From positions 1 to 44,058 of the forward strand of contig JAWXCN010000201.1 of assembly GCA_034408725.1 (NCBI GenBank): a stretch of DNA of 44,058 nt, read 5' to 3'. The notes beneath the pieces were generated by a model, which was given only the letters and a program-made list of their open reading frames with translations, was not told the DNA's origin and did no database searches. This DNA comes from Candidatus Hydrogenedentota bacterium (GTDB lineage Bacteria > Hydrogenedentota > Hydrogenedentia > Hydrogenedentales > SLHB01). Each line of letters begins with the position of its first letter. Position 1 is the first letter of the stretch. The translations under genes were made by a program, and so were the position numbers. Below, one piece after another: positions 1 through 44,058 of the stretch.

Positions 1-345
1 CGGGCGGCCGAACAACGGAAGATGACCGTAGCGGCCCATCAGCACAACATCAAGCGCAGTGGTCGGGAAATCCCAATCAACGGATTCGCGTTGCGGCACA
101 TACGCCACAAGCGTCCGGCCTTGCTTGGCCGGTTTGCCAAAAATCTCGACTTTGCCTGACGCAAGCGGCACGAGGCCCATAATCGCCTTGATGAGTGTGC
201 TTTTTCCCGCGCCATTGGGCCCACAGATGGCGATGAGATTTCCTTCGGGCAGTGTTACATCGATATCCCATAACACTGGACGGTGCCGGTACGCAACGGT
301 GACGTCATGCACCTCTATCGGCGCGGGCTTCTGGGCAGTTGACAT
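1..345 (-). CDS. Mn/Zn/Fe ABC transporter ATP-binding subunit (TroB/MntB-like), 3' part runs off the window
   Basis: Not in the ORF track; manual translation from the ATG at 345 gives MSTAQKPAPIEVHDVTVAYRHRPVLWDIDVTLPEGNLIAICGPNGAGKSTLIKAIMG...AYVPQRESVDWDFP, with a Walker A motif and the typical metal-ABC YVPQ motif. It lies directly after the substrate-binding gene. Confidence 0.92.
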   Translation of the reverse strand, partial: MSTAQKPAPIEVHDVTVAYRHRPVLWDIDVTLPEGNLIAICGPNGAGKSTLIKAIMGLVPLASGKVEIFGKPAKQGRTLVAYVPQRESVDWDFPTTALDVVLMGRYGHLPLFGRP

Positions 346-347
346 GT

Positions 348-1286
348 TTACGACAAGGCTTTCACGATGGTGCCGGTGTTGTGGCGAACCATCCCCACGT
401 ACGTGCCCTCCGGTGTACCGTCGGCCCCGAGGGCGTCGCTGAAGAGCTCACCACCAATTTTTACCGTGCCGCCTTTACCCTCGACACCGCGCACAAGCGC
501 CTCGATGGATTTTGGCGAGATCGAGGATTCAACGAACACTGCTTTGATCTTTCGCTCTACAATCAGATCAACCAGCCGCGACAAGTCCTGCGCGCCATAT
601 TCCGCGGCGGTGCTGATCCCTTGCAACCCCATCACCTCGACCCCATACGCAGCGCCGAAATACCCGAATGCGTCGTGGGCCGTCACCAGTACGCGCTGTT
701 CGGCAGGGATGGTGGCGACACGCTCGCGCACATAGGTATCCAATTCAGAGAGCGATTCCAAATACTTCACCGCGTTTTGTTCATAGTCCGCCTTGTGCGC
801 GGGGTCCGCTTCGATAAGTGCGTCTCGAATACGCTCGGCTGAATATTTCCAAAGCGACACATCGAACCACACATGCGGATCATGATGTCCCTGGAACTCA
901 GGAGGATCGCGGAGAAGGTCTTCGGGAATCGTTTCGGTCACCTGCACTGTCGCAACGTCTCGCGCCATCTTCACAAGCACGTCGGCCATCTTACCTTCCA
1001 GATGCAGCCCGTTGTAGAGAATTAGGTCCGCCCCCGAAAGTTTCTCTAGATCGCCGTGTGTAGCTTTGTACAAATGCGGATCAACGCCGGGACCCATCAA
1101 ACCGGTTACGTTGACATGCGCGCCGCCAATGCTCCTGGCTACGTCGCTGATCATCCCGATGGTGCACGTCACCTTCAAAGGCCCAGTCCTGTCGGCTGGC
1201 GCTCCTGCTTGAGACTTTGCGTTGCCACACCCCGCGTTCAAAAGCGCCGCGCACGCCAGTGCGCAGAGGAAAATTCGGCTGTTCAT
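348..1286 (-). CDS. Metal ABC transporter substrate-binding lipoprotein (TroA/MntA, cluster A-I)
   Basis: Lipobox LNAGC; metal-ligand motifs GVDPHLY, DPHVWFD, TAHDAFGYF and LFSDALG. Confidence 0.95.
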   Translation of the reverse strand: MNSRIFLCALACAALLNAGCGNAKSQAGAPADRTGPLKVTCTIGMISDVARSIGGAHVNVTGLMGPGVDPHLYKATHGDLEKLSGADLILYNGLHLEGKMADVLVKMARDVATVQVTETIPEDLLRDPPEFQGHHDPHVWFDVSLWKYSAERIRDALIEADPAHKADYEQNAVKYLESLSELDTYVRERVATIPAEQRVLVTAHDAFGYFGAAYGVEVMGLQGISTAAEYGAQDLSRLVDLIVERKIKAVFVESSISPKSIEALVRGVEGKGGTVKIGGELFSDALGADGTPEGTYVGMVRHNTGTIVKALS

Positions 1287-1726
1287 TCGTCTGTATTGCC
1301 TTCCTGCCAGGATTGAGAAGTTATTCCATGATCGTCGAGGTACCGCGCAAACGCGGTGAGCCTGTCGTACACTTCCGCATCAAGCACATGCTCGATACGG
1401 CACGCATTCTGATCGGCGCGTTGTGCATCCACGCCCAGCACGATTTCAAGAAAACGCGCCAAAAACTGGTGTCGCGCTTCGACACTTCGCCCAATATCTT
1501 CTCCCGCCTTCGTGAGCGTGACATACGAATAGGGATCGTAGTTCACCAGTCCGGATGCGCTCAGCTGCTTTAGCGCAGTCGTGACCGAGGATTTACTCAC
1601 CCCCAGCGCCTCGGCAATCTCCTTTGATCGCGCAACCTGCCGCCGCGTCGTAATGCGGAAAATAGCTTCGAGGTAGTCTTCCGCGCTGGCACTGACGGGC
1701 GACTCTTCCGAGGAATGCCCCTGCAT
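1283..1726 (-). CDS. DtxR/MntR family metal-dependent transcriptional repressor (two-domain, no C-terminal SH3/FeoA domain)
   Basis: EDYLEAI, HTH IAEALGVSKSSVTTALKQL, RH...FL and ACRIEH metal sites; overlaps the troA-like gene by 4 nt. Confidence 0.93.
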   Translation of the reverse strand: MQGHSSEESPVSASAEDYLEAIFRITTRRQVARSKEIAEALGVSKSSVTTALKQLSASGLVNYDPYSYVTLTKAGEDIGRSVEARHQFLARFLEIVLGVDAQRADQNACRIEHVLDAEVYDRLTAFARYLDDHGITSQSWQEGNTDE

Positions 1727-1752
1727 TTTTTGGATACCTCCAAAGCGACTAC

Positions 1753-1797
1753 TTAGACAACTCGTAAATTGTACGTTATTTCTAACTTTTAAGTCAA
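1753..1797 (-). promoter_or_regulatory. Sigma70-type promoter (TTGACT-N18-TACAAT) flanked and overlapped by two imperfect TTAG-N7-CTAA boxes (candidate DtxR/MntR operator)
   Basis: Minus-strand -35 at 1797-1792 and -10 at 1773-1768; boxes ttagacaactcgtaa (1753-1767) and gtacgttatttctaa (1771-1785). Confidence 0.55.
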
Positions 1798-1919
1798 TGG
1801 GGAATTTAGATCTGTTGTAAGTTATTTATGCTAAGTAGCTTAGAGAAACAATGGGGGTGGGGTTTGTTTCTCGATCTGGAGACAATAAAAAGGCTTAACA
1901 TCGCCGCATTATTCAGCAT

Positions 1920-1948
1920 TTGCGATGCAACTATTCACGTGGTAGAAT
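1920..1948 (+). promoter_or_regulatory. Sigma70-type promoter TTGCGA-N17-TAGAAT with extended -10 (TG), no convincing downstream CDS
   Basis: ttgcga at 1920-1925, tg at 1940-1941, tagaat at 1943-1948. Confidence 0.45.
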
Positions 1949-1950
1949 TT

Positions 1951-2315
1951 ACACGCAGGTGAGGCGTACGGACCGACTTACCGAGCAGTTGATTCGTATT
2001 GCGTGGCCAGAGCCTGTGCAGGTAGACAGTAGTCGACCCCGACGACTACTGTCTCTTTTTTTCGTTCCGCCTCACCTACGCGCAGATAGACAGCTCTTTC
2101 CCGATTCGGATACCCCCGATAGGTACCTTTTCGACGGCATGACCATCCCCGATTGGCGGTCATGCCCGATTCAGAGTCAGCGGAGAGACGAGTCCCTGAA
2201 GCTTTCTGGCTGCAGTTACTCTTGGGGAAGGAGTGACTTGAGGTAGACTTGTATACAACCTCAGAGACTCGCCTCTCCAGCCTGAGCAAGACTCGTGTCG
2301 TCCTGTTCGACACGA
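1951..2315 (-). ncRNA. Candidate structured RNA (unassigned family) or structured 3' extension of the sigma/anti-sigma transcript
   Basis: Stems 2278-2257/2203-2182 (22 bp, 4 G-U) and 2083-2068/1966-1951 (16 bp, 3 G-U), plus hairpins at 2024-2054, 2136-2166 and 2293-2315. Confidence 0.5.
2024..2062 (+). terminator. Intrinsic terminator-like hairpin
   Basis: Perfect 12-bp stem agacagtagtcg/cgactactgtct followed by cttttttt. Confidence 0.6.
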
Positions 2316-2316
2316 T

Positions 2317-3609
2317 TTAAGACCCTTCAACGACCAATGCCTTGACTTGCACATCATCGATCTCGATACGGCCCGACTTGTAATCCGGCACCAGCCGAAT
2401 CTCAAGTGTTTCCATACCGACAATGGGCTTGTCAGGCACGATTTCCAACGAGCTCACGCCCGGATTTGAGAACTGGCTCCCTTCGATCCGGCGGTGAAAT
2501 ATTGGCAGATCATTGTCGCCCGACACATAAAGGTCGTAGCTGCAATGTCCGGTCAGAAATTGGTCTGGCTGCCAGTACAACCGTATTGCCGTGACTTCCT
2601 GCGTGTACGGGCTGACCATGTAAACCTGCCGCGAAGGCAATTCACCCGAAGGCGAACGCGATTGCAGACGCCGGCTAAACAACTTCTCCGCTTCCGAGTC
2701 TGGCATAATCCGGCGCGCCCACGAATGCTCCTGGCGGGAATTCACGAGCGCGGGCTCGGTCAATTCGCCGGCGGACTTTGCAACGACCTGTTGGCCACCT
2801 TCAACCTGCCGGAATTCATCGCCTTCCGTGACTTGCACTTCGCCACGTTCGACCGTTACCTGTGTTTCGTTGTTGATGTGCGAAACACTGAACACCGTGC
2901 CGAAAACAGTGACTTGGCCCCGCGGCGTATGAATTTTGAACAGTCGCCCGTCACGACCAACATCAAGCCAGATGCGCCCGTAGTCCAACATGACGCTGCG
3001 CGCATCTTCGACACGGACGCGGGAGTTTTCGCCGATCTTCAATGAAGTCGGCCCGGTCAACGACAACATGATCCCGCTGCCGGATCTGGTTTCCAATTGA
3101 TCCCCACGCAGGACGAATTCACTCAAGCCAGCCGGCTCGCCGCTGGGCGCGTCTTTGGGTGCGTGTACCGTGACGCCCGACGCCGCGGTCACGACGCCAA
3201 TCGACATCGCGACGAGCGGCTCCGGCGTTTCGGGCAGGCTGTATCGCAGGACCAGCGTGACAAACAAAAGAATCGCGATCGCCGCCACAGGCATCAACCG
3301 TCCAACGCGCCCCCACAACGAAATGGGGTGTTTGGCCCGTTCGTTGATGAGATCGACTACGGAGTCGTGAATACGCACCGATTCGATTTCAGGCAGGTGC
3401 GCAACGATCCGGTACCGTAACGAATGCGTGAGGCGTTCGCCCGAGTACGCCGAGAACAGCATCGCGTTGGCCCGCTGTTGCGCACGCAAGGAATCCTTGC
3501 AGATAGGGCACTCATCGACATGCTGCTCGAATATAGCGCGCTCCGACGCGCCGACTTCGCCGTCGATATATGCCTGAAGGCTATTCTCTATTTGCGTACA
3601 CGAAACCAA
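2317..3609 (-). CDS. Transmembrane anti-sigma factor: N-terminal zinc-binding (zf-HC2/ZAS) domain, TM helix, FecR domain
   Basis: C...LQAYIDGE...HVDECPIC (HxxxCxxC); TM segment LMPVAAIAILLFVTLVL; FecR motifs FKIHTPRGQVTVFGTVFSV and VTVERGEVQV; overlaps the ECF sigma gene. Confidence 0.9.
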   Translation of the reverse strand: MVSCTQIENSLQAYIDGEVGASERAIFEQHVDECPICKDSLRAQQRANAMLFSAYSGERLTHSLRYRIVAHLPEIESVRIHDSVVDLINERAKHPISLWGRVGRLMPVAAIAILLFVTLVLRYSLPETPEPLVAMSIGVVTAASGVTVHAPKDAPSGEPAGLSEFVLRGDQLETRSGSGIMLSLTGPTSLKIGENSRVRVEDARSVMLDYGRIWLDVGRDGRLFKIHTPRGQVTVFGTVFSVSHINNETQVTVERGEVQVTEGDEFRQVEGGQQVVAKSAGELTEPALVNSRQEHSWARRIMPDSEAEKLFSRRLQSRSPSGELPSRQVYMVSPYTQEVTAIRLYWQPDQFLTGHCSYDLYVSGDNDLPIFHRRIEGSQFSNPGVSSLEIVPDKPIVGMETLEIRLVPDYKSGRIEIDDVQVKALVVEGS

Positions 3610-4175
3610 TTTGACTCACCTTTGCCTTCGTCTTGCAGCGAATCGCGTAACTTCCGGACCGCTTGTTGTAAAATTCCTCGAATTTCCTCTTGGGATTCCC
3701 CGGTGAACTCGCTAATTTCTTCATAGCTAAGCTCTTGAAGGAACCGCAACACAACCGGTAACCGGTACCGTTCCGGCAAGGTGTCCACCGCGCGTTGAAT
3801 GCGATCGTACAACTCCGTTCGCTCGGCATCGCTTGCTGGTCCCTGCCTGTGATCTTCAATTGATATGGGCCGCTTATAAGGAAGCGGCGTTTCACTGTTC
3901 AGTCGCTTTGCGTGCTTGCGAAGCCAGTTCGCCGCGGTGCGGCTGGTGATTTCGCGTAACCAGGGTCCAAAACTGTGCGGATCGTTCAGTCGCCGAAGGT
4001 TCCGGTACGCCTGAAAAAAAGCGTCCTGCGCGACATCCTCCGCTGCGCCGTGCCGCCCCACATAATAGTATGCAGTGGCGAATACGGCCCCTTGATAGTG
4101 TTCCACCAACCGGCCGAATGCGTCGGTGTCCCCGTCCAAACACAGGTACACCAGCTGTGCGTCTTCAAACTGCAT
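3588..4175 (-). CDS. ECF-subfamily RNA polymerase sigma factor
   Basis: D..LV...LDGDTDAFGRLVEHYQ, AEDVAQDAF, FGPWLREI, and region 4 LPERYRLPVVLRFLQELSYEEIS. Confidence 0.95.
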   Translation of the reverse strand: MQFEDAQLVYLCLDGDTDAFGRLVEHYQGAVFATAYYYVGRHGAAEDVAQDAFFQAYRNLRRLNDPHSFGPWLREITSRTAANWLRKHAKRLNSETPLPYKRPISIEDHRQGPASDAERTELYDRIQRAVDTLPERYRLPVVLRFLQELSYEEISEFTGESQEEIRGILQQAVRKLRDSLQDEGKGESNWFRVRK

Positions 4176-4262
4176 AGCAGGGTCAGTTCATGTTTGTCCG
4201 TTGAATTCCGAGTCCGAGCGTCTTAAACTGTTCGTCATGAAGTAACGTTTTCCGTGAAGCAA

Positions 4263-4278
4263 GGCATGAATCGCGCCA
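4263..4278 (-). promoter_or_regulatory. Candidate sigma54 (-24/-12) promoter for the ECF operon
   Basis: Minus strand reads TGGCGCG-ATTC-ATGC (GG-N10-GC); an inverted repeat lies about 90-120 bp upstream (4366-4399) with an AT-rich tract in between. Confidence 0.5.
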
Positions 4279-4407
4279 ATATGGAACATAATTCAGGCTG
4301 AAATGAATTTTTATTTCAAATGTGATTCAGGTATCCTATTAGCCACCATACCACTGCTAGGTGTAGCAAACGACAATTACGTAAGGGATTGTCGTTAGCA
4401 CGGTAGA

Positions 4408-5232
4408 ATGAAGCTGAGACATGAGGGCATGCCGCAGTGGATCGGAGGACATCTGAATCAGATTTCAGTCGTAATTCCCGCTTACAATGAAGAGCAGTTT
4501 CTGCCTGCCACCATCGCGTCAATTCGGCGCGCCGAAGCCCATCTGGGTAAGCCCGTGGAGATTGTAGTCGCGGACAATATGAGCACCGACTGCACCGCAA
4601 GCGTTGCGCTGTCGTTGGGCGCTCGTGTCGTGCCTGTGGAGGTCCGGTGCATCTCAACCGTGCGCAACCGGGGCGCTGCGGCTGCCACCGGCGACTATCT
4701 GGTTTTCGTAGACGCCGACGACCACATGTCGGAGAATTTGCTTTCCGAGGTCCGCCGCACGCTCGATAGCGGCCGCTATATTGGAGGTGGAGTCGCACGC
4801 ACGCGGTACGACCGGGACAGCCTGGGAATACGTTTTACACATGGCTTGGTCCAAACCGCCCTGTCCTTTACCGGCCTCTCAATGTTTCTCTTTTACACCT
4901 CCGCCGAAAACTTTGCCGCGATGCATGGATTCGACGAAACGCTGTTATGCACCGAAGATTATGATTTCGCCAGACGGCTCCGCGTGCTGGCCCGCAAACG
5001 GGGTCTCCGCTATAAAAATATGCGGTCGGCCCACCTCGTAAAGTCGGCCCGCAAATTTGGTGAATTTGGCGACTGGGCGTTCCTGCGAAAGCCAATCCTT
5101 TCCATTCGGGCGGCGATGAACGACGGTGACGCGGCATATGAGCTTTGGTACAAACCCCGCCGCGACAATTCTGGAATTGGATTCGACCAATTGCGGTCTG
5201 AATCCTCCGTGGTTTGCACGGACGACGCTTAG
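4408..5232 (+). CDS. Glycosyltransferase family 2 (start may be at 4429)
   Basis: ISVVIPAYNEE, VADNMSTDCT, RNRGA, FVDAD (DxD), GFDE..TEDYDF. Confidence 0.92.
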   Translation: MKLRHEGMPQWIGGHLNQISVVIPAYNEEQFLPATIASIRRAEAHLGKPVEIVVADNMSTDCTASVALSLGARVVPVEVRCISTVRNRGAAAATGDYLVFVDADDHMSENLLSEVRRTLDSGRYIGGGVARTRYDRDSLGIRFTHGLVQTALSFTGLSMFLFYTSAENFAAMHGFDETLLCTEDYDFARRLRVLARKRGLRYKNMRSAHLVKSARKFGEFGDWAFLRKPILSIRAAMNDGDAAYELWYKPRRDNSGIGFDQLRSESSVVCTDDA

Positions 5233-5294
5233 ATTTGCGTTTGTCTCGATTTAGTGCTGGTCCGGTTGGCGCTTCAATTCGTTCCGCGCGCGGA

Positions 5295-6296
5295 TTAAGA
5301 ATCAAGCGGCCAAGCCGAATACAATAAAGCCTCACCCGCGCCTGCGATTGTAATTGATTTTTCATCGGCAGATATCAAACCACATGATCCGGGTTCAATT
5401 ATTGTTTTCCCTGTTCCGCATGAAACACCTAATGTGCAATTTATGGAAAACAGGATTAGAAACTGTCCCGGTTTTTCGACTTCACATTCTCCATGAATAC
5501 ACAAATGCGTCGTGACGAAATAGTCTGATAGTGAGAGGACTTTCGTACTGGTAATCTTTATTTCCCTATTTTTATGTCCAGAAGCCTCACGCCACGCTGG
5601 AAAAGCGGCGAGATTCGTTGCGCGAAGGCCTTTTTCAATATGAAGCTCCCTCCTTTTACCATTAGCATCACAACGGTTCCAATCGTAAAGACGATAGGTG
5701 AGATCGCTGTTTTGCTGAATTTCAGCGAGGAGGATTCCGCCCCCGATTGCATGTACTGTTCCTGCTTCGACAAGAACCGAATCGCCGGCGGCGACGTCCC
5801 GGCGAACGAGAAAATTCTCTAAGGTCCCTCTTGTAATGGCATCTTTGATTTTTTCCCCGGTTGCCCCTGGCTCAATTCCCACGAAAAGTTGTGACCCGGG
5901 TTCAGCATGAATGACATACCACATTTCGGTTTTGCCGACGTCTGGTTCTTGCGAGGCTATTGCGGTTTCGTCATCGGGATGAACCTGAACGGAGAGGGGC
6001 TCATTCGCGTCTAATATCTTTAACAGCAGCGGGAAGCGGCCACCCGGAGTAAGACGTTCTATCGAACCCAGCAGTGATACCGGGTCTTCCACCACCAAAT
6101 CGTGCAATGTCCGCCCTGCGTGAGGACCATCCCGCACAACGCTTGGCGCGGACGGGTGATCGGAAATAAGCCAAGCTTCACCGATAGGGCGATCCTTGGG
6201 AGTGGGCTTTCCGTAGAGCGTGCTGAGCCGTTGACCACCCCAGATGCGTTCAAAGAACTGCTCGTGAAATCGCAAAATCCCAAATGGAGTGGTCAT
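5295..6296 (-). CDS. manA: Mannose-6-phosphate isomerase, class I
   Basis: RIWGG, IGEAW, FPLLLKILDA, LSVQVHPDD, GKTEMWY, GTVHAIG, EIQQNSDLTYRLYDW. Confidence 0.93.
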   Translation of the reverse strand: MTTPFGILRFHEQFFERIWGGQRLSTLYGKPTPKDRPIGEAWLISDHPSAPSVVRDGPHAGRTLHDLVVEDPVSLLGSIERLTPGGRFPLLLKILDANEPLSVQVHPDDETAIASQEPDVGKTEMWYVIHAEPGSQLFVGIEPGATGEKIKDAITRGTLENFLVRRDVAAGDSVLVEAGTVHAIGGGILLAEIQQNSDLTYRLYDWNRCDANGKRRELHIEKGLRATNLAAFPAWREASGHKNREIKITSTKVLSLSDYFVTTHLCIHGECEVEKPGQFLILFSINCTLGVSCGTGKTIIEPGSCGLISADEKSITIAGAGEALLYSAWPLDS

Positions 6297-6349
6297 CTGA
6301 TTTGTCTAATTCCTGCCGAGAGCGGACAGAGTCATGGCTAGCAGTACGT

Positions 6350-7312
6350 TCATGCTGAATATGAGTAAACACCATTCTCGCGATTGGCGCAAGCCTCTCC
6401 CCTCTTCTCGAGTACATCCAAATGCCCAATGGCCGTTGACAATGCGAGGTAGGTGTGTTCAGGAGGGAGTTGAGGAAACAAGGTCAGCGAAACCTGATGC
6501 GGAGTCGCTGGCGTTTCCCGAATCCGATCGAGCACCTTCTGGGTGCGCCGATCGTGGCGCGCGAGGATACGCTCAATGACCTCTCCAGGGTCCGTAATAA
6601 CAGATCCATGTCCCGGATACATCGTAACCAGGTCAAGTAGCCGTGTCCGCTGAAGCGATTGTTCATACTCCAGCAGGCTTTTCACGCGCTTGCCGGTGGC
6701 ATAGTCCCGCCGAATGAGCGGGGTCGGGTTCACGCCTTTGAGCACGTGGTCCCCGGTGATCGCGTTCCGGTTCTGGCCATCGACAAAAAGCGTGTCGGAC
6801 GACGAATGGCCCGGCACATGCAGCACCTCAAAACCAAAGATGGTCTCCCCCTCGCGCAACACGTGGTCAATCTTTGGCGTACCGGCCATTCCCTTGAAGG
6901 ATTCCCGGGCGCGTGAGGTTAGCTCGATTATTTCCTGTGGAACGCCGAACTCGTGAAATACGTTTAACAGAAACGCGCGGGATTTCTGCTCCGCCTCGTG
7001 GAGATCGCCGACATGCGGCGCGACGGACTCGTGGGCATACGACTTCGCCCCTGACTCGTCAATGAGCCGCGCGAGTTGGCCTATATGATCTATATGCCCG
7101 TGCGTGACAAGAATCGCTTCGACATCCCGAAGCGCGATTCCACAAGCCGCCAGTCCCGCAGTCAACGCATCAAAGCTTTCCTCGGTCCCCACTCCGGTGT
7201 CGACGAGCAAAACCGGATCACGTTTGACCAGAAAAGCGTTGACGGGCCCAACGATAAATGGCGTGGGTAGCGCGATGGGGAAAATGCCGGTTGCCAACGA
7301 AACGTCATTCAC
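6350..7312 (-). CDS. MBL-fold metallo-hydrolase
   Basis: LVDTG, THGHIDHIG (HxHxDH), PGHS, GDHVL, PGHG. Confidence 0.92.
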   Translation of the reverse strand: MNDVSLATGIFPIALPTPFIVGPVNAFLVKRDPVLLVDTGVGTEESFDALTAGLAACGIALRDVEAILVTHGHIDHIGQLARLIDESGAKSYAHESVAPHVGDLHEAEQKSRAFLLNVFHEFGVPQEIIELTSRARESFKGMAGTPKIDHVLREGETIFGFEVLHVPGHSSSDTLFVDGQNRNAITGDHVLKGVNPTPLIRRDYATGKRVKSLLEYEQSLQRTRLLDLVTMYPGHGSVITDPGEVIERILARHDRRTQKVLDRIRETPATPHQVSLTLFPQLPPEHTYLALSTAIGHLDVLEKRGEACANRENGVYSYSA

Positions 7313-7348
7313 GGCAGCAAGGCGGCCTTGCCGGCTTCACGGTCCGGA

Positions 7349-8524
7349 TTAGCGCGCATTGATCGCCGCGACATACCCGTCGAAATTGCGTTTCATTTCC
7401 GCCACGGTGTCGCCCCCGAACTTCTCGATATAAAATTCCGCCAACACGAGCGCCAGCGCGGATTCGACAATAATCGCCAACGCGGGCACGGCGCAGGTAT
7501 CGCTGCGTTCCAGCACGGCAAGGGCAGGCTCGAGCGTTTCGATATTCACCGTGCGCAAAGGTTTCATCAGCGTCGAGATCGGCTTTTTCATGACTCGGAT
7601 GACGAGTTCTTCGCCCGTCGACATACTGCCCTCGGTTCCGCCGAGGTTATTCGACAACCGCCGGTACTTCCCTGCCGCGCCGCCTTTGTTGCCCCGGACA
7701 ATTTCATCGTGGAATTTGCTGCCCACGCGCCCCGCGCCGCGGAATCCGATACCGATTTCGATCCCTTTCACCGCTTGAATGCTCATCATCGCGTGCGCGA
7801 TGCGCGCGTCAAGTTTCCGGTCCCATTGCGTAAAAGTCCCGATGCCCGCGGTCAGGCCCCACGCGCGCGCTTCCACAATACCGCCGACGGAATCTTTGTC
7901 CTGCTTGCATTTCTTAATGACGCTCACCATGTCCGCACCGGCGTCCTTGTCGCAACAACGCACCGGCGATTTCATGGAGAGCTTACGAATGTCCGTCGAG
8001 GCGATTTTGTCTGTCTTGGCGATTACTGGACCGATCTGGATGACGTGGCTCGCCAAGTCCACGCCAAATTCCGCGAGTAGTTTACGGCATAACGCGCCGG
8101 CCGCGACCCTGCCCGCTGTCTCGCGCGCGGAGGCGCGCTCCAGAATATTGCGGCAGTCGTCCTGCTCATACTTCATCGCGCCCACGAGGTCCGCGTGACC
8201 TGGCCGCGGTTGCACGACTTTCACTGCGCGCGGCCCGCTCGAGGGTTTCCACGGGTCCATTGCGTCGGTCCAGTTTTTGAAGTCCCTGTTCCACACGCCC
8301 ATCAGAATCGGGCCGCCCAGCGTAATGCCGCCGCGCATTCCGGCGAGGATATCGACCTCGTCCTTCTCGATGCGTTGCCGGCCACCGCGCCCGTAGCCCT
8401 TTTGGCGTTCCGCGAGCCAAAAATTAATATCGTCGGGCTTTAGCCGGAGCCCGGCGGGGATTCCATCAAGGATGCAGAATACGCCCCGTCCGTGGGACTC
8501 GCCGGCGGTAAGATAACGAAGCAC
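7349..8524 (-). CDS. aroC: Chorismate synthase
   Basis: TAGESHG, RQKGYGRGGR, PRPGHAD, ERASARETA, MKKPISTL, ERSD; GTG start. Confidence 0.98.
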   Translation of the reverse strand: MLRYLTAGESHGRGVFCILDGIPAGLRLKPDDINFWLAERQKGYGRGGRQRIEKDEVDILAGMRGGITLGGPILMGVWNRDFKNWTDAMDPWKPSSGPRAVKVVQPRPGHADLVGAMKYEQDDCRNILERASARETAGRVAAGALCRKLLAEFGVDLASHVIQIGPVIAKTDKIASTDIRKLSMKSPVRCCDKDAGADMVSVIKKCKQDKDSVGGIVEARAWGLTAGIGTFTQWDRKLDARIAHAMMSIQAVKGIEIGIGFRGAGRVGSKFHDEIVRGNKGGAAGKYRRLSNNLGGTEGSMSTGEELVIRVMKKPISTLMKPLRTVNIETLEPALAVLERSDTCAVPALAIIVESALALVLAEFYIEKFGGDTVAEMKRNFDGYVAAINAR

Positions 8525-8536
8525 GGGAAAAATTCC

Positions 8537-9391
8537 TTATGGTTGAAGGTTCATGCTCGACATCCAGGTAGTGTAAATCCACTGCCCGAAGAGCATGACG
8601 ACAACACCTCCAAACGAGAGGTAGGGACCGAAGGGAATGTAATGTCCACCCTCTTCCCCACCCTTGGACCGTTGAAGAAGTATGAGGGTGTATCCCAGAC
8701 CAGCGCCGGCAAAGGCGGCAATGGCCATGATCATCAACACGCCGGGCCATCCGAAAAATGCTCCGAGCATGGCAAGCAGTTTCACATCACCAAATCCCAT
8801 TCCCCGCTTGCCCAATACCGCGAGCGCCGCCTTGTCCAACAAGTACAGAATCCCGCCGCCGATTAAGACACCCAACAGCGCGCTAAAGATAGGTACACTC
8901 GGTGGGCCGAAAACCACCAACCCGCTTGCGGGGTAAAACATTGTAACGACGGCGCACGCAAGTCCGAGTGGAATGCCCGGATACGTCACTTCGTTCGGGA
9001 TGGTCCAGTCGGTCAAATCCACAAACGTCACCAGCACCAACGCGGCTGCAAGTAGCATGTATACCGGCGTAGCGAGCGTGAGGCCATATTGCAGGAACAC
9101 CGCGGAAAACAGCACGGCCGTAATCGCTTCCACAAGCGGATACTGCCAGCTTATCGGCGTCTTGCAATTGCGGCATTTCGCGCCCAAGAGCAGCCAACTC
9201 ACGATGGGCAAATTGTCATACCACGCGATACTCGTCTCGCACTTCGGGCACCGCGACCGCGGCTTCACAATCGACTCGCCTTTCGGCAACCGGTACACGC
9301 ACACGTTGAGAAAACTTCCCACCATGGCGCCGATGATGAATGAGATGATCGCGATCAGCGTGTTCAGAATTTGTGTGTCGTATTGCGGCAT
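8537..9391 (-). CDS. pilD: Type IV prepilin peptidase / N-methyltransferase
   Basis: GSFLNVCVYRLP, two CxxC pairs (CPKC, CRNC), MGFGDVKL, IPFGPYL; multiple TM segments. Confidence 0.95.
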   Translation of the reverse strand: MPQYDTQILNTLIAIISFIIGAMVGSFLNVCVYRLPKGESIVKPRSRCPKCETSIAWYDNLPIVSWLLLGAKCRNCKTPISWQYPLVEAITAVLFSAVFLQYGLTLATPVYMLLAAALVLVTFVDLTDWTIPNEVTYPGIPLGLACAVVTMFYPASGLVVFGPPSVPIFSALLGVLIGGGILYLLDKAALAVLGKRGMGFGDVKLLAMLGAFFGWPGVLMIMAIAAFAGAGLGYTLILLQRSKGGEEGGHYIPFGPYLSFGGVVVMLFGQWIYTTWMSSMNLQP

Positions 9392-9448
9392 GATTAGTCG
9401 GTTCTTCGCTTGGGGTTAGTAGTTGAGGGATTCCACGAGGCGCCTGAA

Positions 9449-10264
9449 TTACACATTCACGGAAGACCGCGATTTTGTAGCATCAACCAGTGGCTTTACA
9501 AATTCAAAAACTTTTCGGGGTGTTTCAGCCGATTCGCCGTGAATACCAATCAAACGCACGATCGCGCTGCCCACAATCACGCCGTCGGCATATCCGGCGA
9601 CTTCCGCGGCTTGCGCCGCGTTGGATATGCCAAAACCCACCGCGACAGGCGTCGAAGTGTGTCGCTTGATCGACGCTACCATGCCCTGCACCGTGGAGAC
9701 AATATCCGCGCGTTCCCCCGTGACTCCAGTACGCGACACGTAGTATACGAACCCGGTCGAATTCTTGCCGATGATCGCTATGCGTTCGGATGTGCTCGTC
9801 GGGGCCGCTAGAAACACGGTTGCAATGCCATGGGCGTCCATCGCCTTTTTATATTCATCGTCTTCCTCCGGCGGCAAATCGACGCACAACACACCGTCCA
9901 CGCCCGCGGCGTTGCAATCTTCTGCGAATGACTCGGCGCCATAGGCAAGCACCGGATTATAGTACGTGAAAAGCACCACGGGGATTTCCGATGTCTTGCG
10001 CAATTGGCGCACCAATGACACGACGTCGTGCAAAGTTACATGATGAATCAACGCGCGTTGCGAGGCTTCCTGGTTCACGACGCCATCCGCGATAGGATCG
10101 GAAAACGGCACGCCCAGTTCCACAACGTCGCACCCTGCTCGTTCGAGTTCCAACACAATCTTCAGTGTCTGGGCGAGGGTCGGGTCACCGGCGGTTATAT
10201 AGGGAATGAACGCGGTTTCGCCGCGTTGCGCCAACTCCTGGAAACGTGCATCAATGCGGTTCAT
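9449..10264 (-). CDS. trpA: Tryptophan synthase alpha chain
   Basis: [47 protein letters not shown]. Confidence 0.98.
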
Positions 10265-11502
10265 AGTGCATCGTCCCCTTCCAGCAAAAACCGCGCGGCC
10301 TGATGCACGTCTTTGTCACCGCGTCCCGACATGTTAATGATCACGACTTCGTCTTTTTTCATTTCGGGCACCACTTTTGCCGCGTGCGCAATGGCATGGG
10401 CGCTCTCGAGCGCGGGAATGATACCTTCCAGGCGGCTCGCAAGTTTGAACGCTTCCAACGCTTCGTCGTCATTGGCGTACGCATAGTCCACGCGGCCTAT
10501 GTCGTGCCAGTACGCGTGTTCCGGGCCGATGCTGGGATAGTCCAAGCCGGCCGAAACGCTGTGCGTGCCCATGATTTGGCCGTGCGCGTCCTGCAACACG
10601 TAACTCATCGCGCCATGCAGCATGCCGACCACGCCACCTGCGAACCGCGCAGCGTGCTTGCCACTTGCGGGGCCGTGCCCACCCGCTTCAACACCAATCA
10701 TTTTCACAGCGTCGTCTTTGATGAACTCAAAAAAAAGGCCAATCGCGTTGCTGCCTCCGCCCACGCAGGCAATCAAAAGGTCAGGCAACCGGCCTTCCTG
10801 GGCCATGATTTGTACGCGCGTTTCTTCGCCGATAATTTTCTGAAAGTCGCGGCAAATGACCGGGTACGGATGGGGTCCCTCGACTGTCCCCAACACGTAG
10901 TGCGTATCGGTGATATTGGTGACCCAATCGCGCATGGCCTCGTTAATAGCGTCTTTGAGAGTCTTCGTGCCGGAGTCGACAGGAGTGACTTTTGCCCCCA
11001 ATAATTTCATGCGGAAGACGTTGAGCTTTTGGCGCTCCATGTCCTCTGTGCCCATGTACACTTCGCATTCAAGACCGAGCAGCGCGCAAGCCGTCGCCGT
11101 TGCAACCCCGTGTTGCCCTGCCCCCGTCTCCGCGATGATGCGCTGTTTGCCCATGCGCTTGGCAAGAAGTGTCTGGCCTAGCGCGTTGTTTATTTTGTGC
11201 GCCCCGGTGTGCGCGAGGTCTTCGCGTTTGAAATAGACCTTGGCGCCGCCGAGGTGATGCGTGAGCCTGTTTGCGAAGTAAAGTGGCGTGGGACGTCCAA
11301 CATAGTGTTCACGAAGATTGGCCAACTCGGCCTGGAATACGTCGTCGCGTTGCGCGGTCGCGTACGCGCGTTCGAGTTCCATCAGCGGGTGCATCAGCGT
11401 CTCGGGGACGTATCGCCCGCCGAAACGTCCGTAACGGCCGCGGCTATCCGGAAACGGATACGGCGCGCTTGGCGTTTTCGATGAAGCCTTTGAGCTTGGC
11501 AT
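10261..11502 (-). CDS. trpB: Tryptophan synthase beta chain (start placed at ATG 11502 after GAAGGA)
   Basis: [56 protein letters not shown]. Confidence 0.98.
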
Positions 11503-12091
11503 GGTCCTTCTTCCCGGGAGCGGACTCGACCCCGCCCGCCGTATCAACGGCGTAAGGCCGCACTATCCGTACCGCTTCGGCGACGTTTTCCGGCGTCAAC
11601 CCACCTGCGAGAAACAGGGGCTTTCCCAGCGAAACGCCCGCGCGCGCAACGTCCCAATCAAATGTCTTGCCGGTTCCCCCGCGCGCATCCGGCGCGAACG
11701 CGTCCAATAAATACGCGCCGGCCGATTCGTACCCGCGCATTGCCGCGACGTCGAACCCCGGCCTCGCGCGAAAGGCTTTGATCGCGTTCGCCCCGAAGAC
11801 GCTGCACTGCTCTACCGGTTCCTCTCCGTGCAACTGCATGCGATCTAGAAACGTGCGGTATTCGAGCATGCGCTCCGTCGAGTCGTTCACGCACACCGCC
11901 ACTGTAATGACGAACGGTGGAAGCTGTGCGACAATCGCCGCGGCGTCGTCAGGATCAATGTAACGGTTGCGGGCCTTGGCTTCTTCGGCAAAGTTGAACC
12001 CAAGCGCATCCGCGCCGAACTCGCACGCCGCCAGCGCGTCTTCCAACGAGGTAATCCCGCAAATCTTAACCTTTGGAACGTAGCAGTGCAA
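11444..12091 (-). CDS. trpF: N-(5'-phosphoribosyl)anthranilate isomerase
   Basis: [46 protein letters not shown] start. Confidence 0.96.
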
Positions 12092-12146
12092 GGTGAAAGC
12101 CTACCAATACCGGCGTTGCGCACACCAAATGCGTTCAGCGCGCCGC

Positions 12147-12941
12147 TCAAAGTCCATCGCCGAGGCCCAGCAATTCCCGGATTTTTCCGCTTACGTCGCC
12201 GCTTTTGACCAGTGCCTCGCCTACGAGTATGGCGTCAATGCCGCCGTCATCGAGCCGTCGCACGTGTTCGCGGGTATGGATTCCGCTTTCACTGACAAGC
12301 ACATATCCGCCGGGAACATGCTTTTTGAGTTCCAGCGTAATATTGATATCCACGGTGAAAGTCGTCAAATCGCGGTTGTTAATGCCAATAATATGCGCAC
12401 CTGCGCTGATTGCGCGCTCGATCTCTTCCGCGGTATGCGTCTCGACCAACACCGCCATGCCGAGGCGCCGCGCGAGCTGGAGATAGTCTTTGATCTGCTG
12501 ATCGGACAGGCATTTGACAATGAGCAGGATTGCGTCCGCTTCGGCGGCCCGCGCCTCGTAAATCTGGTATTCGTCGATGACGAATTCCTTGCGCAGACAC
12601 GGAATCGGCACCGCGGCATGCACCGCCGACAGGTCGGCGAGCGTGCCCTTGAAAAACTTCTCGTCCGTAAGCACTGAAATTGCCCGCGCGCCGGACTGCT
12701 TATAGACCCCCGCGAGTTCCGCCGGATCGATGTTCTCCATGAACGTGCCGAGCGTGGGCGATGCGCGCTTGACCTCCGCAATCAGGCTGATGCCTTCCTG
12801 CCGCAACGCGCCGCGAAAATCCCGCGGCTTACGGCGTTGTTCGAGGCGCTCTTCGAGTTCGTGCAAAGGTACGCGGTGCTTGGCCTCGTCTACCTCGACG
12901 CGTTTGTGCGCGCAAATCTCGTCCAGGATCATGACCTTCAC
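12147..12941 (-). CDS. trpC: Indole-3-glycerol phosphate synthase
   Basis: IAEVKRASP, AISVLTD, LRKEF, IGINNRDL, SESGI, LVGEAL. Confidence 0.97.
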   Translation of the reverse strand: MKVMILDEICAHKRVEVDEAKHRVPLHELEERLEQRRKPRDFRGALRQEGISLIAEVKRASPTLGTFMENIDPAELAGVYKQSGARAISVLTDEKFFKGTLADLSAVHAAVPIPCLRKEFVIDEYQIYEARAAEADAILLIVKCLSDQQIKDYLQLARRLGMAVLVETHTAEEIERAISAGAHIIGINNRDLTTFTVDINITLELKKHVPGGYVLVSESGIHTREHVRRLDDGGIDAILVGEALVKSGDVSGKIRELLGLGDGL

Positions 12942-12965
12942 CCGTCGCGTGTCACGCCGCGTCCC

Positions 12966-13985
12966 CTACGCGGCACGGTGGGAATCATCCACTAATGCAT
13001 CCAGCTTGGCAAGTGCAGCGCCGCTGTCGATGCTTTCGCTCGCGCGCGCAATGGCATTGAGCCAATCCGCAGCGCCGTCCTCACTCGCGAGAATACCCGC
13101 GGCCGCGTTCAGCAATACGATATCGCGGTGCGGCCCCCGCTTGCCGGTCAAAACGCCGCGCAGAATTTCCGCGTTGACTTCCGCGTCACCACCAAGCAAC
13201 GCGGCACGATCAGCGCCTTGCAGGCCTAGCGCCGCGGGGGCCAATTCGTAGCGGACCACTTTTCCATTTGATGTTTCGGCGACGTGCGTCAATCCGCTGA
13301 GTGTGATCTCATCCAGACCATCAGAACCTGACACAACAAACGCACGCCGCGTACCCAACATTGCCAATACTGCCGCGAGTTTCTCGATTAACCCCGGATC
13401 GGGCACACCTATCACCTGTCCGCAGGCGCCCGCGGGATTCGTCAATGGGCCAAGCAAATTGAACACTGTCCGAATCTTCAATTCCTGCCGCACTGCCGCG
13501 ACATTTTTCATCGCGGTGTGTAGCGACCGCGCAAATAAAAAACCAATGCCAATTTCATCAATGGAGCGGCCTACTTGTCCGGGAGTGGCATTGATGTTTA
13601 CACCCAGTTTCTCGAGCACATCGGCGCTTCCACAAAGGCTGGACGCACTGCGGTTGCCGTGTTTCGCAACGGCGACACCAGCGCCCGCGACAACGAAGGC
13701 CGCGGTCGTGGAAATGTTGAAGGTCCCCGACCGATCGCCGCCCGTGCCGCAGGTATCGATCAGGGGCGTTCTGCTTGTAACAATCGGTGTCGCAAAGGAG
13801 CGCATCGTTTCCGCCAATCCCGCGATTTCCTCTACCGTCTCGCCTTTCATGCGCAGCGCCACGAGAAAACCAGCCATTTGCGCCGGGGTGGCGGTTCCGC
13901 TCATGAGCGCGCGCATCGCTTCGGCAGACTGGGTGCGCGACAGGTCGCGGCCACCGGTAAGCGTTTCGATGAACTCTTCAATCAT
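12966..13985 (-). CDS. trpD: Anthranilate phosphoribosyltransferase
   Basis: DTCGTGGD, FNIST, KHGNRS, GSADVLE, RTVFNLLGPLTNP, DGLDEI. Confidence 0.97.
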   Translation of the reverse strand: MIEEFIETLTGGRDLSRTQSAEAMRALMSGTATPAQMAGFLVALRMKGETVEEIAGLAETMRSFATPIVTSRTPLIDTCGTGGDRSGTFNISTTAAFVVAGAGVAVAKHGNRSASSLCGSADVLEKLGVNINATPGQVGRSIDEIGIGFLFARSLHTAMKNVAAVRQELKIRTVFNLLGPLTNPAGACGQVIGVPDPGLIEKLAAVLAMLGTRRAFVVSGSDGLDEITLSGLTHVAETSNGKVVRYELAPAALGLQGADRAALLGGDAEVNAEILRGVLTGKRGPHRDIVLLNAAAGILASEDGAADWLNAIARASESIDSGAALAKLDALVDDSHRAA

Positions 13986-13995
13986 TGAAAGTAGC

Positions 13996-15363
13996 CTAGA
14001 GCCAACCGTAGCTCAGGCATATCGCCGCGAACGACAGGGCCAGGAAAAACCCGAGCATGTCCGTAAAGGTGGTCAGAATGGGCGATGCCGCAAGGGCCGG
14101 ATCGATACCGATTCGACGAATGGTGAGCGGTATCAGGCCGCCTAGGCAGACCGAAAGCAGCGTATTTACGGCAAGGGCCATACCCACAACCAGCGCCAGC
14201 ACGATGCTGCCCTTCCAAATGAATGCCACCGCGGACAACATAAATCCGAGCGCAAATCCATTAATGATGCCGACCTGCGCTTCTTTCCACCACACGCGGA
14301 GAAAATCGCGTGGCTGTACGAGCCCAAGCGAAAGTTCACGAATACTGACTGCAACAGACTGATTGCCCGAGCAGCCGCTCATGTCCGAAAGTATCGGCAA
14401 AAATACCGCCAGCGCGATGACGGCCTGCAAAGTTTCTTCATACACCGCAATTACGCTGGCCGAAATCAGGTTGAGTAATATGTTGACCGAGAGGAATGCT
14501 AATCGGCGGGAAGAACGAATTCTTACGGGCATGCTGCGAAGTTCATCACCGCCGATAATACCCGCGAACCGCTGAAACGTATTCATCGCGGCTTCGCCAC
14601 TGGCTTTTTGAACGTCCGCTCGTTGCACGACGCCAACAAGCCGTTTGAAGTTGTCCACGACCGGCACGCCAAAAAAGATGTGACGGCTGAAAAATTGCGC
14701 GAGGTCGCTTAACGTATCGGTGTCGCGCACCTGAAACGGGTTGCCGATGGCAATGGCGGACAACGGCGTATGGCCGGGCGACAACACGAGATCGCGCAGC
14801 CGCACCACGCCTTCGAGCACGCCTGTCTCGGAAATCACGTATACATATTGCACCGCATAGTCGGAATACCGCTCGGCGTTCGACCGGAGATCGTGTAACA
14901 CGTCGTCAATCGTCAGTTTCGCGTTGTACGCGAGATACTCGGTGATCATCAGGCCGCCAGCCGTTTTCTGGCCGTAAGCGAGAAGCGCGCGCGCGTCTTC
15001 CGCCTCGTCGGGCCTCATCTCTTTGAGGATCGCTTCAAGATCGAGCTTGTCCAGCTCGTGCATGATATCGACCCGCTGATCGCTGTCAATCTCGTCCAGA
15101 ATTGCCGCGGCCTTACCCGCCGGCAACTCTTCCAAAAGATCGGCGCCCTGTGACTCGTGCAGCTCCTCGAGCAAGTCGGCGGCGTCTTCGGGTTCGAGCA
15201 GGATCAAGAGCTGCCCTCGCGTCGAATCGTCGAGCATCGTCAACGCACGCGCCAACTCCGGCGGCGATAACGTGGCAAGATAGTCCGCCAAACCTTCGCG
15301 ATCAGCCACTTCGATAATTTGCGCAATCCGCTTCCACGGGTCCACTGCCGCCAGCTCCGCCAT
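13996..15363 (-). CDS. mgtE: Magnesium transporter MgtE (start placed at ATG 15363 after GGAG)
   Basis: Acidic N-domain, TAGGLM plus CBS pair, TM region with GCSGNQ and DPALAASPILTTFTD. Confidence 0.94.
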   Translation of the reverse strand: MAELAAVDPWKRIAQIIEVADREGLADYLATLSPPELARALTMLDDSTRGQLLILLEPEDAADLLEELHESQGADLLEELPAGKAAAILDEIDSDQRVDIMHELDKLDLEAILKEMRPDEAEDARALLAYGQKTAGGLMITEYLAYNAKLTIDDVLHDLRSNAERYSDYAVQYVYVISETGVLEGVVRLRDLVLSPGHTPLSAIAIGNPFQVRDTDTLSDLAQFFSRHIFFGVPVVDNFKRLVGVVQRADVQKASGEAAMNTFQRFAGIIGGDELRSMPVRIRSSRRLAFLSVNILLNLISASVIAVYEETLQAVIALAVFLPILSDMSGCSGNQSVAVSIRELSLGLVQPRDFLRVWWKEAQVGIINGFALGFMLSAVAFIWKGSIVLALVVGMALAVNTLLSVCLGGLIPLTIRRIGIDPALAASPILTTFTDMLGFFLALSFAAICLSYGWL

Positions 15364-16278
15364 ATACGCTCCAAAGTCATGGGTAGAAAAACGACCGAGT
15401 GTATCAAACATGCCCAACAAACGGAAAAAACGCCGCATCCCGCGTTAATGGCGACCTTCCACCTGATTCCCATTCTCTCGCATGTTTCTCATTTTCTCTC
15501 CCTTCCTTGCCCCGGAATCCATACTAGAATACAGCCGCTGTTTCCGGCAGTGGCTTTCAGCAACTTTCAATATCGAGCAAATCTTGGAAGGTGGTACTTC
15601 TTGCGGCACAACTTTCTATCTTGTGTTCAAGCAATCTGGAGTTCATCTTTTCTTCGGCGCACCGCGACTTACAGTCCTGTGTTTCTGGTGATGATATTGA
15701 GTTCCGGTTTGACCTGTTTGCGTTTCGTGTCCATGCAGAACGCGCAATTCCAGGATGTCAACGCTGAATGGCGTAAGGCAACCATTAATGCTTACGTGTT
15801 TACGAACCGCGATTTCTTTGTACGGGAAGGAATCGTCCTCGCGGATGAAGAAACGCCCATGCTTTGGCACAATGGCGTCGGCATCCTGCCGATTTACGGT
15901 TCACCGATCGAGAATTCCATTCGCATAACCGCAGCCATATTGAATCAATCAAATAACCCCGTCACACTGGATTTCCAAAGCATCCGCATTCAACCCGACC
16001 GCCGCAGGCGCTCATCCCTTGCCCCTCAACTACCGGATAAGACCACGCTAAACTATAAGTTGGCCCCAATCACGATTGATCAAGAAACGCACGACGCTAT
16101 GGCCGATGAAACCCTTCTCCTCACATCCCCAATCACCATTGGTCCGAACATGGCAGCAATCATCAAAGGCTATCTCGAAGCACCCACCCAGGACGACATC
16201 CGAGGCGAAATCGTCATTGTGACAGTTCTAACTTCAACAGGCGAAACGATCGCCTGGAGAGGAAAACTCAAGAATTAG
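15319..16278 (+). CDS. Hypothetical, probably exported protein; true start likely well downstream (about 15600-15700)
   Basis: Long ORF filling the mgtE-proS gap; a hydrophobic segment (PVFLVMILSSGLTCL) precedes a beta-rich region; no recognisable motif. Confidence 0.5.
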   Translation: MRNPLPRVHCRQLRHIRSKVMGRKTTECIKHAQQTEKTPHPALMATFHLIPILSHVSHFLSLPCPGIHTRIQPLFPAVAFSNFQYRANLGRWYFLRHNFLSCVQAIWSSSFLRRTATYSPVFLVMILSSGLTCLRFVSMQNAQFQDVNAEWRKATINAYVFTNRDFFVREGIVLADEETPMLWHNGVGILPIYGSPIENSIRITAAILNQSNNPVTLDFQSIRIQPDRRRRSSLAPQLPDKTTLNYKLAPITIDQETHDAMADETLLLTSPITIGPNMAAIIKGYLEAPTQDDIRGEIVIVTVLTSTGETIAWRGKLKN

Positions 16279-16349
16279 GCGCGACTTAGCGGACTTTCGC
16301 CGGCAACGTGTTTTCGTTGCCAGTGGCTGTCCCCATAACGCACCGCGCT

Positions 16350-18059
16350 TCATACGGCCGCGATCTGAAATGAGACCCAAGCTTTGACATCCGTTCGGTC
16401 CATTGTGCCGGACTCCCCGGTAAAGCGATTCTTCCACTCGATCTTGTTTTCCTTAAGATTGCGTTCGCTGACAACGAGGCGCAACGGCACACCCAGCAAA
16501 TCGGCATCCGCAAATTGCACGCCGGGGCGTTCATCGCGATCGTCGTAGATGACTTCGTATCCTGCGGCGGTCAGTCCGGCATACAGTTCTTCCGCCGTTT
16601 CCTTGACGCCTGGCGCCGTTAGTTTCAGTGCGTTCAAATGCACCTGCCACGGCGCAACGGACATCGGCCACTTCGGCCCGTACTGGTCCCGATGCACTTC
16701 CATGATCGAACTCATCAGACGTCCGATGCCGATGCCGTAGCAACCCATGATCGGCACACAGGTCTGCTGCGCCTCGTCGCTATAGGTCATGCCCATCGCC
16801 TCGGTGTATTTCGTGCCAAGCTGGAATATGTTGCCCACTTCGATGCCGCGTTGCAGCGTGATGACTCCATTGCCGTCCGGTGTCCGGTCGCCATCTTTCA
16901 CGGCGCAGATATCCACCGTGCTCACTCCGGGCAGATCACGCGCCAGATTGAAATTGGTGTAGTGAAAACCTTCTTCGTTGGCGCCTGCTACGAGGTTGTT
17001 AGATTCCGCCACCGTATGATCGACGACGATCCGCCATTTCGCCGCGTCAAGGCCCATCGGCGACGCGTACCCCGGTTCCGCGCCGCCCGCCCGAATCCGG
17101 GCATCGCTCGCGGGCGCAGGCGGAATCTGAATGATCTTCGCAAGCTTCATCTCGTTCACATCGCGATCGCCGCGAATCAGCGCCACCACGGGCCGGCCTT
17201 CCGCGTCATTCTCGTAAAACACCGCCTTGGCTGTCTGCCGCGTCTCTATCCCCAGGAATTGCGCCACGTCCTCGATAGTCTTCCTGTCCGGCGTCGCAAC
17301 TTTTTCGAGCGGATTCTCATCCGCGGGAAATGCCTCGATTTTGCCAGTGGCAACTTCAAGGTTTGCGAAATAATCCGTATCGGCACAGGTCGCGATTGTG
17401 TCCTCCCCCACTTCGGTCAGCAGGATAAATTCATGCGCGATTTTTCCGCCCATCATTCCCGTGTCCGACGCAACCGCGACCACCTGCGGCAGGCCGGCCC
17501 GCTGGAAGATGCGTTCATACGCCGCGTAGCACTTCTCGTAGTACGCTTCGAGGTCTTCCGCTGTGCGATGGAACGAGTAGCCGTCCTTCATCGTAAACTC
17601 GCGCACGCGGATGAGTCCGCCGCGCGACCGTGGTTCGTCCCTAAACTTGGTCTGGATTTGATACACCATGAAAGGCAACTGCGCGTAGCTGTGAATCTCG
17701 TTGCGGCACAAATGCACGACGCCTTCTTCGTGCGTCATCGCAAGCACCATATCGTGTCCCGCGCGATCCTTGAACCGCGCCAGCTCCGGCCCGACGCCAT
17801 TGTATCTTCCGGACTCGTCCCACAACTCGCGCGGCTGAACAAGCGGCATCAACACCTCCTGCCCCCCGATGCCATCCATTTCTTCGCGCACAATACGCTC
17901 GATCTTGCGAATCACGCGCAATCCAGCCGGTAGCAGCGAATAAATACCGTTCGCGACCTGGCGCGCATATCCCCCGCGCAACAACAGCGCGTGACTCTCC
18001 AGCGTCGCTTCCGCGGGCCGCTCTTTGTACCGATGACCAACCAATTGACTCATGCGCAT
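16350..18059 (-). CDS. proS: Proline--tRNA ligase (bacterial type with INS editing domain)
   Basis: THEE, YQIQTKFRDEPRSRGGLIRVREFTMKD, GIEVGNIFQLGTKY, MGCYGIG, DDRDERPGVQFADADL. Confidence 0.98.
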   Translation of the reverse strand: MRMSQLVGHRYKERPAEATLESHALLLRGGYARQVANGIYSLLPAGLRVIRKIERIVREEMDGIGGQEVLMPLVQPRELWDESGRYNGVGPELARFKDRAGHDMVLAMTHEEGVVHLCRNEIHSYAQLPFMVYQIQTKFRDEPRSRGGLIRVREFTMKDGYSFHRTAEDLEAYYEKCYAAYERIFQRAGLPQVVAVASDTGMMGGKIAHEFILLTEVGEDTIATCADTDYFANLEVATGKIEAFPADENPLEKVATPDRKTIEDVAQFLGIETRQTAKAVFYENDAEGRPVVALIRGDRDVNEMKLAKIIQIPPAPASDARIRAGGAEPGYASPMGLDAAKWRIVVDHTVAESNNLVAGANEEGFHYTNFNLARDLPGVSTVDICAVKDGDRTPDGNGVITLQRGIEVGNIFQLGTKYTEAMGMTYSDEAQQTCVPIMGCYGIGIGRLMSSIMEVHRDQYGPKWPMSVAPWQVHLNALKLTAPGVKETAEELYAGLTAAGYEVIYDDRDERPGVQFADADLLGVPLRLVVSERNLKENKIEWKNRFTGESGTMDRTDVKAWVSFQIAAV

Positions 18060-18210
18060 GACACAACGGGACTCCTATGGTTCGTGTTGGAAAACCGCCC
18101 CGCAGGATTACGCGGCGACGGCCCGATAGTATCGCAAAAGGAACGCCCGCCCCGCTACTGAAATCCGCGTTGACTCCCCTTCGCGCCGTGCCGCACACTG
18201 TGAACCTTCA

Positions 18211-19743
18211 ATGGACCAAAGGGGCTACAGCGTGCGCAACGGAGTTCTGATAGGCATCGACGCCGGCACGACTGTGTTCAAAGCGGCTGCTTTCGACGCG
18301 CGATCAGGCAAGGTCCTTGCCCTCTCTCAGCACCCCTTGGCCGTCATTTCCTCGAAACCTGGCTGGCGGGAAACACCCATCGCTGCTCTGAACAACGCGC
18401 TCGATGTCACCATGCGTGAACTTCGGGTCCATGTTGGCGCACGATGGAAAAATGTCACCGCTATCGGAATCGCCGCGCAAGGCGGCAGCACCATCGTCGT
18501 AGATCGAACATCCCGCAAGCCGTTCACCAACATGATCCTCTGGAGCGACGCGCGTGGCAACGAGTGTAGTCGCGTAGAACGCAAGCGCAAAACTGAGGCA
18601 TGGTGGCGCGCAAGAATGCTGAACAATTGGATGCCCGCGGGACTCGGTCGCCTCAAATGGCTTATCACGAACCATCCTGAACTGTGCAAAAGCAAAAACG
18701 CCATGTTTATCGGCGCGGGCGAATACCTCTATCATACCTTCACCGGCCGTTGGTTTCAGGACCGTGGAAGCGCATTACAGATCGGGACCTATTCGCCATC
18801 CACGGGAAAACTGGGCACCGGGCCTATCGTCTCACTGATACCGTCGCTTCGGGAAAATCAGTTTGCACCATTGCGCAAAACTAACGCCACGCACCCATTG
18901 AGCCTAGCCGCATCCGCGCGCTTTTGCCTGCTCAACTCAAACCTCATCGTGGCTGGCCCATATATGGATCAGGAAGCAGGCTTGCTATCGGTTTCTGGTG
19001 TCTCAACGAATCCATTGCAGATATCGCTTGGCACGGCTTGGGTAGGGAATTTTAAAATCTCGAAACATGGGCTTGGCTTCGCTGGACTCCAATTTGTCGT
19101 CCGGGGAGCAGATAAGGACGACCGCATAGTCATCCTCCCGTTACTCACCGGCAACTCCGCGTGGGATTGGGCGCTCGCGCAATTCGCGGGATCGCGCAAA
19201 AAGAACACATTGCAAGCCGCCGACCAAATTTTCCGAGAATCACTACTCCCCCCGGATGGGATGGTCTGCATCCCCTGGCTCATGCAGGCAAATCCCATAG
19301 ACAGTGCATATCAGGGTGCGGGCACGTTCTTCGGCGTTAGTGCCGATACCACTGCCGCCGATTTCTTGCGCGCGGTCTCCTGCGGCATGTGCTTTGAACT
19401 TTTTCGCGTGTTTCAAACTCTGAAAGACGCGCGCAAAATCGATTCAGTGATTTTGTCCGGCGGCGCCGCAAAGGGCGCACATTTTCAAAATCTCATTGCG
19501 ACCCTGTTCGCCCCACTACCCGTATACGTGCAACGAAATGAAGACACCGCCGCCGCCAGAGGCGCGTTGGTAGCTTTTAATGCCACCATGACCAAAAGCC
19601 CGGTGACGCGCATCTCCGCATTACGCGGTAAAGCCGCGGTCGCGATCATCACCGCCTACGACACATATTTGAACACCTACGCCGCCTGCACTGGAAAACA
19701 CCCACTTGGCGTCCCCTATACCTTCACGAAAGAAAAGCGATGA
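18211..19743 (+). CDS. FGGY-family carbohydrate kinase
   Basis: IGIDAGTTVFKA, ILWSDARG, ISLGTA, LSGGAAK, AARGA. Confidence 0.88.
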   Translation: MDQRGYSVRNGVLIGIDAGTTVFKAAAFDARSGKVLALSQHPLAVISSKPGWRETPIAALNNALDVTMRELRVHVGARWKNVTAIGIAAQGGSTIVVDRTSRKPFTNMILWSDARGNECSRVERKRKTEAWWRARMLNNWMPAGLGRLKWLITNHPELCKSKNAMFIGAGEYLYHTFTGRWFQDRGSALQIGTYSPSTGKLGTGPIVSLIPSLRENQFAPLRKTNATHPLSLAASARFCLLNSNLIVAGPYMDQEAGLLSVSGVSTNPLQISLGTAWVGNFKISKHGLGFAGLQFVVRGADKDDRIVILPLLTGNSAWDWALAQFAGSRKKNTLQAADQIFRESLLPPDGMVCIPWLMQANPIDSAYQGAGTFFGVSADTTAADFLRAVSCGMCFELFRVFQTLKDARKIDSVILSGGAAKGAHFQNLIATLFAPLPVYVQRNEDTAAARGALVAFNATMTKSPVTRISALRGKAAVAIITAYDTYLNTYAACTGKHPLGVPYTFTKEKR

Positions 19744-21131
19744 AACCCAAGGTCGGCCTTCTACTCCTCTACCTGAAACTCTACGATGACACCATGCCAG
19801 AAGTGCGATCCGCCTTTACCAAAATGCTGAACGCGATTACTGCGCAGTTTATTAAAAAAGATCTTGATGTGGTCCGCGTGAACGTCTGCCGCGTTCGCGA
19901 CGAGTATGCCGAAGCCGTCGCGCATTTCGAGTCTGAAGGGGTCGACCTTATTGTCAGCGTGCATCTTGCGTATTCACCCTCCCTCGAATCCGCCGAAATA
20001 CTTGCGCGAACCCAATTGCCTCTCCTTATGCTCGACACCACGGTTGACGCGCGTTTTACCCAAAGCGCCGATCCCATTCGTCTCATGTATAACCACGGTA
20101 TACACGGCGTGCAGGACCTCGCGTCCGTTCTCCGCCGCATGGGAAAACGCTACGAAATCGTCGCGGGCCACTACGAAGACGCGCGAATTTACGAGCGCGC
20201 CGCGAGCTATGCGCGCGGCGCGCTTGCCGCCAAGCACTTTCGCAATACCAAGGCGTTGCGCATAGGCGACACTTTTCCCGGCATGGGCGATTTCGCAGTG
20301 GAGGATGCTGTACTGCAGAATGTTTTTGGCATTCACGTGGACCAACAGGGCACTGGACCCCTCGCTGACTATGTCGCGCAAGTCCGCGAGGAAGATATAC
20401 AACGCGAGTATGAAACCGACTGTGCCGTCTACGAAATTACCGCGCCGGTGGAGGCGCACCGTAGATCGATCCGCGTAGGCCTCGGATTGAGGCAGCTTCT
20501 CGATGACGGCGGTTACTCCGCTTTCAGCATGAACTTTCTAGCGTTCAACAGCGCGGAACCCCCACTCGACACGGTGCCGTTTATGGAGGCATCAAAAGCG
20601 ATGTCCAGGGGCATTGGATATGCCGGCGAAGGTGACGTGCTCACCGCTGCGCTTGTCGGAGCACTGCAAAGAGCTTTTTCGAATACTACCTTCACCGAGA
20701 TTTTCTGTCCCGACTGGAAGGCCGGTTCGCTTTTCATCTCGCACATGGGCGAAGTAAATCCCCAGATCGCAGCGAACAAACCGCGCTTGTGCGAGAAGGA
20801 TTTCCCGTGGACCCCTGCAAAGAACCCGGCCATTATCGTGTGCGCGCCAAAGCCCGGTAATGGAACCTTGGTAAGTCTGGCTCCCGGTCCCGGCGATTCG
20901 TTTGGACTCGTAGTTCATACGGTCAGAATTGAGCCGGATTATCCATCGTCTTTCCAGGATTCCGTGCGCGGTTGGATTACCCCGGGTGGAAGTGTGGAAT
21001 CATTTTTGGAACACTATTCCCTCGAGGGCGCCACGCATCATTGCGCACTGTTACTCGGTGAAAAAATGGTTGAGCTGTCCGCATTCGCGGATATCTCTGG
21101 CATGGGACACAACGTGATTAGATGTCGATGA
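19740..21131 (+). CDS. L-arabinose/L-fucose isomerase superfamily protein
   Basis: MYNHGIHG, GIGYAGEGD, SHMGE, GATHH metal and catalytic motifs of the AraA fold; overlaps the kinase stop (ATGA). Confidence 0.82.
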   Translation: MKPKVGLLLLYLKLYDDTMPEVRSAFTKMLNAITAQFIKKDLDVVRVNVCRVRDEYAEAVAHFESEGVDLIVSVHLAYSPSLESAEILARTQLPLLMLDTTVDARFTQSADPIRLMYNHGIHGVQDLASVLRRMGKRYEIVAGHYEDARIYERAASYARGALAAKHFRNTKALRIGDTFPGMGDFAVEDAVLQNVFGIHVDQQGTGPLADYVAQVREEDIQREYETDCAVYEITAPVEAHRRSIRVGLGLRQLLDDGGYSAFSMNFLAFNSAEPPLDTVPFMEASKAMSRGIGYAGEGDVLTAALVGALQRAFSNTTFTEIFCPDWKAGSLFISHMGEVNPQIAANKPRLCEKDFPWTPAKNPAIIVCAPKPGNGTLVSLAPGPGDSFGLVVHTVRIEPDYPSSFQDSVRGWITPGGSVESFLEHYSLEGATHHCALLLGEKMVELSAFADISGMGHNVIRCR

Positions 21132-21151
21132 CGATGGAGACGCTTTAGATC

Positions 21152-22168
21152 GTGTGGCGGCAAACAACAAAATTCGAGCAGAACCAGCGTATTTTTTCGG
21201 AAGAATTCGATGCGTTTCTACCAAAACGCATCCTCGATTTTCATGTACACGTGTTCAATCGGGGCGTTGCGCCCCCAAAAACCCCGTATTCATGCGGTGG
21301 CCACTATATCGTGCATTATGATTTCGATGACCTCAGTCATGACCTGGATGCCGCGTATCCTGGGCGAGAAACGTCTGCGGTTTGTTTCGGCATGCCCATC
21401 GTCGGTTATGACACTGCATTGAACAATCATTACATCGGCGAAGCGAGCGACAATAAGCGCTTCTTCGGCCTGCGCCTCCTCGACCTTGAAAACGACTCCC
21501 CCGATGCGCTTCGTCAAGACCTGGAATCAGGCAAGTTCGCCGGTGTGAAGCCTTATCCCGACTACGTCCGGAAACCCGATGTGAACGCCGTCGAAATCCA
21601 CGAGATGCTCCCTGACTGGGTCATGCAACCCGTAAATGACCTCGGTCTATTGGTCATGCTGCACATTCCCCGCAAAGCGCGCCTGGCCGATCCCCTGAAC
21701 CAGCAACAACTCGTGGAGTTGTGTACGCGCTATCCGAGAGCCCAAATCGTGCTGGCGCATATTGGCCGCGCGTACTATCTCAAAAATGTAATCGGCAACC
21801 TTGATTCGTTGAAAAATCTTCCGAATCTCTACTACGACCTCGCGATGGTGAACCATTGGGAGGTCATGGAACATTTGTTCGCAACAGTCGATGCGAAAAA
21901 AATCCTGTATGCCAGCGACATTCCGATCGCCCTCGCACCCGGGAAATCCGTGGAAATAAACAACCAATACACTTACGTCACCCCGGTACCGTGGGCGCTT
22001 TCGATTTCCGATGAACACAAAAAGCTGCAATTCACCGGCTTCCTGTACGAAGAGCTCCGTGCCATCAAGAAAGCAGTAGAACGGCTCGATACGCCGCGCG
22101 CATTTGTCGAAGACCTTTTTTACAACAATGGCATGGCGCTGTTGCAGCGCGTGCTCAGTCGGAAGTAG
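21152..22168 (+). CDS. Amidohydrolase_2 family metal-dependent hydrolase
   Basis: DFHVH, GVKPY, MLH, LAHIGR, LYASDIP. Confidence 0.85.
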   Translation: MWRQTTKFEQNQRIFSEEFDAFLPKRILDFHVHVFNRGVAPPKTPYSCGGHYIVHYDFDDLSHDLDAAYPGRETSAVCFGMPIVGYDTALNNHYIGEASDNKRFFGLRLLDLENDSPDALRQDLESGKFAGVKPYPDYVRKPDVNAVEIHEMLPDWVMQPVNDLGLLVMLHIPRKARLADPLNQQQLVELCTRYPRAQIVLAHIGRAYYLKNVIGNLDSLKNLPNLYYDLAMVNHWEVMEHLFATVDAKKILYASDIPIALAPGKSVEINNQYTYVTPVPWALSISDEHKKLQFTGFLYEELRAIKKAVERLDTPRAFVEDLFYNNGMALLQRVLSRK

Positions 22169-22175
22169 GAGACGT

Positions 22176-23324
22176 ATGCGCACACTCCGCGTCGGAATGG
22201 TTGGTCACGGATTTATGGGTAAGATGCACGGGCACGCCTATCGCTCGCTCGGTTTCTACTACGAACCGCCGCCTGCCAAAGTTATCCTTGCCGGCGTGGC
22301 AACCCACAGCGAAGCATCCTGCAAACGCGCGGTGAATGAATGGGAATACGAATTCGGAACAACCGATTTCCGCGAACTTTGCGCGCGTCCAGATATCGAC
22401 ATCATCGATTGCTGCGTTCCGAACTATCTTCACCGCGACGTGCTCCTCTGCGCACTGGAACATGGCAAGCACGTTTATATGGACAAACCGCTCTGCAACA
22501 CGCTCGACGAAGCCCGCGAGATGGCCGCATGCGCCGTCCGGCATCCTGAGTGCATTACGCAAATGACCTTTCAATACCGCTTCGTGCCCGCGCTCCTGCG
22601 CGCCAAACAACTACTCGATGCGGGCGCGCTCGGCGAAGTGTTTTCCGCGCGGGTGTGCTATCTGCACGCAGGCTACGTCGATCCGAATCGTCCGTTTTCG
22701 TGGCGGTTAGATAAGTCAAAAAGCGGGCGCGGCGGCGCCCTGTTCGATCTCGGCGCGCACATAGTCGATCTGACGCGGCATCTGCTCGGCGAATTCAGCG
22801 AAGTGTTTCATCTCGGCGAGACGTTCATCAAACAACGTCCGTCGCCCGGAAAGCCGGATGAAAAAGTCCCCGTCGAAGTCGATGACGTATCGATCATGAT
22901 GTTTCGCCTTGCGAACGGCGCGGTAGGAACACTCGAATCCTCGCGCCTCGCCACCGGTGCGCAGGACGAAGTCCGCGTCGAAGTCCACGGAAGCAAGGGC
23001 GCCATCCGTTTCAACCTAATGCAACCCAACTACCTCTAATTTTTCGATAATACATTGCCTGAACACCCCTATGGCGGAGACCGCGGCTTCAAACAGATCG
23101 AATGCGTATCCCGCTATCCAAAACCCTTCTCATTACCCGGACCGAAAAACTCCATCGGCTGGGAGCGGTTTCACGTCCACTCCGCGTACAATTTCATCAA
23201 CGCCATCGTCACAAACGCGCCAACCAAACCGGACATACTCGACGGCGCAAAAACGCAGGCCATCCTCGAAGCCGCCCTCGATTCATCCGCACAACGTGCC
23301 TGGGTAACGGTTCCGACGGTGTGA
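22176..23324 (+). pseudogene. Gfo/Idh/MocA oxidoreductase interrupted by an in-frame TAA (23037-23039)
   Basis: VGHGFMG, PNYLH, GKHVYMDKP, GGALFDLGAH; the same frame resumes after the TAA (FFDNTLPEHP...PDILDGAKTQAILEAALDSS...WV), which is a typical family C-terminus. Confidence 0.85.
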
Positions 23325-23333
23325 TTTTGTAGC

Positions 23334-24536
23334 TTACGCCGCATCAGGGGTATCGAGCACCTTGCGAATCTCATTTGCAAGCGCGGAAAGCCGGAACGGT
23401 TTCAATAAAAACGATTTCGCGCCCCCGGTCTCGAACAACTGGCTTGATACCAGTTCCTGTTCAAACCCCGTGCAGATGATAATGCGCATTTCAGGGCGCA
23501 GCGCCCGCAACCGCGGGAATGCGTCTGCCCCACCCATCACCGGCATGGACATGTCGAGCAGCGCGAGGTGGATCATGCCGTCGTGGCTCCCGGCGATTTC
23601 CACGGCTTCCTGCCCGTTCCGCGCGGTGAGCGTCGAATAGCCTAAACGCCGTAGCGTTTCCTGCGTCACTTCCAGAATCATGCGTTCGTCATCGACGATT
23701 AAAATCGTTTCGCCGCCGGCGGGCATCACCGCCGATGATATGGGTGCCGCGTCATCCCCGGCGTCAAGCGCCGGAAGATATACCCTGCACACCGTGCCTC
23801 TTCCAGGAAAACTGTTGAAGACCACTTGCCCATTGGCACTTTCGACTATTTTTCGCACCGTGGCAAGACCCTGGCCGGTTTTGTCCTCACGCGTCGTGAA
23901 ACCCGGCTCGAATATGCTAGCGAGGGTCTGCGGGTTCATACCCCCACCATCGTCTTCAATAGACAGCAGCACATACGGTCCGGCCCGGAGCGATGAGCCC
24001 TCTGGAATTGAATCCGAGTCCAGCACCAAATTCCGGGTGCGAATGGTTACGCGTCCTTTGCCGTTGAGCGCCTCGACCGCGTTGGTAGCGAGGTTGAGCG
24101 CCGCTTGCGAGATCGCCGTGTGCTCTGCCAGCACGCGCCACAAATCAGGATCGATGTGTCGAATGATCCGCACGCTCGGCGCAAGCTTTGTCTCTTCCAC
24201 GAGAAGCAGGTGGTAAACGATTGCGTTGAGATTGACGGGCTCGGGTTTTCGGGTACGGCCCTGTGTAACCGCGAGGATGCGTTGCGTTAGACTGCCGGCG
24301 AGTTCGGCGGCTTTCTCGATTGCTTCGAGAGTAGAGGCGCGGGACTGATCACCCTTGAGATCGTCCCGCAACAGCGCGACATTGCCGAGCACAGTCTCCA
24401 TCAGGTTATTGATGTCATGCGCAATGCCGCGCCCGGTCATTGCGATGGCTTCGAGCCGTTCGGCCTCTTGCGCCCGCTCCAATACTTCGCGAGGCGTGGC
24501 GCCCCTCATAGAATCCTGTTGCATTCGACCCCTCAC
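23334..24536 (-). CDS. Cytoplasmic hybrid histidine kinase (HisKA-HATPase-REC) with no sensor domain
   Basis: H-box GIAHDINNL, N-box NLATNAVEA, DDGGGM, IFEPGFTT, GQGL; receiver domain ILIVDDE...LLDMSMP...LKPF. Confidence 0.92.
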   Translation of the reverse strand: MRGRMQQDSMRGATPREVLERAQEAERLEAIAMTGRGIAHDINNLMETVLGNVALLRDDLKGDQSRASTLEAIEKAAELAGSLTQRILAVTQGRTRKPEPVNLNAIVYHLLLVEETKLAPSVRIIRHIDPDLWRVLAEHTAISQAALNLATNAVEALNGKGRVTIRTRNLVLDSDSIPEGSSLRAGPYVLLSIEDDGGGMNPQTLASIFEPGFTTREDKTGQGLATVRKIVESANGQVVFNSFPGRGTVCRVYLPALDAGDDAAPISSAVMPAGGETILIVDDERMILEVTQETLRRLGYSTLTARNGQEAVEIAGSHDGMIHLALLDMSMPVMGGADAFPRLRALRPEMRIIICTGFEQELVSSQLFETGGAKSFLLKPFRLSALANEIRKVLDTPDAA

Positions 24537-24677
24537 TCCACCGAAGAAAATGACCGCAAAACAAACCTGATCAGCGGGTTAGAACAGCGATAACGAAATT
24601 CGCACCGCGCGAATCATAGCATGGCCGCGCGCTGACTGCACCAATGGGAAGGACCTGCGAAGCGGGCAACCCGGCAC

Positions 24678-24929
24678 TTACCAACGAATAGAAAGCACAG
24701 AGTCTTGGTGGGCCGCTTCGGGAATCGAATTGACGGGGGTGGAACGCAACTGGCGCACAACGTCCACCAGCCATAGTCCACTGCATTCGTGCATAGAACC
24801 AGTCCATCCCTCTCTCAAAAGACGATCCAGTTCACGTTCGGCGCCGGCTTCTTCGCCGCGCCAACTGACCATCCGGCACGTGCGTTGGCCGGTGATACAC
24901 GGCATGTCGAGTATCTGCTTGGCGTTCAT
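24678..24929 (-). CDS. Hypothetical small protein (83 aa, MNAKQILDMP...)
   Basis: ATG at 24929 preceded by AGGA; this is the 3' part of the 24678..25109 ORF; no homology recognised. Confidence 0.45.
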   Translation of the reverse strand: MNAKQILDMPCITGQRTCRMVSWRGEEAGAERELDRLLREGWTGSMHECSGLWLVDVVRQLRSTPVNSIPEAAHQDSVLSIRW

Positions 24930-24954
24930 GGGACCATTCCTGCATGTATCAGCA

Positions 24955-25216
24955 GCTCCCAGGAGAGAGACCCTCCACAGATTGGGGCCTCCCCCCCGGG
25001 GAGCGGGCTTGGCTAAACTTTGAATACTGGCCGCCAGGCGAATCCCTCCGCCTGGCCAATCCACCACCGGCGACTGGCGTCGAGATCGCCTTTCTTCCCT
25101 CGCTGCCACAGGCCGCGGGAGACTTTGTCCCCCGGACCTGTGACCAGCGGTAAAACTGTCGTGCCTGAGGAGGTATTGGACAGTTAGAGGTACTGTTCTT
25201 GGTGTCGCCTCAGCAC
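24955..25216 (-). ncRNA. Candidate structured RNA or long structured intercistronic leader
   Basis: Hairpins 25004-24986/24972-24955 (18 bp, 4 G-U), 25056-25033 (10 bp, GGGA loop), 25144-25105 (18 bp, 3 G-U) and 25216-25161. Confidence 0.5.
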
Positions 25217-25217
25217 C

Positions 25218-25391
25218 TCAGAATCCGTGGATCAACAGCCGGACACCGATAGCGCTCGTCGCGATCACAATTACCAATAGCACCGCTTTGACCGGCATTC
25301 GCATTCCACGCCGACGCACCGGTCTCGTTCGAAACCCCGAATAGTGCACGTTCGCATCCAGTGCCAGAAGAGGTTGTTCAATTTTGCTCAT
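25218..25391 (-). CDS. Small membrane protein (57 aa, single C-terminal TM helix)
   Basis: GGAGG before ATG 25391; basic stretch RTRPVRRR followed by AVLLVIVIATSAIGVRLLI; overlaps the upstream ORF end. Confidence 0.6.
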   Translation of the reverse strand: MSKIEQPLLALDANVHYSGFRTRPVRRRGMRMPVKAVLLVIVIATSAIGVRLLIHGF

Positions 25392-25578
25392 CACACGAAA
25401 CCTCCCCTCGTTTTCCCGCCCCAACAATCGTTTCTTCTATCGCGCCCCAGTGTGTATGGCGCTGCTGGTCAATCTGCTGAATACCGTCCCGAAAACCTTG
25501 ACCTATCGCCGACATCAGCAATCGCTCTTCAACATCCATCTCGTGCAAGAGCGAACTGTTTTCCAGTGGTGTACCCAT
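25378..25578 (-). CDS. Hypothetical small protein (66 aa, MGTPLEN...)
   Basis: Tiles between its neighbours on the same strand; G-rich RBS-like sequence upstream; no homology recognised. Confidence 0.5.
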   Translation of the reverse strand: MGTPLENSSLLHEMDVEERLLMSAIGQGFRDGIQQIDQQRHTHWGAIEETIVGAGKRGEVSCDEQN

Positions 25579-25621
25579 CGCATGCCCCCGCACGAAACCT
25601 GTTTCGCCGTTAAGAACCAGG

Positions 25622-25810
25622 CTATGCGCGTTCCAGACAGAACGCTACATCGTGTTCCGGCACGTGGAGTAAATTGGCCGCCTGATTCAAATCCATGTCA
25701 ACCAGCGTCAACACACGCTTCATGTATTGGTTGCGAAACTCGCTCAGCGACAAGACCCGTTCCTCGGCGTTCTTGCTTGTTTGCCATCGCTCAGCCGTAT
25801 GATTTTTCAT
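25622..25810 (-). CDS. Stand-alone Fis/HTH_8-like microprotein (62 aa)
   Basis: GGAGG RBS; LSLSE..NQYMKRVL....DLNQAANLLHV aligns without gaps to the C-terminal HTH of the neighbouring activator. Confidence 0.7.
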   Translation of the reverse strand: MKNHTAERWQTSKNAEERVLSLSEFRNQYMKRVLTLVDMDLNQAANLLHVPEHDVAFCLERA

Positions 25811-25837
25811 CGTTCCAAATCCTCCGCTTTCTTAGGG

Positions 25838-25853
25838 AGCACTTTGCGTGCCA
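25838..25853 (-). promoter_or_regulatory. Sigma54 (-24/-12) promoter
   Basis: Minus strand reads TGGCACG-CAAA-GTGCT, one mismatch from TGGCACG-N4-TTGCW, and ends 27 nt before the ATG at 25810. Confidence 0.8.
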
Positions 25854-25960
25854 AGATAAGGATTTGAGTGGATGAAAAGTTTAAACTATTACAAATAGAC
25901 ACTTTAGAAGGTTAGTCGACCGGATTCCGGTAGGCAAGGTCACGACTGGCGCAAGGATGG

Positions 25961-26000
25961 AGTAAAGAAAATGTACAGGGGTTTGTCCAGAATCTTTACT
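25961..26000. promoter_or_regulatory. Candidate enhancer (UAS) pair for a sigma54 activator
   Basis: agtaaagaaaatgtaca (25961-25977) and an inverted copy tgtccagaatctttact (25984-26000; reverse complement agtaaagattctggaca), about 110-150 bp upstream of the sigma54 site. Confidence 0.6.
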
Positions 26001-26025
26001 GGCGCGTCCCTCGGCAAACAGTGCG

Positions 26026-27870
26026 CTACTCTTCGACGATTGCGTAGTCGTTGATTTTCTTGTAGAGGGTCACACGCGAAATTCGAAGCGCCTGGGCTGC
26101 GCTGCGGATATTCCATTTATGGCGCTTGAGAATGCGAACGATGTGGTGACGTTCGGCTTCGGAAAGCGTGAGCAAATGAGAACCGGAATCCGACTCACCT
26201 TTGGATTCGTTCGGCAGCACAATGTCGTCCGCTTCAATTTGTTCGCTCTGCGCGAGCGCTGCTGCGCGTTCGACGCAAGAGCGCAATTCGCGCACGTTGC
26301 CTGGCCAATCGTACACCATTAACTTGTCAACCGCGGCCTGCGAAAGCGAATGTACGCCATAGGGCGCCGCGCGTTGCATTCGTTTGAGAAAATGGTCTAC
26401 CAATTCGTTTATGTCCGATTTTCTGTCGCGCAATGGCGGCATCAAAATCACGACCCCACTCAACCGATGATAAAGATCGGGCCGAAACCACTTCGTGCTT
26501 TCCTTCGATCCGAGCGGACGATTGGTGGCCGTGACGATCCGGACGTCGACGGCTACCTCACGCGTACCCCCGACGCGATGGAACCGTCCACTCTCGATAA
26601 TTCGCAGAATTCGCGCCTGATTGTCGAGCGACAAGTCCCCCACCTCGTCTAAAAATAACGTACCGCCATGGGCGACCTCAAAGTGACCTGGCTTTTGCCG
26701 TGCCGCGCCGGTGAACGCGCCTTTCTCGTGTCCAAACATTTCGGTTTCAAACAATTCCCGAGGGATGGCCGCGGCATTGACAACCACATATGGGTTCTTT
26801 GCCCTGGGACTAAGATCGTGGATCATGCGTGCAAGAAGTTCTTTACCGGTCCCGGTTTCGCCCAGCACCATTACGGCCAGTTCCGATTTCGCGCTCCGGC
26901 CGGCGAGGTCACGCACCTCTTTCATTTTCGGACTTCCGCCAATCAGGCCGGGCGCGGCGCCGACGACTTCACACATGCGCGCCATATCACGGCGCAATTG
27001 CGCCGTTTGTTCCGCGGCCCGCAGGTAGGGTGTAAAAGTATGGGCAAGCGCGAGAAAAAATTCGAGATCGCCTTCATCGTAAATCCGGCGCGGCATGGCG
27101 CCACGCAGGGCCAGCGCGCCAATGCGCTCATCCGCGAGAATGAGCGGCGCGATGAGCACCGTCTCGATGACGTTCTTGCCCGATTCTGTGCGCCGCCGCG
27201 GCACGAGCATGCCGCTTTCCGTCCCGAGCGCGCGCTGGATATCAGATTCGGGCAGTGGCTCGCTTGGTACATCGCCCGGCAGCGGATCAGGCACCAGCTT
27301 TTTCTCGGAACCCACCAAGCGGACCAGCCACCACGCATCCGGTTCAAACCTGCGCATGAGCACACCCTTGAGACTCGCGAGCAATTCCGGCACGTCAGCG
27401 CACCGCGCAAACTCGCGATTAAATCGAAGGAGATCGCGAAACTCGGAAACCAGTGGTGGCGGCGTGGCGTCGTCTTTCGTGATCGATGGGTCCTGGATGA
27501 AAAATGCTTCCGAGAGAGAGAGGGTCGCCGGTGTTGAATCGGCAATGGGGGATCCGGAGGGATCAGACGCCAGGTCGATAAGGATTACGCGCAAGGAATA
27601 CGGACCGACCGTGACAACGTCGCCTTCCTTCAGAACGGAGTTCGCCACCTTCTTCCCATTCAATATGGTGTCGTTGCTGCTTTCAAGATCGCGTAAGTGC
27701 GGTGTGTCGCCGTCAACCCACACCTCGCAATGACGCCGTGAAATCGTGGCGTCCGCAATACGAATCGCGCATTCGCTGCTACGGCCAATGCACATGGTCT
27801 TGGCGGACAGGCCCCACGTCTTGCCAATGCTCGAACCTTTTGTGATCTGTAAAGCGAACTGCTTGCTCAT
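26026..27870 (-). CDS. Sigma54-dependent enhancer-binding protein with FHA and GAF domains
   Basis: FHA motifs IGRS, ISRRH and DLESSNDT; GAF-like region ending YDEGDLEF; GETGTGKE, GAFTGA, LFLDEVG, WPGNVREL; C-terminal Fis HTH. Confidence 0.96.
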   Translation of the reverse strand: MSKQFALQITKGSSIGKTWGLSAKTMCIGRSSECAIRIADATISRRHCEVWVDGDTPHLRDLESSNDTILNGKKVANSVLKEGDVVTVGPYSLRVILIDLASDPSGSPIADSTPATLSLSEAFFIQDPSITKDDATPPPLVSEFRDLLRFNREFARCADVPELLASLKGVLMRRFEPDAWWLVRLVGSEKKLVPDPLPGDVPSEPLPESDIQRALGTESGMLVPRRRTESGKNVIETVLIAPLILADERIGALALRGAMPRRIYDEGDLEFFLALAHTFTPYLRAAEQTAQLRRDMARMCEVVGAAPGLIGGSPKMKEVRDLAGRSAKSELAVMVLGETGTGKELLARMIHDLSPRAKNPYVVVNAAAIPRELFETEMFGHEKGAFTGAARQKPGHFEVAHGGTLFLDEVGDLSLDNQARILRIIESGRFHRVGGTREVAVDVRIVTATNRPLGSKESTKWFRPDLYHRLSGVVILMPPLRDRKSDINELVDHFLKRMQRAAPYGVHSLSQAAVDKLMVYDWPGNVRELRSCVERAAALAQSEQIEADDIVLPNESKGESDSGSHLLTLSEAERHHIVRILKRHKWNIRSAAQALRISRVTLYKKINDYAIVEE

Positions 27871-30080
27871 CGAGTTGGTCGTAACCCTCTTAACGGTTGT
27901 GCGATAAACGGCGAAAGAGCATTGTCACTGGCAATATCTTCCACCATGCGAGGTTCGGGATCACCGGCAGTGAAACTCCACAACTCGATCCCACGGATAC
28001 CGTCGTCAGCCGCAAAAAACAAATGACTATCGAATGGTGTAAGCGACGTTGGCTTCGCGCTCACCCTCGGGGTCGGCGAGAGGTCTTTAACAAGTTTCGT
28101 TCCGTACTCAAAACCATTGGTAACCCAGAGCTCCTCACCATGAGCGCCATCGTCGGCGCGAAAATACAGAAAATCTCCAAAAACCACAAGATCACGGGGA
28201 TTCGATGATGCTGCGCCCTCCGCAATGTCCCGAACCAACGTTATGGACGTTCCTTCCAATCTCTGCAGTTCTTCTCCGTGACTTGGCGTTCGGGCCCTGA
28301 AAATAATCATGCCCTTGTATTCAACAAGTTCGCGCGGTGTGGAAGACTCGCGCGATGGCGCGTAGTCCTGGACAAGGGTTGTGCCCGCCTCAGTTCCATT
28401 GCTTTGCCATAGTTCATCCCCATGCGTGGAATCGTACGCACCGAAATAAAGGGTCTCGCCCTTCGCCAATAAGTCGTGCGGATTGGAACTCGCCGTACCC
28501 GGTAAAATGTCGCGCACCATTTGCACTGCCGGAACGGAGATGCTGGTCATGACCCAGAGTTCATTGCCGTGTTCGAGATCATTTGCAACAAAAAAAAGTC
28601 TGCTTCCCGCCTTGGTGAGGTTATGCGGGGACGATGGTGGATTCGACACCTCCATGGTAAAGATGTCGTCGAGCAAGTACGTGCCGCCGGGCGTGCCGTC
28701 GCTGCGCCATAACTCAACTCCATGTTCGGGTGTCGTAGCATGAAAGTATGCCACTCCTTGGTGGACGATGGTTCCAAACGGCGCACTGTCGGTCGTGCCG
28801 GGATAAATGTCCTTAAGTAGGACGGTACCCCCCAGCGTTCCGTCGGAGAACCAGAGTTCTTCTCCATGCTCCATGTCTTCCGCGCAAAAAATCAGATTCC
28901 CATCGAAGGCGACGGGGCGGTACGGCTCAGATTGTTGTAGGCCCGGCCAGATGTCACGAAGTTGGAACGTCCCATCCGCTGTACCGTCCGTACACCACGG
29001 TTCGCGTCCGGCGCCGCGTCCGTTTGCGAAGAAAAAAACTCGCGGGCCACTGTGTACAAAATACCCCGGCTCAGATGAATCAAGTCCGGGATTGAGGTCC
29101 GCCACCATATACGTACCTTCAACTGTGCCATCTGTACGCCAGAGTTCGTCGCCGTGCATCGCGTCGGTGGCGTTAAACAAGGCAATATCATTAAACATTG
29201 AGAACGCTCCAAGACTGCCGTCCAAGGCGCCCTCGATTAACTCCTTGAATAATTTCGTCCCCTCTGCCGTTCCATCTGATTCCCAAAGTTCCCATCCCGT
29301 TTCAGGCGTCTTGGATTTCAAAAACAACTTGCCCCCCACAACACCGAGCGGCGAAGTGCCATCTTCCAGCGCTTTAATCAATTTGGTGCCCACCGCCGTG
29401 CCGTCGGTCGTCGCCAGGTAATATGTGCCTGCTTGGGATGGGCAATAGGCCATCAGTCCGTTCGGAAGCCGGAACGCCGAAGCACGGCCTGGGTTACTCC
29501 CCTCTTCACCTGCTTGCACATCAACAATCTCGTAGGTTCCGTCCTTCGTTCCATCGCTCCGCCATAACTCTTTACCGTGCTCAGCGCCTGTCGCTTCGAA
29601 ATAAGCTATACCATCATGGATTGACATCCACCCGAACGAATTGGGATGACCGCTTTGGTTTACCCCTATGTGAAACGTTCCGCCGGGCGTGCCGTCTGTA
29701 ACCCACAATTCCCTATTCGATGTGCGCGCGGCTGCGTCATCCATCGGCGAATCCGCTCGAAACAGTATTCGGGACCCCAGAGAAAAAAACTGATCTGGAT
29801 TGCCCGCGCGTTTTCCCGGGAAAATATCGTACAGCAGCTTTGCTCCTCCCGGCTTCCCGTTACTAATCCAAAGCTCCCGCCCGGAAGCTCCATCTTCGGC
29901 CGAAAACACTATCGAGTCACCCATCGGCGTAAAATCTTTGGGAGATGAAGAAGGCAATACGTCGCGAGCCGGTTCTCCGCCAGCGCCAATGACGCCCCAG
30001 ATCAGACAAGACAATATGACGTTAGCTGAACCTTTGGGAAATGTCGTTCTAGCGCGCATATCAGGACAACGGATGCTCAA
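27867..30080 (-). CDS. Exported ELWxxDGT-repeat (beta-propeller) protein
   Basis: About 14 repeats of G.ELW..DGT; N-terminal hydrophobic segment; exact start uncertain. Confidence 0.92.
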   Translation of the reverse strand: MSIRCPDMRARTTFPKGSANVILSCLIWGVIGAGGEPARDVLPSSSPKDFTPMGDSIVFSAEDGASGRELWISNGKPGGAKLLYDIFPGKRAGNPDQFFSLGSRILFRADSPMDDAAARTSNRELWVTDGTPGGTFHIGVNQSGHPNSFGWMSIHDGIAYFEATGAEHGKELWRSDGTKDGTYEIVDVQAGEEGSNPGRASAFRLPNGLMAYCPSQAGTYYLATTDGTAVGTKLIKALEDGTSPLGVVGGKLFLKSKTPETGWELWESDGTAEGTKLFKELIEGALDGSLGAFSMFNDIALFNATDAMHGDELWRTDGTVEGTYMVADLNPGLDSSEPGYFVHSGPRVFFFANGRGAGREPWCTDGTADGTFQLRDIWPGLQQSEPYRPVAFDGNLIFCAEDMEHGEELWFSDGTLGGTVLLKDIYPGTTDSAPFGTIVHQGVAYFHATTPEHGVELWRSDGTPGGTYLLDDIFTMEVSNPPSSPHNLTKAGSRLFFVANDLEHGNELWVMTSISVPAVQMVRDILPGTASSNPHDLLAKGETLYFGAYDSTHGDELWQSNGTEAGTTLVQDYAPSRESSTPRELVEYKGMIIFRARTPSHGEELQRLEGTSITLVRDIAEGAASSNPRDLVVFGDFLYFRADDGAHGEELWVTNGFEYGTKLVKDLSPTPRVSAKPTSLTPFDSHLFFAADDGIRGIELWSFTAGDPEPRMVEDIASDNALSPFIAQPLRGLRPTR

Positions 30081-32337
30081 AAGTTAGCAAGACACCATGT
30101 TCGGCAGCTGGAAAATCGGGATAACCCCATTGAACTACCGCGGTTTCTCCTTCCGCTCTGAGATCTACCAACATCGCGTTCATACGCCACACCGCTCCGA
30201 CATCGGCGCGGACAAATTTTTTGATCTGCTCGAGCGGAATCAGAATTTCTACCGACACACCGCTATCAAGTTTCGCCAACGCCATTTGCCAATTGCTCGT
30301 CCACTCAATCTCGCGGCCTTCAACGAATTGGTGCGTTGATTGCTCGTGCCCGAAATCCCGTGAAATGGTCATGCGGGACTGCATGTCAACCCGGCCGGGG
30401 AGCAATGGCATGAAGATCGACCGGAATCCCCACTCCGCGCGTGGCGCGTAGGGAATCTCGAAACCAAATCGCAACTGCTCGCTGGAAACATGTACACGCA
30501 TCGCTGCCTTGAAAGACGTTGGCCGGCCTGGAAGCAATCCTATCGGACCCGAGCTGTTATAATAGGTTTTCTTCCACGCGGGTTCGTCGAGCCGACCGTC
30601 TAACAAAATATCTCCCGTAACTCCCACGATTGGCGTCGCGCAACGCGCCTGGCTTATGCACGGCAACAATTCCTGAATCTCTTGCGCCCAGGTGTATCGC
30701 GTAGCGAGCTCGTGAAAAACCAAGGGCTGTAGTACGGGCGATGCTTCAAACGCATGCACAAACGCTGTGTCCGTCCCGCGTGCCGGCAACTCCACCGCGG
30801 AAACGGAAATAACCTGCGTTGACCGATCAAGGCCGTCTTCAAAGATAAGCGACAAATTCATGCTGCCGCGCGAAACCCAAAAGCCTTCACCCGAAACGAC
30901 TCCTGCTCTCAACCCGCTTGCTCTCGGCTGGCTGTATCCCGCCCAGTTTCCGGAAAGCGCAACAGCGCCTTCGTTCTGCTCTTGCAATCGGCAGACCATC
31001 ACGGATTGTTCGGCGATACCAATCAACTGGTACTCGCCGGAAGAAACAGGCGACAGTAGCCACCGGTCGGGACGCGCATCAAATTCGCCCGGGGTTGCGC
31101 CCGGACTGTCTGATTGCCTGGCTTTAATGTACCGCGCCTGAAATGACCGCGAAGCCTTGCCCGATTCGGTTCGCGCAAGGGCCAACAATTCATCCACGGT
31201 GACCAGCCGCGTTTTACCAACCTCATCTTGGGTCTTCAGTGGGACAATTGGGGTTGCAGCACCAACGCTTATGGTTTCAGATGGACCGTTTTGCATGGCA
31301 TACCATCCCACGCCGAGCCCAACCGCAAGCATCGTCACAGCGCCAAGCAATGGCCGCGCGAATCGTTCCGCAATACGTTTCCATCGCGCAAAACCACGCC
31401 TGCGCTCCACCCGATGCACAAAGGTCCGCACTGTGGGCGAATCTTTTCCGACCGTTTGCGCATACTCTGGAATCGCGCGCAAAAGTTCGATTGCTTCCAT
31501 CGCGGATTGAGGCCGGTCGGCGCTCTTGGATGAAATCAGCCGGTCAATGAGCGCTCCGAATGATTTAGACACAAGCGGCACCGCGTCTTCCGTCGAAACA
31601 ACTGTTGCCGTCATCATCTGCTTGACGATCGCAAGCGGCGTGGTCCCGTTATAAACTGGCTTGCCCGTCAATCCTTCGTAAAGTACAAGACCAAACGAAT
31701 ACAGGTCCCAGTCGGGAGTCGGCTCACCTCCCTCCCACGCCTCCGGTGGAGAAAACCGCGGAGTACCCATGAAATAGCCCGATGAACTTGTCCGGTAGAC
31801 CGTCGATTCAAGATGTCTTGCGTAGGCCGTCGCAAGTCCAAAATCCGCCAGCTTCGCGCGTCCATCAGGATTGAGCAGGACATTGTTCGGCTTGATATCG
31901 CGATGAATCACCCCATGAGCGTGGCACACCGCCAAACCCTCGAACACGTCCCGCGCTATCTGTACCGCGAACTGTGGCGTGAATACCTCGTGCTCGAGCG
32001 CCTCCCCAAGCGACGGGCCAGGCACATACTCCATGTCAATCGCGAGCTGGTTGTTTAACGTCTCCAACGAATTGATGCGCACCACATTCGGATGCAGGAT
32101 GCCCGCGACGATTTTCGCTTCCTGGCGGAAACGTTCCACGAAAACCGCGTCGCTGCTCAACGACGCGTAAAGCACCTTGAGAGCAATCTTCCGTGCCAGC
32201 GTCGTATCCTCGGCCAGATAAACCACACCCATCCCGCCGCGACCAAGCTCTCGCTCAATCACGTACTTACCGACGGAAGTCCCTGGCTCGAAGCCCGTAA
32301 CGTAAAGCGTTCCCACGATGTCCGCCCTGCTCCCCAT
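30061..32337 (-). CDS. Transmembrane Hanks-type Ser/Thr protein kinase with an extracytoplasmic region ending in a CBM9/DOMON-like domain
   Basis: LGRGGMGVVY, ALK, HRDIKPNN, DFG, GTPRF, DLYSFG; TM segment PLLGAVTMLAVGLGVGWYA; LDGRLDEPAW motif. Confidence 0.94.
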   Translation of the reverse strand: MGSRADIVGTLYVTGFEPGTSVGKYVIERELGRGGMGVVYLAEDTTLARKIALKVLYASLSSDAVFVERFRQEAKIVAGILHPNVVRINSLETLNNQLAIDMEYVPGPSLGEALEHEVFTPQFAVQIARDVFEGLAVCHAHGVIHRDIKPNNVLLNPDGRAKLADFGLATAYARHLESTVYRTSSSGYFMGTPRFSPPEAWEGGEPTPDWDLYSFGLVLYEGLTGKPVYNGTTPLAIVKQMMTATVVSTEDAVPLVSKSFGALIDRLISSKSADRPQSAMEAIELLRAIPEYAQTVGKDSPTVRTFVHRVERRRGFARWKRIAERFARPLLGAVTMLAVGLGVGWYAMQNGPSETISVGAATPIVPLKTQDEVGKTRLVTVDELLALARTESGKASRSFQARYIKARQSDSPGATPGEFDARPDRWLLSPVSSGEYQLIGIAEQSVMVCRLQEQNEGAVALSGNWAGYSQPRASGLRAGVVSGEGFWVSRGSMNLSLIFEDGLDRSTQVISVSAVELPARGTDTAFVHAFEASPVLQPLVFHELATRYTWAQEIQELLPCISQARCATPIVGVTGDILLDGRLDEPAWKKTYYNSSGPIGLLPGRPTSFKAAMRVHVSSEQLRFGFEIPYAPRAEWGFRSIFMPLLPGRVDMQSRMTISRDFGHEQSTHQFVEGREIEWTSNWQMALAKLDSGVSVEILIPLEQIKKFVRADVGAVWRMNAMLVDLRAEGETAVVQWGYPDFPAAEHGVLLTFEHPLS

Positions 32338-32485
32338 GACACGACGAATGATCGTAATGGTACACTGATTCCCGGAGTGTTGCCAATCGATGAGGAGAAA
32401 CCGTGCGAAATGGCGCAGCGGCGTATTTTGCCGCGCAAAGTATGCGACGGGGGATTAACTACATAGGGAGAAAAAGGGCGCTAAG

Positions 32486-32531
32486 TGGAGTGCGGTAGCA
32501 GAGTCCGCTTCGGACGCCGCCACCGCTTTGG
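32486..32531. repeat. REP-like palindromic element
   Basis: tggagtgcggt-agc...gtccg ctt cggac...gcc-accgc-tttgg imperfect nested palindrome in an intergenic region; single copy in the window. Confidence 0.4.
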
Positions 32532-32565
32532 CTATACCGGGACGTGGAGTATCGAAATTGCCAAT

Positions 32566-33459
32566 TCAGCGCAATGCAATGACCTCGCGATGAACGTCGT
32601 TGCCAGTGCGCTTTAGGACAGTCACCTTATCCACGCCGTTCTGAAGCAAATATTCGCGCGCCTCGGGAATGCCCGCGCCGACGAGGTCGGGACCGTGGCT
32701 GTCGTCGCCGAAACAGAATGGAATACCCATGGCGTGCGCGCGCTGGAGGAGCCATGGCGCGGGATATGGGAAATCGAGACCTTTGCGCCAGCCTGCCGTG
32801 TTGAGATCGAGGATGCAGTCGTTGGCTTTCACGACTTCGAGCGTGGCACCGGCCGCGCTACGAATCGCGGGAGTATCGAGCGGGCCGTACAGGTGTCCGT
32901 TCTTGCGGACCAGATCGAGGTGCCCCACAACTTCTGGGTGGAGGTCTTCGATCATTTTCGAAACGGATGCGTAGTACCCGCGAGCGAGCGGTTCGATACC
33001 GCCGCGAATTTCCAGGACCTGATCGAATTCTTCGACAGTGCTGTCGATGGAGATATCGTCGAGATAATGTACCGACCCAATCATGTAGTCGAACCCGAAG
33101 CGCTTCCGGTAATCGAGCATGATTTTCGGATAACTATCGTGCGGAATTATTTCGATTTCGTATCCGCGCAGGATTGTGATGCGTTCGGCGTATTCATCTG
33201 CGAGCGCGAATACCGCGACGGCATAGTGCTCAAAGTCTGAAATTATTTTCTCAAGCGTCCAACCCCGCTCCCGCTCGTCGGGGTAGAGATACTGTTCGCC
33301 GTGTCGCGGCACGTGCTCGCTTATGCCATAGGTGGAAAAACCTTTCGCGATTGCCGATTCTATGACTTCGCGCAAGGCGCCCGTGGCGTGATTACAAAAT
33401 TCCCCTGAATGCCCGCCGTGGAGCGAAGCCATCCACGCCGGCGATTTACTTCCGGACAT
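32566..33459 (-). CDS. PHP-family histidinol-phosphatase (HisJ/HisK-like)
   Basis: HGGHSGEFC.H, ISEH, GYE, IGSVH, GHLDL, LNTAG, GDDSH. Confidence 0.88.
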   Translation of the reverse strand: MSGSKSPAWMASLHGGHSGEFCNHATGALREVIESAIAKGFSTYGISEHVPRHGEQYLYPDERERGWTLEKIISDFEHYAVAVFALADEYAERITILRGYEIEIIPHDSYPKIMLDYRKRFGFDYMIGSVHYLDDISIDSTVEEFDQVLEIRGGIEPLARGYYASVSKMIEDLHPEVVGHLDLVRKNGHLYGPLDTPAIRSAAGATLEVVKANDCILDLNTAGWRKGLDFPYPAPWLLQRAHAMGIPFCFGDDSHGPDLVGAGIPEAREYLLQNGVDKVTVLKRTGNDVHREVIALR

Positions 33460-33460
33460 G

Positions 33461-34717
33461 CTACCTCTCTTCTACTGCGCTCTCGTTGGTCGAATTCTCG
33501 CGCACGAAGAGCAGCAGAAATCCGCCGAGCGCAAACAGGACAATCAAACTAAACACACCCGCGCGTGTATTACCGGTGCGCACGGCAATATATCCGACCA
33601 TGAGCGGGCCGAGAATGGTCGCGAATTTTCCGAAAATGTCATAGAACCCAAAGAACTGCGCGGTGTTTTCCGGCGGCACGAGTTTTCCAAACATGCTTCG
33701 GCTGAGCGATTGTATCCCGCCTTGCGCGAAGGCAATCATCATGGCAAGCACCCAGAAATGCCAAACCTCAGTGATGAAATAGGCAAGCGTCGTGACCAGA
33801 AAGTAAACGCTGATGCCAAGGAGCACCATGCGTTTTGCGCCGAAGAATTTTGCGAGAAACCCGAAGAGTATGGCGCATGGAAACGCAACGATTTGGGTGA
33901 CCAGGAGAATCATGAGCAATTTATTCTGATCGATGCCAATGTCGAGGCCAAACACAACTGCCATTTTGTAGATGGTGTGGACGCCGTCGATATAGAGAAA
34001 GTACGCGATCAGAAATCCGAATAGCGCGCGGTACTTGGTAATGTTCAGCAACATGTTGCCCAGCCGCTTAAAACTATCACGCACAGGGTTTTCCGTGTGA
34101 GGAACGTGATGCACCTGCCGGACATTGCGCAGCATGGGGATGCTGAGCCCGAGCCACCAGACGACGGTGATGACAAACGCAAGGCGTGTCGGCATCAGCG
34201 AGGATTCAAATCCGAAACGGGCGTGTTGCGTGATGAGCACCATGCATAATATGTATGGGATGGTGCTCGCAAAGTATCCCCAAGCAAAGCCATTGGAGGA
34301 CACCCAGTCCATGCGGTCCTTCGACGCGACGTCCACGAGAAACGAATCGTAAAACACGACTGCGCCATAAAAGCCAATGGTTGATATTCCGAACAGAATC
34401 AGACAGAAGACCCATTGCCCTTCCTGCACGAAAGGGAGTCCCCCGGTAGCGAGAAGTCCTATGGATAGGAACAGTACGAACAGGCGTTTTTTGAAGCCGC
34501 GATTGTCCGCAAGCGCGCCCAGAATTGGCGAAAGTATAGCCACGACGACCATTGCAAGGGTGTTGCCGAGCGCCCAGTAATAGGTCGATTGTTCATCGGT
34601 CATGTCTTTCGCGGCAAAGGTTTTGAAGAAGATTGGCAGGATTGTAGTTGTAACAATCAGCGTCTGCGCGCTGTTGGCACAGTCGTAGAGTATCCAGCTT
34701 CGTTCGGCTTTGGTCAC
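33461..34717 (-). CDS. MFS transporter (UMF1/ATG22-like)
   Basis: WILYDCANS, PILGALAD, YDSFL, GFAWGY, YIDGV, GGIQSLSRS, FFGFY; about 12 TM segments. Confidence 0.92.
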   Translation of the reverse strand: MTKAERSWILYDCANSAQTLIVTTTILPIFFKTFAAKDMTDEQSTYYWALGNTLAMVVVAILSPILGALADNRGFKKRLFVLFLSIGLLATGGLPFVQEGQWVFCLILFGISTIGFYGAVVFYDSFLVDVASKDRMDWVSSNGFAWGYFASTIPYILCMVLITQHARFGFESSLMPTRLAFVITVVWWLGLSIPMLRNVRQVHHVPHTENPVRDSFKRLGNMLLNITKYRALFGFLIAYFLYIDGVHTIYKMAVVFGLDIGIDQNKLLMILLVTQIVAFPCAILFGFLAKFFGAKRMVLLGISVYFLVTTLAYFITEVWHFWVLAMMIAFAQGGIQSLSRSMFGKLVPPENTAQFFGFYDIFGKFATILGPLMVGYIAVRTGNTRAGVFSLIVLFALGGFLLLFVRENSTNESAVEER

Positions 34718-34830
34718 GGTGCGCAGGCTCCCACTTCTGGATTTTGCACGCGATTAACATTCATGTTCGATAGCGTATCCAGACATTGCGTGAAAAATCC
34801 TCACCCCTAACGCTTCGGCTTCATCGTGAA

Positions 34831-34878
34831 CATTTCTCACCAGCTTCCGCGCCCAAACGCGGAAGCTGGTGAGAAATG
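34831..34878. repeat. Perfect 21-bp inverted repeat (possible MITE/IS-end remnant)
   Basis: catttctcaccagcttccgcg-cccaaa-cgcggaagctggtgagaaatg between divergent genes. Confidence 0.75.
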
Positions 34879-34992
34879 CGGGCTGAGGAAGGAAGTGTGG
34901 CGCGTCGCGCGGCATGAATCAAGCAGTATTGATTCACGCTTCGGCGCGTGCAAGACTGGCGCCGGTGCATCTAAACGGAAGGAGAATCGATC

Positions 34993-35853
34993 ATGCTTGG
35001 ATTGGCGTTTGTTGGGTTGGCTGCGATTGCCGCGGCGGAGACGGTGGTGACGGGTCCGGTTGAGCTTGTGGCGGACGGATTTTTATTTACCGAAGGCCCG
35101 GTCTGGCTTGCGACCGGTGAACTGGTCTTCAGCGACATTCCAAAGAACAGGATCTACAAGGCCGACAAAACAGTTTTTCGCGAGCCGAGCAACAATTCCA
35201 ACGGCCTTGTGCTCGATAATGAGGGGCGGCTGATCGCGTGCGAACACAGTGCGCGCAGGGTGACGCGCACGGAGAAGGACGGCGCGATAACAGTGCTCGC
35301 CGAAAAGTTTGAGGGAAAGAAACTCAACAGTCCCAATGACGCCACAGTGCGCGCGGATGGCACAATCTTTTTCACGGATCCCCCCTACGGCATCAAGAAA
35401 GAAGATCAGGAGTTGGACTTCCAGGGTGTGTATACCATTGCGCCGGACGGAAAACTTTCCGCAGTCGCGCGTGACTTTAAGAAACCCAACGGCATTGGCT
35501 TGTCGCCTGATGGTAAGACGCTATATGTGGCGGACACCGAAGGGAGCCATATCCGCGCGTTTGATGTCGCGGCAGATGGTTCATTAGCCAATAATCGCGT
35601 CTTCTGCGAACTCCCCCACCCCGACGGGTTAAGCGTGGACCAGAAAGGCTATGTCTGGTGTACGGCAGAAGACGGCGTGCGCGTGTTGAATCCCAAGGGC
35701 GAACTGGTGCATACCGTGGCGGTGCCGCAGGGACCGGCAAACTGCGGATTCGGCGATGCGGACGGAAAGACGCTGTACATCACCGCGCGCACTGGGTTGT
35801 ATAAAGTGCGTTGCGCGACGCCGGGTCTTGGCTTTCCCGCCGGTAAAAAATGA
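34993..35853 (+). CDS. SMP-30/gluconolactonase/LRE family protein, exported
   Basis: Signal peptide; FTEGPVW, FSDIP, SNGL, NSPND, FTDPPYG, PNGIGLSPDG, PDG. Confidence 0.94.
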   Translation: MLGLAFVGLAAIAAAETVVTGPVELVADGFLFTEGPVWLATGELVFSDIPKNRIYKADKTVFREPSNNSNGLVLDNEGRLIACEHSARRVTRTEKDGAITVLAEKFEGKKLNSPNDATVRADGTIFFTDPPYGIKKEDQELDFQGVYTIAPDGKLSAVARDFKKPNGIGLSPDGKTLYVADTEGSHIRAFDVAADGSLANNRVFCELPHPDGLSVDQKGYVWCTAEDGVRVLNPKGELVHTVAVPQGPANCGFGDADGKTLYITARTGLYKVRCATPGLGFPAGKK

Positions 35854-37229
35854 TCGCGGCAACGCTTCTTGTTCTGATCACGTTCGCCGCGGATAGTGAC
35901 CACCACATCAGCGCGGTGAAGGGGCCGTACTTCGTCTGCGACGATCGCGTGATCATGGACCGGTGGCTTGCGGATCGGTTCGTCGTGCCTCCCGCGCGCC
36001 ACAATGACAAGCCGATCATTGAACGCGAATATCCGTGGGAAGGAAGCGGACCTCACCTCGGCGGTTCGGTTTTGTATGACGAGGAGGACAAGGTTTATCG
36101 CATGTGGTATTCCGTGTTCAACCGGCACGCCTACGACAATCGGCTCCCCTTCTCTTATAACGTATGCTACGCGGAATCAGGCGATGGCATCACGTGGACG
36201 AAACCGTTTCCCGGCGTGTTCGATTACAAGGGCAGCACCGAAAACAACGTCATTAAACTCGGCACGGATAAAACACAGAACATTGATGTCTGCCTGAATC
36301 CTCGGACAGATCGATGGCAGGGAAAGTTTCTCGCGATTCACAATCAGAAGGGTGGCGTCTTCGTTTCCTCGTCTGATGATGGAAAAACCTTTGTTCCGCT
36401 GTGGAAAGAAGCTGCCATCTCGTACCACAGCGATACGCACAACAATTTCGTCTACGACGAAGTGCGGGACTTGTGGTTTTTATTTTGCCGTCCGCGTACG
36501 TATGCGGGCGACCATAAGCGCCGCGTATCAATGCAATCCTCAAACGACCTTGAACGCTGGACGCATGAGCAGAACGTACTCGTGCCGGGTGAAGACGAGA
36601 AACAGGAATTTTACGGCATGGGGGTATGGAGGCGCGGCGACCTGCTGTTTGGGTTCGTGAAGGTTTACGACAGGCATACCGGCACGCCGTTTATCGAGCT
36701 GGCCTGGAGCGGCGACGGTAAACATTGGACGCGAATTCCGACGCACCCCCCGTTCATGCAGCAAGGCGATAAAGGCGCCTGGGACGCGGGCATGGTATTC
36801 CCCGCGGAGTCGCCCGTCGTGATTGGCGATGAGATGCGCTATTACTATGGTGGATTCCGCCTCCCCCACGACACGAAAGAAGAGAACGTCGCTGCCATCG
36901 GCATGATGCGCGGTGAGCGCGATCGCTTCATCGGCATACGCCCAAATTCCGATGAGCCGGGTTTTGTGCTCACACGCCCATTTGTCGTATCTGGACGCCG
37001 GCTGTTTGTCAATGCAATGGTCACCGGCGAACTTAGCGCTGAACTTCGCGTGGACAACAATAAGACCTTGCCAGGATGGACCTTCGCCGACTGCGATCCC
37101 CTCACGAGTAGTGGCTACGAGATGGAGATCACATGGGGTGGCAAATCGCTTTCTGAAGCACCCGAAGGCGATGTTTCAATCAACTTCCGCTTAAGTAACG
37201 CGGAGTTATTTACCTTTGATTTACGGTAA
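35850..37229 (+). CDS. Exported hypothetical protein, probable beta-propeller glycoside hydrolase-like
   Basis: Signal peptide; YRMWY, Asp-box-like motifs YAESGDGITW, SDDGKTF, SNDLERW and SGDGKHW; overlaps the upstream gene. Confidence 0.75.
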   Translation: MIAATLLVLITFAADSDHHISAVKGPYFVCDDRVIMDRWLADRFVVPPARHNDKPIIEREYPWEGSGPHLGGSVLYDEEDKVYRMWYSVFNRHAYDNRLPFSYNVCYAESGDGITWTKPFPGVFDYKGSTENNVIKLGTDKTQNIDVCLNPRTDRWQGKFLAIHNQKGGVFVSSSDDGKTFVPLWKEAAISYHSDTHNNFVYDEVRDLWFLFCRPRTYAGDHKRRVSMQSSNDLERWTHEQNVLVPGEDEKQEFYGMGVWRRGDLLFGFVKVYDRHTGTPFIELAWSGDGKHWTRIPTHPPFMQQGDKGAWDAGMVFPAESPVVIGDEMRYYYGGFRLPHDTKEENVAAIGMMRGERDRFIGIRPNSDEPGFVLTRPFVVSGRRLFVNAMVTGELSAELRVDNNKTLPGWTFADCDPLTSSGYEMEITWGGKSLSEAPEGDVSINFRLSNAELFTFDLR

Positions 37230-37239
37230 TCGAAAATGT

Positions 37240-37285
37240 TTGCTAAGACGGATTGCGTAGTGTATAATACTGAAAAGTATTTCAG
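37240..37285 (+). promoter_or_regulatory. Sigma70 promoter TTGCTA-N17-TATAAT with an operator palindrome over the predicted start site
   Basis: -35 at 37240-37245, -10 at 37263-37268; ctgaaa-agta-tttcag at 37270-37285. Confidence 0.65.
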
Positions 37286-37287
37286 CT

Positions 37288-38355
37288 ATGCTCGATCCTA
37301 CACAAGCCATACGCGGTCGCGGAGCAACCAAGAACCCGCGGAACCGCTTCGATGAGATTGCCTACGTCCGCGACGAGGAATGGGACGAGGCCGAATTGCC
37401 GCGCCCGGACACGCAGTTTCTGGCGGATCATTCGAAAACAATCGTCGCGACGAACGACAGCCCTGATGTGGGGTTTGAAGCAAGTGTTAACCCGTATCGC
37501 GGATGCGAACACGGGTGCATCTACTGTTATGCGCGGCCGACACACGAGTATTTTGGATATTCGGCTGGGCTGGATTTCGAGACAAAGATTTTCGTGAAGT
37601 ATGAAGCGCCGGAGCTCTTGCGCAAACACCTGCTGTCGAAAAAATGGGAGCCGAAAACAATCGTCCTCTCCGGCGTGACGGACCCGTATCAGCCGATTGA
37701 ACGGAAACTCGAACTCACGCGGCGTTGCCTGCAGGTGCTCGCTGAGTTTCGCAATCCCTGCGGAATCATCACGAAGAACCGGTTGGTCACGCGGGACGTT
37801 GATGTGTTGAAGGAACTCGCCGCGTCGAATTGCGCCGTGGTGCATATCAGCATTACTACGCTGGACATTCCGTTGAACCGCATCATGGAACCGCGAACGT
37901 CGCTGCCTCAACAACGGCTGGACGCAGTGAAGGCGCTTGCCGATGCAGGCATTCCCGTAGGTGTGATGATGGCGCCCGTGATACCCGGATTGACCGATGA
38001 GGAGATTCCCAGCGTGGTCGAAGCCGCTGCCGCGGCTGGGGCGACACAAGCGGGGTTTGTCATGCTGCGTTTGCCACATGCGGTCGCGCCACTGTTCGAG
38101 GCGTGGCTCGAGGAGCACTATCCACTCAAGAAAGAGCGTGTGCTGAACCGCGTGCGCGGAATGCGCGGCGGAAATTTGTATCATTCCGAGTTCGGGTCGC
38201 GCATGCGAGGCGAAGGGTTTCACGCGGACCAAATCGCGAGCCTGTTCAAAATATCCTGCGCAAAATACGGTTTGAACAAAGCGCGGACGAAGCTGGATAC
38301 CGCGTCTTTCAGGCGGCCGGAAGAGGGACAACTCGAATTGTTTTCCTCGCGGTAA
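37288..38355 (+). CDS. PA0069/Rv2578c-family radical SAM protein (SplB-like, DNA-repair associated)
   Basis: GRGA..N..NRF, NPYRGCEHGCIYCYARPTHEY (CxxxCxxC), TDPYQP, C-terminal QLELF. Confidence 0.93.
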   Translation: MLDPTQAIRGRGATKNPRNRFDEIAYVRDEEWDEAELPRPDTQFLADHSKTIVATNDSPDVGFEASVNPYRGCEHGCIYCYARPTHEYFGYSAGLDFETKIFVKYEAPELLRKHLLSKKWEPKTIVLSGVTDPYQPIERKLELTRRCLQVLAEFRNPCGIITKNRLVTRDVDVLKELAASNCAVVHISITTLDIPLNRIMEPRTSLPQQRLDAVKALADAGIPVGVMMAPVIPGLTDEEIPSVVEAAAAAGATQAGFVMLRLPHAVAPLFEAWLEEHYPLKKERVLNRVRGMRGGNLYHSEFGSRMRGEGFHADQIASLFKISCAKYGLNKARTKLDTASFRRPEEGQLELFSSR

Positions 38356-38364
38356 TCCCCTGCC

Positions 38365-40422
38365 CTATTCCTTCGGCGGCAATGCGGTCCGCAACTCATC
38401 CTGCCTGAGTCCGATCAGTTCGAATGGAATGGGCACAAATCCCGGCAGCACTTTGTAGACGATTGAATCGTCGCGCAACCCAAAGTTTTTCGCGGCGGCA
38501 TTAACGAAACCGGGATCAGTCCGGTACACAAATGAATCGCGGATGGCCCAATTTCCATCGACTGTGTTTTCGCACTGGACAATGACGTTGCGGTCAGCGC
38601 GGTTGACGCGGGGTTGTTTGCCGGATTCCATAAAGTTGCGCAATTCCGGATAGCGCTCCGTGTACGGCGGCTTTGTGATATCGACCTCCTTCAACAATTT
38701 GTCCTGCCACAACGGTTCGCCAAGCCATTGCTCCCAATACGCGTCCGGCCACGGGGATGCGCCCATGGCGCGTTTGCACTCGATGAAAATATTGTTCTCG
38801 ACGAGGTTGTCGTGTCCGCCGTGGCTAAACACAGCTCCGAATCCGCCGCCCGCCGCACGGTAGAAGACATTGCCGTAGACCTGCTGGCCGCCTGCGCCGT
38901 CATCGAAATAGATCGCGCAACTGCCGTGGGCCATCTCGCTGCCAAGGTCATGCCAGTAATTGTAGCGCAGAATCGTGCCGCGCTCGGAGGGATTCCGGCC
39001 CATGTAGAACGCGCCGCAATCGTCGCTGTCCATGCCGATGCGATAGATGTCGTTGTACTCGATGAGGTGATCGTTGCCGCCGATGGTAATCGCCTGGTGC
39101 GGAGCGTCGTGAATGCTGTTGTGCGCGACGTGGATGCCAGCACCGCCAAGCAAGAGATTGTAGGCGTGCGTGCGTTGGCGTTGAGAGACATTATAGATAT
39201 CGTTGTTGACTATGCGGTGATACGAGGATGACAGCGTTTTGCGATCACCCCCGCTGGCTTGAATACCAGTTGTGCCGATTTCACGAATGTCGCACGCCTC
39301 GATGCTGTGATGCGTGCCGTTCTCGAGGATAATGCCTTCAAGCCCGGTATTGCTCACTGTACATGCGGCAATTCTCACATGCGACCCGCCGGAAACGCGA
39401 ACCGCGGCGCCCATGGTTTCTTCTATGGCGAATCCGCGAATGGTGAGATGTGAAGCGTTTCGAATATCAATGACCGGTTCTTTGAGAATCGATACTGCCA
39501 GTTTCGAGTCCGCGACCGGGGCATTCGGATAGTAATAGACCAGACCAGCGTCCCGATCTATAAAGTATTCGCCAGCCTGATCGAGTTCTTCAAGCAGATT
39601 AAGCGCGATGTATCGGCGCGGCGCGGGATTTCCGCTTCCGATGCCATAGTGATGCTGCTTCGCGAGCCTGATGTGGCGTTTTTCAGAGTCGATTGCGCCG
39701 ACCCGGATCGTTTCGATGGACCAATCGAAGCACCAATATCCTTGCAACCACACGGCGGGCGCGGTGCTCCAGCGTGCAGACCGATCGCCGCTATATTCGA
39801 ATACGCCGAGCGCATCGGATGCGTAATTGCGCCACGGAGCAGGGCCACTTTCGATGACCGAAGCAATTTCTGCCCAACCTTCATTCGGCCAACGCGCAAG
39901 CGTTTGACGCTGTCCGTTCACAAAGAATTCCGCAACTGACGGTGCGGACTCAAAGCCATCGGGAAAAAGTCCGTATTCCGTGATAGCGGCTGCGCGAAGG
40001 TCAGCGACCAGAACGTTGTCTCGCGCGGCTTCGTCCAGGCGTTTGCGAATCGCTTCGTCAGTAACGCTTCCAAACTGTCCCGCGGGCAAATTGATAGCGC
40101 CCGTCAAAACAACGGACTCATTTTCCGCTGCACGATAGCTGATCGGCGCGTCAACTGTGCCGCTGTCCCGTTCGTCGAGCGCGAACGATTGTGCAAGTGG
40201 ATAAGCGCCGCCGTGGACCCATACCGTCACCCCGCCCGGGGGAAGCGTGCCGGTATTTTTCAGAGAACGGATGGCATCGCGAGATTCACTGAGCGTTGAA
40301 TACTGGATGGTGTGCCCATTGACTTGTGGTTGATCGCTGTTCGATACGTGCAACTCGGTAACGTCCGCAAATGCTCCTACACACGCGATCAATGGCGCCA
40401 TTATTGCCCTATATGCGTTCAC
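38365..40422 (-). CDS. Right-handed parallel beta-helix protein (start placed at GTG 40422 after GGAGG)
   Basis: ARWPN, NLLEELDQAGE, repeated N.I.. motifs, DCGAFY, IYFDDG, NNIF, DPGFVN. Confidence 0.88.
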   Translation of the reverse strand: MNAYRAIMAPLIACVGAFADVTELHVSNSDQPQVNGHTIQYSTLSESRDAIRSLKNTGTLPPGGVTVWVHGGAYPLAQSFALDERDSGTVDAPISYRAAENESVVLTGAINLPAGQFGSVTDEAIRKRLDEAARDNVLVADLRAAAITEYGLFPDGFESAPSVAEFFVNGQRQTLARWPNEGWAEIASVIESGPAPWRNYASDALGVFEYSGDRSARWSTAPAVWLQGYWCFDWSIETIRVGAIDSEKRHIRLAKQHHYGIGSGNPAPRRYIALNLLEELDQAGEYFIDRDAGLVYYYPNAPVADSKLAVSILKEPVIDIRNASHLTIRGFAIEETMGAAVRVSGGSHVRIAACTVSNTGLEGIILENGTHHSIEACDIREIGTTGIQASGGDRKTLSSSYHRIVNNDIYNVSQRQRTHAYNLLLGGAGIHVAHNSIHDAPHQAITIGGNDHLIEYNDIYRIGMDSDDCGAFYMGRNPSERGTILRYNYWHDLGSEMAHGSCAIYFDDGAGGQQVYGNVFYRAAGGGFGAVFSHGGHDNLVENNIFIECKRAMGASPWPDAYWEQWLGEPLWQDKLLKEVDITKPPYTERYPELRNFMESGKQPRVNRADRNVIVQCENTVDGNWAIRDSFVYRTDPGFVNAAAKNFGLRDDSIVYKVLPGFVPIPFELIGLRQDELRTALPPKE

Positions 40423-40540
40423 AAATGCCTCCCCTTTTCGTAATGAATGAGTATCTCGATCCCGGAGGATGCAGATCAAGCAAAGTACGAATATTTCCGG
40501 ATCGTGTAAGATTGGGCGAACCGAACTTTCGAGGGCTATC

Positions 40541-41527
40541 ATGCGCTACGTAGAATTTGGAAACACCGGCATCCGTGTTTCAGAGGTTTGCCTGGGCACA
40601 ATGACTTTCGGAAAGGAAGCCGATGAGGCGGCGTCTATCGCGATCATGCAGCGCTCGCTGGACGCGGGCATCAATTTCTTTGACACCGCGGACATTTACA
40701 ACAAGGGTCTGACCGAGGAGATCATTGGACGCTGGCTGATCGGCCCGATTCGCAGTGACGTGGTGTTGGCGTCCAAAGTTCACTTTCCAACCGGCCCCGG
40801 ACCGAACGACTACGGAAGTTCGCGCCGCCACATCATACTTGGGGTGGAACAGAGTCTAAAACGATTGCAGACGGAATGGCTCGACATTCTGTATCTGCAC
40901 CATTGGGACGAGCATACGGCGATTGAAGAATCGCTTGCGGCGATCACGTCCTTGCAGGAACAGGGCAAAGTCCTCTATGGCGGCGTGTCCAACTTCTCCG
41001 CATGGCAGACGATGAAGGCAATCGGTGTAGCGCGCGCAAACGGGTATGCGCAGGTGACGTGCATCCAGCCAATGTACAACCTGGTTAAGCGGCAGGCGGA
41101 AGTGGAGATACTGCCGCTTGCGTTGTCGGAAGGCTTGGCGGTGTGTCCGTATAGTCCCATTGCCGCTGGATTATTGACGGGGAAATATCTACGCGGCGAA
41201 GGCGGGCGCATCAAAGAACATCCGATGTACGCCGAGCGATATAAGCGCGAAGAGTATTCGGAGATTGCGCAGCGGTTTGTTGACTACGCCCAATCGCACG
41301 GATACGGCGCATCGGGATTAGCGACGCGATGGGTCATCGATCACCCCGCGGTAACCTCTGCGATAATCGGCGCGCGTAACCTTGAACAATTGGGTCAGGC
41401 ACTGGCCTGCGCGGACATTCGACTCACACCCGAAGAGCGCGCCGGAATTACCGCCCTGTCCATTGACCCGCCACTCGCGACCGACCGTGAACCCACGTCG
41501 ATTGCAATGGATTTATTGAAGAAATAG
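40541..41527 (+). CDS. Aldo/keto reductase
   Basis: CLGTMTFG, FFDTADIY, ASKV, SLKRLQTEWLD, GVSNF, QPMYNL, YSPIAAGLLTGKY, IIGAR. Confidence 0.95.
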   Translation: MRYVEFGNTGIRVSEVCLGTMTFGKEADEAASIAIMQRSLDAGINFFDTADIYNKGLTEEIIGRWLIGPIRSDVVLASKVHFPTGPGPNDYGSSRRHIILGVEQSLKRLQTEWLDILYLHHWDEHTAIEESLAAITSLQEQGKVLYGGVSNFSAWQTMKAIGVARANGYAQVTCIQPMYNLVKRQAEVEILPLALSEGLAVCPYSPIAAGLLTGKYLRGEGGRIKEHPMYAERYKREEYSEIAQRFVDYAQSHGYGASGLATRWVIDHPAVTSAIIGARNLEQLGQALACADIRLTPEERAGITALSIDPPLATDREPTSIAMDLLKK

Positions 41528-41625
41528 TTGTTGCCCGATCTCTGAACTATTAACAACAGACCATGAAACTTCTCAACACTCCTCAGAACAACTGACACAT
41601 ATTGCCTAAAGGTTTCTGAATAACT

Positions 41626-43803
41626 TTAGTTCCGGCCCTTCTTCGCCGCGCCCCACTGAATGATTTCGCGGGCCTTCTTGCTGAGGGTTGCAAGCGCTTC
41701 AAGTTTCGGGGTGATGCGTTGGATGGCTCCTGCCTGCATTTGTTTCAACGCGTGCTCTTCATCGTTGATCGCCGTAATCTGGCTTTGGATTGCGGCGGTT
41801 GCCTTGTCAAGCACCGTGCTGACTTTCAATGTAAATGAATCCGCGCGCGAGCCGGCGGCTTCGCGCAACTGGCTGTGAACGTCTTTCGCGAGCATCTGTT
41901 CTACTTTTTCTGTTATCGCATGGTTAAGCTTTTGCTTGCGAACGGCGTCGGCGCCGCCCGCGCGCACCAGCAGACCAACGATCCCTCCAAGGACAAAGCC
42001 CAGAATCGCTCCGCCAATCGCCCCGACCTGGTTCGCGGGAGGCAACGCCGTGCCGAGGCGTTCCGCGAGTTGCACTGACTGAATGATATTGTCATTCACC
42101 AGTGCGTATCCCGCCGCGCCCAATGCCAGTGCACCAACGATTGCGCCAACAATCGCAAACCCGAAATACGATCCTCCCATCTCCGCGTGCAGCGCGACCA
42201 CGCCCGTGTTTGACACCGAGATTGGCCCGCGCCTATCGAGGGGATCAGTTTCCCCGACCAGTTTTGTGAGCTCGCCGCGGACGCTTTCTTCGTTCGCCTG
42301 CATCTCCGTGTTGACGCGAGATTGCGTATGGTCGACGAATTCCGTAATGAGGCGTTCGAGTTGACTCGCGAGAGGTTTGTACCCGTCGCGCTTCGCCGAC
42401 TTAAGGTTGTCGCCGGTGTCCACCCATGAGCGAATGGGTTTGAGCACCGCGTCTTCTATCGCAAGTTTGTCGAACAGGTCTTCAAGTACCGTCGTGGCAT
42501 GCGCCTGCTTTTCAGAGTTGGACAACCGGATGCGTTGTGCGTTCGCACGAAACTCGGATAGCTGCTGCTCCAGGCGAACACGGTTCTTTTCAAGGTCTTC
42601 GAGTTTGGGGATGTTCCTGGCCTGTTCCAGTTTCATCTCGAGCGGGCGCGTATATTTCCAGGCGGTTTCGTCCACGAAGTTGCAGACAGAATCGACGACA
42701 GCGCCTTCGGCGTTCTCCGTGTAAAGGTATTCAAGGATGCGCTGCCGCAACCCCGCGAAATTACTACGGCTAAGCAAATACTGCGCGGTTGCCTTGATCG
42801 GGTCGGGGCTAGCCTGCAATTCCTTGTGTATCGCGTACGGAATACGCAGCTTGGGATGCGCCTCGACCTCCGCGAGGGTGACTCGGCCCGACGCCAGTTG
42901 TTCACCCGCGAGCGCGTATAAACTGGATACAAAAAATATTTCGGGGTTTTTCACGACACCTTGAAGGCTGCGGAGAAGGTCTTTGCCAGGACCACGATGC
43001 CCCGTCGGGTCAATTTCCTGTTCGGTTAAGTGGTCCGCCTTATTAATGACCATGAAAACTTTTCGATTCGCGGGTTGGATAACGCTCGCGATGAAATCCC
43101 GGCTTTGCTCGTTGCCGGCGTTTTGGCTGTCCAACATGCAAATCACCAAATGGCTCGACGGCACAACTTCGCGCGCAATGCGGTTGTTCGTTTGGACGAT
43201 GCTGTGTACGCCGGGCGAATCAATCAGCGAAATGTCGTCTGCCACGCGATCGTTGGGGATGTAGATATACAATTCCTCGAACTTCGTCCGCAAAGTTGCA
43301 AGACTGGGAAAATCGTCGTCACTGCTCATCGTGATCAACGTTTTCAATGTGCCGTTTACGGACTTTGGGTTGTGTTCGGGATATGCCAACACGAGTTGCC
43401 CGCGTTGCGTGTCCTGCGACACATCGACGAAAATATTCAGGTCCCGATGCACGTTTCGCAGGGCGTTTAGTTCCTCCTCGGTTGCGGGTGCATTCATCAT
43501 CAGCACAGTTTTCATGGAATCGCCGCGAACGACATGGGTCAGCTTTGTCGTGCATTCTTCCAGAATTGTTGGGAGGTACTCCTCCCCGAGATACGCGTTG
43601 ATGAGTGTTGACTTGCCAACATTGAACGCGCCAAGAATCAGCGCCCGATATTTCCCCTCGATCAGATTTCGGCGATTGCGCTCAATCTGCGTGCGTTCTG
43701 CGTCTGGCGTGTCGTCGATGTCCCCATCTGACACAAACTGGTTCAATGTATCCAATGCGTCAATGACCCAGGTACGGTTCGCGTTATGCTGTTCGATGCT
43801 CAT
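41626..43803 (-). CDS. Bacterial dynamin-like GTPase
   Basis: G1 GAFNVGKS, G2 region LPTILEECT, G3 DSPG, G4 NKAD; coiled coils and two Gly-rich hydrophobic segments. Confidence 0.88.
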   Translation of the reverse strand: MSIEQHNANRTWVIDALDTLNQFVSDGDIDDTPDAERTQIERNRRNLIEGKYRALILGAFNVGKSTLINAYLGEEYLPTILEECTTKLTHVVRGDSMKTVLMMNAPATEEELNALRNVHRDLNIFVDVSQDTQRGQLVLAYPEHNPKSVNGTLKTLITMSSDDDFPSLATLRTKFEELYIYIPNDRVADDISLIDSPGVHSIVQTNNRIAREVVPSSHLVICMLDSQNAGNEQSRDFIASVIQPANRKVFMVINKADHLTEQEIDPTGHRGPGKDLLRSLQGVVKNPEIFFVSSLYALAGEQLASGRVTLAEVEAHPKLRIPYAIHKELQASPDPIKATAQYLLSRSNFAGLRQRILEYLYTENAEGAVVDSVCNFVDETAWKYTRPLEMKLEQARNIPKLEDLEKNRVRLEQQLSEFRANAQRIRLSNSEKQAHATTVLEDLFDKLAIEDAVLKPIRSWVDTGDNLKSAKRDGYKPLASQLERLITEFVDHTQSRVNTEMQANEESVRGELTKLVGETDPLDRRGPISVSNTGVVALHAEMGGSYFGFAIVGAIVGALALGAAGYALVNDNIIQSVQLAERLGTALPPANQVGAIGGAILGFVLGGIVGLLVRAGGADAVRKQKLNHAITEKVEQMLAKDVHSQLREAAGSRADSFTLKVSTVLDKATAAIQSQITAINDEEHALKQMQAGAIQRITPKLEALATLSKKAREIIQWGAAKKGRN

Positions 43804-44058
43804 ACTTCAATCCTCGGAATGGTTGATATACTCTTGGCGGGTGAGATCGTGGAGATCGTCTCGGGATATTGCAAGTGAAAAACGGGGCGGTGAAAAAAAT
43901 CTGTTAACGATTGACAGGAGTGTCAATTCCCCGGATTGCGCGTAGTACGGTTAGGAGTGGGGCCGCCGCTAACGGACATTCCAATAATCGCCGGGGTTTC
44001 TCCGACGAGCCGGTCATCAATCGTGCCGAACAACTGGCTGATATTCGATATGAAAATC

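Follow-up and report, generated by a model that had tools for sequence, protein, structure and literature searches.

Operon downstream of the activator gene

We analysed a window of 44,058 nt from a Candidatus Hydrogenedentota bacterium (contig JAWXCN010000201.1), in which four small genes on the minus strand, here called A to D, follow the gene of a sigma-54 activator (Table 1). Sigma-54 activators are a main model for enhancer-dependent transcription in bacteria. For this locus, 8 sequencing runs are listed, all of which are DNA runs from microbial mat metagenomes.

Table 1. Features of the activator/operon locus, with positions in the window
Feature	Positions	Strand	Basis
Sigma-54 activator (bEBP), 614 aa: FHA, GAF, Sigma54_activat, AAA_lid and C-terminal HTH_8	26026..27870	-	Pfam
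Imperfect palindrome, 17-nt arms, 6-nt spacer; candidate enhancer (UAS)	25961..26000		Repeat search
Sigma-54 type -24/-12 element (GG 25852/25851, GC 25840/25839)	25839..25853	-	Motif search
Shine-Dalgarno-like GGAGG, 10 nt before the gene A ATG	25821..25825	-	Read from the sequence
Gene A, 62-aa stand-alone degenerate Fis-type (HTH_8-like) protein, ATG start	25622..25810	-	ORF and fold evidence
Gene B, small soluble protein, ~66-71 aa, start GTG 25593 or ATG 25578	25378..25593	-	ORF list
Gene C, 57 aa, conserved N-terminal motif, one hydrophobic C-terminal helix	25218..25391	-	ORF list
GC-rich RNA hairpin in the C-D interval, conserved; four species share an invariant 29-nt block	24951..25009	-	Alignments
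Gene D, 83 aa, no known family	24678..24929	-	ORF list; conserved in four species

The activator was recognized by Pfam through its Sigma54_activat (E = 1.4e-61), FHA (E = 6.8e-17), HTH_8 (E = 1.5e-10), and GAF_2 (E = 6.3e-4) domains, and two species of its genus have orthologues with 61% and 57% identity to it. The stop of the ORF upstream overlaps the activator start, and the activator gene apparently shares a transcript with that of a Ser/Thr protein kinase. The centre of the palindrome lies ~130 nt upstream of the -24 element. Equivalent palindromes with 16-nt arms occupy the matching place in loci L002 (1268-1305) and L005 (3361-3399), and the core TTTACA-N6-TGTACA was also found in metagenome contig L072.

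The pattern TGGCAC-N6-TGC has a single match in the window, 28 nt before the ATG of gene A; so loose a pattern is expected 0.55 times by chance and occurred at least once in 40 of 100 shuffles, and this match alone is not significant. The -24/-12 motif is, however, kept at the same position in three other species (genomes G001 and G002 and contig L072). No sigma-70-like promoter was found on either strand between 24300 and 26100, and the genome encodes rpoN (Sigma54_DBD in G000:C114, E = 4.1e-63). Judged by its sequence context, gene A has what characterizes a sigma-54-dependent gene, namely, a -24/-12 element, rpoN in the same genome, an adjoining activator, and a candidate enhancer. The original prediction had placed it as the first gene after a sigma-54 promoter, and the conservation of this promoter next to the activator bears this out.

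Gene A is very probably a real gene, and it is under purifying selection. G001, G002, and L072 retain the ORF with its start region as well as the promoter and the gene order, and purine-rich boxes precede gene A at the equivalent place in the alignment of the orthologous loci. In the closest pair of sequences, pN is 0.26 versus a pS of 0.74, with a dN/dS of ~0.11 over 38 core codons; across the four species, synonymous sites are saturated and the hydrophobic pattern is kept. A word-indexed protein search with the single sequence returned only protein A itself (one cluster), and a search of genome contigs with the three closest gene A sequences found no relatives. With the same three sequences, metagenome contigs yielded the window's own sequence and one informative relative, L072; a further match on a phage-like contig (L073) was discarded as a chance match.

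Genes A to D are conserved as a unit in the four species. A and B overlap in L002 and L072, in the window B and C share 14 nt where B ends and C starts, and no terminator-like sites were detected on the minus strand between the four genes. Gene B is shared by four species, its counterparts in L002, L005, and L072 being conserved ORFs at the corresponding position, and neither Pfam nor NCBIfam matched it. Neither C nor D matched Pfam, and NCBIfam yielded no meaningful match to them; judging from its hydrophobic helix, protein C is likely a single-pass membrane protein. For B and D, the ESM Atlas gave no usable feature matches, just sub-threshold structural neighbours. The region containing the hairpin (24400-26100) had no Rfam match at E <= 1. 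The hairpin element upstream of D was also considered as a genomic repeat, and this was rejected, as it is present in a single copy in the genome.

Fold of protein A and its family

The original prediction rested on a gapless alignment of protein A with the C-terminal HTH of the activator. In a single BLASTP comparison, which is weak alone, residues 19-50 of protein A aligned without gaps to activator residues 566-597, with 9 of 32 positions identical (E = 0.022). The alignment was upheld at the profile level by hhalign, in which the 14-sequence subfamily of protein A and 13 activator C-termini matched with 83% probability (E = 9.1e-6) over 43 gapless columns in the BLASTP register. Besides, a 9-sequence profile matched the DNA-binding domain of PrrA/RegA (1umq, E = 2.6e-7) and that of NtrC4 (3e7l, E = 0.0015; 4fth, E = 0.0019).

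The AF2 model of protein A, with a pLDDT of 75 overall (core, 85-90), shows a disordered stretch of 20 residues at the N terminus and then helices at residues 22-36, 41-48, and 52-61. The top Foldseek matches to the model were NtrC1, NtrC4, PrrA, ZraR, and Fis, all with E values of at least 0.067. VIA-align gave Z scores of 6.5 for ZraR, 6.4 for the NtrC1 DNA-binding domain (rmsd of 1.0 A over 42-44 residues), and 6.3 for Fis, scores that, taken absolutely, are middling for such a small domain. All of the best structural matches are Fis-type domains. The profiles and the model thus support a three-helix Fis/HTH_8 fold for protein A as a stand-alone domain, and the check for a Fis-like fold proposed with the original prediction came out in its favour. 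The HMM check proposed alongside it did not: Pfam HTH_8 (PF02954, gathering score 22 bits) had no match in protein A at E <= 1, and none at E <= 10 in protein A and its two orthologues in the genus. NCBIfam had no meaningful match to protein A either.

Protein A had also been described as a mimic of its activator's HTH. This wording is narrower than the data allow, as protein A is no closer to the HTH of its own neighbour than to those of other activators. Cognate pairs of mini-HTH and activator HTH share 13.3 identities over 53 columns versus 12.7 in non-cognate pairs (12 x 12 comparison, permutation p = 0.31), and a search of its own genome with the family profile matched three other activators at their C-termini at E <= 0.03 but not the neighbour's C-terminus at E <= 1. 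Neither comparison gave a signal of a recent duplication of the neighbour's HTH or of coevolution with it.

The subfamily of protein A found here comprises 14 unannotated proteins with 7 invariant residues and is nested in a larger family of stand-alone mini-HTH_8 proteins, two members of which come from Candidatus Hydrogenedentes by their source names. The family profile detected 111 small homologues, of which 65, unlike protein A, are recognized by Pfam HTH_8 at E <= 0.01. An activator gene ends 218-381 nt upstream on the same strand in 12 of 19 stand-alone non-canonical mini-HTH loci, which answers affirmatively the question, raised with the original prediction, of whether homologues sit beside bEBPs. 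The -24/-12 motif lies within 300 nt upstream at 13 of the 19 loci, against a background of ~0.03 per 310 nt (9 matches in 88,116 window positions), and the family stands behind sigma-54 promoters in 17 genomes. All 8 neighbouring activators scanned carry FHA, Sigma54_activat, AAA_lid, and HTH_8, and 7 of them carry GAF_2 as well. The downstream cargo changes with lineage: it consists of B-C-D here, five other loci have a small tryptophan-rich protein in that place, and G033 has another type. That the cargo varies behind a constant pair of activator and mini-HTH suggests that the constant partner is either the activator or the promoter. Our searches of open-access full text turned up no report of an HTH_8 protein that stands alone as a partner of bEBPs; PMC3162934 mentions HTH_8 just as a domain of activators.

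Taken together, it is highly probable that gene A is a real gene and the first cistron of a sigma-54 operon A-B-C-D, which the FHA-GAF-AAA+-HTH_8 activator encoded just upstream drives from the -24/-12 promoter and the palindromic enhancer, and that protein A, a disordered tail with one Fis-type domain, belongs to a family of sigma-54-controlled mini-HTH_8 proteins encoded behind FHA-type activators.

Positions of the DNA contacts

The original prediction regarded the recognition helix of protein A as disabled. In agreement with this, the seven residues that replace RVTLYKK of the activator contain no Arg or Lys, and the positions of the DNA contacts are exchanged. The C-terminal profile of the activators aligns without gaps to Fis residues 51-97, and in this register, with the residue numbering of Fis, Asp40, Glu52, Asp54, and Phe57 of protein A align with Fis Asn73, Arg85, Thr87, and Lys90. 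Thr87 and Lys90 of Fis have roles in DNA contact. Arg85 and Asn73 contact DNA as well, according to PMC4784862.

These replacements extend to the family: the equivalent of Asn73 is Asp, that of Arg85 is Val, Pro, or Glu, and that of Thr87 is Glu or Asp. Asp40, which aligns with a conserved Asn of the activators, is invariant across the 14-protein subfamily. Arg together with Thr or Ser at the Arg85 and Thr87 positions is kept in just 10 of the 111 small homologues, and 69 of the 111 carry Glu or Asp where Fis has Thr87. In the subfamily, helix 3 lacks the basic residues and has an average net charge of -1.4 (range, -3 to 0), compared with +2.4 in canonical members; whole proteins of the subfamily average -1.9. 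Because its contact positions are occupied by Asp, Glu, Asp, and Phe, its helix 3 is devoid of Arg and Lys, and the subfamily is acidic, protein A probably does not bind DNA in the manner of Fis or NtrC.

The DNA-binding domains of NtrC1/ZraR-type activators resemble protein A in having a three-helix Fis-type fold behind a disordered stretch, without helix A. Unlike them, protein A stands alone, untethered to an AAA+ ring; its turn has Asp for Asn, and its predicted helix 3 begins with Pro-Glu-His-Asp in place of Ser-Arg-x-Thr. Its chain stops directly behind helix 3, it is acidic, and Pfam HTH_8 does not detect it. Fis is likewise small and stand-alone, and its C-terminal half has the same HTH fold. 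However, helices A and B of Fis form an intertwined dimer, and DNA is bound via Asn73, Arg85, and their neighbours, as PMC4784862 describes, whereas protein A has neither helix A nor the DNA-binding residues of Fis.

Possible feedback on the activator

By sequence comparison, our analysis identifies protein A as a partner of FHA-type activators that recurs, is unannotated, and escapes Pfam; in this stand-alone copy of the Fis-type domain, the positions of the DNA contacts are systematically replaced. We tentatively suggest that protein A may be a protein-binding regulatory module that feeds back on the circuit of its own activator, most likely negatively. Firing of the activator would switch on the sigma-54 operon, protein A would accumulate, and further activation would be damped. 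In the leading specific version of this model, protein A would pair with the HTH of the activator, so that the palindromic enhancer would lose its binding by two good half-sites.

Such pairing, the heterodimer postulated by the original prediction, is rather unlikely in our estimation. In its favour, the predicted complex of protein A with the activator HTH reached an ipSAE of 0.45 compared with 0.00 for the best of three controls, a weak pass that may merely reflect likeness to solved HTH_8 homodimers. The prediction runs agree in at least 90% of contacts, with a partner pLDDT of at least 74. Of 157 solved complexes, 116 reached the mark for this score, as did 2 of 215 mismatched pairs; these counts are rough for the present case, in which our own alignments were used. 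With a score of at most 0.60, the mark was reached by only 18 of the 157 and by both of the passing mismatches. On the other side, this activator does not fit the premise that the first helices mediate dimerization of Fis-type domains. In the AF2 model of its last 85 residues, a disordered linker precedes three helices, helix A is lacking, and residues 12-39 are coil with low pLDDT. According to PMC10590331, sigma-54 activator DNA-binding domains that lack helix A (NtrC1 and NifA) are monomeric without DNA, and stable dimers are formed just by domains bearing helix A (NtrC and NtrC4). The activator would therefore offer little interface to a free decoy. Protein A also shows no particular likeness to the HTH of its own neighbour.

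A broader form of the model, in which FHA-type activators each induce a decoy HTH as the first operon product, with acids in place of the DNA contacts, and this decoy binds the activator and shuts the circuit, is unlikely. The decoy might bind by capping the DNA-binding domain of the activator or by docking elsewhere, and the co-transcribed proteins B and C could sequester it under the inducing condition, which would amount to a Psp-like switch made of unrelated parts. PspA, the first product of the PspF-dependent operon, holds down the output of PspF by binding to it, and small membrane proteins are encoded in the psp operon as well. The logic of that circuit resembles the feedback suggested above for protein A, since a product of the target operon limits its own activator and a putative small membrane protein, that of gene C, is present too. 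The anti-activators of the PspA-PspF, NifL-NifA, FleN-FleQ, and HrpV-HrpS pairs have no sequence or fold relation to protein A, and protein A had no Pfam or NCBIfam match to known anti-activator families. These known anti-activators, PspA, HrpV, FleN, and NifL, target the AAA+ domain or work via dedicated sensor domains. To our knowledge, none of these four anti-activators copies the DNA-binding domain of its activator.

A parallel in principle is with SinI-SinR and with eukaryotic microproteins such as Id and LITTLE ZIPPER, where a small relative of a transcription factor, itself incapable of binding DNA, forms a non-productive complex with it. SinI copies the oligomerization helices of SinR, whereas protein A copies the DNA-binding domain, which in helix-A-less activators is no stable dimerization module (PMC10590331). 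Should protein A act on the activator, it would provide feedback in the style of a microprotein, and if it did so as a decoy, it would represent a new class of anti-activator, the first to mimic the activator's own DNA-binding domain. As far as we know, microprotein feedback is well known in plants and animals and rare in bacteria.

Protein A might instead act with B, C, and D or on another cellular target, its HTH fold serving as a compact protein-binding scaffold and its place behind the activator marking simply a target operon. We regard this as not very likely, although the conserved A-B-C-D unit, with its overlapping or abutting stops and starts and no terminator-like site between genes on the minus strand, fits it, as does the lack of cognate-specific likeness to the neighbour's HTH. 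Genes for bEBPs commonly adjoin their target operons, which also agrees with such a role. The genes after the mini-HTH vary across genera, however, while its pairing with the activator is constant. Even if protein A does not act on the activator, the locus would still be a conserved sigma-54 regulon of four small proteins and a conserved RNA hairpin, downstream of a Ser/Thr-kinase/FHA signalling route in a little-studied, mostly uncultured phylum.

It is also unlikely, by our estimate, that protein A still binds nucleic acid, as a second-tier transcription factor or a competitor for the enhancer, through a non-canonical surface or the arginines of helix 1. The fold is that of an HTH, more than half of the small homologues (65/111) are recognized by Pfam HTH_8, and the subfamily conserves Arg26 and Arg32. 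In the wider family, most members retain Arg-Arg in helix 3 and some have strongly basic N-terminal tails, so binding of DNA or RNA is possible for the family. Within the subfamily, the helix 3 charge of -3 to 0 and the negative average of the whole proteins argue against it, and acids at the equivalents of Asn73, Arg85, and Thr87 are the opposite of what selection for DNA binding would leave (for Arg85 and Asn73, PMC4784862).

The linkage to the activator would accommodate an effect of either sign. Protein A could be a positive co-factor that binds the HTH or another domain of the activator and aids its assembly on the enhancer or its departure from it, giving positive feedback. The data on activator linkage and the weakly passing predicted complex (0.45 versus 0.00 for the best control) would suit this role too, and they do not indicate the sign of the effect. 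We nevertheless consider it quite improbable, as the loss of the DNA contacts fits a decoy better than a helper and no precedent for a small positive co-factor of bEBPs is known to us. Among the known small bEBP partners, PspA, HrpV, FleN, and NifL are inhibitors.

Lastly, it is very improbable that gene A encodes no functional protein and that its ORF is just a leader or has arisen by chance in the 5' part of the B-C-D transcript: the missing Pfam match and the single cluster from the word-indexed search would suit this, but four species retain the ORF, its hydrophobic pattern conserved and its synonymous sites saturated, its closest pair has a dN/dS of 0.11, its subfamily has 7 invariant residues in 14 members, its product has a confident three-helix model, and its family recurs behind sigma-54 promoters in 17 genomes.

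Gene A, Its Predicted Promoter, and Its Probable Operon

Gene A, which encodes a 62-aa protein and lies next to the gene of a sigma-54 activator (bEBP), appears from its sequence to be genuine and under sigma-54 control, its product being a degenerate Fis-type domain that stands alone. A word-indexed search of 5.8 billion clusters with the single A sequence returned only A itself. When 61 related genomes were searched in six frames, a single weak match (E = 0.005) emerged; it belongs to another species in the genus and lies directly downstream of that species' activator orthologue (61% identical). A third species carries an equivalent 57-aa open reading frame (its activator is 57% identical), and a metagenome contig (L072) encodes at the same position a protein 54% identical to A. 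In all four loci the activator comes first, followed by the palindrome, the -24/-12 motif, genes A, B, and C, the conserved hairpin, and finally D, where B, C, and D are three further small genes.

Features of the A locus (window coordinates unless a locus is named)
Feature	Position	Strand	Basis or remark
Gene A, 62 codons, ATG start	25622..25810	-	ORF list
GGAGG box	10 nt before the ATG of A	-	read from sequence
-24/-12 sequence TGGCAC-GCAAA-GTGC	25853-25839	-	pattern match
Imperfect palindrome, 17-nt arms	25961-26000		repeat search; ~130 nt upstream of the -24 element
Activator, 614 aa (FHA, GAF, Sigma54_activat, AAA_lid, HTH_8)	26026..27870	-	Pfam
Repeat protein, 737 aa, no Pfam match	27867-30080	-	ORF
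Ser/Thr protein kinase (Pkinase, E = 5e-46)	30061-32337	-	Pfam
GC-rich hairpin, ~20 bp	24951-25009	-	20-30 nt upstream of D
Same hairpin in relatives	L002 ~2296-2355; L005 ~4306-4365; L072 ~2040-2100
163-codon ORF antisense to A and B	25384-25875	+
Hybrid histidine kinase/receiver (HisKA, HATPase_c, Response_reg)	23334-24536	-	same strand as D; start ~140 nt downstream of D
Second ORF in L023, overlapping frame	~1790-2185	+	downstream of the mini-HTH gene

The pattern TGGCAC-N6-TGC occurs once in the whole window against 0.55 expected matches, which alone is not significant; rpoN was found in the same genome. The palindrome has counterparts in the orthologous loci and is a likely candidate enhancer. 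In the window, B and C share 14 nt; of the four loci (the window, two species of its genus, and L072), two have an overlap between A and B. Between 24300 and 26100 we found neither a sigma-70-like promoter (both strands searched) nor, on the minus strand, a terminator-like site. The gene overlaps and the absence of internal promoter and terminator signals thus suggest that A-B-C-D is a single predicted transcription unit.

Upstream, the kinase and repeat-protein genes overlap, and the latter also overlaps the activator start, a 4-nt overlap that recurs in G001, a species of the same genus (locus L004). Since these reading frames overlap, the activator is probably co-transcribed with the Ser/Thr kinase, in keeping with the FHA domain of the activator, and the layout suggests a kinase-repeat protein-activator operon. 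Downstream, the hairpin contains a 29-nt block that is invariant in four species while its flanks have diverged, and three pairs show G-U/G-C switches. The genome carries one copy of the hairpin, for which Rfam gave no match, and the C-D spacer upstream of it holds more conserved blocks, among them a short inverted repeat. The hairpin may serve the operon as a cis-regulatory or a processing element.

Besides, we noted an antisense ORF, for which no support was found and which probably arises only because the coding strand facing it is GC-rich. A hybrid histidine kinase/receiver follows D, and it was not seen at the equivalent place in G001.

Fold and Family of the A Protein

The original prediction had aligned A without gaps to the C-terminal helix-turn-helix (HTH) of the activator. 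BLASTP gave such an alignment (A 19-50 with activator 566-597, 9 of 32 identities; E = 0.022 for that one comparison), and hhalign of the subfamily, a tight group of 14 sequences to which A belongs, against 13 activator C-termini recovered the same register over 43 gapless columns (83% probability, E = 9.1e-6). Against solved structures, a nine-member family profile matched the DNA-binding domains of PrrA/RegA (E = 2.6e-7) and NtrC4 (E ~0.002). The AlphaFold2 model of A, built with 111 homologues, has 20 disordered N-terminal residues, then helices at 22-36, 41-48, and 52-61, with a core pLDDT of 85-90. NtrC1, NtrC4, PrrA, ZraR, and Fis domains headed the Foldseek results, with E values of at least 0.067 throughout, as expected at ~45 residues, and an rmsd of 1.0 Å over 42 residues of NtrC1; VIA-align Z scores were 6.5 (ZraR), 6.4 (NtrC1), and 6.3 (Fis). 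A Fis-like fold, on which the original prediction depended, is therefore predicted for A.

With the nine-row profile, exhaustive HMMER searching yielded 579 cluster representatives at E ≤ 1e-3 (25 at E ≤ 1e-10), and 111 proteins of up to 125 aa among the best 150 of these are referred to here as small homologues. Pfam and NCBIfam did not recognize A, whereas 65 of the 111 small homologues match Pfam HTH_8 (E ≤ 0.01). When the 5.8-billion-cluster collection was searched by profile, it returned only the 14 subfamily proteins, which are 57-65 aa long, except for one 93-aa entry that is probably mis-started, and stop directly after helix 3. Seven residues are invariant (Leu22, Phe25, Tyr29, Arg32, Val33, Asp40, and Leu48). 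Pfam finds no domain in any of the 14, and only two have names, in both cases "hypothetical protein." Source names in the wider family of stand-alone mini-HTH_8 proteins include "hypothetical protein [Candidatus Hydrogenedentes bacterium]" and, on 66-67-aa proteins, the clearly automatic "transcriptional regulator with PAS, ATPase and Fis domain."

The subfamily profile matched 14 of 135 genomes of the phylum at E ≤ 1e-4; among the matches listed (16 places), 11 were small open frames and 5 were C-termini of 539-577-aa AAA+ proteins. We also observed 530-577-aa AAA+ activators with a C-terminal HTH (L014-L019 and L038; genus g4 and others) whose first helix is nearer to the Phe-Arg-x-Gln-Tyr helix of the subfamily than that of the neighboring FHA activator is. 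They may be the closest long-protein relatives of the A domain.

Loss of DNA-Contact Residues

In Fis, Thr87 and Lys90 have DNA-contact roles. The activator C-terminal profile aligned without gaps with Fis residues 51-97; with a presumed one-residue offset between profile position and residue number, fixed from Fis numbering, the turn Asn of the activators, which is conserved, corresponds to Asn73, and three residues in their Ser-Arg-x-Thr-Leu-Tyr-x-Lys helix (Arg, Thr, and Lys) correspond to Arg85, Thr87, and Lys90. At these four positions A has Asp40, Glu52, Asp54, and Phe57, and the seven residues after the aligned stretch include no Arg or Lys, as had been read. According to PMC4784862, Fis uses Asn73, Arg85, and nearby residues to bind DNA; Asn73 contacts two phosphates and N73A cuts affinity 140-fold.

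Among the 111 small homologues, Arg/Lys at the Arg85 position combined with Thr/Ser at the Thr87 position survives in only 10. The Thr87 position is Glu or Asp in 69, and Val (30), Pro (19), and Arg (13) occupy the Arg85 position. Helix 3 carries a mean net charge of -1.4 in the subfamily, compared with +0.2 in the other Glu/Asp types and +2.4 in the canonical ones. In view of these counts and charges, the point made about the recognition helix was correct, and replacement of the contact positions is a systematic family trait. The original observation is confirmed and can be generalized.

Linkage to Activators and Possible Action on Them

We examined 22 loci with strong small-frame matches; after removal of L055, L056, and L057 (canonical helix 3), 19 loci from 17 genomes remained, which are mutually related and hence not independent. 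At 12 of the 19, an activator (bEBP) gene ends 218-381 nt upstream on the same strand. A -24/-12 motif lies within 300 nt upstream at 13 of them, against 9 matches of the identical regular expression in 88,116 positions (window, two strands), or ~0.03 per 310 nt. Eight activators were scanned, namely, seven neighbors of mini-HTH genes (L077 left out) and the orthologue from G002, another species of the genus; all have FHA, Sigma54_activat, AAA_lid, and HTH_8, and seven have GAF_2 (E ≤ 1e-4). The family containing A is unannotated and, in Hydrogenedentes, goes together with activators of the FHA type.

Action of A on the activator is favored by this linkage and by the precedent of the operon that depends on PspF, whose first gene codes for the inhibitor of PspF. 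We predicted the complex of the last 56 residues of the activator with A residues 15-62, with an alignment for each. It scored 0.45 in three runs that agreed in 90% or more of their contacts and gave the partner a pLDDT of 74 or higher; none of the three controls scored above 0.00. As a rough calibration, 116 of 157 solved complexes reached the mark, as did 2 of 215 mismatched pairs, and those reaching it at 0.60 or under comprised only 18 of the 157 and both mismatches. The heterodimer that had been proposed therefore passes, but weakly, and since HTH_8 homodimers are already solved, the pass may reflect likeness to them only.

The premise that Fis-type domains dimerize through their first helices does not transfer directly, because the activator domain lacks helix A: AlphaFold2 gave its last 85 residues a low-confidence coil (12-39) and then three helices. 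Sigma-54 activators' helix-A-less DNA-binding domains do not dimerize without DNA, as stated in PMC10590331. NtrC1 and NifA are its cases of such monomers, and it describes stable dimers only where helix A is present (NtrC, NtrC4). Nor is A specifically similar to its neighbor's HTH: in a 12 x 12 comparison over 53 columns, mini-HTHs shared 13.3 identities with their own neighbor's HTH versus 12.7 with non-cognate ones (permutation p = 0.31), and in its own genome the family profile matched the C-termini of three other activators (E ≤ 0.03) and left that of the neighboring activator unmatched at E ≤ 1. Because the similarity is not cognate specific, A is an old paralogue of the domain and was not copied from its neighbor.

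Context, residue losses, and the weak complex prediction make an anti-activator reading plausible. That A would feed back on its activator through protein contact is a tentative proposal with somewhat less than an even chance, and its specific version, an HTH-HTH decoy, is distinctly unlikely. We found no HTH copies among known bEBP inhibitors in the open-access full-text literature; such an anti-activator, if true, would be new in kind.

Alternatively, A might work with the small proteins predicted to be co-transcribed with it, which we consider somewhat unlikely. The genes after the mini-HTH vary by lineage: B-C-D in the window's genus, a Trp-rich small protein in other genera (L013, L020, L021, L023, and L029), and yet another type at two loci of a further related genome (G033). 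The constant pair is therefore FHA-type activator plus mini-HTH. The Trp-rich protein is conserved (~65-80 aa, with a WW-L/M-T-T/W-F-K/R-G-Y type motif), and one member examined had no Pfam match; the second ORF in L023 holds another degenerate HTH-like stretch (Ala-Ala-Lys-Ala-Leu-Gly-Ile-Glu...Leu-Arg-Gly-Trp).

Retained nucleic-acid binding is unlikely for A. In the wider family, an Arg-Arg pair further along helix 3 persists in many members and basic N-terminal tails occur in some; the subfamily has neither. A role as a positive co-factor seems quite improbable. Synonymous sites are saturated in most locus pairs; the closest pair gave pN 0.26 versus pS 0.74, or dN/dS ~0.11 over a 38-codon core, and a non-functional reading frame is highly improbable.
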